The notes under the pieces were generated by a model that saw nothing but the letters and a program-made list of their open reading frames with translations, made no database searches and had not been told where the DNA came from. A DNA stretch of 63,855 nucleotides, counting the filler, from Olpidium bornovanus S191 (Eukaryota > Fungi > Olpidiomycota), in the NCBI GenBank assembly GCA_017911155.1. It is 26 parts of 26 records of this genome, joined end to end, with 100 filler letters (N's around TTAATTAATTAA, not from the genome) between each part and the next. Parts side by side here need not be neighbours in the genome. Positions count along the whole stretch, not along the records: positions 35,647 to 36,783 come from JAEFCI010013176.1; 25 more parts are not named here. One strand, written 5' to 3'. Below are positions 1 to 63,855 of the stretch, piece by piece. Made by a program: the position numbers and the translations under genes. Numbering within the stretch: position 1 is the stretch's first letter; the number at the start of each line of letters is the position of its first letter.

Positions 1-2923
1 CATGATTTCGCGCGGGAGCCGGTCTTTGTGGGCGGTGCGCCGCAGCCGCCGGGAGATTTCTCGGGCGAAGCCTTTTCGGCGAATCACGACGTCGTCGTGG
101 TCGACAACACGGGAAGGTTGAACATTGCCGCGTGGATGTCGAAGTCGGATATGGCCGAGGTGGGAATCCTGCGCGTCGTTTTTTCGACGCTGCGCGTTTT
201 GTATACTTCGACCCGCTGGGGGTGCGTCAGACGGCTTACATCGTCCCGCAGCTTCAACACGAAGCGAAGCTGGCCATGAAGTTTCTCGACGAGACCGCGG
301 CAGACAGGTTCGCTGCCCTCTTCTTGTACCGGGTGGACCGGCCCGAATTGAAGTTTGATAACGTGCTGAGGTACGAAACCGGGCGAGCAGTCAAATTCGT
401 TGGCTTGCCAAGACCCGGCGCTGACGTTGCAACGCCCTGTGAGCAGAATACCCATTCCGGAGGCGATCCCCCCGTTGTATAATCTCGCATCACAGCTCGA
501 CATCCCCTGTCAAGCCGCATTCCTTCGGCGGAAGATTCCCGATCTTCTGGTCCGAGGGTTGCGAGATCGTGTTCCCCTGGTCACGGCGAGGTTAGAGAGG
601 ACGCCTTCTTGGAGGCTGCAGGATGCTCGACCCCAAAATAAGCGTGCCGAGCTGCTGGTTGGATTATTGTTGAATCCGGACCACGCGCCGAGACTGGTCG
701 ACCATGGTCCACCTGCAGAAGATGCAAAGGCCTGCGAGGACTTCCGGCGGCTCTGGGGCAACAAGTCAGAGCTCCGTCGTTTTCAGAACGGTCAGATCGG
801 CGAGTCGGTCGTCTGGGCCTGTGGCGATGCGGAGAAAAGGTTGATGATCCCCACGCGCGCGGCTCTCTACCTTCTGCAACGACACGTCTTCATAGAGCCC
901 CAGTCGGTGGAGTGCTGGGCAGGGAGCGCCCTCGTCAACCTATTACGACCCGCTGCTCGTGTCCCGCGCGCCGCCCGCATCGAGAGCAGCGAACTGGTTG
1001 CCGCGGGGTTTAAGACCGTCATGAAGTCTTTTGATGCGTTTGCGAAGATGATCAGGGGTTTCGACGGATTGCCCTTTGCGGTCTCCGCTGTCACCCCTGC
1101 CTCCTCGGCCCTCAGATACTCTTCGCTCTTCGTTCCCCGGCCTCGAGATGTCTCCGAATGGAGTTCTGTCCCGAGCACCTGCCAGTTCATTGAACCGATA
1201 GAGATCATCGTGCAGCTGGAAGGTAACACGCGGTGGCCCGACGACCTCGCCGCCATCCGCCAGACGAAGCTGGGGTTTTACATCAAGTTCGCTGAGCTTT
1301 TTGAAAAGGCTTTCCCCGGTTCGGTCAGAACGGCGGTAGCTGCAGCGCACGGCGACGAGGAAGGATATTTAGACGTCGCCGGCGGTTCGGGTTTCGTGTT
1401 CCGCGTCCGCATTCAGCAGGAGCGCGAAGCGTTTCTGATGGAGCGGGAGATCAAGGACTCGACGACGCCGGCAGGGCGAAAGACCGGGCTCCAGCGTCTG
1501 CTGCACGGTTACCGCCGACGTTACGAACACGTGCCAACTCACACGAACCTGCTGCAGGCGCTGTGCCAGCACCACCCCTCGCTGTCGGGTTCAATCCGGT
1601 TGGCGAAACGTTGGCTGGCCGCGCACTGCGTCCTAGGCGAGCCGCACGTGTCGGAGGAGCTCGCCGAGCTCCTTACCGCGCGGCCGTTCACCGACCCGGC
1701 GCCGCACACGATCCCGGCCAGCCCCCAGGCCGGCTTCGCGCGGTTCCTATACCATCTGGCCGAGTGGGATTGGAAAGCCGAGCCGGCGTCCGTCGACCTC
1801 GAACACGCCGAGGGCTGTTCCTCCTCGTGCGGCGGCGCGTGGACGGAGGCGCTGCGAGCGGAGGCCGACGAGAAGTTTGCGGCCCTCCGAGCGGAAGAGG
1901 AGACGGCGGCGAGGGCTTCCGGAACCGCAACGCGGCGGACGCGGACGTGGATCGTGCAAACGCCCCGCGACACCGCAGGCACAGCGTGGACCGCCCCGGC
2001 GCCCGTCGTCGCGAGGCGAATCCGAACACTCGCGAAGGCGGCGGTCAAGCTCCTTCGGGAGAGCATTGTTTCCGGTTGCGAGAGGAACATCGTGGTAAAA
2101 GAAAAATTCGCTTTTTCCGCGACTTTCTTTTTTTTTTTAATGGCTCCACCAACGACTTTTTGACGAGTGGGGTCGCCATTCTGTTTTCGCGCGTACGCTC
2201 AGAACCTTTTTGGACATCCGACGGACGCTTACGATGTCCTCCTGTGCCTCGACGAAGAGAAGCTTACCAGGCGCTACGAGGCGGTGAGCCCGACCGCTTC
2301 GCTGTTGAGGAGCAAACGGTCAAGCGAACTTCGCGCGGGGAAGGAGGAGGGTCCGGCCAGCGAAAACTGCATGCCCATGGTCGGATGGGATCCGGCGAAC
2401 GAGTTTCTAAACGATCTGCAGGTAATTATGTCGGGCGGGGAACGGACGTGCTTCCCTCGTCCCCCCCCCCCCCCCCCCCCCCCCCCTCTGCCGTTCCAAA
2501 TGCGGGCAGCCTCAGCGAGACGCCGGGAGAAAACCTCTCACGCTTTTCATTTTTTTTTTCTTTAATGTTCGACGTGATCGCCAGCGCACGTACTCCAACG
2601 TTGCCCATTTTTTCCAAGACCGCTACGGCGGATCCACCGTGTTCGTCCTCTGGGACCCAAGCGTGCGGGAACCGCGGCCGTGGAAGGCGAACCTAGCCTT
2701 CTCGACGCGGACCGTCGGGGGGTCGGACGACGACGACGGCTGCGGCGGCGGGGACACCGGGGAGTCGGGGGCGAAGGGCGGCGGCAAGGTCACGAGCGCG
2801 AAGGAAAAAAAGAAGAAGAAGAAGATCCCCGTCCCGCACGCAGCGGCCAACCTGGACGCCATCGTGTCGGAAATGACCCGAATCGGCGGGGGCCTCGTGA
2901 GAGAGGTCCTGTCGCAGAGCTGA
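1..2923 (+). CDS. UTP22: Nrap/Utp22 (NOL6) rRNA-processing protein, 5'-truncated, multi-exon
   Basis: Motifs VVVDNTGRLNIA, LQHEAKLAMKFLD, WGNKSELRRFQNGQIGESVVW, QLEGNTRWPDDLAAI, SIRLAKRWLAAH and the C-terminus LDAIVSEMTRIGGGLV. GT-AG introns at about 160-251, 371-448, 2095-2202 and 2422-2584 join the frames. Stop TGA ends at 2923. Confidence 0.92.
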
Positions 2924-3468
2924 TGGGAAAATAAGAAAAGAGTATGTCGCGAGGGGAGAGAGTGCGGGGAAAAGGGGGGATCCGACTTCTATACTGTACA
3001 TATTTAGGGAACAAAGAAAAGAAAAAAAAAAAAAGAAACCAAATGCATACTCATTGACTTGTATGAGCATCCCCTATTTCCCTTTTATTCCTTCTAGACT
3101 CTACCTAACCGCACGTACCCGGCTCCCATGGTTAACCACGTATCTACGTTTTGTTAAAATGCTTTTTTTTGCGACGCCCCAGGGGATCACGGAATTCTGC
3201 GGCCCGAGCGCCCGGGGCGCGAAGCGTGCGTCTCTTCACGGGCGGCACGGGAAATTTGGCGCGGCTGCAGAAGTCGGATTGCTGCCTGCCTGCAACCGGG
3301 TTGCGGGATCCAGGATTCGGAGGAAACTAGCGGGGCGGCGCTGTTGTGGCCGGGCCCAGTCGGTAGGAGGAGGGGGGGGGTGGCCGGAAAGAAGTCGAGA
3401 GAAGCGCATCGAACAGGGACCGGCCAGCCTTTACAAGGGGAAAGCGTGACTACCTGTTGGGGTGCATG

Positions 3469-3568
3469 NNNNNNNNNNNNNNNNNNNNNNNNNNNNNNNN
3501 NNNNNNNNNNNNTTAATTAATTAANNNNNNNNNNNNNNNNNNNNNNNNNNNNNNNNNNNNNNNNNNNN
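3469..3568. other. Artificial contig spacer N44-TTAATTAATTAA-N44 (first of 25)
   Basis: The identical 100-bp block with stops in all six frames recurs 25 times, e.g. 6957-7056, 9156-9255 ... 59888-59987. Confidence 0.99.
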
Positions 3569-4199
3569 CATGCCGGTTTTCGACGCACTTCCCGCCGTCG
3601 TTCAAGGTATTTTATCCTCCTATGTGAGGATATTGTCGCTACCAAGACAAAGCGGGCGCGTGTTACGTCAATTCTTTTCTGGCTTTTCCACCTCCCAAGC
3701 GCGCGCTGTTTTTTATTGAACAGCGAGAATTTTTTTTCCCTTTTACTCGGCTTTTTTCGCTTTTTTTTTCGGAACGGAATGCCGAGTGGTCACGTCAACG
3801 AGCATTATCGCGAGTCCTGTTTGCAGGCTTCTTTCGTTCTTTCTTTTTTTTTATACCTTTTATTATATTCCGTTGGCGGAGACTTCTCACGGTGTGCCGG
3901 CTTTTCCGTTGCGCGAGCCGGACCGCTGCTGCTGCTGCTGGCGGGAAGAGGGCGCCGCCGCGTGCTCTTCGTTAACTGGACTCGCTCTACCCGGCGGAAG
4001 GAGCGCGGGGTAGAGCGAGCTGGCGGGGTATGGCAGCGCGTGTGCGCGTCGTCGTGCCCTCGTGTGACGACGCGTTTCGACCGCGAGTGCCGGCCCCCTT
4101 TCCCCGGGCCCCTTCCCCACAAAAAAAAAAGTAAAAAAAAAAGTCGCGCGACGGACGAAAAACGGGACCCCAGGGAAGGGAACGAAGAGACGAGGATAA

Positions 4200-6946
<2,747 letters not shown>

Positions 6947-7119
6947 GTAAGCCATGNNNNNNNNNNNNNNNNNNNNNNNNNNNNNNNNNNNNNNNNNNNN
7001 TTAATTAATTAANNNNNNNNNNNNNNNNNNNNNNNNNNNNNNNNNNNNNNNNNNNNCATGCAGCCCGTCCTATTTGAACGCGTTGGATATCAGCCAGGCG
7101 TCCGTCCGCTCACCTTTTC

Positions 7120-9121
7120 TCACCGAGAGCGCAACTCGTCGAATGGCTTGGGCGTCTGGACTTTCGGGCATGTCATCTCCGTTTTCCTCTTCGCTTTGAG
7201 CTGTCGGCCGGGGTTCGCGGCGGCCGCTAAGGCCGCGTTTTGAGGCTGCGCGTCCGAAAACAGGGCGAGCCCCCGGAGCAGCCGGTAGTCCAGCGGCGCC
7301 TCTTCGTGATGATGACGGCGCCGGGCTCGAACCACCGGCGACCGGTGGCAAGAAGGCTGCTGGGTCAGCGCCTCCTGCTGTAAAGTTTTGATTTTCTCGG
7401 TCGCGTACCGCCGCTGCCACAGCCTCGTCTTCCGCTGCTCTTCCGCGAGCGTCGTCACGCACTCTTGCAGCGCCCGGGAGTACAGGTCCAGGTGAGCGCG
7501 CAGGGTTTCCAGCGTGCACTGGGAGTGGCACTCGCCGGCGGAGGATCTGAACCTGCCGGGGCCCCGGGGAGTGGTGGGAGTGGTGGTGGCCCTTGGCCGC
7601 GGCTGGGGCTGCGGCGAATGCGGCGAAGGCTGACCGGCGGCAGCGGACGTGGGATAGCCCGAAAGGTTGACCGGATGCAATTCGCTCCTGGCCGACGCCC
7701 TCGGCTTCCGGGCATCGAGAAAGACCTGGTGGACGCTCATTCCGTTTGCTCTCGAAAGCCGCGGATCTTTCACCGTTCGAAAGAGCGCCGTTCGCACGGC
7801 CGCGGGCGTCCTCGGGCGGGACTTTCTCGCTGACGATTTCGCTCGCGCGATCGTCAGCCGCTGCGTCCCAGCCGGCTTGGCCTCCTCAAATTTCAATTCG
7901 TCAGACGACCGCTGCGGCATAGCGAGTTCCACGGGCGCCGTCTCCGGCCTATTAATCACTGCTGGAGCGTCTTCGACATTGCCGGAGTTGGCAAAATCTA
8001 CTATCTGTGCAGCCGCATCGCGATTTCCGTGGAACGGCAAGGTGCAGCAGACGTTGCGGACCTGCGGCTCTAATTGGGCTCGCGTTTCTCGCGGAACTGA
8101 TGACAGAAGCTGCGCCAGCTGCGGCGGGATAATAGGCTGCACGCCGCCGCCTAGCGAGCTACCAGCATCGATTGTGTGTCACCGCTTCACGTGGCGTATG
8201 CTCAAACGGAATAGACGACACTCACGTCGCCGGGACGTTCTCAGACTCATTTGTGCGTTCAAGGAACAGCGGCGTTGTAGGCAGTTGCGCTCTTACATCG
8301 AAGTCCCGGTTTATCGAGATGTTTTTGGCTACGTTGATCAGGGCTGCCCGCAGGGACGACATGCCTGGAAACGCGACTCAATCAGCGGAGTCGTCGACGT
8401 CGAAGTCCGGGGCAGCGCGAAAGCACTGTCGCTCACCGGGTTCAGAAATGTCTCGCATCGAATCTGCTTCCGTCAGGACAACACCTTGCGCTTCCAAGGC
8501 GTCCAGCAAAACGTCTCCATCCGTGACGGACTCGGCGACGGTGGCCAACACCCGCCGGAGAACAATGTTCTCGGCGGACAGCTGCTGCAATTCCGCTTCC
8601 AAATTTTCGGACTTCTCCGTCAGCTGGCGCAGGGCTTGGATGAGCTCGTGGGTTTTGTGGGCAAAGCTGCTGACGGGGGCCGGAGGCCGCGGTGCGTTCG
8701 GTGCGGGTCGAGCGCGGAAAACCGGCACAGGATCCTTGGGCGGCGGCTCTCTTGCCGGGGTAGGCCTCCTCGGCGGTGCTGCTGGCCTGGTCCCGGGCCG
8801 CTGCTTCGACAACTGCGCGGGCCGCCTTTTGTTTCCAGGCCGCCTGTCACTCTCGGGCGGTGCGGCCTCTCCCGTAGGCCGCACTACAGGACGCTCCGCG
8901 GGCGACCCATCGTCATCATCGCCGCCCGCGACGGGATCGGCGTCCGCGAAGAAATCGGGCGTCTCGGTGCCGCTGCGGCGGCCTTGGTCGTCGTCGTCGT
9001 CGTCGTCGATGTCGGCCAGAAGAGCCATCATCCGCTGGCGCTCCGCCAAATCGTCCTCCTCGCTGAAGCCGCCGGCGCCGGCGCTCGCGGCTCCCGGCCA
9101 ATCGTCGCCCATCCCGTCCAT
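7120..9121 (-). CDS. Hypothetical multi-exon protein with acidic N-terminus and two coiled-coil segments
   Basis: ORF 9121-8378 has a GTGAGC donor after ...DISEPG, which splices in phase to exon GMSSLRAALINVAKNISINRDFDV. A GTGAGT donor then leads to ORF 8142-7120. Heptad-like segments: HELIQALRQLTEKSENLEAELQQLSAENIVLRRVL and LDLYSRALQECVTTLAEEQRK. Family not recognised. Confidence 0.6.
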
Positions 9122-9255
9122 GGTGGGTGCCCCCCGTGGTGCGTGGAGCGGCGGGNNNNNNNNNNNNNNNNNNNNNNNNNNNNNNNNNNNNNNNNNNNNT
9201 TAATTAATTAANNNNNNNNNNNNNNNNNNNNNNNNNNNNNNNNNNNNNNNNNNNN

Positions 9256-9430
9256 CAGGCGGCGCAGAGGGCGCGGCGGGCGGCCGAAGGCGGCGGAAGC
9301 GGCGCGGCAGGCGGATGCCGGCGGCGCAGAGGGCGCGGCAGGCGGCCGAAGGCGGCGGAAGCGGCGCGGCAGGCGGCCGAAGGCGGCGGAAGCGGCGCGG
9401 CAGGCGGCCGAAGGCGGCGGAAGCGGCAGC
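9256..9430. repeat. GC-rich tandem repeat, about 31-bp unit (CAGGCGGCCGAAGGCGGCGGAAGCGGCGCGG)
   Basis: Several near-identical units are visible at the contig start. Confidence 0.85.
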
Positions 9431-9830
9431 GTTTGTTTGTTGTGGTGTTTGTTCGGGTGAGGGCGAAGCGCGATTTCGCCTGTGGGCGCGCTCCCCAGAG
9501 GGGTTTCTATACCCCCCCGGGGAAGCCGTCCAGCCCACCGACGCGGGCGCTTCGATGCGCCCCGCCCAGCCCACCGGGGCTGGCGGTTCGTTGGGCACGT
9601 CGAAGCGAAGTCGTTACAAGCGCTACCAGAGGCGCCTTGGTGTAAGGTCGGTATGGGCGATATGGGCGCTACGGGAAGCGCGTCAGTTATCACCGGCCAA
9701 TCCGTCGAAGAGCATTTCAAAGGGCTCTTCGAGGAAAAGCGTTTAAAGTGCGGCGTCAAGACAACGGGTGCCTCGACGATAAGCAGCACTCCCTCTATGT
9801 CTAACCTTCGCTACGCAGCGCGTCCCCCAC
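9430..9830 (+). mobile_element. Unclassified dispersed repeat, copy 1 (homologous to 44260-44610, opposite strand)
   Basis: Collinear shared blocks GGGTGAGGGCGAAGCGCGA, CCTGTGGGCGCGCTCCCC, GGGGAAGCCGTCCAGCCCACCG, TCGAAGAGCA and CTAACCTTCGCTACGCAGCGCG. Confidence 0.7.
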
Positions 9831-10466
9831 CAATATCGTCATCGAGGCAAAGCTCCTACACCACCCGCCTAGGAGATCTCCGGTCTCTTCATCGTATAGC
9901 CAAGCCTCCCTCACCCTACCTTTAGCATCAAGGTTACGTAATGACTTGAGGTCAAAGTACTCCGCCGAAGGAGGGATCCCCGGGAACCGAGACGCGTACT
10001 TTCCAGTACGGCAGGCATACTCAGATCGCCTTTGAAGCAAGAAGACCCTCAGTCCAAGGTCAGCAGGGCGATCCAAGGACTTCCTGGGGCGACCAGGCTT
10101 GGCGCGGACGCGCCATGCCTCGTATACGCGGGGGTATACTTCGCAGCGACGTCCTACTTGTGTCGTGTTTGTTTTCTTTATTTCGTTTTGGGCTCCGAGT
10201 AGTAGTAGTAGTAGTATGAGAGCAATACAAGTATTTTGGGCGCAACAGCCCCCCTCGCTCGAAGGACGGAATAGAAAAGGAAAAGAAAAGGAAAAAGGAG
10301 AAAGGGAAATATGAAGTTTGGGTTGACGGAGAAGTACAGTAAAATGGGAAAACAAATTGGGCGGAAAGTAAAGTGCGGGACTGTGTGGAGAATCTTGACT
10401 GCTCAGTACCTTCTCGCCTCGGCCAACGCCCCCTTGTGACCTTTTGAATATCCAGGGGCTTGATGT

Positions 10467-10700
10467 CTACTTGACCGTAGACGGGCAAGGGCGCACTCCG
10501 ATGGCATCCCGGAAGCGTGCGAAGTTGATGGAGTTGAGTCCTTTTGTGAAGCCGTCAGCAAGGTTGCTTGCCGATGGTACTTGAATGAGTTCGACTTTGC
10601 TGCTCGTCACGCACTCGCGGACGTATAAGTGGCGGAGCTCCATGGTGCCGCAATGAAAACGATGGTGATCAGTCATCGCAATGCTGGCCGAGGTCGACTG
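10467..10700 (-). mobile_element. Ty1/copia RNase H C-terminal remnant
   Basis: MELRHLYVRECVTSSKVELIQVPSASNLADGFTKGLNSINFARFRDAIGV matches the copia pattern KH(I/M)(D/E)xRxHxVRE...NLADxFTKxL. The KH codons appear to be deleted. Confidence 0.85.
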
Positions 10701-11129
10701 GTCAAGAGCATTGATGACGTGCGGGAGGGGAAAAACCGAATTAATTTACGAAACCCCCCCCCCCCCAGATGCTCCTCCTCAATGAAGGGGGCGCTTTTCT
10801 CGAAGCACGAGGCCAAGCCTTCTAGTTCTCCCCTTTTCGTTTCCCGCAGGAAAACCGAAAGTCAGTTTTAAGTCGANNNNNNNNNNNNNNNNNNNNNNNN
10901 NNNNNNNNNNNNNNNNNNNNTTAATTAATTAANNNNNNNNNNNNNNNNNNNNNNNNNNNNNNNNNNNNNNNNNNNNAAGTTTTCTCGATTTGCCTATTTT
11001 TGTTTTGCCGTTTAGTTGCTGCGCCAACGTTCGCTTCAAACATGGCAAGGCATAATTGCGCCCGAAAAGAAGATAGCACATATTTAGAAACGCTCCCTTT
11101 GCTGAGAAGCCGAGATGCGGCCGTCTCAA

Positions 11130-11225
11130 AAGCAATATATATCGTCAGGACCGATGACATGATGGCTGCGTCAAAAACGCCGTGGTTGACGAAGTTATTT
11201 AATCTTGTCGAGGAGCGAATGTGGT
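11130..11225 (+). mobile_element. Possible degenerate copia RT YVDD region
   Basis: IYIVRTDDMMAASKTPWLTKLFNLVEE loosely resembles ILLYVDDMLIAS...KLK. Short and weak. Confidence 0.25.
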
Positions 11226-13884
11226 GTCAGCGTACGCAGCGAAGCTGTTTCCGTTCATGCCGCCCACAGTTATCGGCCCAATCGCCGCCGTGATCCAAGA
11301 TCTAACAAAAACTGCTGCCATCCGTCCGGGCGTCCGTACCGTCTCGATTGCGCCCCGTGTGTTCGCCGAAGGCCGGCGATGGGAGATGCAAATGTCGGGC
11401 CTCGGCACGCTTCGTTGCTCTTTTCCGTTAACAGCTTCACAGCTGCTTAATCACATTGCATGACCTGTTCTCGTTGTCTCTACTCCAGCTGGGATTCCCC
11501 GACGTGTTTGACGTCATAAGCAGAACTTGATACGTTCCCTGGATCTCGCCTCTATCAGTCAGCTCGAGCGTTTGTGCAGAAACGACCTCCCTTTTGGACG
11601 TTTTGCGCCTTTCGGCGGGCTCGTCGTCCCGGCCCACGGCCCCCACCTCAAACCGGGTTCGAGGACCCTTCGCAGTCCTCCCATAGCCGAAACACTCCAG
11701 GAGGCCCAGGGCGTGTCATCCGCAACTCGGCCTTCGTGGGTTCCCTGCGGACCACTTTGCAGGGAGAGACTCCCATGGTTCCCGAGTCCACCGGCACCGT
11801 CCCCGCCTTGGCACGTAACCTCCGAGTCTAGGGGCCCTCCCGCGGAGCTGGCGGAGCCTCAGGAGTGGCGAAGCTCTTTCTGCACGGCCGTACCATCTAT
11901 CTTCTGCCCCTCCCCTTGCCTCCTCGTGGCCTCACTTCGTTGGGCGTATCCCGTTTATTAAAAAAAAATTCCCCCAAAAACATCACTCCCTCGCCAGCCA
12001 GCCGGGTTCGATCTGCTCACTAGCCATTTTTTTTTTCAAAACGTGATGCATACCACAAATGCGAGTACCTCGGCAGCTCTGGCAACCTCACTGCCAACGC
12101 GGTCACCAAGATGCTCCGGACCCTCATTATGAATGGCCACCGCCCGGCAGGTGGATTTGAATAGAAAGGGGACAGTGCTGCCCAGGAGGATGGGGGAGCT
12201 GGGCAGGGCTGTGAGCATCGTGGTGACCGGCCGGGGTAGGGAGCGGATGGGCGTACGCAGTGGCCTTCGGAGCCAGCGGCCTTTTGGCCGCCTGTGCCTC
12301 CCAAGCCAAACTGTTGGTCAAGATGGCAACCACTAGTACGGGGCAAGCGTTGGGCGACGGAGGCCTCCCCGCTGTGGCACGCATGATGCGTTGCCTCCAT
12401 TTTAGGCAAGTCTACTCACGCTGCGGTGGCTCTTTAGAGTCCAACGTAAGACGCGTGACTGCGCTGGAGGGCAAAGAAGGCAAAACCAAGCTACCCAGAC
12501 GCCCAAGTTTCTTTTATGTTGTCATCACAACAACAACTTTCGTAGTTGCTAGATAAAATAAGGAATTATTACTGCTTGTAATAGTTATTTTGATAGGTCA
12601 TTTGTAGATTCAAAGCAGAAAGTCTCGCTTAAGAGATAAGTTTTGTCCATGTANNNNNNNNNNNNNNNNNNNNNNNNNNNNNNNNNNNNNNNNNNNNTTA
12701 ATTAATTAANNNNNNNNNNNNNNNNNNNNNNNNNNNNNNNNNNNNNNNNNNNNCCAGAAACCGGGGAACTTACCGGCACTTCGGGCGGGCGGGAAACCGC
12801 GTAACTGCAAGCGCCAGTCCGGTTCACTAGCGGCTGGTGAGGAAGGACTGCCCACCCGGAGGCGCGATGCATGCGGCTGGTGGAGCCGCGCACGGCGGAC
12901 TTCGAGAGTACCCGGCGGCGCCGGTGACGCGCAATCCGGGCACAATTTCGGCGCCAAGCGCGGCCTTGCGCGCGAGCTGCTCGCCTGTGTCGAGGTGCCC
13001 TTGCAATCAATGGTCGGGTGGGCGGCGGAAAACTCTCGCGGCTCCCATGCTCGTCTGCCAGCATCACAAACACTTCCGGGACGTCCGTCCGTCGCGTTGC
13101 AGGCGAAACGACCTGGGCGACCCACGGAGGGTTTTGTCCGCCTGGTCGCGTGGAGTTGCCACCAAGACCACCGGTCCTCCCTCCCATTGCAACGTGACTG
13201 CGACATGCGTCGGCTGCCGTGCTATCTCTCGCCGCACAGTCACGAATGTCCCGATACGGATAAGCAGGTAGGTGGTGGCCGCGCGGGTGGAGGCGTGCAC
13301 AAATTGGACGCCGGCCGGTGCCCCCTGTATTTGGGGCGTCAAGGGCGACAAGCAGCTCAGCCGGGTCCACGCAAACCCGTCCCCGATAAGTGGGTTTATC
13401 TGACCGGGGCGTGCGCGGCATGTCGCCGGCCGTTTTTACTTCTCGTTTCTTGACCTTTTGCCCGCTGCGTAGGGAAGGCCTCGGCGCCTCTGGTCTGCGA
13501 CCTCTCGCACGGGACACGACTGGAGGGCATCTGGCGCGCCCGGGGCTGCCGCGGAAACACGCTCGGCGGCGCGCTCGTTTGCGGGTTCCGTTGTGCTCTG
13601 TCTGGCGGAAGCGGGCGCGCGGCGGCAGGAAACAGAAGGGAAGACGGTGAGGGGGGTGGGGGGGGGGGGGGCAGATCACGCGCAGCTAGAAAAAGACTAA
13701 GAAAAAAAAACGAAAGGCAGGAAAAAAAAATTGGTAAACCGCAAAGGGCGGGCGGGTTTGCGCCGGACAAAATAACTTGGATGCTGGAGTTTTTACAGGG
13801 AGGAGAGCTGGAACGGAAGGTCGTCGCTTATTTTGTTCCGGCGCCACCTATAATTCCCTAAATGTTTTGTCGGATCGAAAGCAG

Positions 13885-13967
13885 CGGGAGATGGCCGAGT
13901 TGGTCTAAGGCGTCAGATTAAGGCTCTGATCTCTTCGGAGGCAAGGGTTCGAATCCCTTTCTCCTCA
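13885..13967 (+). tRNA. tRNA-Leu(AAG), intronless, long variable arm
   Basis: D-arm TGGCCGAGTTGGTCTAAGGCG; anticodon stem TCAGA/TCTGA with loop TTAAGGC; variable arm CTCTTCGGAG; T-arm AAGGG-TTCGAAT-CCCTT; discriminator A; T-run terminator downstream. Positions 1:72 are a C:C mismatch. Confidence 0.9.
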
Positions 13968-15189
13968 CTTTGTTTTTTTCTCGGGTGATCGAATCCCTTT
14001 CTCCTCGCCCTTTTTTGTTTCCCTTTGTGAGCGTTCTCCCTCGGTGGGGACATTTTTTTTTTTCTCGTCGGGGTTACGGTCTCGACGTCCGCTCCCGCGC
14101 ACTTTTTTTCTCTCCCCTCTTCCGCTCGGCTCTCGTCTCGTTCCGGCCCGGCTTTTTCTCCCGCCGCGAGCGCGCACCACAATGTTCTGCGACGGCGCCG
14201 TTTACGCGGCGCCTTCTCCTCACCTCCGCCGCTGCCTCGCCCGGACGTTTTCCGGCCCCGCTCCCCGCGCCCCCCGTCCTTCCCGCGCGCGCTCCCGGAG
14301 AAAACGAAGAAGAAAAGTGGGGTGGGGGGAAAAGGGGCGCGCCCGCGCGCCATAATAAAAGAAAAAGAAAAACGCGAAAAAAAAAAATAATCACGGCGGC
14401 GACGCGACGGACACAAAAAAAAATTCCCGGCGGCGGGGGTTGTTCGCGCCGTTGTCGCGCGTCAGAAGGGTGGGGGGGGGGGTTTCCCGCCGTCGCGTGC
14501 TTTTTTCTTTTTGCAGGACAGGAAAAAAAAAAAGAAAACGCGCTGCTGCGCGCGCGCGGAGCGGAAAAAAAAGCGCGAACGGGAGAAAACTTGGTTCTGC
14601 AGGGGTTTCCGATGGAGTTTTTTTTTTGTCGTGTTCGGGGCTCTGCCGCGACAAAAAGAAACCGGGGAAAAATAAACCCGCGAAAAGCGGCCCCGAAGCG
14701 GCGCGTGCTCAAACCGGGTTGGAGGCCAGGTGAAAGGGGGGGAAGGCCCGTCGGGTCTTCCTCGTGGCCGGGAACGCACATCATTTTACAAGCGGGGGCA
14801 GCGCCGGCGAGGAAAAAAAAAAAAACAAAAAAAAAAGAACCGAATGCGCCTTTGCGCGTCGTCATACGCGCGCGCGTACGAGAGAGAAGGCGGCGGAGGC
14901 GGGGAAGGAGCGGCCATTTCAGCCGCCCCGCCCTTTCCCCTCTTCCTTACGCCCGCAGAATCTGATTAGCCTTTTCCGGAGGGGCGACACGTTCCCCCCG
15001 TATAATCTCTCTCTCTCTCGATTCGCGGTCTCCGCGCGCCGTCCTGCGCCCGCGCGTTCACTGGGGGGGAAGAGAGAGAAAGAGAGAGAGAGAGGAACAA
15101 CAAAAAAGAGAGAGAAACACACATCGGCGGGGAGGGGTCCGTCCGGCCTTCTTTTTTTTTTCTTTTGTCCGTCGCGCCCAGCGGCAAAC

Positions 15190-15840
15190 ATGCCGAGGTT
15201 CTACGTCCTGGTCGCGCTCGCCCAGATCTGCCTCTGGGCGGCCGTCGCCCTGAAAGCCGCCCCCGTCCCCGTCGCCGACCCCGAACCGGGCCCCGGCCCC
15301 GGCCCCGAACCGGGCCCCGGCCCCGGCCCCGAGCCCGGTTTCGTCGCGCCCAAGGGGAAGGTCTACGGCGGCGGAGGCGTCGGCCCCGTGAAGGGGGCCG
15401 TCGGCGTGGCGGCGTCGTACGACGTCGGCGGGCGCGTCTACTTCGACCAGACGTTCGGGACCAAGTACCACAGCCCGATCGGGGGGTTCGGCAAGCGCGT
15501 GCGGGTCCGCAAGTTCGTCGAGGCGCGGCGCAGCGGGAGCGTCGCGTACGGCGCCGGGGTGCGCGCGGCGGCGGGCGGCGGCGCGAAGGGCGCGAAGGCG
15601 GTGGCCGCGGCGGCTTACAAGTACGGCGCGCGCCGCGACGAGGGGCAGCTGAGGGTCGGGCAGAAGGTGGACGTCGAGACGTACAGCTACGGCGCGTTCG
15701 GAAACTCGCACCGCGTCAAGCACAGGCAGCGCCTCCAGAACACGGGGTTCGGGATGGCGCGCGCGTACGCGAGGGTGCGCGGGGCGGCGAAGGCGGTGGA
15801 GGCCAAAAACGGCGGCGAGTTCCGCGGGAAGGTTTATTAG
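15190..15840 (+). CDS. Orphan secreted Gly/Ala-rich cationic protein (216 aa) with X-Pro propeptide
   Basis: Single-exon ORF from ATG 15190 to TAG 15840 with strong GC3 codon bias. Hydrophobic leader MPRFYVLVALAQICLWAAVALKA, then APVPVADPEPGPGPGPEPGPGPGPEP, then a basic domain. Confidence 0.88.
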   Translation: MPRFYVLVALAQICLWAAVALKAAPVPVADPEPGPGPGPEPGPGPGPEPGFVAPKGKVYGGGGVGPVKGAVGVAASYDVGGRVYFDQTFGTKYHSPIGGFGKRVRVRKFVEARRSGSVAYGAGVRAAAGGGAKGAKAVAAAAYKYGARRDEGQLRVGQKVDVETYSYGAFGNSHRVKHRQRLQNTGFGMARAYARVRGAAKAVEAKNGGEFRGKVY

Positions 15841-16620
15841 GCGCAGGCGCGCGGGGGTGGGTCTACGTCCGAGTCCGCCATCCCCGCCTTCGGGTCCACC
15901 GTCCCGTCGCCCGCGGTCCGGGGGAAAGGAGGAGGGGGGGAAAGGAGGGGAGTAGGAGGGAACGCGTAACTTTTTTATACGGTTTATATTTCTGTTTTAT
16001 CCTTTCCGGACAAACGGGTTTATTTTTCGACGCTTATTCTTTTTTTTAATCGTTTACCTACGCTAAACCGTATCGAACCAAGCGGCGCCGCCGCGATTTC
16101 CCTTCTTTTTTTTTTTTTTTTTTTGTTTTGTTTTGTTGTCTGTCGTTTGGACTACCTGTGGCCGCGCTTTGCTTTGTTTTTCTCCGGAGTTGCGTGCGGC
16201 GGGCGGGCGGGCGGGCGGGCTGCGGGGGAGGAGAGGAGCGGAGCGAGGAGGAGAGAGAGAGAGAGAGAGCAGAGAAAGAGAGAGAGGAACAAATTGCGGG
16301 AGAAAAGAAAATGAAAAAGTGAATGAAATTCCCGCCGGTGTTTTTGCGGCTTCCTTTTTTTTTTTTGTTTCAAAGAGAAACAAAAACCAATGCCCTCCTC
16401 GTTTATTCCCCCCCCTTCCTCCCCCCTTGTTCCTTCCTCCCCCCGGGTGACGTCGCGGTGACGCAACACCCCGGCCGGCAGACGAGGACGCACACACACG
16501 CACCCCGCTACGCGCACACACCACGGCGCAGACAAAAACGACATAACCGAGAAGAAAGAAGAACAAGAAGAAGAGGAAAAGAAAAAAAAAGAGTGCCGAG
16601 TTCCCACCGCAAACTCCAGG

Positions 16621-16782
16621 ATGCGCCTCGGGCGTCCGGCCCTCGCCGCAGCCCTTGCCGCCATGCCGACCTGCGCGCTCGGCGGCTCGGTCAGGGAGCT
16701 GACGGCCGCCGACTTCGACAAGTTCGTCAACGGTTCTCTGCCGGCCCTCGTCGACTTCTACACCCCGCGCTGCGACCACTGC
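16621..16782 (+). CDS. Protein disulfide isomerase / ER thioredoxin-domain protein, N-terminal fragment
   Basis: Signal peptide followed by VRELTAADFDKFVNGSLPALVDFYTPRCDHC (thioredoxin fold with CxxC), cut by the spacer. Confidence 0.85.
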
Positions 16783-17231
16783 NNNNNNNNNNNNNNNNNN
16801 NNNNNNNNNNNNNNNNNNNNNNNNNNTTAATTAATTAANNNNNNNNNNNNNNNNNNNNNNNNNNNNNNNNNNNNNNNNNNNNAAAAAATGTGAGGAAGAT
16901 CACTTTGAGGTCCCTGACGAGAGAGCGGGCCCGGAACGCGAAAAACGAGAGGGAAAAACAACCGCGAGAGACGCCTCAGGGGCGGGGAGAGGGTGGGGGC
17001 ATGTTTTTTCCTGCACGTCCCCTCCGGCTCAGTCAAAGAACGCGTCGTAAGACAGCGACGGATGATCGGCGGGCCGAATAAACCTGGAACGGGAGAGAGG
17101 GACAGAGGGGCGGGGCGGGCGGTAAGGAGATGCGGGTGGGCGAGAGGGCGCAGAGTCAGATGGCCGATCTGGTTGAAAGACATCCTCACCGGAAGCCGCG
17201 CAAGAAAAAAAAGCCCACCACCGGAAATCGC

Positions 17232-18662
17232 TCACCGGACGTCAATCGCGCGGTCCGGCGACGGCGGAGCTGGAGTAAAGGTCGTGTCCGCGGAGAGAAC
17301 ATCGTTGCACCGCCGTTTGGGCAGCAACAGGAACCGACGGCGCTCCACTCGCGCGCCGCTGTTTGCAGGGGGCGGAGGCCGGTCGTTACGCGGACGCGGC
17401 TTCTCGCTCGCAAATATTTGCGAGAGCGGCACGGCCGGACGACGACCGGGAGCGGCCGGTTGTACGGGCGCAAGCGCTCGCCGTCTCGCCGGGCAGGTGC
17501 CAAGCTTCTGGTCGCACTTTCCGTTGCGATCCGCGGAGCCGGCCGGTTTCACAACCGTGTCCCAACCCGACTTGGACCGGCGTACCAGTTCCGAGAGCTT
17601 GGCCTGCGGTAGGGTAGGGCGCTTTGGGCTGCGCACACACACGGCGTCTTCTGCCGATACATCAGACTCAAGAGTTTTGGCCGGCATCGTCTTCCCCGTA
17701 ACGCGGGCGACATCGTGCTCAACTGGTGTAACAGCACACCCTTCGCACTGCTTAATGATCTCGAGCTGACTCTCGTCGTCGTCGCTGTCGGTAACCACAA
17801 TTCTCCTGGGTCGCTTATGTCGAGTCAAAGGCAACTCCGGCGCGCCGTCGTCATCGCTTAGAACGGTGACGGTCCGGCAGGTCCCGGGAAGATCGGGGGC
17901 AGGCTCGCGCCGTGGCCACTCGTCGTGCGATTTAGGAGGAACGGCGTGCGGCGTAAAAGAGAGTCGCTTGCAGGCGGGGCGCCTCGACCTGTTGTCCCCG
18001 GGTGGCGGCGGAGTGCCGCGCGAACCGAGCGGCGGCGGTCGAGCGTGGCCCGGACGACAGTTTTCGCCGGCGTCGGACGAGCCGCCGCGGTCCGACGACG
18101 CGCGAGCAAAACTCCTGTCCGGAAGCTCCGGCGGCGCAGGCCGCCTGCCGTCTGCCGCCGCGGCCTTCCCCGGGAAACCCTTGGTTTTCGGAGGGCGGGC
18201 GAGGCGCGTCTGGGGCGACATACCCAGCCTCGCGCGCGAAAGATACGAGCTGATGGGCATGACGGGCTTCTTTACCCGGTAGCGCCTCGTGACGAGCGGC
18301 GACGCCGGGCTCGCTTCCCGCCGGGCGCGCCCGGTCGGCGCGGCGGCGGCCGCCGCCGCGGCGATGTGCTGCGAGGCTTCGCGGTCTCTGGCGTCGTCCC
18401 CGTCTCGGGGGTCCTCTTCCTCCTCCCGGAAGTCCTCGTCGCGGGAACACAGCGACGTCAGGGACGAGCACGGCGACGCTGACACGCAGGTTCGGAAACG
18501 CGGCGGCGACCGCAACCTGTTCATCTTCCGCGGTGGCAGGCGGTCGTCGCCGCCCTCTGACGAGTCGGCGTCCGGCAAAGCGGCCGCGAGGCCCGCGTTC
18601 GGCCGCTGGCGTCGCGGCCGCTGGGAGCCGCGCAGCGAAGGCTCGGCGCGGCAGGTCGCCAT
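17232..18662 (-). CDS. Hypothetical low-complexity, probably disordered protein
   Basis: 476-codon ORF rich in S/P/R/D with acidic patches (DEDFREEEED, VVTDSDDDES). No domain recognised. Confidence 0.4.
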   Translation of the reverse strand: MATCRAEPSLRGSQRPRRQRPNAGLAAALPDADSSEGGDDRLPPRKMNRLRSPPRFRTCVSASPCSSLTSLCSRDEDFREEEEDPRDGDDARDREASQHIAAAAAAAAPTGRARREASPASPLVTRRYRVKKPVMPISSYLSRARLGMSPQTRLARPPKTKGFPGKAAAADGRRPAPPELPDRSFARASSDRGGSSDAGENCRPGHARPPPLGSRGTPPPPGDNRSRRPACKRLSFTPHAVPPKSHDEWPRREPAPDLPGTCRTVTVLSDDDGAPELPLTRHKRPRRIVVTDSDDDESQLEIIKQCEGCAVTPVEHDVARVTGKTMPAKTLESDVSAEDAVCVRSPKRPTLPQAKLSELVRRSKSGWDTVVKPAGSADRNGKCDQKLGTCPARRRALAPVQPAAPGRRPAVPLSQIFASEKPRPRNDRPPPPANSGARVERRRFLLLPKRRCNDVLSADTTFTPAPPSPDRAIDVR

Positions 18663-18696
18663 GGGCGCGCGCCGTGCGGTCTCGCGTCTCTCTCTG

Positions 18697-18727
<31 letters not shown>

Positions 18728-19569
18728 GGTGCCCCCGCCTCTCTCTTCCTGTTAAGTGAGCGCGCGTTTTGTTTTAGTTTATTTTATTTTTTTTTTTTTG
18801 CGCATGAATGAGAGATGAGAGAGNNNNNNNNNNNNNNNNNNNNNNNNNNNNNNNNNNNNNNNNNNNNTTAATTAATTAANNNNNNNNNNNNNNNNNNNNN
18901 NNNNNNNNNNNNNNNNNNNNNNNAAAACACTGCAACCTACACTTGAACGTTACAGGAAATTGATCTTTCTTCCGTCTACTATTCTGTTTTCTCTGCGTTG
19001 CTTTGCTACGCGTAGATTGATTTTATGCGCTTCGGATTCATGCGTTCGGGATTTAACCCTAACAGCGCGGCGGCACCGCTGCCGGGACACGCTCTGGCAT
19101 CTGCTGCCGGCCGCGCCGCCGAAAACATGTCTTGAACACGGGTGGAGGATTGCGCGTCGGGACACCAGCACAGCACGCGGCCGACGGCGGAACCTTTGCC
19201 GCGTAACGAAAAGGGGGGGAAGGGGGGGGGGGGGAAGAAAATGAAAACTTTGGAAGGGAAAGCCGAAAACGCGTCTGACAGGGTTCGTCCACGGAGGCGG
19301 AGTCACACCTGAAAAAAAAATGAAGGAAGCACGCACAAATAGCCAGCACGCATTATTGAGTATTTTTTATCAGAGAAACAAAAGTTGCCGGTGTCTCGCA
19401 AAAGTGCCGCCCACTTTCCCCCCGCCCCACCTCGCCCCACGGCGCCTCGCAGCAACACACCCCCTCTGCGTCTTGCTCCTCCCCCTGGCTCCCCCCCCCC
19501 TCCCCCTCCTCCTCCCACCCACCGCCCGCCGGCGCCTCCCATCTCCCCATCTCCCCATCTCCCGCCCAC

Positions 19570-19777
19570 CAGCAGCCCTCTGCCGGCTCACGACACCGAT
19601 GACGCCTAGTTCCAGCTCGCGCTGGAGCTCTCGTGCATCGAGGCCCGCGCCGATGACGAGCGGTCCCGGATGCCCGCTTCGCTGGACCCTGAGCGGAGCG
19701 CCCTCCTGGAGGACCTCCCCCTCAAGGAAATCTACCCGAACCTCTTCGGCTAAGAGCCGGGAGGTGTCTGGTTTAAG
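19570..19777 (+). pseudogene. Exon-like segment with UIM-like motif and two in-frame stops
   Basis: Reads AHDTDDA*FQLALELSCIEARADDERSRMPASLDPERSALLEDLPLKEIYPNLFG*EPGGVWFK and ends at a GTAAGT donor. Confidence 0.35.
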
Positions 19778-20559
19778 GTAAGTGGCGGTGGGGGGGGGAT
19801 ATGCGCCTCGTGCAGAATTATACTAACGGTTTGTTTTGACGCGGGTTCAAGGTTAATGAACCCGCGACTCATTTGGATAAAGGTGAGTGCGGGAGGGGAG
19901 GGGAGGGGGAGGGTGAGGGAAGGGGAAGGGTGAGGGAAGGGGGATGGATGAGGGAGGGAGGGGCGGGGAGCAAATTAAATGTGTGCAGAATAAATTTACT
20001 GACACTCAAATCTGAACTGTGTGTCGTGGGCTCCCGGCCGGCCATCCGTCTGAGGGGTCCTGCAGATGCGGTCTTGCGATCGCCGGGCGGCAGTGGCCCG
20101 GAGTCCGTTCGGCCAAACCCGAAGAAGACGGCATTTTGCACAGATCGCTTTCCTGGGTTGCCGTTCTGGACCTTCTCGTAAGGCCGCGAGACCCGTTCTC
20201 GCCGGTCGCGTTTGGTCTGCAAAATGTTTGGTGGGTTGTCTTCTGCCTTTTGCCCCGAGTGCCGCGGGGGAGTAACGGGGAGGGCTGGCCACCCGATCCG
20301 CCCTCCGGTGCAGTAATGAAGCGCGCAACCCAGGGAGCCTTGCGTAAAGGACCAGTAATGTAAAACGCACAGCGCTCGGTGGCAACAATTCCCGATAGCC
20401 CCACTTTTTTTTGGCAAAAGACAGTGGGGCTACGGTAAAACGGCAACGATTCTCAGACGGCCTTTTCCGTTTCTCCGGTCGACGGTCACGACTTCTCGGC
20501 TTCCTTCGCTGCGGTGCTCCGCGCGCTTTCTCAGCGGTTGCGGTGCTCCTTGCGCTCTT

Positions 20560-21100
20560 CCTTGCCCGCTGCGTCGCTTCGCGCGCTCTTCCTCGCCCGC
20601 TGCGGTCGCTCCGCGCGCTCTCCGGCTGCTGCTGTCGCTCCGCGCGTGTTGACATAGCCCGATACTTCCCCCCTTATGTTGGCAGAACCTATCCACAAAA
20701 TACACATCAGGTGTGAAAGGGCTCGACGGTTATCAGCGCGCTCTCCGGCTGCTGCGGTCGCTCCGCGCGCTCTCCGGCTGCTGCGGAGCGCCGCGCGCTT
20801 TCCGGCTGCTGCGGAGCGCCGCGCGCTCTCTGATAACCACGATGAGCCCTTTGGCGTCTGGAGTGTATTTAGTAAATAGATTTGACTAACACAAGGGGGA
20901 AGGGGGGATACGGGATACGGGACTATATCAACACTCCGACTGCTACGGGTTTCCGCGCGATTTCCGGCTGCTGCGGGGCTCCGCGCGATCTCCGGCTGCT
21001 GCGGTCGCTCCGCGCTTTACGACTGCTGCGGAACTCCGCGCGATCTCCAGCTTCTGCGGGACTCCGCGCGCTCCTTCGGCTCCTGCGTCGCTCCGCGCAC
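20560..21100 (-). repeat. GC-rich degenerate tandem repeats (CTCCGCGCGCTCTCCGGCTGCTGCGG-like) in a copia 5' leader
   Basis: Two clusters (about 20560-20830 and 20950-21100) lie downstream of the PBS at 21150-21161 on the minus strand. Confidence 0.75.
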
Positions 21101-21149
21101 ACACCCTCAGGGCCGGGCGCTCTCGATGGTTCACGGGCAGAGTCCGGTT

Positions 21150-21294
21150 GGGCTCATAACCTGTCGTAAGGTTTCGCGGGGCTGCGTTGTTTACAGGAAA
21201 GGCCGGGAGACGGGGGAGAATACTCCGGGGGGTGGGGGAGGGGGAGCGGGGAGGGGAAACTAGCAAACATAACCGTAACTGCCATATCTCAACA
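21150..21294 (-). mobile_element. Ty1/copia 5' LTR (21294-21162, 133 bp) plus half-tRNA-iMet PBS (21161-21150)
   Basis: The minus strand reads TGTTGAGATA...CTTACGACA immediately followed by GGTTATGAGCCC. Same PBS as 31541-31552. Confidence 0.75.
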
Positions 21295-22065
21295 CCATTG
21301 CGGAATGGAAGGACACCTCGCCCGCTCCTGCAAAGTTCTTGCCGCACACAAAAATGCGGTGGGAAAAGGTGCAGGAATTTGAAGGCAGGTTAGCCGGAGA
21401 ATTCGATATTGGCGCGCCGACCACGCCGGGGACGGCTGATAACGATATAGCCTTGTTTGACATTGAGTCATACATGGCCGGTCTTCCTGGCGAAGACCAG
21501 GAACCCGGGCAGTGAGTTCTCCATTCTCCTAGATTTAGTGCGCAACGTGCTCGATCTCGAGACACGTTGAATTCTTTAAGACGTTTCATTATCGGGTACA
21601 CGTCGGGTACACGTCGGGGTTTCATTGTCGGCAAAGCGTACAGCCGCGTACGGCTGTTGTCCAAAACTTCCCCGAGTCGCGATGTTTTTTATTTTTGTTT
21701 TGGAGACACCGACGTCGAAACACCCTCACCGACGACGGCGTCGACTCCGCGGCGGACCGGGACGACGGCGGAGTTGTGACGGTTGCCCGCAACGGTCGAA
21801 CTTCAAACAGGGGCTAACGTTATTGACGGCCATGNNNNNNNNNNNNNNNNNNNNNNNNNNNNNNNNNNNNNNNNNNNNTTAATTAATTAANNNNNNNNNN
21901 NNNNNNNNNNNNNNNNNNNNNNNNNNNNNNNNNNGGTTGACGGGGGTTGACGTTTAGCTGCCCCACCTCCACGTTGTAGCCCCCCTTTTCTCTCTGTGCA
22001 AAAACGTTGTTAAGGAACAAACTCGGAAACCCGCAACTCGGCCGACGTCTCCGTGGACGCGTGTG

Positions 22066-22860
22066 TCACACCGCCGCAGTGCGAGAGCGGGTCATGCGTC
22101 CAGCTGGGGACGAATTATCGGGGGTAGCAACCGAGGAACCAGATGGCGGCGCAAGGACAGAAACTGACACGGAAGGAGCAGCCGACGCGGCAGAAGACCG
22201 GGTAAGACGGCGGCGACGAGCCGGAGGAGCTTGATCGTTGTCATCACCTTCTCTGGGATTGGCCGAGTTGCAACCTCCACCTTCGCCGCTGTCACTTTCG
22301 TTTCCTGTATCGTTTCGCCAAAGGTCAATGAAGAGGAAGCTCTGCGTACGCACTTGGCCGTCGGCGATCCGTGATGTTAGTGCTGGGAAGGATTCTCGAC
22401 GGCGCGCCCACTCGAGTATGACGTTATAGAAGGAGGCGGTCAAGCGGGATGAGGGAAACCAACAGGAACGGGCGCGCCCAAGGACCGGAGGGACGAAGTC
22501 GTCTGGGGGTTCGGCGTCGGGGAAGGTGGCCGAGATCTCGTCCACCAAAAAGCGACACTGGATATAAGAATCATCGACGACGGGGTCGGGTCGCGGGTCG
22601 TAATCGCGGTAAAACGGGCCGTCAGGACCGCAGTATTGGAGATTGGACGGAAGGAAGAGGAACTCGAGCTCGCGAGGGTTTGCAGGGAGAAAGACTGACG
22701 GAGGCCACTGCATCACTTGGCAGAACGACACGATCATAGACCGAAGCAGTCTGCAGAGAAGAGAAGCAGTCAGAACTAGAGAGAAATGCAGTGTGAACTT
22801 GTCGTCGTGCTTAACAGGCATACTGCAGTAGGGCGACGCAAACTTCGATGTCGCCGCCAT
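22066..22860 (-). CDS. Intronless hypothetical ORF (possibly mobile-element derived)
   Basis: 264-codon ORF with a complex, aromatic-rich core (LQYCGPDGPFYRDYDPRPDPVVDDSYIQCRFLVDEI). No family recognised. Confidence 0.3.
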   Translation of the reverse strand: MAATSKFASPYCSMPVKHDDKFTLHFSLVLTASLLCRLLRSMIVSFCQVMQWPPSVFLPANPRELEFLFLPSNLQYCGPDGPFYRDYDPRPDPVVDDSYIQCRFLVDEISATFPDAEPPDDFVPPVLGRARSCWFPSSRLTASFYNVILEWARRRESFPALTSRIADGQVRTQSFLFIDLWRNDTGNESDSGEGGGCNSANPREGDDNDQAPPARRRRLTRSSAASAAPSVSVSVLAPPSGSSVATPDNSSPAGRMTRSRTAAV

Positions 22861-23729
22861 CTCCCATGGCCCGAAAACGCCAACAGAAGTGCACGAAGCG
22901 GATCATTCGGCCGCGAAGAGTCGCTTCGCGTTTGGGAGAAGGTCGTTGCGCGACGCAGGCAGCGGCCGTCGCGGAAAGACTGCGAAAGTCTTGGAGACGA
23001 TGGTTCCAGAAGGCGGTGAAGACCTGTCGGGTTGCTTCGTTATGACGACGGTTGCGATAAGGCATTGTGCACACAGGTGTTGTTGCGCGTGGAAGCAGAG
23101 GACTTCGCGAACGAAAGGAGGGTTGAGAAGGATGGCGTCACGGGTGACGTTCGGCGAGTTTAAGAAAGAACAGAGGAGCAAAAATCAAAAAGGTACCGCG
23201 AGAAACCACCACAAGCTTCGTCACGTGGCGGACCGTGACTTTCGAGACAAACTCATCAGTCACAGGGGAGCGGCTGTAGTGAAGGGGAACGAAGGGTGCG
23301 AGGGGAAAACGGGAGAAACTGTGAGGAAACCAAAAACCGCCCATTAATTTCCAGGAAACGAGCATAGAATTCCAACTATTGCGGAAAAGTAAGAGGCTGG
23401 TTGCCACGGAGCAATTTTGTACTACGCGTAGGCCTCTTCTTCCCCCCCCCCCCCCAAAAAAAAACGCGTGCGAACCCACACGAAAGGCAGTCGACTCTCC
23501 TCCCTTTTTCTCTTAACGCGCACTCCCGCACTCTCGGCAATTACCGTCCCACGAATAAGAGGCCCTTCGCCGCCTTGAANNNNNNNNNNNNNNNNNNNNN
23601 NNNNNNNNNNNNNNNNNNNNNNNTTAATTAATTAANNNNNNNNNNNNNNNNNNNNNNNNNNNNNNNNNNNNNNNNNNNNCCCCCCCCCCCCCCCCCCCCC
23701 CCCCCCCGTCCCCCCCCCCATCGCCCGAC

Positions 23730-25202
23730 GTACCACCTGCGCTTGAACGACGTCGGGCTGCGCTGCTTTCGATTCACGATCGCTCTCCGCCGCTTGACGG
23801 GGGCCTCCCGGCGGCGGCGGACACGCGACGGACGCGGGGAAGTCCCGAACTGCCTCTCCACTGAAAACGGATCCCGCGTCAAAAAAAAAAAAAGGCCGCG
23901 ATAGGGAGCGAACGAAAAACGAACAAAAAAAAAAGGGCCGGGAAGCAGAGGATACTCCTACGCCACCCACTTTCCCCTCCCTCCCACACCCCCCCCCCCC
24001 TAGTTTCAAGTGTGCGCGCACCGTTCAGGCCTTTCGAGCCTTTCGCTGAGGACGCGCTGCCATCAGGGGAGAAGCCCGCGCGCGAGGGGCGCGGGACCGG
24101 GACAGAACTAAGATTATATCACGAATTGCCGGTTCTTGCGAAGCAAAAAAAAAAAAAAAAAAATTCTCACTTTCGCATTCCCCAAGCCTATTAGCTCAAG
24201 CCCCAACTCGTTTCCCTTGGCCACCTCGGCTTCGTGGTCGACGCGGAGGTCGTCGTAGTTTCGGCGGACGACCTCGAGCTCGCCTTGCAGCTGACGCCAG
24301 ACACAATGTGTGCGCGGCGTTCGTTTGTGAGGCGCGTAAGCTTCTTTTTGTCATTCTGTGTGTGTGTGTGTGTTTGTGCGTGTGCGCGCGCGCGAGCGAG
24401 CGTGCGACGCAATTACCTCGGCAAGATCAGCTTTTACCGTTTCCGATTCCGCCTTCAAGGCAGCGTTCTCCTTCCTGAACGTTTCGCACGTCATCTGCGC
24501 CTCCAGCACGTCGTTCTCAAGAATGACGACGCGAGTGGCCAGCTGCTCGGGAATGGGAAAGTTCACCAACAGCAAAATTTCGTATCTGTATCAACATTCG
24601 CAGCGCAAAATGTGTGTGCATCGAAAAACGGCGTGGTTGTGGTGGTGGCGGGGGCGGGGGTTATGGGGTGAGGAGCACGGCAAAAGCGCAAATGCGCGGC
24701 GCAGAGCGAACCTCGTTGATATTGTTCTCCGACGTCTCAATGATTTTGTTGCACTCTATCTGCACGTCAAACAGCGACTTTCTGAACTCCAGGTTCGCCG
24801 CTTGCTGTTCCCGAAGCGTTGTGGTCAGGTCTTCGATCCGCTTGAGCAAACCGGCCACTCTGAGTTACGGAAAGTCGAGCGTCGTTTGCAGGGTTACGCT
24901 CGCCTGGTGCGAAGCTCGAACGTCCGCGTCCCAAGACGAATCCAATCCCTTCCCGCCGGGGAATTGCCGGACCGCAGAAAGAAGCACCGCCGGGAAACTC
25001 ACTTGTCCCTCGCCTCGTTCGCCTCGTTTTGGGCATTATTCCGATCCTTCGCGGCCTCTTCCAGACTGTTTTTAAAAACGTCCAGGTCTTCAAGCAGCTT
25101 TTCCTTTTCGACGATCTGCGCTTTCAGGTTTTCGTTTTCAGCCCCCAGCTGCTTGATTTGGAGGTGGTCAGATTGGTGGAGGATCTGTCGTGCGCAGCAT
25201 GA
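23730..25202 (-). CDS. Coiled-coil protein, CCDC78/DUF4472-like (centriole-associated), partial, multi-exon
   Basis: Spliced exons give LEFRKSLFDVQIECNKIIETSENNINE|LATRVVILENDVLEAQ and HEAEVAKGNELGLELIGLGNAK. These resemble recalled CCDC78 motifs (SKELVDLQIETNK...ELKNKILELENRVLE; ELGLELxxLVN). Confidence 0.5.
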
Positions 25203-25302
25203 NNNNNNNNNNNNNNNNNNNNNNNNNNNNNNNNNNNNNNNNNNNNTTAATTAATTAANNNNNNNNNNNNNNNNNNNNNNNNNNNNNNNNNNNNNNNNNN
25301 NN

Positions 25303-26826
25303 CATGATGGCTTCATACTTCCTCCTGTTAAACCGATCCTGGGCTTCGCGGGCGTGCTGTCCTTCGTACTGCTCGTTCTCTTCTTCTTGGTTCTTCCGTA
25401 CGCGGTCAACGACGTCCTCGTCGTACTGCCGTTTACGGAAGGCAATGCCGAGGCCAGATAGCAGGGCGCGAGTGCGAGTGGGGCACTTGGCGGTGGTGTG
25501 GAACTCAATCGCGATGGCGCACTGGTGGGACAAGTTGCCTAATATGGGCTCCAGATCGGGGAAGCCCTGCGCCTCGGCTGCAGCAATGATCATCTTAAGT
25601 GAAGACCCTTCACCGGCTTGGGAGGGGACCCCGCGGTAGTCTTTGATGCGCGGGAGCACGATCAGCAGGCGCTCAACGAAGGACCAGGCTTCGTCCCCCT
25701 CGAGGAATGCATGGCAGCCGATCGGCATGCCCACGCGCATGCTGATTTCGTGGTCGTCGCTGTCCGCGTACGAAAGGGTTGGGTGGACGCCCGCGACGGC
25801 CTGGACGACGGAGTACGCGTTGCAGAGATAAAACTTGTTCTGGCACCCGGCGGCCAAAACGGCGCTGACCGTCACCCCGACGAGCTGGGGGATGCCGAGG
25901 TCGTAGTAGTCCGGGTCCGGCCGGTAGCGCAGCCACAGGCTGGCCTCGCGGGCAGCAGCCTCAGCTTCGGCCCGAGCCTTTCGCGACTCGGGCGTCTTGG
26001 AGTCGTACTCCGGGTCCCAGAGTAGCGGGTCCGCGTCTTCGGGGCCCAGTTCGACAGGCGGGGGGGCGGTCCTGTCCAAAGCGGCGGCCTCCTCGACGCG
26101 CCGTCGGTCAGCGCGTTGCCGCGCTGTTTTAGTCGCGTGCTCGTGGTCGTAGTTGAGAAGCATCAGGTCGTGTGCCACGGTGTCATGGTAGTGCTCGCGC
26201 AGCCGGCTGAACTGGGCTGGCGGCTGCGGAAACTGGAACGGCACGCCCGAGTCGCGGGGCGACCAGATTTCGTCCTTGGACGGCCGCGGCAGCACGAAGT
26301 TGCCTGGCATCCAGCCTACGTGCGACTTCGGCGGGCCCGCCGAGGACCTCATGCCCCGGCGGGCGCTAAGCCGCGCTACCGCCGGCAGCAGGAGCGGCGC
26401 TCCGAGAAAACGCCGCCGGTCTGCTGGCCGGTCGTCCGCGAAGCCGCCTCCGGAGGTCCACGCGGCCATAGCGTGCGCTCGTCGGCAGGTGGCCCGGCCC
26501 GGCACTGCCGGGGCAACCGCCGCCGCCGCCGAGAACCCCAGCGGCGTCAACCGGCCGAGCGTGGAGCAGGCGTTCAGCGACGCGCGGGCGGCGCGGACGG
26601 CAACGCGGGCGGAGGCGGGCGGGCACACGGCGCACGCCCCGGGGCGCGCCGCCAGCATGCTTTCGTCAGTTCCGGGCCGTTTTTTTTTTGTGTGTGTGTG
26701 TGTGTGTGTGTGGGGGGCTTTGGCGTGCGGCTGACTCGCCCGGTAGCGTTCGCGCGCGGCGGGCGGGCACGAACTGCTCCCGGGAGCTCACCTGCGCAGC
26801 ACCCGTAAAGGAAGACCTCTTCGCAT
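25303..26826 (-). CDS. MRPL7: Mitochondrial ribosomal protein uL5m (MrpL7), 3'-truncated
   Basis: Exon 1 (26826-26792) MRRGLPLRVLR splices in frame through a GTGAG...CTGACGAAAG intron to SMLAARP... Motifs YHDTVAHDLMLLNY, IPQLVGVTV, MRVGMPIGC, VLPRIKDYRGV and GFPDLE. Confidence 0.9.
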
Positions 26827-27777
26827 GCATCTATGTAGATGACCTTCTCCTGGTCGGGAAACAAGTGATAATCTATGAGGAACGAAGTGCTCTGTCTAAA
26901 CGTTTCAGCATGTCAGACGTAGGGCCAGTAGCCTATATCCTCGGGATCCAAGTCCGAAGGGATAGACACAAGAGGACCCTGAGCCTAAGCCAAACAAGAT
27001 ACATTGAGAACACGATAACACGTTTCGGCATGGAGGATGCGAAACCAGTTGGAAGCCCTCTAAAAGCAAAAGCAGTGGTAAAAGCAGATGGAGAAGGACT
27101 GAAGGATCCAACCAAATTCCGAAGCCTGCTCGGTGCCATGATGTACTTGATGACAGGAATGCGACCATACATTGCGTTCGCTATTGGAACACTGGCATGT
27201 CACATGCAGTCACCAACAGCGTCACACTATGGACTGGCCAAGAGGGTATTACGATACATACATGGCACAAAACATCTAGAACTGGTGTTTGGGGCCAGCC
27301 AAGAAATGAAGCCAGTAATATACACAGATGTCGACTGGGGATCTGACACGCACACGAAGATCAGTAACTGGGTACACCATGAAGTTGGCTGGAGGAGCAG
27401 TAAGCTGGAACTCAAGAAGACAGAAGACTGTGGCGCTTTCGACGATGGAAGCGGAATATATGGCAGCCTCGGAGACAACCAAGGAAGCCACGTGGGCAGC
27501 AAATTTCATGCGGGAACTTGGATTCCCACAAGAAAGTCCTATCACCATCTTCTGTGATAATCAGTCCGCGATAGTCTTCGGCAAGAATCCGATTCAGCAC
27601 TCTCGAACAAAGCACATCGACATTAGGTACCACTTTGTTCAAAAGGCAATAGAGGATGGGAAGGCAACATTGGAATATGTGGAAACCGGGGAGAACACGG
27701 CGGACATCCTGACCAAGGCACTACCAAAGCCAAAGCATATGCAGCATGTGGAAGGCCTAGGGTTGAATGAGGGAGGT
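26824..27777 (+). mobile_element. Ty1/copia RT C-terminal half plus RNase H, one frameshift, 5'-truncated at CATG
   Basis: IYVDDLLL, FSMSDVGPVAYILGIQV, LSQTRYI, YTDVDWGSD; frameshift near 27350; then RRSVTGY, VSWNSRRQKTVALSTMEAEYMA, CDNQSAI, RTKHIDIRYHFV and ADILTKAL. Purine tract GAGGGAGG follows. Confidence 0.97.
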
Positions 27778-28411
27778 AGCCGCCGGAATCCAGAATTCCA
27801 AGAATTCTCCGAAGTTCCGGGAAGCCACACACAGGGGGCAACCGCGGGTTTTAGGGGGAGTTCTCCCCGAGGGGAAACACACGGACAAATTAAATCCGCG
27901 AGCCATGCGGGCGACAAGCGCACTCACACGTACAACACTGGAATTCAAGATTCCACGGGGTTCTATAAAGAACACGCCGCGGCGTGAACAGCGCCAACGA
28001 CGCCCAAGAAAGACACGAAGCTCACCACGCACAAGGCCCTAATGGTGCGCATCGTGGAATTAGAAGAAGCTTGGGAGTACGACGCATTAAGGGGGATTCT
28101 CGGAGAATCCGCCCCTGACCTCGGAAATCAGGATGCCACCCTAAGCGATTCAATTACCGAAAACTCAACGTCAATCGCTGCAAGAAGCTACCAACTGGTA
28201 GTTCGCCAACAGAAGGCTGCAAGTTGCAAATCAAAGCCTTTCACCAAGGAAAGGACAAGCAAAAGCAAAAGTAGCAAGGCGAAAAACGCGGCAGCAAGCA
28301 GTCCGAACATGNNNNNNNNNNNNNNNNNNNNNNNNNNNNNNNNNNNNNNNNNNNNTTAATTAATTAANNNNNNNNNNNNNNNNNNNNNNNNNNNNNNNNN
28401 NNNNNNNNNNN

Positions 28412-30165
28412 CCATGTTCCCGGTAGTACCCCACGGCGTGTTCGAAAAGAGACTTGTGGAGGCTGGATGAGTTATTTGGAAAATCACGAGGGTGTACGTG
28501 TAAAATAAGGGAAAAGTTTTCCGGTTCGCGGGCTTAGGCGGCGGCAACGATTTCCGGCACGCGTGGCTGTCCTGCGCAGAAACTGTTTTGCCTTTCCGCG
28601 AGCTTTTCAGCGCAAACACCGGTTTGCGGGCCCGCCGGCTCTTCGGTGCGGGAGGGTTTGCCGGTCTGCGGGCTTTCCCAAAACTGTTTCCATTTTTTTT
28701 TTTCCAATTCGGGAAGTCTTTCCAAACCCACTTTGTCACGAACTCCAGCAGGTCCGTGTTGGACTGAGCGAGCAGGAAGAAGGAGTTTTTCGCCTCCAGG
28801 CCGGCGGTCCTCCGCACGTAAGCGACGCGCTCCTCGGTGACGAGCGGGTCGGCCTCCTGGGCGGGCGAGAGGACGAGGACGGCCGCGAACTTGATCTGCC
28901 GGTCTATCAGCTGCCTCTTGTGATCGTTGATCTCGGCCACCAGCGCCTGGTCCCACTGCCGCTCGGCGGCGCCGACGGCGGCGGGGCCGTCCCTTCCCGA
29001 GTCAAGGGGCCCGCGCACGACAGGCGAAGCCGGCTGCGGGGACTGAGGGACGTGCTCGGCGAGCTCGTAGAAGCCGACGTACACGGACGGTATCTGCTCG
29101 CGGTGGCGAGTGACCCACTGCGGGAGCATGAGGCCGTCGGGGTACAGCAGAGACTGCGGGTTCTTAGGGGACAAGCGGGAGTGCAGGTGCACCTGGCCGG
29201 GCTGAGGGTTCCGGGGCTTCCGCGGGGGCAATTGGAACAGCTGGGCCACTCGGTGGTGGAGCGAAAAAGTAAAGAAAAATTGGTGAGATAAGATCAGGTA
29301 ATAACGTCAATGCGCGGCAGATCCATGCGCATAAAAAAAAAGAAGCGAGGGGGGCGGCAGACCCATGCGCAATGAAAAAAAAAACGCGAGGGGGGGGGAG
29401 GGGATTGAATGTCGTCGCCCGAGAGGTTCAGTTCCAAGCGCAACGCGGGGATGGGTGAGGTAAGGCGAGGGAATAAACGCCGTTGCCAGAAAGTTTTACG
29501 CGCATAAAAAAAAGATCGGTGAGGAGAGGTAATAAATGCCCCGTCTTTCGACCGAGACTTTCACGACGCGTGTCGGGCGGGGAGACGCGCGGGGGGACGC
29601 GGGGGGGGGGGGGAGGGAGAAGGAAGAAAAATAAAAACGGAAAGGGGCTCTTGCGTACCTGGTCAAGGACGACCACCTTGAAGATCATGGGGCTCTCCTT
29701 CGGCAGGTCGGTCATCCTTGCGGCGCGCACGGTCAGCAGGTGCAGCAGGGTCTGGTAGAACGAGACCCTCGCGCCGTGGGCAGGGAGCGACGGGGCGCTG
29801 CGGTGGGTGGCAAGCGGCGGGCCGGCGTCGGGGCCGTGCAGCACGGCCTGGGCGGGCTGCTGGGGCAGCTGCACGGCGGCGGTGGCGGCTGCGGCCGGGA
29901 GCTGGCGGTGGTCGGGAGGAGCGTCGGCAAGGGCGGCGGCGGCGGGCGGCGGCGGGGCTTCGGCGGGAACGGGGGCGGGGGCGGTGGCGACGGGACCGGA
30001 GAGTTCGGGCGGAGCGGCGGGGTCTGAGCGCAGCAGGCGCAGCAGGGGGGCCGAGCCGCCGACCGCCATGAGCGGGTAGTTGTGGACGAGGTACTCGTCG
30101 GGGTAGGGGTCCACGTGGGCGTGGGTGCCGGCGGCGCTGGAGCGGTGGGGCGGGTTCAGCGCCAT
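28412..30165 (-). CDS. TRAPPC11: TRAPP complex subunit 11 (foie gras domain), N-terminal part, multi-exon
   Basis: DPYPDEYLVHNYPLMAVGG, HSRLSP...LYPDGLMLPQWVTRHREQIPSV, EERVAYVRRTAGLEAKNSFFLL and final exon LHKSLFEHAVGYYREH. Confidence 0.85.
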
Positions 30166-30203
30166 GACGGCTGGGTGTCTCTCTCTGCTCTCTCTGCTCT
30201 CTC

Positions 30204-30249
<46 letters not shown>

Positions 30250-30569
30250 CCTTCCTCCCTCCCTCCTCCCCCGCGACCTCTTCTTCCCCGTCCGACCAGA
30301 TGGGAAAAAAGCGCGGGGAAGGGCGGAGAGGAGGAGAAAAGGAAGAGAAGTGAATTGGAATCAAACCAATTGTATAATATTATGAATTAAACTATTGTAA
30401 TATTATTACACACTATAAATAGATCGATTAAAATAGGTAATATTTAATAGATGGTTAATTAGATTTAAANNNNNNNNNNNNNNNNNNNNNNNNNNNNNNN
30501 NNNNNNNNNNNNNTTAATTAATTAANNNNNNNNNNNNNNNNNNNNNNNNNNNNNNNNNNNNNNNNNNNN

Positions 30570-31241
30570 CATGGAAACTTGGCCGATCGGCATCCTCATT
30601 GCCGTGATCTCTCAACTTTCTTGTGCGAGCTGAAATTGATCATACCCTGAAAAAAGATCTCCCACCGAGTAAATGCTTCGACCGGCAAAGTTTTCAGAAA
30701 AAGCATCCGGCGGGGGTCCGATTGCACAGCTTTGAATGGTAACTAGATTCACCGGTTGAAGGTCTTGAATAAATCGTAATGATCCGTTCTTCTTCGGCAC
30801 TGTAAAACAGCGATTCGAATAAGCAGAGGATACAGAACATAACACACCCGTTTTTATTCGCTGTTGAAGCGAATCGATCTGAGACTGATAATGGGCCTTT
30901 GGTACCGGAATCGGTTGTAGGTTCCAAGGTTCATGAGGCACCGCAAAGATTATTAAAGGCGTAACCACAGAAGGATCGACACATCCCATTTCAGACTCAG
31001 TAAAAGAGAAAGCCCGGCCTCTTGCCGCGAGACAGTTACGGAAAAAGTCCTCCTCGATCGGCGCCAGTAGTCCATCTTTATTCACGTTCAATCGTGCTTT
31101 AGTCTCATCTGAAAATATATGGCCGATACCCGAAAGCGGCCGAAAGCGCAGTTCCTGTCGAGCTCGTCGCATTCTTTTGGTTGCATTATCTGGAAGCATC
31201 GACGGAACTGGACGCACTTTCCTATTGACGCTTTTATACAT
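30570..31241 (-). mobile_element. Ty3/gypsy-type reverse transcriptase N-terminal part
   Basis: YKSVNRKVRPVP, FSFTESEMG, VPHEPW, YSNRCFTVPKKNGSLRFIQDLQPVN and IYSVGDLFSGYDQ. Confidence 0.92.
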
Positions 31242-31419
31242 TGTGGCAACGGATGTCTCGTACGGCTTATTGTGGATCGATTTGGGCTTTTGATTTTGAT
31301 ACAGAACTTTTGGCGAACCTTTGGCGAAGAGAGGTGACGAGAATACTGAATCACTTCATCGAACCCTTGAGGTAAAGTGGGCATCGGGGGTTAACAATCT
31401 CCAGGCATAAGCCCTGCAC

Positions 31420-31552
31420 TGTTAGTGATTGGTCGGAACCCCGGCATGTTACAGCTGTAGTTCCTTCCTACCGCTCCCGCGCACACAGAATAGAAACCCC
31501 TTCTTTTTTTGCTCCTCCCGCAACTCCGAAATAAACAACAGGTTATGAGCCC
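31420..31552 (+). mobile_element. Ty1/copia 5' LTR (31420-31540, 121 bp) plus half-tRNA-iMet PBS (31541-31552)
   Basis: TGTT...AACA termini, internal AATAAA at about 31529, and GGTTATGAGCCC directly abutting the LTR. Confidence 0.85.
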
Positions 31553-31754
31553 AACGGGACTGCCCTGACCTGCCCCGGCCACGAACGAAGAGGCGCCTTG
31601 CCGTCTGTCGGCAACGAAAAGCCCGCGCCACAGGGGAGGGGCCCGCAGAGGAGGAGCCGGGCGCCATCCGTTGGCGCCGCCGCTGAGGACCGAGTCGAAC
31701 CGCGTGCCGTCCGTCGGCGCAGCAGGAGAGGAGCCAAGTCGGTGCCCCACCGCT

Positions 31755-31925
31755 GCCGGAAAAGGAGCGCCCGCGCCATCCGCGCCGCAGACGAGGAACG
31801 CCTGCGCCGTTCGTCGGCGCCGAGCCGCGCGTCATTCGCCGGAAAAGGAGCGCCCAGGCCATCCGCGCCGCAGAAAAGGAACGCCCGCGCCGTTCGTCGG
31901 CGCCGAGCCGCGCGCCATCCGCAGA
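31755..31925 (+). repeat. About 83-bp GC-rich direct repeat (x2) in the copia leader
   Basis: GCCGGAAAAGGAGCGCCC...GTTCGTCGGCGCCGAGCCGCGCG starts at 31755 and again at 31838. Confidence 0.85.
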
Positions 31926-32236
31926 GAAGGAGCGCGGGAAAAGGGCTCCGCCATCCGTTTGCGCCTCCGAGGAGAGGGACGCCGCTATGCAAAAAGAAGG
32001 AAGGAGCACGCCGCCATCAGTTGGCGACGCCATCGCGTCGAGAGGAGCCGAGTAGCACGTCATCTGTTGGCGCCTGGAAGGAACGGAGCACAAGACAAGG
32101 ATTTAGCCAAGTCTGCATTGTCCTCGCTTACCTTTGTGAAGGGAGCGAGGCTGCCAGCAAGTGCTGTCCGCCTGTTGCTTCTTTACAGCCAGTTGCGCTT
32201 GGAGTATTCACTTGCTCTTTCTTTCTCCCGCGCACC

Positions 32237-32443
32237 ATGGAGGACCCCACTTCAGCTCACCAGGGCGCACGTCTGACCATTGCACCGCTCGACGAGACCA
32301 ACTGGGCATTATGGAGAGCAAACATGCGGGCTGTCCTACTGCGAAAAAGGCTGTGGTTCGTGACAAACGGAGACGAGCCTCGCCCGGCAGGTGGCAACGC
32401 CACGGTACTCAGGGAATGGGCCAGGTCTGACGGGGAGGCCTAC
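32237..32443 (+). mobile_element. Ty1/copia gag N-terminus
   Basis: MEDPT...LTIAPLDETNWALWRANMRAVLLRKRLWFVTNGDEPRP matches the copia gag pattern LxxxNYxxWxxxMxxxLxxxxLWxxVxG. Confidence 0.9.
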
Positions 32444-32543
32444 NNNNNNNNNNNNNNNNNNNNNNNNNNNNNNNNNNNNNNNNNNNNTTAATTAATTAAN
32501 NNNNNNNNNNNNNNNNNNNNNNNNNNNNNNNNNNNNNNNNNNN

Positions 32544-33778
32544 TCATGAAATTTAAAAAGAAGCCTAGGCATCCGTCGACTGGACCTCAAGAACTGCCCT
32601 TCTTTATTATGGATCCGAATCGTCCAGAAATCATCTCGGCGAGGTTGGTCCGTTTCGCGTGCCGCGAGCCTAACCTTCCTTTCGAACGGTAAGGCTGAAT
32701 GCAATGATTATAAATATTTCAGGGATTTCTACGGCTTAAGCCCCAAGTTTCCCTGCGGCCAGTTTGTGACGCGGACGCTGGAAGAGCCGAGAGTCATCTC
32801 ATTCATTTCCTCTGGCGTAAAGGCCGTTTTGCGCGCAAATTCCGCCGAGCGGCTAAAGGTATGACGTCCGGGAAAAAAAAAATCGCGGGCAAAAAAGCTG
32901 CTGGTGCCTTTTTGCTTCCGGGGGGCCATCTTGCTGCCCGTTTAACGTCGCACCCACAACGCGCGACTTGGAGCAGACTGTCGTCGCGGGCGTGAAGGTG
33001 TTCGTCCGCCAGTCCAACAGCTCATTAGCCAAGGCCGCGGCGGCGCAGGCAGAAAACGAGAATTCTATTTGCCCGCTGCGGATTTCCAGCGACGGCGTCT
33101 CTCTCTTGTTGCCGTTCCTGTCGCAGAAGCGGCGAATCGACGTCAGCGCGGACGACCTGGTCATCATGCTGAAGAATGAATATCCGCTCGTGCGCTCGCT
33201 GAGTGCGGGATTGCAGGAGAAAATTGCCAAAATGGGTGAGGCGTGGGTTCCGCCCACGGAGCTTCCGGGATATTCCGAACCACTGCGGGAGTTTTCGTTT
33301 GGAGCTGATGCCGCCCTTTTCGCACGCCGCCAAAAGGTCGCGGCTGCGTAATCGCCGAGTTTGACCCTCAAGACACCACGGCCCAGACCAGGTTGGTAAC
33401 GCGCACACTGTCCGCATTTTGTCGGTTTCGGTTCTTTTTCCAACCGTGTCGAGTGGTGTGTGGCTCAAGCGCGCCTGACGAATCGTGTTTTGCCGCCGTC
33501 AGGATGCATGCACCAGTTGCGTTCCCCGTCTGGAGCTCCGCCGCGTCCCTCAGCATGTTGCTGAGCAAGGAGGAGAAGAGGTGGGCGGCCATGCCAAACG
33601 GTTATCGTTCACCCACGCAGCCCTCAGGTTCCTGGCAATTGGACTTACCGACTTCCACCGCGCCACGCGTCGTCGCAGTTCCTTATGTCACAGGGTCATC
33701 GGCGCCGAACCAGAAAAGGATCAAGACGCGGCGGATGCGGCGGATGTTGCTCCCCAAACCACCGAAGTCGCGTGCTGA
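32544..33778 (+). CDS. TRM4: tRNA (cytosine-5)-methyltransferase Trm4/Ncl1 (NSUN2), C-terminal exons
   Basis: ELPFFIMDP, YGLSPKFPCGQFVTR...ISFISSGVKAVLRAN, VVAGVKVFVRQ, CPLRISSDGVSLLLPFL, LVIMLKNEYP and FPVWSSAASLSMLLSKEEK are collinear with the recalled Trm4 C-terminus. Confidence 0.8.
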
Positions 33779-35501
33779 CCTTGAATGACGCCGTAGAAAG
33801 CCGCATTTTTAGAAAAAGACACCCAACGTAGAAGTCCCGGCCGCTTTTTTGGCAGTTTTGGGCCATTGCCCACGTTTGCGTGCCCGTTGCCTTTCGTCTG
33901 TTGTGTTTGCATTATCTGACTTTTGCGCCGCTTGGACAACGCGGCCGGCACGATTTTTTTTTTTTGAATCTGCCCGGAGTCGGACGAGCGCACGGCGATT
34001 CCGCAACGGTGGGCGTACCGGGATCGGCCGAAGGAACGTGATTCAAGGGCACGAGGGCCGAGTCCCGGCCGGCCGTTTTCCTTCCTTCCTCCCTTTGGCA
34101 ACCAGGCGAGGCACGCGGAACGAAAAAAGCTCCCTTCCCCCGAAAACCCTCCGCCTGCCCTATGAAATAGTGCGCCGCCCCGTCAAAAAAAACAGAAACA
34201 ACCAAATTTTCCCTTGTGACCGCCGCAGGAGGCAGGAGGGGCTGCGCATCAAGCCGCGACAAAAGCCGCCTCGCGAGCCAGGCAGGGGGGGGGGGTTCAC
34301 GGGACTCCTTCGCCCGGCCCGTTCCGTCTCCAACCGGCACACGGCCGGGGCGTATGGCGCGCCTCCGGTTGCGTCTAGTCACGTGGACAAGACCCAGTAT
34401 CGGCGAACTGCCACCGTGCTGTATGTGATTTCCGGGGTGTTCCCGAACCATTTTGCCGGTGCCGAGCCCGCCGCGATGCTGAATATCGCGTCCCCGGCAG
34501 GTGACCCCACATACGCGCACCATCTAGGTATGCAACGCGCCCGCGCTTTGGCGCCGGCCCGTTCCGCATTTGCGTGCGACGACGGTGCTCGAGAGCTGGC
34601 GGCGGCGTGTAAAGCACGATGGTCTCACGCATTTTGCCGGGACAGCAAGATCTCAAGGAGCGGCGGAATCCGGCAAAAAAAAAATGATGGCATCGACGAG
34701 TCAATTCCGCACCAAACGCAAACCGGACCGGACACGCTCATGCCCCCAACCCCCCCTTCCCCCGCGTTCCCGGTCGGCGGGGTTCCCCGTCCGCACGGCG
34801 GCTCGTCCAGAGGCAGTTTTGACCGATTTCAAGGATGTCAGACTTCGGCGTTTTTGTCGAGCGCGGGCGCACAACTTCCACCTACTGCCATCCTGAACCA
34901 GGCGCCGCTGTCCAGGCAGCTCGTGAAAAAACGCTGCTCGGCCGATGACGTCGACGTCATCTCCGCAGTGAGCCTCGCGTCCGCAGCCCGGACGCAGGAT
35001 CCGCCTGCGACTCGGCGTGGGGGAGGGCGGGGGGGGGACGACGCAACGTTGACACGAGGGGAGATTGGCCCGCGTGCGCGCCGCCCGCGCTTCCCGCCCG
35101 GACTTCCCGAGGGGGGTCCGCGAAGGGGAGGGGGGGGGGAAGAGGGGGGAGGTCGCGTAAAAGCGCCGGCACTTCGGCCCAGTGGACGCGGCGGCCCGCC
35201 GCCGCCGATTTCCGCCGCAAACCCGTTGCGCCAAAAGAAGAACACCCGCGTGGGGTGGCCGGGAAGGTCTGCCGGACCTTTTGCCGTCGCGACCCGCGAA
35301 AATTTTTCCCGGGTGACCCGGCGGACGGGCAGGTCACGGGGGGGGAGGGCGGGACGAAACCTTCTTTTATCGGCCCGACCGACCCGGCCTCAAGCGACGA
35401 CGAGGGCCCGGCGCGCGCGGGAAGGTGCGGGACGACGCCCCGCCCGGCCAGCGTCAACAAACGGATACGGACGCCCCCCCCCCCCCCCCCCCCCCGCCCT
35501 C

Positions 35502-35539
<38 letters not shown>

Positions 35540-35646
35540 ACAGAGANNNNNNNNNNNNNNNNNNNNNNNNNNNNNNNNNNNNNNNNNNNNTTAATTAATT
35601 AANNNNNNNNNNNNNNNNNNNNNNNNNNNNNNNNNNNNNNNNNNNN

Positions 35647-35839
35647 CCTGGCGATAATCATCTTTGACGCGAATTCCTGTCGCGTCAAAAATGTGTCCAA
35701 GAAACTCGACGGACGATCTTCCGAAGGAGGACTTCGCGAGGTTCACGTAGACTTGATGCTCGCGGAATTTTTGGAAGACCCGTCGTAAGTGTTCTCGGTG
35801 GTCATCTTCATCCTTGGAGTAGATTAGCACGTCATCCAT
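35647..35839 (-). mobile_element. Ty3/gypsy RT fragment (YxDD region), truncated at CATG
   Basis: MDDVLIYSKDEDDHREHLRRVFQKFREHQVYVNLAKSSFGRSSVEFLGHIF. Confidence 0.93.
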
Positions 35840-36783
35840 GGACGCTGAAGTACGACGTGTGCCGCTGGACGGCTCTGAAAACCTCCTCGCTGTTCCTGAC
35901 CGACTTCGCGAGCCGCGACGTGCGTTCCGAAATGAACGTGTCCAGCAGGGCGGTCCGCGCCGAGGGCCCGGCCGCTTCGCTGTACCTGGCCGCCGCCGCG
36001 AAGCTCGGGATGCTGGGCAACTACTTCTCCGGCCGAAAATTCGACGCCGTCGTCGACGATTTCGGCTACGAAGACGGCACCTACCGCATTTCGGCCTTCG
36101 TGGCCAGCTCCCCGGACGACGTGAGGGGGTTTTTTCTCTTTTTTTCTTTCTTTCTTTTATTTTTCCCGGAGAAAAGGAAAAAAAAAATGAGAACTCAGCG
36201 GTTTTGTCTTGCGTGATTGCCGCCCGGCATTTATGCGCGGATTTCTCGTTTTCGCAGCCAGCCGGAAAGGCCCTCCTCGCGATCAGGCCGGCGGAAACCT
36301 CGCCGATGTGTGACACCCCCGCGCCCGTGCTCACCGTCATCCAGGCGTGCCCGCCGACGAAAAGCATTCACGTGCTGCTGCCGGACGACAGCGCGACGCT
36401 GCTGGCCGACGACGGGACGCTGACGGAGCTGCTTCCGGTATCTGGTCTTCGCTCTCTCCTTGGACCTGTTGATGGTTTTTTTTTTTCCTTCCCTCGCTCA
36501 CCCTCCACCCACCCACCCGCCCCGGTCCTCCTCCTCCTTTTCATCCCCGTGCGATCTTTTTTTTCCCGCATACCACAACTCCGGCAAGACGAACTACCGG
36601 CCCCCGTCTTCACGGGGCAGGGCCGTCCCTCTCACGGCGAACATATACAACGCGGACCCGAGCATGCCGCGCTACCGCGACGTGTACAGCGTCAGCAAGG
36701 CGACAGGCTCGTACAAGCAGTGCGCCGGAAAGGCCGACCGCGCGTCCTGCGGGTGCACAGACGAGCAGCGGCTTTCGCCGTTC
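35836..36783 (+). CDS. CATSPERB: CatSper channel auxiliary subunit beta-like, internal fragment (3 exons)
   Basis: Exons 35836-36120, 36258-36437 and 36589-36783 splice in frame. They encode QACPPTK and ELLP|TNYRPPSSRGRAVPLTANIYNADPSMPR...SKATGSYKQCAGKADRASCGCTDEQRLS, matching recalled mammalian CATSPERB (LPxNYRPPS..GIAIPLTDNFYHADPSKP...SKKTGKFKQCAN...CNCTKDQKFS). Confidence 0.85.
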
Positions 36784-37519
36784 NNNNNNNNNNNNNNNNN
36801 NNNNNNNNNNNNNNNNNNNNNNNNNNNTTAATTAATTAANNNNNNNNNNNNNNNNNNNNNNNNNNNNNNNNNNNNNNNNNNNNAAACTGTGCTAAAAGGA
36901 GAAACCGTGTCCTGCCTTGGCCCACAGAGCAGCTAGAGACTTGCTTCTTTTTCTGCAGGGCGTCTTGGCTCTTTGCTCACCTGCCTGACCTGTTCTCTAG
37001 CCCGGCGGGTTGTTGTTGTTTTTTTTTTGTTTGTTTTTTTCGTCCGGCGGGGGCCCGCCCGGCCGCCCCCCGCCTCTCGACGAGCGGGTGTGCGGCCACA
37101 AAAACCTTTTTGAACCGGGGCAAAATTGCGCCCAAAAAAAAAAAAAAAAAAAAAAAAACACCTGACAGCGACCACGCAGTTTTTTTTTTTTCCGAACGTT
37201 TTTGCGGGCGCTTGGTTTTGTCGACCGGGTGTGTGAAGGGGGGGGGGGGGGGGGGGGAATTCCGGTGAGCCATCCGCGACCTGCCCTTCAATCGTCAACC
37301 GTCATTACCACCGGAAAATTCCCCGACCTCCACTTGACACGGCTTCCTCATACAGCCCAACGGTCGCCGCATCCCGGACCCCGTTTCGCCGCTTCCCACG
37401 GCGCGTAAACGAGACAAAGACAACGTCCAATAACGGAAAGGCGGCGTCGCTGTCCTGAGGCGTGCAATCGAGTGCGGTGAAGGAGGGGGGAGGGCGCCCT
37501 GCGGCGGGAAGTTTTCTTC

Positions 37520-39370
37520 TACCTTTTCTTCTTTGCGGATGCCTTTTCCAGCTGCTTCGCCCTCTCCTTGGAGACCGCGAGGGTGACGTTGAGCAGCCGG
37601 CCGTCCAAGAAGAACGGCCCCTGATCCTCCTCTGCGAATTCCGGGAGGAGAACGGATTTCCGCGGCAGGCCGTCGACCCCTTTGTCGGCCGTCCGCGGCG
37701 GGGCGTTCTTCTTGCCGGACTTCCGCGGCGGCGCGGCGCTTTCCTTGCGGCCGGCCGGGTCGTTCACGCCGACCAGCGCCTCGTACGCTTGGATGCACCC
37801 GCGCGCGGCGCCGGCTTCGCGGAAGCACACGAACGCGACACCGCGAGAGCGGCCGGTCGCCGGGAAAGTGACGATCTTCGCGTACAACACGGGCCCGAAC
37901 TCCGAGAATCTGCATAGTGCGCGACGCGGCCGGCCATTCGTAAGACGCGTGTGAAGCTGAAGAACGGCCGCAAGCAACACGCGTTTTTGACACCCACTTC
38001 TCCGCAAGGTCCTCTTCCGTCGAGTCGAACGAGAGGTTGCGCACGAAAACAGTCGAGCCGTCCTTCGCCGTCGGCTGGCGGTTTGTTTTCCTCCGGCGCT
38101 CGTTCTCATCCGCCAGAGCCGTTCTGGCCCCGTCCGCTTCGTCTTCCTCCTCTTCGCCTTCCTCGCTTTCGCCGGCCTCCGAACTCTCCGACGACATGGC
38201 GCCGGCCGTTCGCTGATCCTCCTGGCCAGCGGCAGCAGCATCACAACCGGGTGTCGGGTCGGAACCGGACGTGACGCTTTCGCCGATGCGCTCAACAACC
38301 GGCGGCGCTCCGTCCGGCGCCCCTTCAGACGGCGCTCCGTCCGTCGCGCCTTCAGACGGCGCTCCGTTCCCGTGACACGCCGCGGCCTCCTCCGGCGGCC
38401 GCGTTTCGTCCTGGACCTTCTCCGCCTCGTCGAACTTCCCCTTGGCCAGCGCCCAGTCTACCGCGACGGGCCGGCCGTAGTGCACCGTCGCGTTCAACGC
38501 CTTCAACGCGGTTTCCGCGTTCTCGACCGAGTCCATCTGCACGAAAGCAAACCCGCGGAGAGGCCCGTCTGGTGTTTTCCTGGGCAGGGAGACAGACACG
38601 ACGCCGCCGTGTTCAGAGAACATCTTCCGCAGAGCGGCTTCGTCCATCTGCAAAGGACAAAACAAATAAGACGGTTCCGGTGAGCTTTGGCCCCGACACA
38701 CGCGGGGGCGGCGGCCGCCGCGGCTTCCTCCACACACACACACACACACACCTTCCACGGCACGTTGCGGACGATCAGCCGGGCTTTGCGCAGCTCGCGC
38801 CTCGCATCCGCCAGCGGAACAGCCGCGAGTTTGGCGCCCTTGAACACGTGTCGGTCAAGGTGTTTCCGCGCCTTCAGGACGTCATCGAACGCGCCGTACA
38901 CGACGTGGGCTGCCACACCGGCCGGCCGGCGGCGGGTTTTCGCGGGGTTTTGCCGAGGAGCACGGGGTCAGTTCGAGTTGGCGGGGGGTCAGGCCGACGC
39001 AAACGAGCCGATCGAATCAAGGTTTCGACTGCTCCCCCAGCCCCCGCCTCCTCGCCTCCCTGGCCCGCCCCCGGCTTCGCAGCGCCGCGCCGCCTCCCCG
39101 CGCCGCTCCCCGTCCCCGACAATAACCCCAGGAACCATCAGGGAGCAGGCTTACCAACGCTGTCGTCGGCTTCGCCGGTCCCGTCCGCGTACGCCGGAGC
39201 GGGGCGTACGAGCTTCGTCACCGACCCGCTCTTTCGGACGCGCTTGTAGACCTGCTTGTTCGTCACTCCCGCAGGAAGGCCGGTCACTCTGAGGACGTTG
39301 CTCTTCTCAAGGCTCCTGGGTATTTCGCCGGATCGGGCGGTCGTGAACGTCGATTCGGTCAGCCGAGCGG
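37520..39370 (-). CDS. NOP4: Multi-RRM nucleolar protein Nop4/RBM28, internal part
   Basis: ARLIVRNVPWK, RGFAFVQM, GRPVAVDWALAK, TVFVRNLSFDSTEEDL, TGRSRGVAFVCF and LDGRLLNVTLAVSKE. Confidence 0.9.
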
Positions 39371-39389
39371 CACGCGGTCGAGGGCTCCT

Positions 39390-39506
39390 CCCTCTTCCCT
39401 CTTCCCTCTTCCCTCTTCCCTCTTCCCTCTTCCCTCTTCCCTCTTCCCTCTTCCCTCTTCCCTCTTCCCTCTTCCCTCTTCCCTCTTCCCTCTTCCCTCT
39501 TCCCTC
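39390..39506. repeat. Heptanucleotide microsatellite (CCTCTTC)n running into the contig end
   Basis: Perfect 7-bp tandem of about 16 copies. Confidence 0.97.
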
Positions 39507-39679
39507 NNNNNNNNNNNNNNNNNNNNNNNNNNNNNNNNNNNNNNNNNNNNTTAATTAATTAANNNNNNNNNNNNNNNNNNNNNNNNNNNNNNNNNNNNNN
39601 NNNNNNCATGTTGGGGAATGGATGGGGGACACAGGCAACTCAAGACATTCAAATGCTCCTCAGCACGGAGCTTGATTCC

Positions 39680-42600
39680 TTACCATCGTCTGTCGTTCCG
39701 CCTCCAACGCGCTGTCGATACAATGTTCTTTCTGCAAACGGCCGATGTGCCGAATGCATTGGCGCTTCAAAAACAGCTCGTAATTAAGCTCGTTGTGAAG
39801 CAACATAATGTATCTGTGCAGTTCCTCAATCAAGGGCTTCAAGTCGCCGCAGCGACTTCGGCCGGTCGCACCGGTGTCTGTGCCCTGCGGCTCCGGACTC
39901 TGGACGTTCTCCGATGCGCCGGCTGGCTCGTCGTAAGGACAACCGCTGAAGGATTCATACTGAGGGTCGCAGCAGGAATCAAGTTCCTACGTACCAGAAG
40001 ATGGCTGTTAGGACCACACTCGGCCTCCTTCAACGTATGCACGGTCAGCACCTTTTTGCACGGCCACTGACCGCCGGCATTAGATAACCAGACTCCAAAG
40101 CCAGGTGAGTTCGGAGAATCAAGTCGATGTCCACCTCGGGCAGATGTTCTCTCGAGCAAATGTCCTCAGTTTGCTGTCCCTGCTCGCGACCGCCGCGTGC
40201 CTCCGAGACGTCATCTATTTCCGCATTTACTTCTGGGAGCTGCAGAACATGCCGGCGTTCCGCCAAAACCGGCATTGGTCCCGAAATTGACTGCTGCATC
40301 TGGTCCCACTTTGCGTCCTCGACGTCCAGACTTCCGCCGACCTCGTCGTCCTGATCCTCAACAGGAATCTTCCACTCGGGATCGGCTCTACGCGAGCAAG
40401 CAGCGTCATCATACTCGTCACATCCGACGTCTGGGTAACGATGATGCTCGCCTACGCCCGTGGACGTCCGGAGGCCCACGCAGAAAGCAGCTATATCTGC
40501 TGGTTCGACCTTCATCCAGCGAGAGTTGTCCGACAGCTCCTGGTCCCAGTCGCCGTTGTTCAAGAGATCTGGATGCAGGGTAAACTTCCTGATGTACGTC
40601 TGGGGGGGGGGATGCAAGAAGGGCGGGTTGAGTGACCCCGCCTTGCTGAGAACCAATCAATGAGGATAGTGGATTCAAAGGGACTAATAACACCAACCTT
40701 GCATTTTGCGCGGAGGACCTCGTCAATATCTTCCATCCAACTAGGGTTGCACTGCTGTCCCTCCGGCCGCGGATGCTCCTTGAAATAGGCGGACGGCGAT
40801 TTAAAAAACTTTAAGAGACTGCGTGGGAACATACCGTAGATGAAAGTGAACAGCGCGAGGCACGAAGGCTTCGTTGACGACTGACTTCCAACACCCCCTA
40901 CTAGAAACTCGGCAAGTGAGTTTCGACAGATTTGAGAATCATTGTTGGCCGGATAGAACCCACACGTCTCTTGCCATGGCGCATCTCCCGTTCGACTTGG
41001 AGTGACGAACGATCACTGGCGCTACTGGCGGATCATCGCGGAAGCACACGGCCGAAAAGTCAAAAGTCATAACATCGGGCGCTGCAGGAAGCACGGTGCC
41101 GTCGCCGGTAAATCCAATCAAAATATGGTTTTCATTCAAGATTACCTTGAAGATGCCTTGTTTCCAGGGTGCACAATCGCACTATCTTGCGAGAGAATTT
41201 CATGGTTCCAGCATAAAAGCCGGGTGAGAACAGCAAAAAGCCGCGGTAGCAACGGCGGGAGAGACGTGCAGATGGATGGCATCATCATCACGATGAAGAT
41301 TACTCCAGGCGATATGACTTCGACGTCACTATCATACTGCGCAGCGGAATCCGCATTTTTGCGAAACAAGTGAATGAAACACACCAACTGCAACCGACCA
41401 CGCAAATCGCCACCAACGTTCCACGACTCTCACCATAAGGCTGTCCAAAATGCTATTCAACAAAGGCGTCGATGGTACGTGGTACAAATACATGTCCTAC
41501 CGTGTAATGTCAGGGGTGTCGAAATCGCGTTCCACACACAAATTGTACCGCACCGAACAAAAACCTTCGGTCCTAATTCGCGCTTACCTGGGTGCGAGAG
41601 AACGTGGTGAGAAGGTAGAGAACATCGCGGCGAAACTGTGGTCGTCTGAAGTAACTGTCCAGCAAGGTGAAGAACGCCTGTACCTCGCATGAGCGTACGA
41701 GCGATCGTGCGCAGGGTATATCAAAGTCGTTGCAGCAAATAGAGTGCGTGCTAACCTTCGGCTTCGCGATACCGAATTCGACGAGGAGTCTCTCGAGCTG
41801 GGCACAAGCGGCTCGCCGGTCGGGCGTGTATGAAGTCGTATCCGATTCGTCGCAGGCGTCGTTGTCCGCCCTCGCATGGGCGAGATACGTCTTGACAACG
41901 GCGTGGCGGAGATCCGACGTGGGTGTCGTCGCCGGCTGTTCGGCTCGCAAATCATGTTCTTCCTGCCACGCGACGAGAACCGACAGGACCAGCTCTCGGC
42001 CAGCAGACAGCACGTCGTGATGACGTAGTCCGGGAAGCTGCAGCAACGACCTCAGCAAGGTGTCCCACCAGTCGGCCGCAAACCTCTCCGGGGTGTAAAG
42101 CTGCGAAACGCTTCGCAGACACCTCAGAAAAAGCGCTAGGCATGCCTGCCACGTCTCCTCCGCCACTTCTCCTTGGACAGACTGCCGGTGGGACGAACGG
42201 TCTGGAGTCTGATGCTTTCTCCAGTTGCGGCCGTACAAAGGCTCCGCAAAGTACTCAGCGTACAGCTGAAACACCTCGCGCGCCAGGGAATCAGCCAGGT
42301 GCGACGAAGAGTCCTTGCTCCCGCTGCCGGGCTCCTCAAACGTCTGCCCCGAAGAATTGGCCCGGGACGCGCCGCCGCCCGACGACACCAACCCGGGGAT
42401 GACGGCGGGGAGGGGCGCCTTGCCGTCCGCCTCGTGCATGGCGGCGAACCTGTCAACCGCGTCGAGCGTTCGGCCGAACTCCTCCTCCAGCGACTGCGGC
42501 GGCGGGGAAACCGTCGGCGCAGACGGGCTTGCCGGCTTCGACGGGTCGACCCCGCCGCGGCTCAGGGCCCAGTCCAGGTTGGCTCGCAAAAGATCGACCA

Positions 42601-42778
42601 CGTCTTCGACGGTGGCAAGACTGTGGCGGAGGTCCGGCTCGGCGGCGAGGAACGGCGGCGCGCAGGCGGAGGCGGAAGCGGCCGACGGAGGCAACAGCCC
42701 TTTGGGTTGGCCGCCGCCGGCGCCCGCGCCGGTCGCGCTGAACAAGCGGCGGTGGCTGCATGACTTCCGCCGCTCCAT
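39680..42778 (-). CDS. TSC1: Hamartin (Tsc1), multi-exon, 3'-truncated
   Basis: DWWDTLLRSLL, LERLLVEFGIAKPK, FFTLLDSYFRRPQFRRDVLYLL, MFPRSLLKFFKSP and LHRYIMLLHNELNYELFLKRQCIRHIGRLQKEH match the fungal Tsc1 pattern LxNELNFExYLKxQHxxHIGxL. Confidence 0.85.
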
Positions 42779-43045
42779 GCCGGAAGGGTGTTTTATCTTT
42801 TTGTTTCCGGGAAGGGATACGGGGCACTTTTCGAAGAAGCGCAAAATGCAGCCAGGCGCCGGACAACGGTCAAAGGCAGGACGGAGGCCTCCGGCTCTCC
42901 TGCGTGGCGGGCGCGCGCGGGTGCAGGCGAGCGCGAGTGCGGGCGTGCGCGGGGACGTGCGCGGGAGAGTGCGGGCCGTCCCGTTGTTGCGCGCGTGTGT
43001 GCGAGCGCGGGCGCGCGTGCTGCGGCCGCGAAAAAAAAAAAAACA

Positions 43046-43122
43046 CCATCATCATCATCATAATCATCATCATAATCATCATCATAATCATCATCATCAT
43101 CATCATAATCATCGTCATCATC
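43046..43122. repeat. (CAT)n/(CATAAT) trinucleotide microsatellite upstream of TSC1
   Basis: Directly visible tract. Confidence 0.95.
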
Positions 43123-44259
43123 ACCGAAGTCTGGTCGTATGTAAGCCGGCCGCGCTCCGCCTTTCTGGCGCCATCCAAGCTGCAGAAAGTTGGGCGTCCG
43201 CCCCGAATCAACTAGAGGATTTGCTACACCTCGGCGAATTCCGCTCCCTCATTGATAAATCCGGGGCTATCCCGCATATTCACACTGAAATTAAGTCCGA
43301 GAATGATGTGTGTGGTGCACTCCAGTGTGGTGGCGCCCGAGCCGTAATATCGGCAAATTTCCACCACGCTGTGGCTTTCGAAGTATTTCCGAGCCCAACG
43401 CCAGTACCGGAGCCACAATACCGGATATTGCGCACCGGATATTGCACACCGGATGGTGCGCACCGGTACGCGCGGCACTACCCACACACCACATATCCAT
43501 GCTGGCGCTGACCATGGCAGCCGCGCCTATATAAACGGAGGTCTCATTGGAGACCGTCTGACAAGCCCCGCTTGTATGTGAAGTCCTTGTCGGCTTTGGT
43601 GAGGTCGGGGAGGTGGAGCACCAAACGTCAGAANNNNNNNNNNNNNNNNNNNNNNNNNNNNNNNNNNNNNNNNNNNNTTAATTAATTAANNNNNNNNNNN
43701 NNNNNNNNNNNNNNNNNNNNNNNNNNNNNNNNNATGCGACGGGTCTGCTACAGTTATGACGTGCCAAAGTAAAGACGGGGCAACGGGGATGGGTGTGGTG
43801 CCGGCCGTTGTTAGGGAGACAAATTCCCGATTAACGCGACCCAGCCGACATGGACTCTCTTCTCATTTTTCCGCTCCTTCCTTTCTCTTTGTTTTCCCTC
43901 TGTCCGCACACGAACGAAGTCCCCCCCTGCTGATGTTCACCGTCCACGAGTACGGCCGCGAGCAGCGTTCCCCTTTCGTCTTTTCGATCCGCCGTTAACG
44001 TAGCGTAGCTTTCCTTCCCCCCACCCCCGAATGTTTCCGTAGTCGTGATCTCCGTGCGCGGCGCCTTGTCCGTTTTCTGAGAGGAGCAAAGAAGATAATA
44101 GAGAACCTCTCCATCCAAGGTTGGACCAGAGACCCTGCGTCTGCCTTATCCGTGCCCCTCATTTCCGTTTTAGCGTCTTTCTGGACTGACGGTGAAGACG
44201 GGGTCCCCCATAGGCCAAAGGAATGGAGTAATTTTCTTTTCAGGATACCTCTCCGGCCC

Positions 44260-44610
44260 TTTGGTGGGGGGCGCGCTGCGTAGCGAAGGTTAGACGGAGA
44301 GGTAGTACCACACAGTAACTTAAATGCTTTTCTTCCGAAGAGCCTGTTGAAGTGCTCTTCGAAAAACTGGCTGGTGGCAATCGACGCGCTCTTTGTAGAG
44401 CCCGTATCGCCAGTAGACTTCATCCTAACGCACTCTCTGTAGCGCCCATAACAACTTCGCTTCGATGCGACCATCGAAGCGCCCGACCCGGTGGGCTGGA
44501 CGGCTTCCCCAGGGTGGGGGATATGAAAACTCCCCCGCGGGGAGCGCGCCCACAGGTGAATTCGCGCTTCGCCCTCACCCAAACACAACAAGAAAACAAA
44601 CGCTTTCCCT
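44260..44610 (-). mobile_element. Unclassified dispersed repeat, copy 2 (homologous to 9430-9830)
   Basis: The reverse complement shares collinear blocks with copy 1. Confidence 0.7.
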
Positions 44611-44857
44611 CCCCGCTCCGCCCGTCGTTTCCCGTTCCCGTTTCCCGCTCCCGCTCCCGCTCCTATGCTTTCGGCTCCGCTTCTGTCGCTATGGGCCTTA
44701 CTTCAAAGTTTGAAGTAACTTTGTGGTTACCTTCCAGGCCTACAACAGGGATGCAAAAGTCTACCGTAGACCTCTCTCACGTGGTTCGTCTTGAAGGCAA
44801 CCAGTGGGAGACTAAGAAGCGTGCCCTCTGCAAGGGAGCCACCTTCCATGTCATAGC

Positions 44858-45672
44858 CGTGCTGGAGAAAATCGACTCAAGCTCTGCGAACCACTTCTCA
44901 ATTCTCCTTCCCTCGGATCACGAGCCGCCCACACCTATTAAAAGAGAGCCCAGATCTTTTGGAAGCCACTTGAAGCGCAAGATGGTTTTAGACGGCACTG
45001 GTCACATCAACAACCAGTTGGGTTCGTCCTCCTCCGCCGAGTCGTCTTCTACTTTACCTGCAGCCCACCAAGTACCCCGCCATGTAATCTTCGCCCACCA
45101 TTGCGGGACCTTGTTTTTTTCCCACTTCCGGTGACATCGGATCGCCCACAGATGATGTGCCAGCTGTGGAGGAGCACTCTGCCCAGTTGGCCAAGTATGC
45201 CAAATCAGCCAAAAGGCACGCGGCTTCTGATTGCTTCAGGCACGCAAGACTTTTAAACTTTACATGCTGGAAAAAGTCGTCTCAAGCTCTGCGGACAATT
45301 CTCTCAATCCTCCTTCCCCCGGACCACCAGCCGCCCACATCCATTAAAAGAAAGCCCAGATCTTTTTGAAGCCACTTGAAGCTCATGGTGGTTTTGGACC
45401 GCAACGGTCACATCAACATCCAGTTGGGTTCGTCCTCCTCCGCCGAGTCGTCTTCTACTTTACCTGCAGCCGACCAGTACCCCGCCATATAATCTTCGCC
45501 CACCTTTGCGGGGCCTTGTTTTTTTTTTCCCACTTCCGGTGTCACCGGATCGCCCACAGATAATGTGTCAGCTGTGGAGGAGCACTCTGCCCGGTTGGCC
45601 AAGCCTGCCAAATCAGCGAACGGCAAGCGGCTTCTGATTGTTTCAGGCACCCAAGACCTTTGAACTTTACAT
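44858..45672 (+). repeat. Head-to-tail duplication of an approximately 410-bp unit
   Basis: TGCTGGA...TCAAGCTCTGCG, CAGTTGGGTTCGTCCTCCTCCGCCGAGTCGTCTTCTACTTTACCTGCAGCC and CAGCTGTGGAGGAGCACTCTGCCC each occur twice, about 410 bp apart. Confidence 0.9.
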
Positions 45673-45779
45673 CTTCATGNNNNNNNNNNNNNNNNNNNNN
45701 NNNNNNNNNNNNNNNNNNNNNNNTTAATTAATTAANNNNNNNNNNNNNNNNNNNNNNNNNNNNNNNNNNNNNNNNNNNN

Positions 45780-47190
45780 CATGATATCGGGGGCCAGCCA
45801 GGCCGACGTGGCGCTTCTGGTCGTAGACGCCACAAAGGGCGAGTTCGAAGCCGGGTTCCACTCCGCCGGCCAGACAAAGGAGCACGCCCTGCTGGTCCGC
45901 AGCCTCGGCGTCCAGCAGCTCGTGGTGGCGGTGAACAAAATGGACGTGGTGCGTGAATGCGGGCAGGTTTTTTTTTGTTGGTTTGCACGGTGAACCGGGC
46001 TGCGGGCTCACGATCGCTAAGACACGAACGACGATGCCGGATCGGGTTTTTTGATTTTTTTTGACTTTTTTTTGACGTTCCGCGTTTACACAACGCAAAT
46101 TCAATCGCAGGCCGATTGGGCCCACGACCGCTTCGAGGAGATCAGCGCCCAGCTTTCCGCCTTCCTGATGAGCGTCGGGTTTAAAAAGGCAAATCTCTAC
46201 TTTGTACCTTGCAGCGGGATGGTTGGTGAAAACATCGTCTCTCGCGAGTGTCCCAAGCTCAAAGCGTGGTACGACGGTCCCACATTGGTGGATGTGTTTG
46301 GTAAGTATGCGTGGTAGCTTTTCTTTTTTTTTTTTTTTTTTTTTTTTTTGGGCGGCAATCGAGGAGGCTCTACTCACGTTTCCGCCGCGTCCGCTCTTCC
46401 CATCCACCAGAAATGTTCGAGCCGCCGGTTCGGCCGATTCAGAAGCCTTTCCGGCTGTCGGTGACGGACTTCTTCAAGGGAGGTCACAGCGCAGCCGGCT
46501 CGGGAGGTTCGGTGTCCGTTGCCGGGCGGATCGAAGCCGGCTCCGTACAGGTCGGCAACGCCGTGACCGTCGTTCCGGGATTCGCCAGCGGGACCGTCAA
46601 GTCTGTCGTCGTCAAAGACGAGTCCGCCCACTGGGCCGTCGCCGGCGATTCAGTGATTCTGACCCTCTCCGGGTTGGAGCTGCAGCAGCTGTCGTGCGTA
46701 ACCAAATATTTGCCCGCACCCCGGCTTTTGCCGCCCGACGTGCTCGCGGCGCTCACGTTACCCCGGCTGCCGGTCTTCTCCCCCGCTTTCGCCAAATTTT
46801 TTTTTTTTTTTGGCCCGCGCCCCTGAAGGACCGGAGCCATCCTCTGTCCCCCCGGGAATCTCGTGCCGCTGACCAATCACTTCCTCGCTCAAATTGTGGT
46901 GTTCGACGTGAAGGTACCCATCACCAACGGCTACCCGGTAAGAAAAAATGAGACTGAAAATTCGGAAAAAAAAAACGCGCGGGCGGTAGCACTGCCTTAT
47001 TCTTTGCGCACTCGCGTACCGAAAAAAAAATTTATTCGTCCCTCGCTGAATTTTTTTTTGTTTTTTTGCGGCTGCGCTTGGATCACAGGTAATCGTGCAC
47101 CAGGCGAGGCTGAACGAACCCGGGAACATCAGCAAGTTGGTGGCCACGGTGGACAAAGTTAACGGCGAGGTGAAGAAGCGGAATCCCCGG
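45780..47190 (+). CDS. HBS1: Hbs1 (eEF1A/eRF3-family GTPase), C-terminal part, multi-exon
   Basis: [84 protein letters not shown] and GEVKKRNPR. Confidence 0.9.
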
Positions 47191-47321
47191 TACGTCTCGA
47201 ACCCTTTCTTTCCCCCCCCCCNNNNNNNNNNNNNNNNNNNNNNNNNNNNNNNNNNNNNNNNNNNNTTAATTAATTAANNNNNNNNNNNNNNNNNNNNNNN
47301 NNNNNNNNNNNNNNNNNNNNN

Positions 47322-47830
47322 CCTCCTCAGCGAGCGGTGCGTCGCCCCGTGCTGGCGCTGCGCAAACTTCCGGATGACGCCGTCGTCGTCCTGGAACTCG
47401 CGGCCCCCCTCGTACACGTCCTCCAGCAGGGCGCGGACCATGTCGTCGACTTCCCGGATGACGCGCTCCTGCTCTTCCTGCTCCTCGACGACGTTAGCGG
47501 CTCGCTGCTTGTACAGCTGTGCGAGGTCGGCCTGCCGCAGCCGCATGTGCTCCGCCCACTCGCGGTCGGCGGGCGTGACCTGGTTCCCCGATATCCCTTC
47601 CTCGCTCGCCTGCCAATGCGAGAAGAGGTTGCTCGGCACGGAGCCCTGGGCGTCTCTGGAAGCCGCAGTCGAATCGGTGACGGTGGTTGCGGGCCGTGTG
47701 CCATGCTGGCTGACGCCGGGGTCGTTCCCGGAACCTTCTGCAGCCCCCAAGTTGGCCTCAGTAGCGTCCGGCGACATGGCGAGCGAAGTCGCTTTGGAAG
47801 TCCCCGGGCGTCCCGGGCGTTCCGATCGGC
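47322..47830 (-). CDS. Hypothetical protein fragment, charged helical
   Basis: EWAEHMRLRQADLAQLYKQRAANVVEEQEEQERVIREVDDMVRALLEDVYEG with GC3-biased codons; cut by the spacer. Confidence 0.45.
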
Positions 47831-48894
47831 AGAGGTAGATCCGGGTAGGGCGGGCGGAATCCTGTGATCGCTCAGGCGGACATCAATCCAACGGCGGACG
47901 CCCTTCCGCCGGAAAACAGGAAAACAGGTGCGCCGGGCAGCTCCTTTCACCGCCAGACCGGTACGCGGCAGGGGTTGATTCGGCGGGTGGTGGGTGATGG
48001 CGCGGGTGCGTGTGCGTGGATCTTTCGGTCGTCAGGGGTGGGAAAGCGGGGGTGGACGCGGGCGAGGGGGGTGGTCCCGCGTCGGGCTCGGCGGTTTTTT
48101 TCCTTTCGGGGGCGTTTATGGCTTTTTTTTTTTTCCTCCGGATCCCCGCGGCGCTACCAGGAGTGGCTCTCCCTGACGACGCCGCAGCCTTGGCGGCCCG
48201 CGCGGGAGTTTTTAAAACGGGCGCCCGGCAGCAGACACTTCGTATTCGGTGTGCTTTTGGCGTCGTCGCGCGTCTGTGCCCACCCGTTAACCCCGTGGCA
48301 CCGCTGAACGCGGGTCATGCCGCCGGCTGGGTATGTGGCCGCGTGTGCCCGTTTAGCCGCCGTCAGAACGGAGAGCGGAAAACCAAAGTCAAGAAGAGAG
48401 CTTCGCAGGGCTGCTGCCGCTGCGGCCGCGTCGGCCAGGGGGCCGGGCACCCGTCACCACCGGCACTCTCACCCGCCGCAGTGGTCTCACCGGCTTCCAA
48501 ACGGCGGCGGCCAAGCGTCCCGACACAACAGAACGATCCGTGGCCGCATGGCAGAACCCTGTCGCAAAAGGACAGACACGAAGGGGGAAGGGGAAAGGGG
48601 GTAATCAGGGAGGAGATCGACCCGCGCCGCTTTACAGGGTGGGATCTGTGAAGCTTTCGCCCATTTGCTCGAACATGAAAGCAGCACGTGGGTTCGATTC
48701 AGAGCAATTCACTCGGACGTTTGGGCCCGGTAACCCTGTGGGGGCGCGTGAGAATTTGCACCCCGCGGACGCTGTTTCAACTTGCACGCACGCGNNNNNN
48801 NNNNNNNNNNNNNNNNNNNNNNNNNNNNNNNNNNNNNNTTAATTAATTAANNNNNNNNNNNNNNNNNNNNNNNNNNNNNNNNNNNNNNNNNNNN

Positions 48895-50250
48895 GAAGGA
48901 CGCGTCGAGAGGTGCTGATTCCGGGGTAGGGCTAGCTTTGGTAGAACCATTCAAGCATAATGGTGACGAAGTTTCCTTGATGAAGATAAATTCTTTGGCT
49001 TGATCTTGCAGCATGCATGCCAAGGACGAAGGACAGAGTGTTTGATTTTGACAGCGGGAAAAGCGGGAACTTGGTGCTAAGTTGTTTAATAAAAGATTTT
49101 GACAGGGAGGAGTCAGGGCCAGTAAGCGCAATATCATCAAATTATACGCAGACAAGAATTTGAATGTTGCCGTCATTGGTATTCGAGATCATTGAAATGG
49201 TAAGAAAATCGGCGTGGATGCCAGCGCGAATGGGGGAAGAGCACGGGCGTCAGCACGCAGAACTTGTGTGGGCGGAGTGAGCGGTTGTTATGGGCGTGGT
49301 ATAGTCCCCTCCTTCGGCGCGGGCGGTAGAGAGAGAGTAAACACGCAGGGCTCGCCGGGAACTGGCTCGAAGGCAAGAGAGAGGAAATGTGGCGCGGAAA
49401 GTGTTAAACCAAAATCTGCCGGATTGGCGGAGCCTGTACAAAGCTCTCCGGAGGCGGAGGACAAGTGTAGCGGGCGGGCGGCGGGGATCTTCAAAGCCTT
49501 TGATTTGTTCAATGTATATTTCTTTGTCAATTGGGGCATTGAGATAAGCTGTAATGAAATCAGCGCAGAAGAGTTTCCAGTGGTAAGCAGAAGCCATCAA
49601 GATGATTAAACGAAGAGAAGTGAAGGATGTGACTGGGTACCAGGTAAGGTCAAAATCAATGCCCTCCCGTTGGGAATACCCTTGCGCGGTATGAAACGCT
49701 TTAACCTTATCCACTGAGCCATCAGGGTTAAGCTTGACTTTAAATAGCCAGCACAAAGTTGTGGTGCGTGCACCGAACGGTCTCGGGACAATTTTTTACA
49801 CACCGTTATCCAGAAAGGGCTTGTGTTTGGCAGCCATAGCGACTTTCCAATGGGCGGCATCAGGGCCCGTGACAGCCTCGGCGTAGATTCGGGGTTCAAG
49901 GTGGATCGAGGCTGGGTGGCCGGTGGAGACAAGTCATCGTCAGCATCTGTGGCGAGTTGGTCTGTAAGGGTGTTGAGAGAAAGGACAGGGTCTTGGACAA
50001 AGAGATCGACGTCCGTTGACAAAGGAATCTTCTGCCGGCGGGAATATTGTTGAACACACTCAAGGGCACAGGTTACTCGTTGCGGCCGTCTCTGACAATG
50101 CGGTCGATTGGAAACTTGCAAATGATGAATTTGCTGTCGAGGGCCTGTCATCGTCCCATTTGCCCATTCGAAAGAGTTTTGATGCGATACGGGCGGGATG
50201 GCTGCGTGCAAGAACAACAATGCGATTCTCGTTGTCAAAGTCGAAGTCGT
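48895..50250 (-). mobile_element. Degenerate Ty1/copia pol (integrase-RT linker and RT), stops and frameshifts
   Basis: EPRIYAEAVTGPDAAHWKVAM, CWLFKVKLNPDGSV, QGYSQREGIDF, DFITAYLNAPIDKEIYIEQ, LRRALYRLRQSGRFWF, ILVCV*FDDIALTG and FVLGM. Confidence 0.92.
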
Positions 50251-50938
50251 CGGAATCCTGCCAACATTGTCGTGAACGCTGAGAGCCGTTGTATGTCCGC
50301 GATGGCGGGATCGAAGCTCGAAACTGGACATCCCCCCTCCCTTCTCCCGCCCCTCCCGTGCCGATGAACGTCTTCCTGCCCCACCAGAAAAAGGTCTACT
50401 GATAAGCACAGAGGGAAGGAAAAAAAAAAATTTCGACGCACGCGCGCCCCGGGGCGCTTCAGGCCGCGTTTTGCGCCGTTTGGATCAGACCTTGCAGAGC
50501 TCCCGCGTCGAGCGCGCGCCCACTTTTAAGTCCTGTCGTCTTTTTTGGTCCCCCCTCCCTTCACCCCCATTTCTTGGCTTCGGTTATCAACATTTGCTTA
50601 CGATTCAAACCCGGACATAACATCGCAGATCAAACGGTATCGAACGCTACCCCGGTGCGACTGCGGCAAGTCGGGTTATTACCATTAAGTTACTGTTATC
50701 TGTTTAAAGGAATTGAACCTGACCATTTCGTAATAATATAAAAAAATACAGAATCATTAATTTCGGCCAGAAGAAAAATATCCGGATTCTTTACTTTTTG
50801 GGTATCCACCTCCGGCCAGCGCGGGGTCGAGGAAGGGGAGAAGACAAAATATGCAGGTTGAAATTTTTTTTAACAAACCACGAACGCGTGCGGGAGGGAA
50901 GGGAGGAATGGCGAAGGGGTTCAAAGTTGATTTACCCC

Positions 50939-51041
50939 TCAGCCGACGGCCGGGGCGGATCCTTGATTTTCGCCGGCTTGCAGCAGAGCCGAAACTTGCT
51001 CGGCCAGCTCTTGAAACTTAACTGGTTTAGGGACGAAGTGG
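50939..51041 (-). CDS. Terminal exon of a response-regulator receiver-domain protein (hybrid histidine kinase or RR)
   Basis: After a polypyrimidine tract and CCCAG acceptor: HFVPKPVKFQELAEQVSALLQAGENQGSAPAVG*. This matches the receiver beta5-alpha5 pattern xF(V/L)xKPVxxxEL. Confidence 0.5.
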
Positions 51042-51296
51042 CTGGGCGGGCAAAACAAACAAACAAACAAACAAAAAAGTGAGAAAACCGATTTTTTTCA
51101 ACCGGATTTAACCCTCCTCACCCTCCTCTACTCTCTCCCCTCTGCTCCTCCGCTCTTGCGGAATTTCGTGGGTGTCGGGTAGTTTACGCCCGGCAAATAG
51201 CGAGAGAGAGCTATATATATATATATATATATGTATAAAAAGAGAGAGAGAGAGAAAGAGAGATATAGAGAAATAGAGAAAGAAACAGGGAGAAGC

Positions 51297-51333
<37 letters not shown>

Positions 51334-51960
51334 CCCCCCTTCCNNNNNNNNNNNNNNNNNNNNNNNNNNNNNNNNNNNNNNNNNNNNTTAATTAATTAAN
51401 NNNNNNNNNNNNNNNNNNNNNNNNNNNNNNNNNNNNNNNNNNNCTCCCCAAAGGCTGCGTTTTTGAAGAGCGAGGTTTTTGCGCCCTCGCCTAAGTAACG
51501 CAGGAGGACCAAGTGACGGCGTGTTTGCTATATACAGTGGGAACAGAAATAGTTGGAAACATGGGGTATTCTATTATAAGCGGGTCTCAGTTCACCACGT
51601 AGATTTCTGTTGAATATCTATAGATGCGCAACTGAATGAGGCAAACATAAAGATGTACGGGTGTAGATTTCCTGTCAAGCACACTGGATTGCCAAAAAAT
51701 CTTCGTCAATTATAGTCGATTTTGATTACTAAAACAATATGTGTGCATTGGGCCCTCGGCGTAGCCCTGGAAACACTTACCTAGCAGCAGGATGAATGTG
51801 AACGCGTATCCTTGTACGCTGTCAGGAGCTCCTCAGAGCTACCCGGTAGTTGTGTAAGGTATGATGCGGTAAGATCCGCCAGCTTTCCGTCGTCATCCTG
51901 ACGGCGCACGGCAAGACAGGAGATCTCGCATTAAGGTCTGGCCAACGCGTCGTCCGGCTA

Positions 51961-52966
51961 CTATACCCGGCAATCAGGCGCCTCGCTCACCGGAAAGAAT
52001 TGCAGCCAGGATCGCAGTAGGTCAAAGCACATGGCCATATCGGTCCTCCAACTGCATATGATACTGCGTGCCCGACTCAAGCAAGCCATGAATAGCAGGG
52101 AGACGGGGATGAAATATGACTGCGAGACGGGCACCTTGAACATGCTACAACGACGTTAGAGAAAGGGAGCCAATCTTCAAGGAAGCGGGTCCGCAAAGGC
52201 TTGCTTACCAGTAGGAAGTCTCCAGAGACAACAAGCACTGCAAGGAGGTCACACATCAACTCCGCTGACTTTGAGTTGAGCCAAAAACGTGGCAACGAAA
52301 AAACGTCCACGAACCTCACTCATCAAGAGGCATGCGGCAGCGGTTCTATTTGCGGCGTGAGCCATCACCGCTTTCGTTGGCACCGCGACCAGCTGCTGTG
52401 CATCGCCTTCGGCGCTGCGTTTTGCCGCGAGACGTTGGGGAAACGCCCGTCAGCATCTGGTTGGTTCGGGGGCGCTCTGATCGGCAACGCGCGCGGGGAG
52501 AGCCACCGTACTTTTCCACGGCGAAGGGCTGCAGCAGCTCCTTCAAGAGCTGTCCTATGCGGAGGCCCCCGGCGTGTCCACCGGCAGCGAACCGGCCGGG
52601 CCGGAGCGTTACATCCCCGACGAGACGCTTCAGGTGCTTCCGGCAGGACGCCAGCTTCTTCCAGTGCGGAGCCGCCCGGTGCTGGTTCTGGTTCCGGAAG
52701 TGCGAGCGCTCCAGCGTGACCAGCTCGCTGGCCAGCGCCTGCTCCAGCTTGGCGGCCTGCCGCGCGTGGTGGCGCAGGCGGAGGTACAGCTCGCAGTGCG
52801 AGAAGGGCAGCTGCGGCGGGAGCGCCGGGCGGCCGGACTCATCCTTCTTCCTGCTAAGCGGCAGGAGACCGGCCGCGGGCAGCGAGGCGGCCGCTCGCCC
52901 TCCTCCTCCGCGGGCGTCCTGGGCAGGGTGCGGCACGGCGGCGGCGGTCCACGTGGCGGCAGCCAT
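51961..52966 (-). CDS. RMP1: RNase MRP subunit Rmp1 / NEPRO-like
   Basis: LASELVTLERSHFRNQNQHRAAPHWKKLASCRKHLKRL and VSQSYFIPVSLLFMACLSRAR match recalled Rmp1/Nepro_N motifs. Confidence 0.7.
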
Positions 52967-53089
52967 TTCAGCAGCCGGGTTTCCGGGGGAAGGGGAAGCG
53001 CGCAGGGGCAAAAGAAGCGGGAACGGGGAGCGCCGGGCGGAGAGAGAACGCAAGCAGCCGGGGCGAAGAAAAAACAGAAGCAGAGGAGG

Positions 53090-53128
<39 letters not shown>

Positions 53129-53177
53129 CCCCCCCCGGGGGCAAAAAAAAAAAAAAAAAAAAAAAGCCCCGGGGGCC

Positions 53178-53208
<31 letters not shown>

Positions 53209-54310
53209 AANNNNNNNNNNNNNNNNNNNNNNNNNNNNNNNNNNNNNNNNNNNNTTAATTAATTAANNNNNNNNNNNNNNNNNNNNNNNNNNNNNNNNNN
53301 NNNNNNNNNNCATGGCCACATAACCCGCCGCAGTCGAAAATTGTCCGCAGGATTCTCCTCGCTGACGGCTGCCGGCGCCTATCCGAAGGATCTCTTCCGA
53401 GGAAACGAGATCGGACCCGAAAGTCACCCGAAATCGACGCGTAGCCCCCCTCCCCCCCTTCCTTTTGGTCGCTCTTCCGCTATTTCGTATTATAACTCTT
53501 CGTGCGCTTACGCCCTTTTCTTTTGTGCAAAAGTACGCAAGACAGAGCAGTTCGCAAAACCTCGCGAGACCTCCGCAGACAACAGCCTCCGGCAGTACTC
53601 CACGCTGCATAGTATAACTATGGAAGCGGTTGCTCGCCCAAAAGCCATACCACAAAGCTGCGATCTTGGATCTGACGGTTCTACAAACGTTTAACTAGTA
53701 AAAGCAGCAAAAGTCCGCTGACGGGGGGCCCATGGCTGCAAGGAACCTGAAGTTCCTTTTACCTGTCGTTCGAGAAGGCCGCCGACGGATATTGTTGGAG
53801 GACGTGGCTGGGGTCGTATCCAGCCGGATATCTCTCTTCACCATGTAAATGTGTTTGTTGTGTGTTATGGCCTGAAACGCGGGTTGCGAGAACAACACCG
53901 TTGGGCGTTGATGTTTGTGCGGCCAAACGCGTTCGCCCTCCACGACTATTTCTTTGCTCCGTCACGCGGCCGAGAGTCGGTGGCGCGTCTTCCGCATCCA
54001 TTTCTTGCTGCGTCACGGAGAGTCAGTCGTGACGGTCGCCAGAAACGCCCGTCCACGCCGCGCTCGCCCTCTATGATGTGATTTAGATCTTTGTTTCGCG
54101 GTTGTCGCTTTGCCGGGGCGTTCCTTCCGCCAAGTCGCGCAACAACCGACGCTGGAGACAGGCCTACCGCGACGAAAAGCGGAGAGAGTTGATTCGCGTG
54201 CGTCGCGTCTTGCGCCGGTCTAGCGGAGGGTAGCTCGCGCACAGAAGGTTGGGGGAGGGCACGTCGCATACATTTCTGAATTGCGTCTTTGGCAACGACG
54301 CAACAAACAC

Positions 54311-54364
<54 letters not shown>

Positions 54365-54476
54365 GGGGGGTGAGAGNNNNNNNNNNNNNNNNNNNNNNNN
54401 NNNNNNNNNNNNNNNNNNNNTTAATTAATTAANNNNNNNNNNNNNNNNNNNNNNNNNNNNNNNNNNNNNNNNNNNN

Positions 54477-54985
54477 CATGCAAACAATACTGCGATCCTA
54501 CAAGTCGTCAAACAGAAAGCGAGCGTATATATAGTCAGCAAACAAAGCGTGAATTCAGCGGCGTCAAAAAAGCCAATCAATCGTACCGTTGAATTCCACG
54601 GCATCAAAGAAAAAGGTATGCCGCGGGCAGCAAAAAAAGGAGTTAAAAAGCCATTGGCGGCACAGCCGTGCAACCTGTGCCGTGGTTTCATTATCCCGTG
54701 GAGTTCTCATACAAACATAATTGAGATCCTACAAGTTTACAAACAGAAAGTATAGTGAGCAAACAACGCCTGAATTCAGCGGCGTCCAAGAAAAATACGC
54801 GAATTGACCGTGCCTCTGAATTCTCCAGCGTCAAAAAAATGGTGCGCCGAGGGCAGCGAAACGAAAAAAAGGCCTCCGACATGACAGCCGTGCCGTGGTT
54901 TCATCGTCCCGTTTGATTCTCACACAAACATGACAGCAACCCTACAAGTTTGCAAACAAAAACATGTAGTGAGCAAAAAAGCGAA
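54477..54985. repeat. Diverged tandem repeat, unit about 213-231 bp, about 2.3 copies
   Basis: CCTACAAG blocks start at 54495, 54726 and 54939; TGAATTCAGCGGCGTC and GTGCCGTGGTTTCAT also recur. Confidence 0.85.
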
Positions 54986-55604
54986 CTACTGCCCGTTTTG
55001 CGAACCGCCCGTACCGCCAAATGATAAGGTACGCCGGCAGACGTGAAAAAAAACCTTTACGCCGCAAACTGTTAAAAAAAATTCTTCCTACCGTCCTTCC
55101 TTCCTTCCGTCCTGCCGATCACGATGGCATCGCGATGCCTTTCTTCCGTGTTTCCTTCTTCCATCCTTCCTTCCTTCCTTCCTTGCTGTTAGCGCGGAAA
55201 TAACTTGCGCTTCCGGCAGAAACCGGCAGGACGCGGTCAGCCGCCACACACCTCACTGTCCCTCAAACTGGTTCAAAGGGTAAACGGGCAGACCTGGCAC
55301 AACACCACCTTCCTTTTAAATCGTCAAAATTCGGGGATTCGGACCCAACGGCCCATCGTCACGTACGCAATGTGGGATCCCTTCCAGGCATGTTCGCCGT
55401 GGACACGGGTCCTGATATGGAACCCTTGGAACTCAGCGAAGGCCGGTCCGGACCTGAGTGGTTTTGAAATCTTTTTGAAGCTCTTAAAGAGGTTTTTCAA
55501 ACGAGCCAAATGGCCTTAGTTTGGTGACCATGTGGTAATGCCGCCAGACGCATCCATAATCGATAGGAATCGTTCCCCTCTTCCAGAATGAGGCGATATC
55601 GTGG

Positions 55605-56070
55605 GAATATTCGCACGTCGCAGAAAAAAAAAAGATTCGCAGGTCGCAGAAAAAAAGAAGATTCGCAAGTCGCAAAAAAAAAGAAAATTCGCGCATCGCA
55701 AAAAAAAAGATTCGCAGGTCGCAAAAAAAGAAGATTTGTCGGTCGCAAAAAAAGGAAGATTCGCGCGTCGCAAAAAAAAGTAGATTCGCACGTCGCTAAA
55801 AAAGAAGATTTGCACGTCGCAAAGAAAAGAAGATTTGCCCGTCGCAAAAAAGAGGCGCCCGTCGCGAAATAAAAAGGAGATGCGCCCATCAAAAGAAGAT
55901 GCGCCCTTCAAAGGAGGATGCAACCGTCGCATAAAAAACAAGATGCGTGCATGGCAAAAAAGATGATGTGGCTGTCGCAAAAAAATATGCGCCTGTCAAA
56001 AGAATATGCGTCGTCGCAAAAAAGAAAAAAGAAGCGCCTGCCAAAAGAAGACGCGTCGTCGCAAAAAAAG
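55605..56070. repeat. A-tract minisatellite, about 20 units of about 20-27 bp
   Basis: Core GATTCGCAGGTCGC or GATGCGCCCGTCGC alternates with A6-A10 tracts. Confidence 0.92.
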
Positions 56071-56170
56071 NNNNNNNNNNNNNNNNNNNNNNNNNNNNNN
56101 NNNNNNNNNNNNNNTTAATTAATTAANNNNNNNNNNNNNNNNNNNNNNNNNNNNNNNNNNNNNNNNNNNN

Positions 56171-57191
56171 ACATGCAATCAAGATAGTGACCAATTCCAG
56201 AGCTATCAGGCGCATAATTTGCGCGGACAGCAAGCCAAACACGAGGCTTTCCAGCACTACACGAAAGGATGTCGAGTGCACAAGGTCCCGTTGCAGACAC
56301 AAACGAACGAGTCAGCACCCGCCAAAAGGGCGACGAGTTCCTTCCGCTGGCCCCCCGAAACGCCACCGGCTTCTTCTTACTAGCAAAGCTTTGCAGGTCA
56401 TGTGCTTCGAAAAACCACGCAAAATGAAACTTACCGATGACGTACGGTGTCGAGGGGTACCTATCTCTGTACCAATTGTGCGAGACGCCTTCGTGCTTCG
56501 CCGAAACGCGCAAGAATCTCGTCACGCCCGGCCCGGTCTGCTCCGGCAGCGGTGTATCCTCCGCGTTCTCGTAACTTTCCTGACTCTCCCCGTGCTTATT
56601 CCACTTTCGCTCTCGGACGGCCGCGGCTGCTTCCCGATATCCGAGCACTTCAAGGCTGAAACCGGTCGGAGACTTACTTTTTTATCTTCTGTTAGCGGAC
56701 ATCATCATCAGGTATCATCAGGTGCGCAAAAACGGATCACTTACCGCAGCAGGGTACGAAATTCGCGCTTCGTAGCTCCGGTACGGCTCCAGTCCCGCAA
56801 GACGGTACCATACCTCTGGCGCGGGCCGCCCGTCCTCGTGCGTTCCGTCTTCAGCATGCCACGGCGTCCGCGGGTGGACCAGTTCCTGATCTAGCTCGGT
56901 GTACGACGGCACGAGAACCTTCCTAGGCAAGGGTTTCGAGGCAGCCAGACGTCCGATCGCGAAGCGCGCGCTCGACATCCTCGCCGCAAATCAAAGACAG
57001 CCTTACCATGCCTCTTCTCGAGCGGCACGTTCCACGATTGCGGCGTCCTGTGACCCCGCCTCCTCAGGCTCCGGCTCTGCGACGGCGAACCGCAGGATCG
57101 CTGTGTTCGCGTCGGCCCCGCGGACCAGGAGACAAACGGCGATCACCGCCGCCAGGGGCGCGACTGCTCTCGCTGGCCTTCGCGGGCGCAT
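56171..57191 (-). CDS. Pga1-like GPI-mannosyltransferase II co-activator, multi-exon, partial
   Basis: Signal peptide (VAPLAAVIAVCLLVRGADA|NT), VWYRLAGLEPYRSYEARISYPA and FLRVSAKHEGVS resemble the recalled Pga1 pattern W(F/Y)xLxxL..xxYExRI(C/S)(W/Y)xA. Confidence 0.5.
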
Positions 57192-58050
57192 AACGTCCGA
57201 GTCGGCGGCTGGTGGCCTCGGGCAGTTGCGGACGGATACGTTTCAGCCCCTCCCCGAGCAAAGGCCCCTGGCATCTACCAGGCCGCGGCGCCAAGCACTC
57301 CCGGGTCGCCGACACGCGCCACACGGCAACGTAAATCTGGTGGACGCCAGAGTACGTACAGTACAGCACAGGTGTGTCGACGTGATTGACGAAAAACGCG
57401 GGCCGCCGGGGCCGTTGTGTAGCCGGCGCAGCAGCAGCAGCAGCATGCGCAGTCGAAAAACCGTCAGCCCGACCGCCAGCAGTGATCATCAGTCGGTCGG
57501 TCACTCACTCACGGTCTTGCCGTCGGCCGCGTCCGCCGGCGCCTCGACGACCACCTCTGCACCCCCCCAGCATAAAACAAAAAAAAAAAAAAAAAAAAAG
57601 GGAAGGTTACAGGGGCTTTTTTTTTCTTATTGAGAAATGGCTTTCAGGGGAACCATGGCATTCAAACTGAAGTGCTTAGGGTTAGGGTTTCAGCTTTAGG
57701 TAAGGTAGACGCGCCTCATGGCGCAGACATTGTCTGTAATTACCATTACCTAACTAAACATTGCTTGAAATAAAGCATTTACTACCTTCCAAGCCCGTAC
57801 GGACCACTTCCAAAGAGAAAAACACCGTTTGCGATGCACTTTTCGTGCGAGAGATACTCCGTGGGTACCCACTTGAGACATTTCGAGACATTAAAGCACA
57901 ATTTAGGAGCCCCCATCTTGGTCCGGTCCAGAGAGATTCTCACTAAATGTTTTGCCGGACCAAAAACAGCTTGCTATCGACTAGCCCAAACAATTGATGA
58001 CAATCTCGAAAACGGAGATGATACGGGAATAGCCTGCCCAACTGAGGTCA

Positions 58051-58056
<6 letters not shown>

Positions 58057-58103
<47 letters not shown>

Positions 58104-58168
58104 AAGAGAGAAAGAGAGAGAGGAGAGCGAGACAAAGGGGAAGGGTGTTTGTGTGTGTGTGTGTGTGT
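58057..58168. repeat. (GA)n and (GT)n microsatellites
   Basis: Directly visible tracts. Confidence 0.95.
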
Positions 58169-58556
58169 GATGAAGGAGGACCTTGCTACATACCTAAATT
58201 GATTGAATTTATGGCTATTGCTTTTTAACTGCTGTACTTCAACAACTCTCCCCAGAAGTAGCACTTGATAATCACGTGACCCGCGAAGCCTTACAACCGG
58301 CCCCGCTGCCAGGTTGGGTCAGCCGAGCGATGGGGTTCGCGTGGAAAATAACGAAAAAAAAAAAAAAAAAAAAAAAATTCGGGAGCACGCCGTTCCCCAC
58401 GCGCCCGGGCCACACCAGCTGACGACCGCGGCTCTCTCGAGACCTGCAGCTGGCTCACCCGCCCGCTCTTTCTTTGTTGCCCGCCAGCACATTTCGACGC
58501 GGGACCGATCGCGACCGTGAACTGACGGTAGCCCAAACCCTTCGCGAGGAGGCGCG

Positions 58557-59887
<1,331 letters not shown>

Positions 59888-60010
59888 NNNNNNNNNNNNN
59901 NNNNNNNNNNNNNNNNNNNNNNNNNNNNNNNTTAATTAATTAANNNNNNNNNNNNNNNNNNNNNNNNNNNNNNNNNNNNNNNNNNNNCGCCGCCCGCCGC
60001 GCCCCCCGTC

Positions 60011-61722
60011 ATGCTTGCCATAGGCCTCGAGGGTATGCCGGAACCGCCCGCGGCGATAGGACGAGACAGCCTGCGGAGGCTCTCTCGCCTCCGTCCCCCC
60101 TTCTCGCAAGGGGCCCTCGCCTTGGCTCGGCGGGCCACATCCGTTCTCTGCGGGAAGGCGGCTGACTTCTCACCTTCTCGCGTCCGCCCGCTGCAATCCC
60201 TCTTTCGCTGCAAACCGTTTCGGTTCAAGGGAGCGCTAACAAGCTGGGCGTTGGCCTGATACGCCATAGCCCGGACGGGGACCCGGCGAAAGTGGAGGTC
60301 CTCGCAAATGTCCGCAAGACCTACGTCACTCCGCCCGGTCAGGGTTTCCTCCCAAAAGACACGGCCAGGCACCACCGCGAGCACGTCGTGCCACTCGTCC
60401 GGCGCGCCCTGCAGGACGCCGGCGTGTCGCCGAAGGACGTCGACGTCGTGTGTTACACCAAAGGGCCGGGCATGGGCGCCCCGCTGTCTTCCGTCGCCCA
60501 GGTGGCCAGGGTGCTCTCGCTCCTGTGGCGCAAGCCGCTGGTAGGGGTGAACCACTGCGTTGGACGTGAGTCGCACGCCCCCTCGTTCTGGCGACGAGAT
60601 GCGGCGTCGCTGACGGAAGGCGAGGGGCGTCCCCGCTCGCAGATATCGAAATGGGCCGCCAAATCACCGGCGCCACGAACCCGGTCGTGTTGTACGTCAG
60701 CGGTGGCAACACGCAGGTGATCGCTTACTCAGAGCGGAAGTACCGCATTTTCGGCGAGACCCTTGACGTCGCGGTCGGGAACTGCTTGGACCGGTTCGCC
60801 CGCGTGCTCAACCTGCCGAACGACCCGAGCCCCGGTTTCAACATTGAGCAGATGGCGAAAAAGTGGGGGGGCCTTCTTTAAGCACACTGTCCCCCTTCCC
60901 CTCCCCACCCCCCCCCCCTTTTTCCCCACCGCCGGGCAGGGACGACGCCTGCCGCGCCGAAAAAAGCGCGGCGCTTATGCGGAAATTGTTCGCGATGCCG
61001 TTGACGTCCCGTGCGTCCCCAGGGGCACCAAGTACGTTGAGCTCCCGTACGCTGTCAAGGGGATGGACATGTCGTTATCAGGCGTCCTCGCGCACGTCGA
61101 GGCTGCGGCGGACGCGATGCTCGCCAGCGGGGAGTGCACCCCGGAAGACCTGTGCTTTTCGCTCCAGGAGACCGTTTTCGCGATGCTCGTGGAGATCACC
61201 GAGCGGGCTATGGCACACATCGGGTCTACCGAGGTCCTTATTGTCGGCGGCGTCGGATGTGCGTAGAGGTTTGGGTTTCGACGCGCGCCTGCCGAATTCG
61301 CGGGCGTCCGTCGCCGCTTGCGCGGAGAACGGGGGGGGGAAGGGGGGAATCCACCGCTTTTCAATTGTTCTCGGCTGATGGGCATCGTTACCCTACGCCG
61401 TCTTTACGCAGGCAACCTTCGATTACAGGAAATGATGGCTCAGATGGCGGAGCAGCGGGGAGGGAAGGTGTTCGCAACGGACGAGCGGTACGCGAGAGAG
61501 CGAAATGGTTGGAAGAACGATCGAGGTTCCGGTTTGATCCGAACGGAACGTCGTCGCGCGCCCGGCAACTCTCCTCATCACAGGTTCTGCATCGACAACG
61601 GCATCATGATCGCGCACGCCGGGCTCCTGGCGTTCCGTACTGGGCAGATCACGCCCTTAGACGAGTCGACAGTAACACAGCGGTTCCGTACGGATGAGGT
61701 CGACGTAGCGTGGCGGGAATAA
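60011..61722 (+). CDS. KAE1: tRNA N6-adenosine threonylcarbamoyltransferase Kae1 (OSGEP), complete, multi-exon
   Basis: AIGLEG|[27 protein letters not shown]|[43 protein letters not shown] and QRFRTDEV. Stop TAA ends at 61722. Confidence 0.98.
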
Positions 61723-62544
61723 CGGTATAGATACACTGATTACAAGGGATTCTTTAGTAGTATAGATTCTATAATTAATAATTGACACCCCGTGTGGATT
61801 TTAGGAGTCCGGCGGATGCCGTTTGCGTCACGGCGAGTCCCCACGGACCTGTCGGTCGGCATCCCGCGCTCGGTGTGATAGACGCGGTGTGATAGACGGC
61901 AACTTTGGCAGAAGTGCCGCGAGTCTGCCGAGTTACCGGTGTTCACGGGCGCTTGTCACCTTTGAGCTCGAATTCGACGCGCACAACTGCCGGGCCGCGT
62001 TTTGTCTTCCCGTTCTCAAGCAGTCCGACGCGCCGAGGAAGCCATTAGTCAAAAAAGGTTGGAACAAGAGGAAGTTTTCTGTTTTGTGCTTTCTTTTTCT
62101 TTATTGTATTCACGGCACGCGCTGGCAACGCAGGGCGCATTCACACTGCGCGTGTTTGTTGTACATGCGCGCGCGAGAGAAGAAACCGGACGGCGCAAGG
62201 CGGGGAAGGGAGGGCGGGAATTTTGTCTGTCAGCCCGTTTCGGCGGGGGTTGGCGGGGCCGCCTACGAAAAAAAAAATAAATAAAAGAATCCCGCGAGGG
62301 CCCAAAAAGGTTTGCCGGTTCTGCTCGGGCGGCGGCGAGGGCCGGGCGGAGGGAGGCGGAATGGGATTTTGGGGCGGAGTTTTTTTTTTTCTTTTTTTTT
62401 ACGAACAGAAATAAAAAAAAACTCCCGGACACGAACGCGGGTATCCCCCAGCAGAAACACGGAAAGAAAAAAAAGTCTTTTTGCAACTTCGCTTTGCGTC
62501 CACCGCCGCCCCGCCCCCCACCCCTTCCACCAGCCCCCCCAGGT

Positions 62545-63629
62545 TCACTCGTTCTGTTGTTCAAGGCCTTTGGTCGCGGCGGTCATCTGTATCTCCTCGA
62601 AGCCGTCTTCCTGCGAGCCGGCCTTCTCCGGGTCCTTTGCGCGGCTCCCGACCACCGCGGAAAGCGGGTGGGCGACGGACGGCCGGCGGGAGCCCGGGCG
62701 CGAGCCGGCGAACGAGCCCGCCTTCCTGTGCGGCCCGCGGGGCCCGTGCGGCGGGTCGCGGCAGGCGACGGACGACGACGACGACGGCGACGGCGCGGAC
62801 TCCCACGGGTTCGTCGAGGCGAAGCTCCCCCTCGACCGCGCCGCCGCCCTGCTCGCCAGGGACTCGAGGTCCTTGAGCGAGTCCTGTTTGACGATGTTCG
62901 CCAGCGCGCCGGGCATCCCGGCCGTGGCGATGGCGTCCTCGGCCTGCTCCTTCTCGTCCTCTGCGGTTTCCAGGCCGAGCCGCCGCGCGCGCGCGGACTG
63001 CGGGTGCGCGAAGAACGGTTTGAGAACCCTTTTTTGGGTTGCGGAGGCGTGGGGCGGGGGAGGAGCGGGGGGCGGGATAAACGACCGAGCTAAGAAGAAT
63101 GCCGACGGCGAACGGACCGCCCCCAAACACAACACGACACGACCGCCCCTCCCCGATCTTACTTGCGGTCGAGCAGGTACAGCCAGTAGAACAGCGATCT
63201 CGAGTGGCCCTCCTCCTCGGGAACCTCCTGGTTCTCTTTGATGAGCTCGTCGATGTCGTTTCCCGCCTTTTCGTCCGCCTTGCCCTCCTCTTCGCGCCCG
63301 TCCCCGCCTCCCACCTCTTCCCACTCCGCGTCGCCGGCCAGGCCGAGCTTTTTGATCACGAGGGGCGTCAGGCTGCCCAGGCCCAGGACGGTGACGAACA
63401 CGGTGATCATGGTCGTCCCGAACAGCAGCGACCTCGCGGTTTCGCTGAAGAACGAGTTGTCGAGGAGCTGCACGGCGAGCGCGAACGCGACGGCGCCCCG
63501 GAGCCCGCCGAACCACATCAGGATCATGTGGTTCAGCGGGATGTGGTTGCTGGGGTTGAGGATGTTGTTGGAGCCGCAGATGAAAAATACGTGCGTCCTC
63601 GCGACGAGGATCGATATCTGCCCGATCAA
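62545..63629 (-). CDS. CPA1-family Na+/H+ exchanger (NHX/NHE-type), C-terminal part
   Basis: MWFGGLRGAVAFALA, LFGTTMITVFVTVLGLGSLTPLVIKKL, and FYWLYLLDRK|...LKPFF followed by a hydrophilic tail. Confidence 0.9.
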
Positions 63630-63660
63630 CCCGCGGCCGGCGGAAGGGTCAACCGTTTTC

Positions 63661-63712
<52 letters not shown>

Positions 63713-63818
63713 GGCAAATAGTTGAAGCAAGGGGGGAGGAAAGGAAAAAGAAAGGGAAAGAAAAAGGAAAAAAAAAAAAAAAAAGGGAAAAAAAAGGGGG
63801 GGGGGGGGAAAAAAAAGG

Positions 63819-63855
<37 letters not shown>

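Follow-up and report, generated by a model that had tools for sequence, protein, structure and literature searches.

The sequence under study spans 1137 bases (35647–36783) of the window, i.e., the whole stretch of 63,855 nucleotides, and carries a fragment of a CATSPERB gene on the plus strand, adjoined by a reverse transcriptase (RT) fragment on the minus strand. Three exons were recognised. Exon A (35837–36120) codes for about 94 aa and is in frame from the TGG at 35839, the two nucleotides at 35837–35838 being the end of a split codon. Exon B (36258–36437), which is present in RNA-type contigs, comprises 60 codons (PAGK...QACPPTK...ELLP), its translation including the peptide VIQACPPTKS and ending with ELLP. 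Exon C (36589–36783) comprises 65 codons, starts with TNYRPPSS and is ended by the edge of the piece; it encodes the block that is best conserved in the family (NYRPPS, ADPS, KQC and CxC). The exons are separated by two plus-strand introns, both GT..AG and in phase 0, namely intron 1 (36121–36257; 137 nt, GTGAGG...CGCAG) and intron 2 (36438–36588; 151 nt, GTATCT...GCAAG). The RT fragment (35647–35839, minus strand; Pfam RVT_1) has 64 open codons up to the edge of the piece.

Once joined, the three exons encode about 219 aa, with neither a stop nor a frameshift and with canonical splice sites at both introns, and their GC content ranges from 0.61 to 0.72. This is about a sixth of a typical CATSPERB protein of 1100–1400 aa; the transmembrane helix, the signal peptide and the N-terminal domains are absent from the encoded 219 aa, as those regions fall outside the piece.

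Some further features of the DNA were recorded. In intron 1 a long T-rich tract precedes an A-rich one, and the two could pair; the stretch 36121–36167 was treated as a repeat in the read search, where reads were trimmed. Intron 2 is strongly pyrimidine-skewed, with C-rich repeats of the CCCA type. An antisense ORF of 258 aa (35591–36367, minus strand) spans the RT fragment, exon A, intron 1 and part of exon B; no family match was found for it outside the RT part, where it looks like an artefact of GC-rich sequence.

Transcripts and family assignment

Logan contigs of three runs (X1, X6 and X11), all labelled with one organism and whose types (RNA or DNA) were guessed, cover positions 35837–36120, 36258–36436/7 and 36588/9–36783, the introns being absent. 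In particular, all three exons are contiguous in a 907-nt contig of X6, with 36120 joined to 36258, and the 151-nt GT..AG skip corresponding to intron 2 is present in X1, X6 and X11. The first-pass annotation, made from the sequence alone, had proposed that three exons splice in frame; this is borne out by the translation, by the GT..AG introns and by the exactly matching joins in the RNA-type contigs, and the peptides it quoted are found in the translation at their place. Admitting the guessed run types, the CATSPERB gene is expressed and spliced at both GT..AG sites. The X1 contigs continue beyond the piece, by at least 1219 nt on the upstream side and by 768 nt on the downstream side, thus leaving room for a long mRNA of the CATSPERB type.

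Run X11, guessed to be DNA, shows the spliced, intron-less form at low depth, which would mean either that the run type was misjudged or that there is a DNA copy without introns. None of the indexed DNA runs holds the introns or the junction at 35837. A 2026 RNA run bearing the same organism label as X1, X6 and X11 returned zero reads in the 6% of it that was read, indicating either that expression is condition-specific or that the owner of the gene is only sometimes present in the samples. Comparing the piece with the contigs, X1 and X6 differ from it at two bases in exon B (36258–36436) and show no differences in exons A and C, while X11 has a G>A change at 35965. Such changes probably reflect strains or alleles that differ between the isolate that was sequenced and the samples used for RNA.

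The first-pass annotation had identified the locus as a homolog of CatSper-beta, and this identification was confirmed by three comparisons. Searching the Pfam CATSPERB family, as it had suggested, exon C gave a significant match to CATSPERB_C (PF15149) with 100.3 bits (E = 1.5e-28; profile positions 40–101 of 258), the gathering score of the family being 27 bits. The same exon aligned without gaps to mouse CATSPERB, within the extracellular part of CATSPERB_C (7eeb_E, residues 870–931, E = 5e-16), and to 9ubw_E (residues 849–910, E about 5e-16). Finally, a homolog profile was built without the query, taking 300 shuffles per exon as a control: the spliced 219 aa scored 190 bits (E = 3e-60) and were collinear over positions 25–242; taken alone, exon C scored 131 bits (best shuffle 4.0), exon B 30.5 bits (best shuffle 1.6) and exon A, weakly, 4.7 bits (best shuffle 0.8). 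Exon A carries the C-x-W motif found in chytrid homologs and is collinear with chytrid exons in the alignment. When exons A and B were searched singly, no Pfam family (head and Ig-like models included) and no solved structure was retrieved, and a word-indexed protein search with exon A gave no match.

Compared with mouse and human CATSPERB, the query is about 50% identical in the most conserved block and much less elsewhere. The motifs NYRPPS, PLTxNxYxADPSxP and SKxTGxYKQCA, together with the CxC cysteines, are conserved between exon C and the mouse protein; the mammalian motifs given in the first-pass annotation were correct in these three cases, whereas the last one reads CxCS in mouse and not CxCT. 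An exhaustive HMMER search with exon C over 1.84 billion representative proteins retrieved 153 proteins at E ≤ 1e-3, 99 of which at E ≤ 1e-10. The library proteins matching exon C are 59–70% identical to it and nothing above 70% identity was found in the representative set, which, along with the empty word search, indicates that the protein is absent from those collections. In the JGI metagenomes exon C matched one distant locus (L001), with 58% identity.

Given that long spurious ORFs do arise in GC-rich DNA, as exemplified by the 258-aa antisense ORF at 35591–36367, the resemblance might be due to chance or to low complexity, with no CatSper-related gene at the locus. We regard this as extremely improbable, and the explanation was discarded on the basis of the Pfam score (100 bits against a cutoff of 27), the match to the mouse structure, the shuffle control, in which exon C reached 131 bits and the shuffles never rose above 4, and the transcripts, which confirm splicing; the conserved intron positions described below argue against it as well. 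On the strength of these similarities, the piece is a genuine CATSPERB homolog and its assignment to the family is solid.

The intron lying directly before xNYRPPS, i.e., intron 2 of the query, was compared across homologous genes (loci L002, L004, L006 and L007). It is common to Chytriomyces, to the fungus KAI9366886 and to Allomyces; in the starfish Patiria an intron occurs at this site or within one codon of it (phase not resolved), and Gonapodya is devoid of it. As regards intron 1, the homologs of chytrids, Gonapodya and Patiria have an intron no more than 1–2 codons away, and Allomyces has no counterpart of it. Since the pre-xNYRPPS intron is common to the query, two chytrids and Allomyces, with a near site in Patiria, it appears to be an old intron, probably opisthokont-wide or older. 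Intron positions were also considered as a taxon marker and rejected as such, being ancient and common or near-common to starfish, chytrids and Allomyces: sites common or near-common with recognised orthologs support orthology and vertical descent, not a lineage.

The reverse transcriptase junction at the 5' end

On the minus strand, from 35839 to 35647, the stop-free translation MDDVLIYS...FLGH... matches Pfam RVT_1 (E = 9e-11; 42.3 bits, with a cutoff of 29.6) at profile positions 153–205 of 205, including the xDD catalytic motif and with the N-terminal part of the domain absent. This fragment, which the first-pass annotation had overlooked, begins exactly at the xDD motif, where it adjoins CATSPERB exon A, and 3 nt (CAT) are common to both. 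A complete retroelement (full RT, RNase H, integrase, LTRs or a poly-A tail) was not found in the piece, the RT ending at exon A on one side and at the edge of the piece on the other; going by the FLGH-type motif, the RT may be of the LTR class. Its GC content is about 0.50, against 0.61–0.72 in the exons, and its sequence words were found, as partial matches, only in soil or other metagenome runs and are absent from the runs holding the exons. A word search with the RT fragment gave no candidates, and the Atlas returned only generic RVT_1 clusters.

All three runs diverge from the piece at 35837 and have an identical upstream sequence (...CCCTGCCCAGGT). In the genomic sequence the bases directly before 35837 are TC, not AG, and those up to 35839 form the MDD codons of the RT on the opposite strand. 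The gene structures of Chytriomyces, KAI9366886 and Allomyces have a conserved phase-0 intron three codons before the conserved W, which by homology places the conserved acceptor 7 nt upstream of 35837 in the transcript. With the acceptor at this position and the RT codons extending to 35839, the RT replaces the acceptor and approximately the first 7 nt of the exon. Position 35837 is a breakpoint, not an intron. An alternative exon start at 35828–35836 (..RHPW) was rejected, as these bases encode the MDDV of the RT on the other strand and are absent from the transcripts.

As the antisense RT adjoins exon A at a non-splice breakpoint, either the isolate that was sequenced carries a copy truncated in association with a retroelement, or the contig is a chimera. 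In both cases the gene copy is incomplete, its 3' end being cut by the contig edge and its 5' end being the RT junction. It is possible, though we lean against it, that we are dealing with an allele or a paralog that is dead or truncated, its upstream exons having been removed by a retroelement-associated rearrangement; an intact copy, located elsewhere or carried by other strains, would then be the source of the transcripts. The lack of an AG acceptor at 35837, the RT reading frame (MDD...) filling the sequence right up to this junction, the different sequence found upstream of it in the transcripts of the three runs and the two base differences in exon B with respect to the RNA-type contigs would all fit such a history. 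On the contrary, the three exons are intact, with canonical splice sites and without stops or frameshifts, exons A and C are identical to the X1 and X6 contigs, and a junction in the middle of the RT with only 3 nt shared also resembles an amplification or assembly chimera.

Relatives of the gene and the identity of its owner

Named homologs were found in the chytrids Chytriomyces, Podochytrium, Phlyctochytrium, Polyrhizophydium and Chytridiales sp., in Gonapodya and in three Allomyces species; among protists and algae, in the ichthyosporean Chromosphaera, the malawimonad Gefionella, Diphylleia (CRuMs), the metamonad Carpediemonas and the streptophyte alga Chlorokybus atmophyticus; and in animals from starfish to coelacanth. 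Full-length proteins with the CATSPERB_C block were also noted in Chlorokybus (P0084), Carpediemonas (P0043), Gefionella (P0054), Diphylleia (P0033) and Chromosphaera (P0023). Judging from the homologs retrieved, the CATSPERB family is spread over most eukaryotic supergroups, so that a CATSPERB match by itself is no sign of a fungus.

In pairwise comparisons the spliced fragment is 47% identical to Chytriomyces, 46% to Chromosphaera, 44% to Gonapodya and 43% to both Allomyces and a metagenome protein, while the top phmmer scores were obtained with Allomyces, the metagenome protein, Gonapodya and Chytriomyces. The values for Chytriomyces hyalinus (KAJ3235481) and Gonapodya (KAJ3336492) refer to about 130 aa; the fungus KAI9366886 is 31% identical over 229 aa. 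In their full length these three proteins contain the CATSPERB_2nd, head and C domains, and each of the genes has an intron no more than two codons away from query intron 1. Chytrid and monoblepharid homologs keep the same block order as the query, including C-x-W (exon A) and CPP(T/S)K (exon B), but the query introns are about twice as long as those of chytrids and its exon GC (0.61–0.72) is higher than that of the chytrid loci (0.48–0.55). The Allomyces CATSPERB proteins (AMAG_07910 and the A. arbusculus and A. javanicus orthologs) gave the best phmmer scores of all; the Allomyces gene shares two introns, one directly before xNYRPPS and the other three codons ahead of the conserved W, and its locus has a similar GC content (0.61), whereas it lacks intron 1. 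The identity with the Chromosphaera perkinsii protein (EP01135_P009742, EukProt), measured over 131 aa, is no higher than that with chytrids. A region search with this protein, meant to label further relatives, gave 2 proteins only.

A phylogeny, which had been suggested as a check in the first-pass annotation, was run on the fragment. In a quick ML tree the query was sister to Chromosphaera (SH-aLRT 91). This pairing was lost in a careful tree of 71 sequences, where the query stood alone on the backbone adjoining the blastoclad clade, outside the Allomyces clade, and Chromosphaera was placed near animals; the query fell outside the chytrid clade in both trees. AU tests did not reject placing the query with the chytrid clade (p = 0.39), with the blastoclad clade (p = 0.22), with Chromosphaera (p = 0.39) or with animals (p = 0.54). 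The fragment is without phylogenetic resolution and its tree position is unstable; as the two trees disagree and the four AU tests reject nothing, phylogenetic placement was abandoned as a way of naming the owner.

Portions of the piece were found in metagenome and metatranscriptome runs from soil and roots, which gives circumstantial support to a zoosporic organism of these habitats. The Olpidium bornovanus assembly, obtained by binning from zoospores that were not axenic, totals 29 Mb in 13,695 contigs of roughly 2 kb (PMC7865070) and has an N50 of 0.002 Mb (PMC13358043 supplement); a piece of 1.1 kb is in keeping with such fragmentation, which is a lead but no proof. We take the owner of the gene to be a flagellated eukaryote, its genome compact, rich in GC and with short introns, that is found in soil- or root-associated samples. 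The first-pass annotation had further considered it a zoosporic fungus and had taken the introns as evidence against animal contamination. The former remains plausible but is not established, the fragment being about 43–47% identical to several groups, with an unstable tree position and four placements allowed by the AU tests. As for the latter, the introns measure 137 and 151 nt, compared with kilobases in the starfish gene, the single animal gene considered, and indicate that this is not a typical animal gene, although the AU test leaves an animal placement allowed; only the short introns and the GC-rich, compact look speak against an animal origin.

We consider it roughly an even bet that the gene belongs to an Olpidium-like zoosporic fungus, one that falls outside the chytrid and blastoclad clades sampled so far, the remaining probability going to another flagellated protist or to some associate of the organism in whose runs the transcript was found. 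That the gene comes from a non-fungal flagellated protist (an ichthyosporean, another holozoan or an unsampled lineage), or from a parasite or associate co-assembled and binned in, is a serious alternative, to which we give a little less than an even chance. The spread of the family over most eukaryotic supergroups, the Chromosphaera pairing in the quick tree, the AU tests allowing Chromosphaera and animals, the different GC content of the RT part and the exons and the different runs holding them, and the zero reads in the 6% read of the 2026 RNA run with the same organism label are all in accordance with such an origin. Against it, the Chromosphaera pairing is gone in the careful tree, the chytrid and blastoclad placements are equally allowed, and among the best phmmer scores, alongside a metagenome protein, are Allomyces, Gonapodya and Chytriomyces. 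Were the owner indeed non-fungal, the gene would still be CATSPERB and its attribution to a zoosporic fungus would be wrong.

Proposed role and significance

CATSPERB is the type I, single-pass auxiliary beta subunit of the CatSper flagellar Ca2+ channel. In the mouse complex the ectodomains of the beta, gamma, delta and epsilon subunits form a canopy over the pore made by CatSper1-4, and the channel admits Ca2+ into the flagellum, altering its beat and controlling sperm hyperactivation. We propose, with a probability of about 0.85, that a flagellated eukaryote expresses a CATSPERB ortholog of which the piece is a genomic fragment, the copy being incomplete at both ends. The 219 aa would represent the extracellular region before the transmembrane helix, equivalent to a portion of mouse CATSPERB ending near residue 933. 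By analogy with the mouse protein, this membrane-proximal stretch, in which the cysteines are conserved, would contribute to the canopy that covers the CatSper1-4 pore on the extracellular side. Provided that the organism has the pore subunits, the encoded protein may belong to a flagellar Ca2+ entry complex steering a zoospore or a gamete; in the swimming cell, going by the mammalian complex, external cues would lead to Ca2+ entry and this, in turn, to a change in the flagellar waveform.

CatSper outside animals has already been described. Cai and Clapham reported CatSper genes from Allomyces, the sexual stages of which express CATSPERB, G and D (bioRxiv 10.1101/230292). An ancient origin of CatSper1-4, beta and gamma was published by Cai et al. 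2014, as cited in PMC5362262, and CatSper is also said to exist in apusomonads (PMC12714865). Orthogroups for CATSPER1-4, B, D/E, G, T, EFCAB9 and TMEM249 appear in a 2026 atlas of fungal flagellar proteins, where they are marked as present in fungi, as confined to flagellated ones and as not universally retained (PMC13358043). This literature agrees with the first-pass annotation in limiting the family, within Fungi, to flagellated members and in its report from Allomyces (bioRxiv 10.1101/230292; PMC13358043); the novelty the annotation attached to the locus was overstated, since the CatSper subunits of flagellated fungi are already catalogued (PMC13358043 supplement). What is new here, as judged from pairwise comparisons, is one more CATSPERB ortholog, from a lineage without a close relative in the library (≤47% identity).

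The occurrence of CatSper outside animals shows that Ca2+ steering of the posterior flagellum is ancient. This new ortholog is useful for sampling the family and leaves the overall picture unchanged. It would gain in interest if the owner is Olpidium-like, as it would then help to date the loss of CatSper relative to the loss of the flagellum in fungi. That Olpidium, or another zoosporic lineage branching beside the non-flagellated terrestrial fungi, kept and expressed the CatSper accessory machinery up to the node of flagellum loss seems to us rather unlikely, but it is allowed by the small size of the contig (1.1 kb), by the soil and root signal, by the approximately 45% identity to chytrids and by the placement outside the sampled chytrid and blastoclad clades. 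If true, it would place CatSper machinery in a root parasite whose zoospores home in on their hosts.
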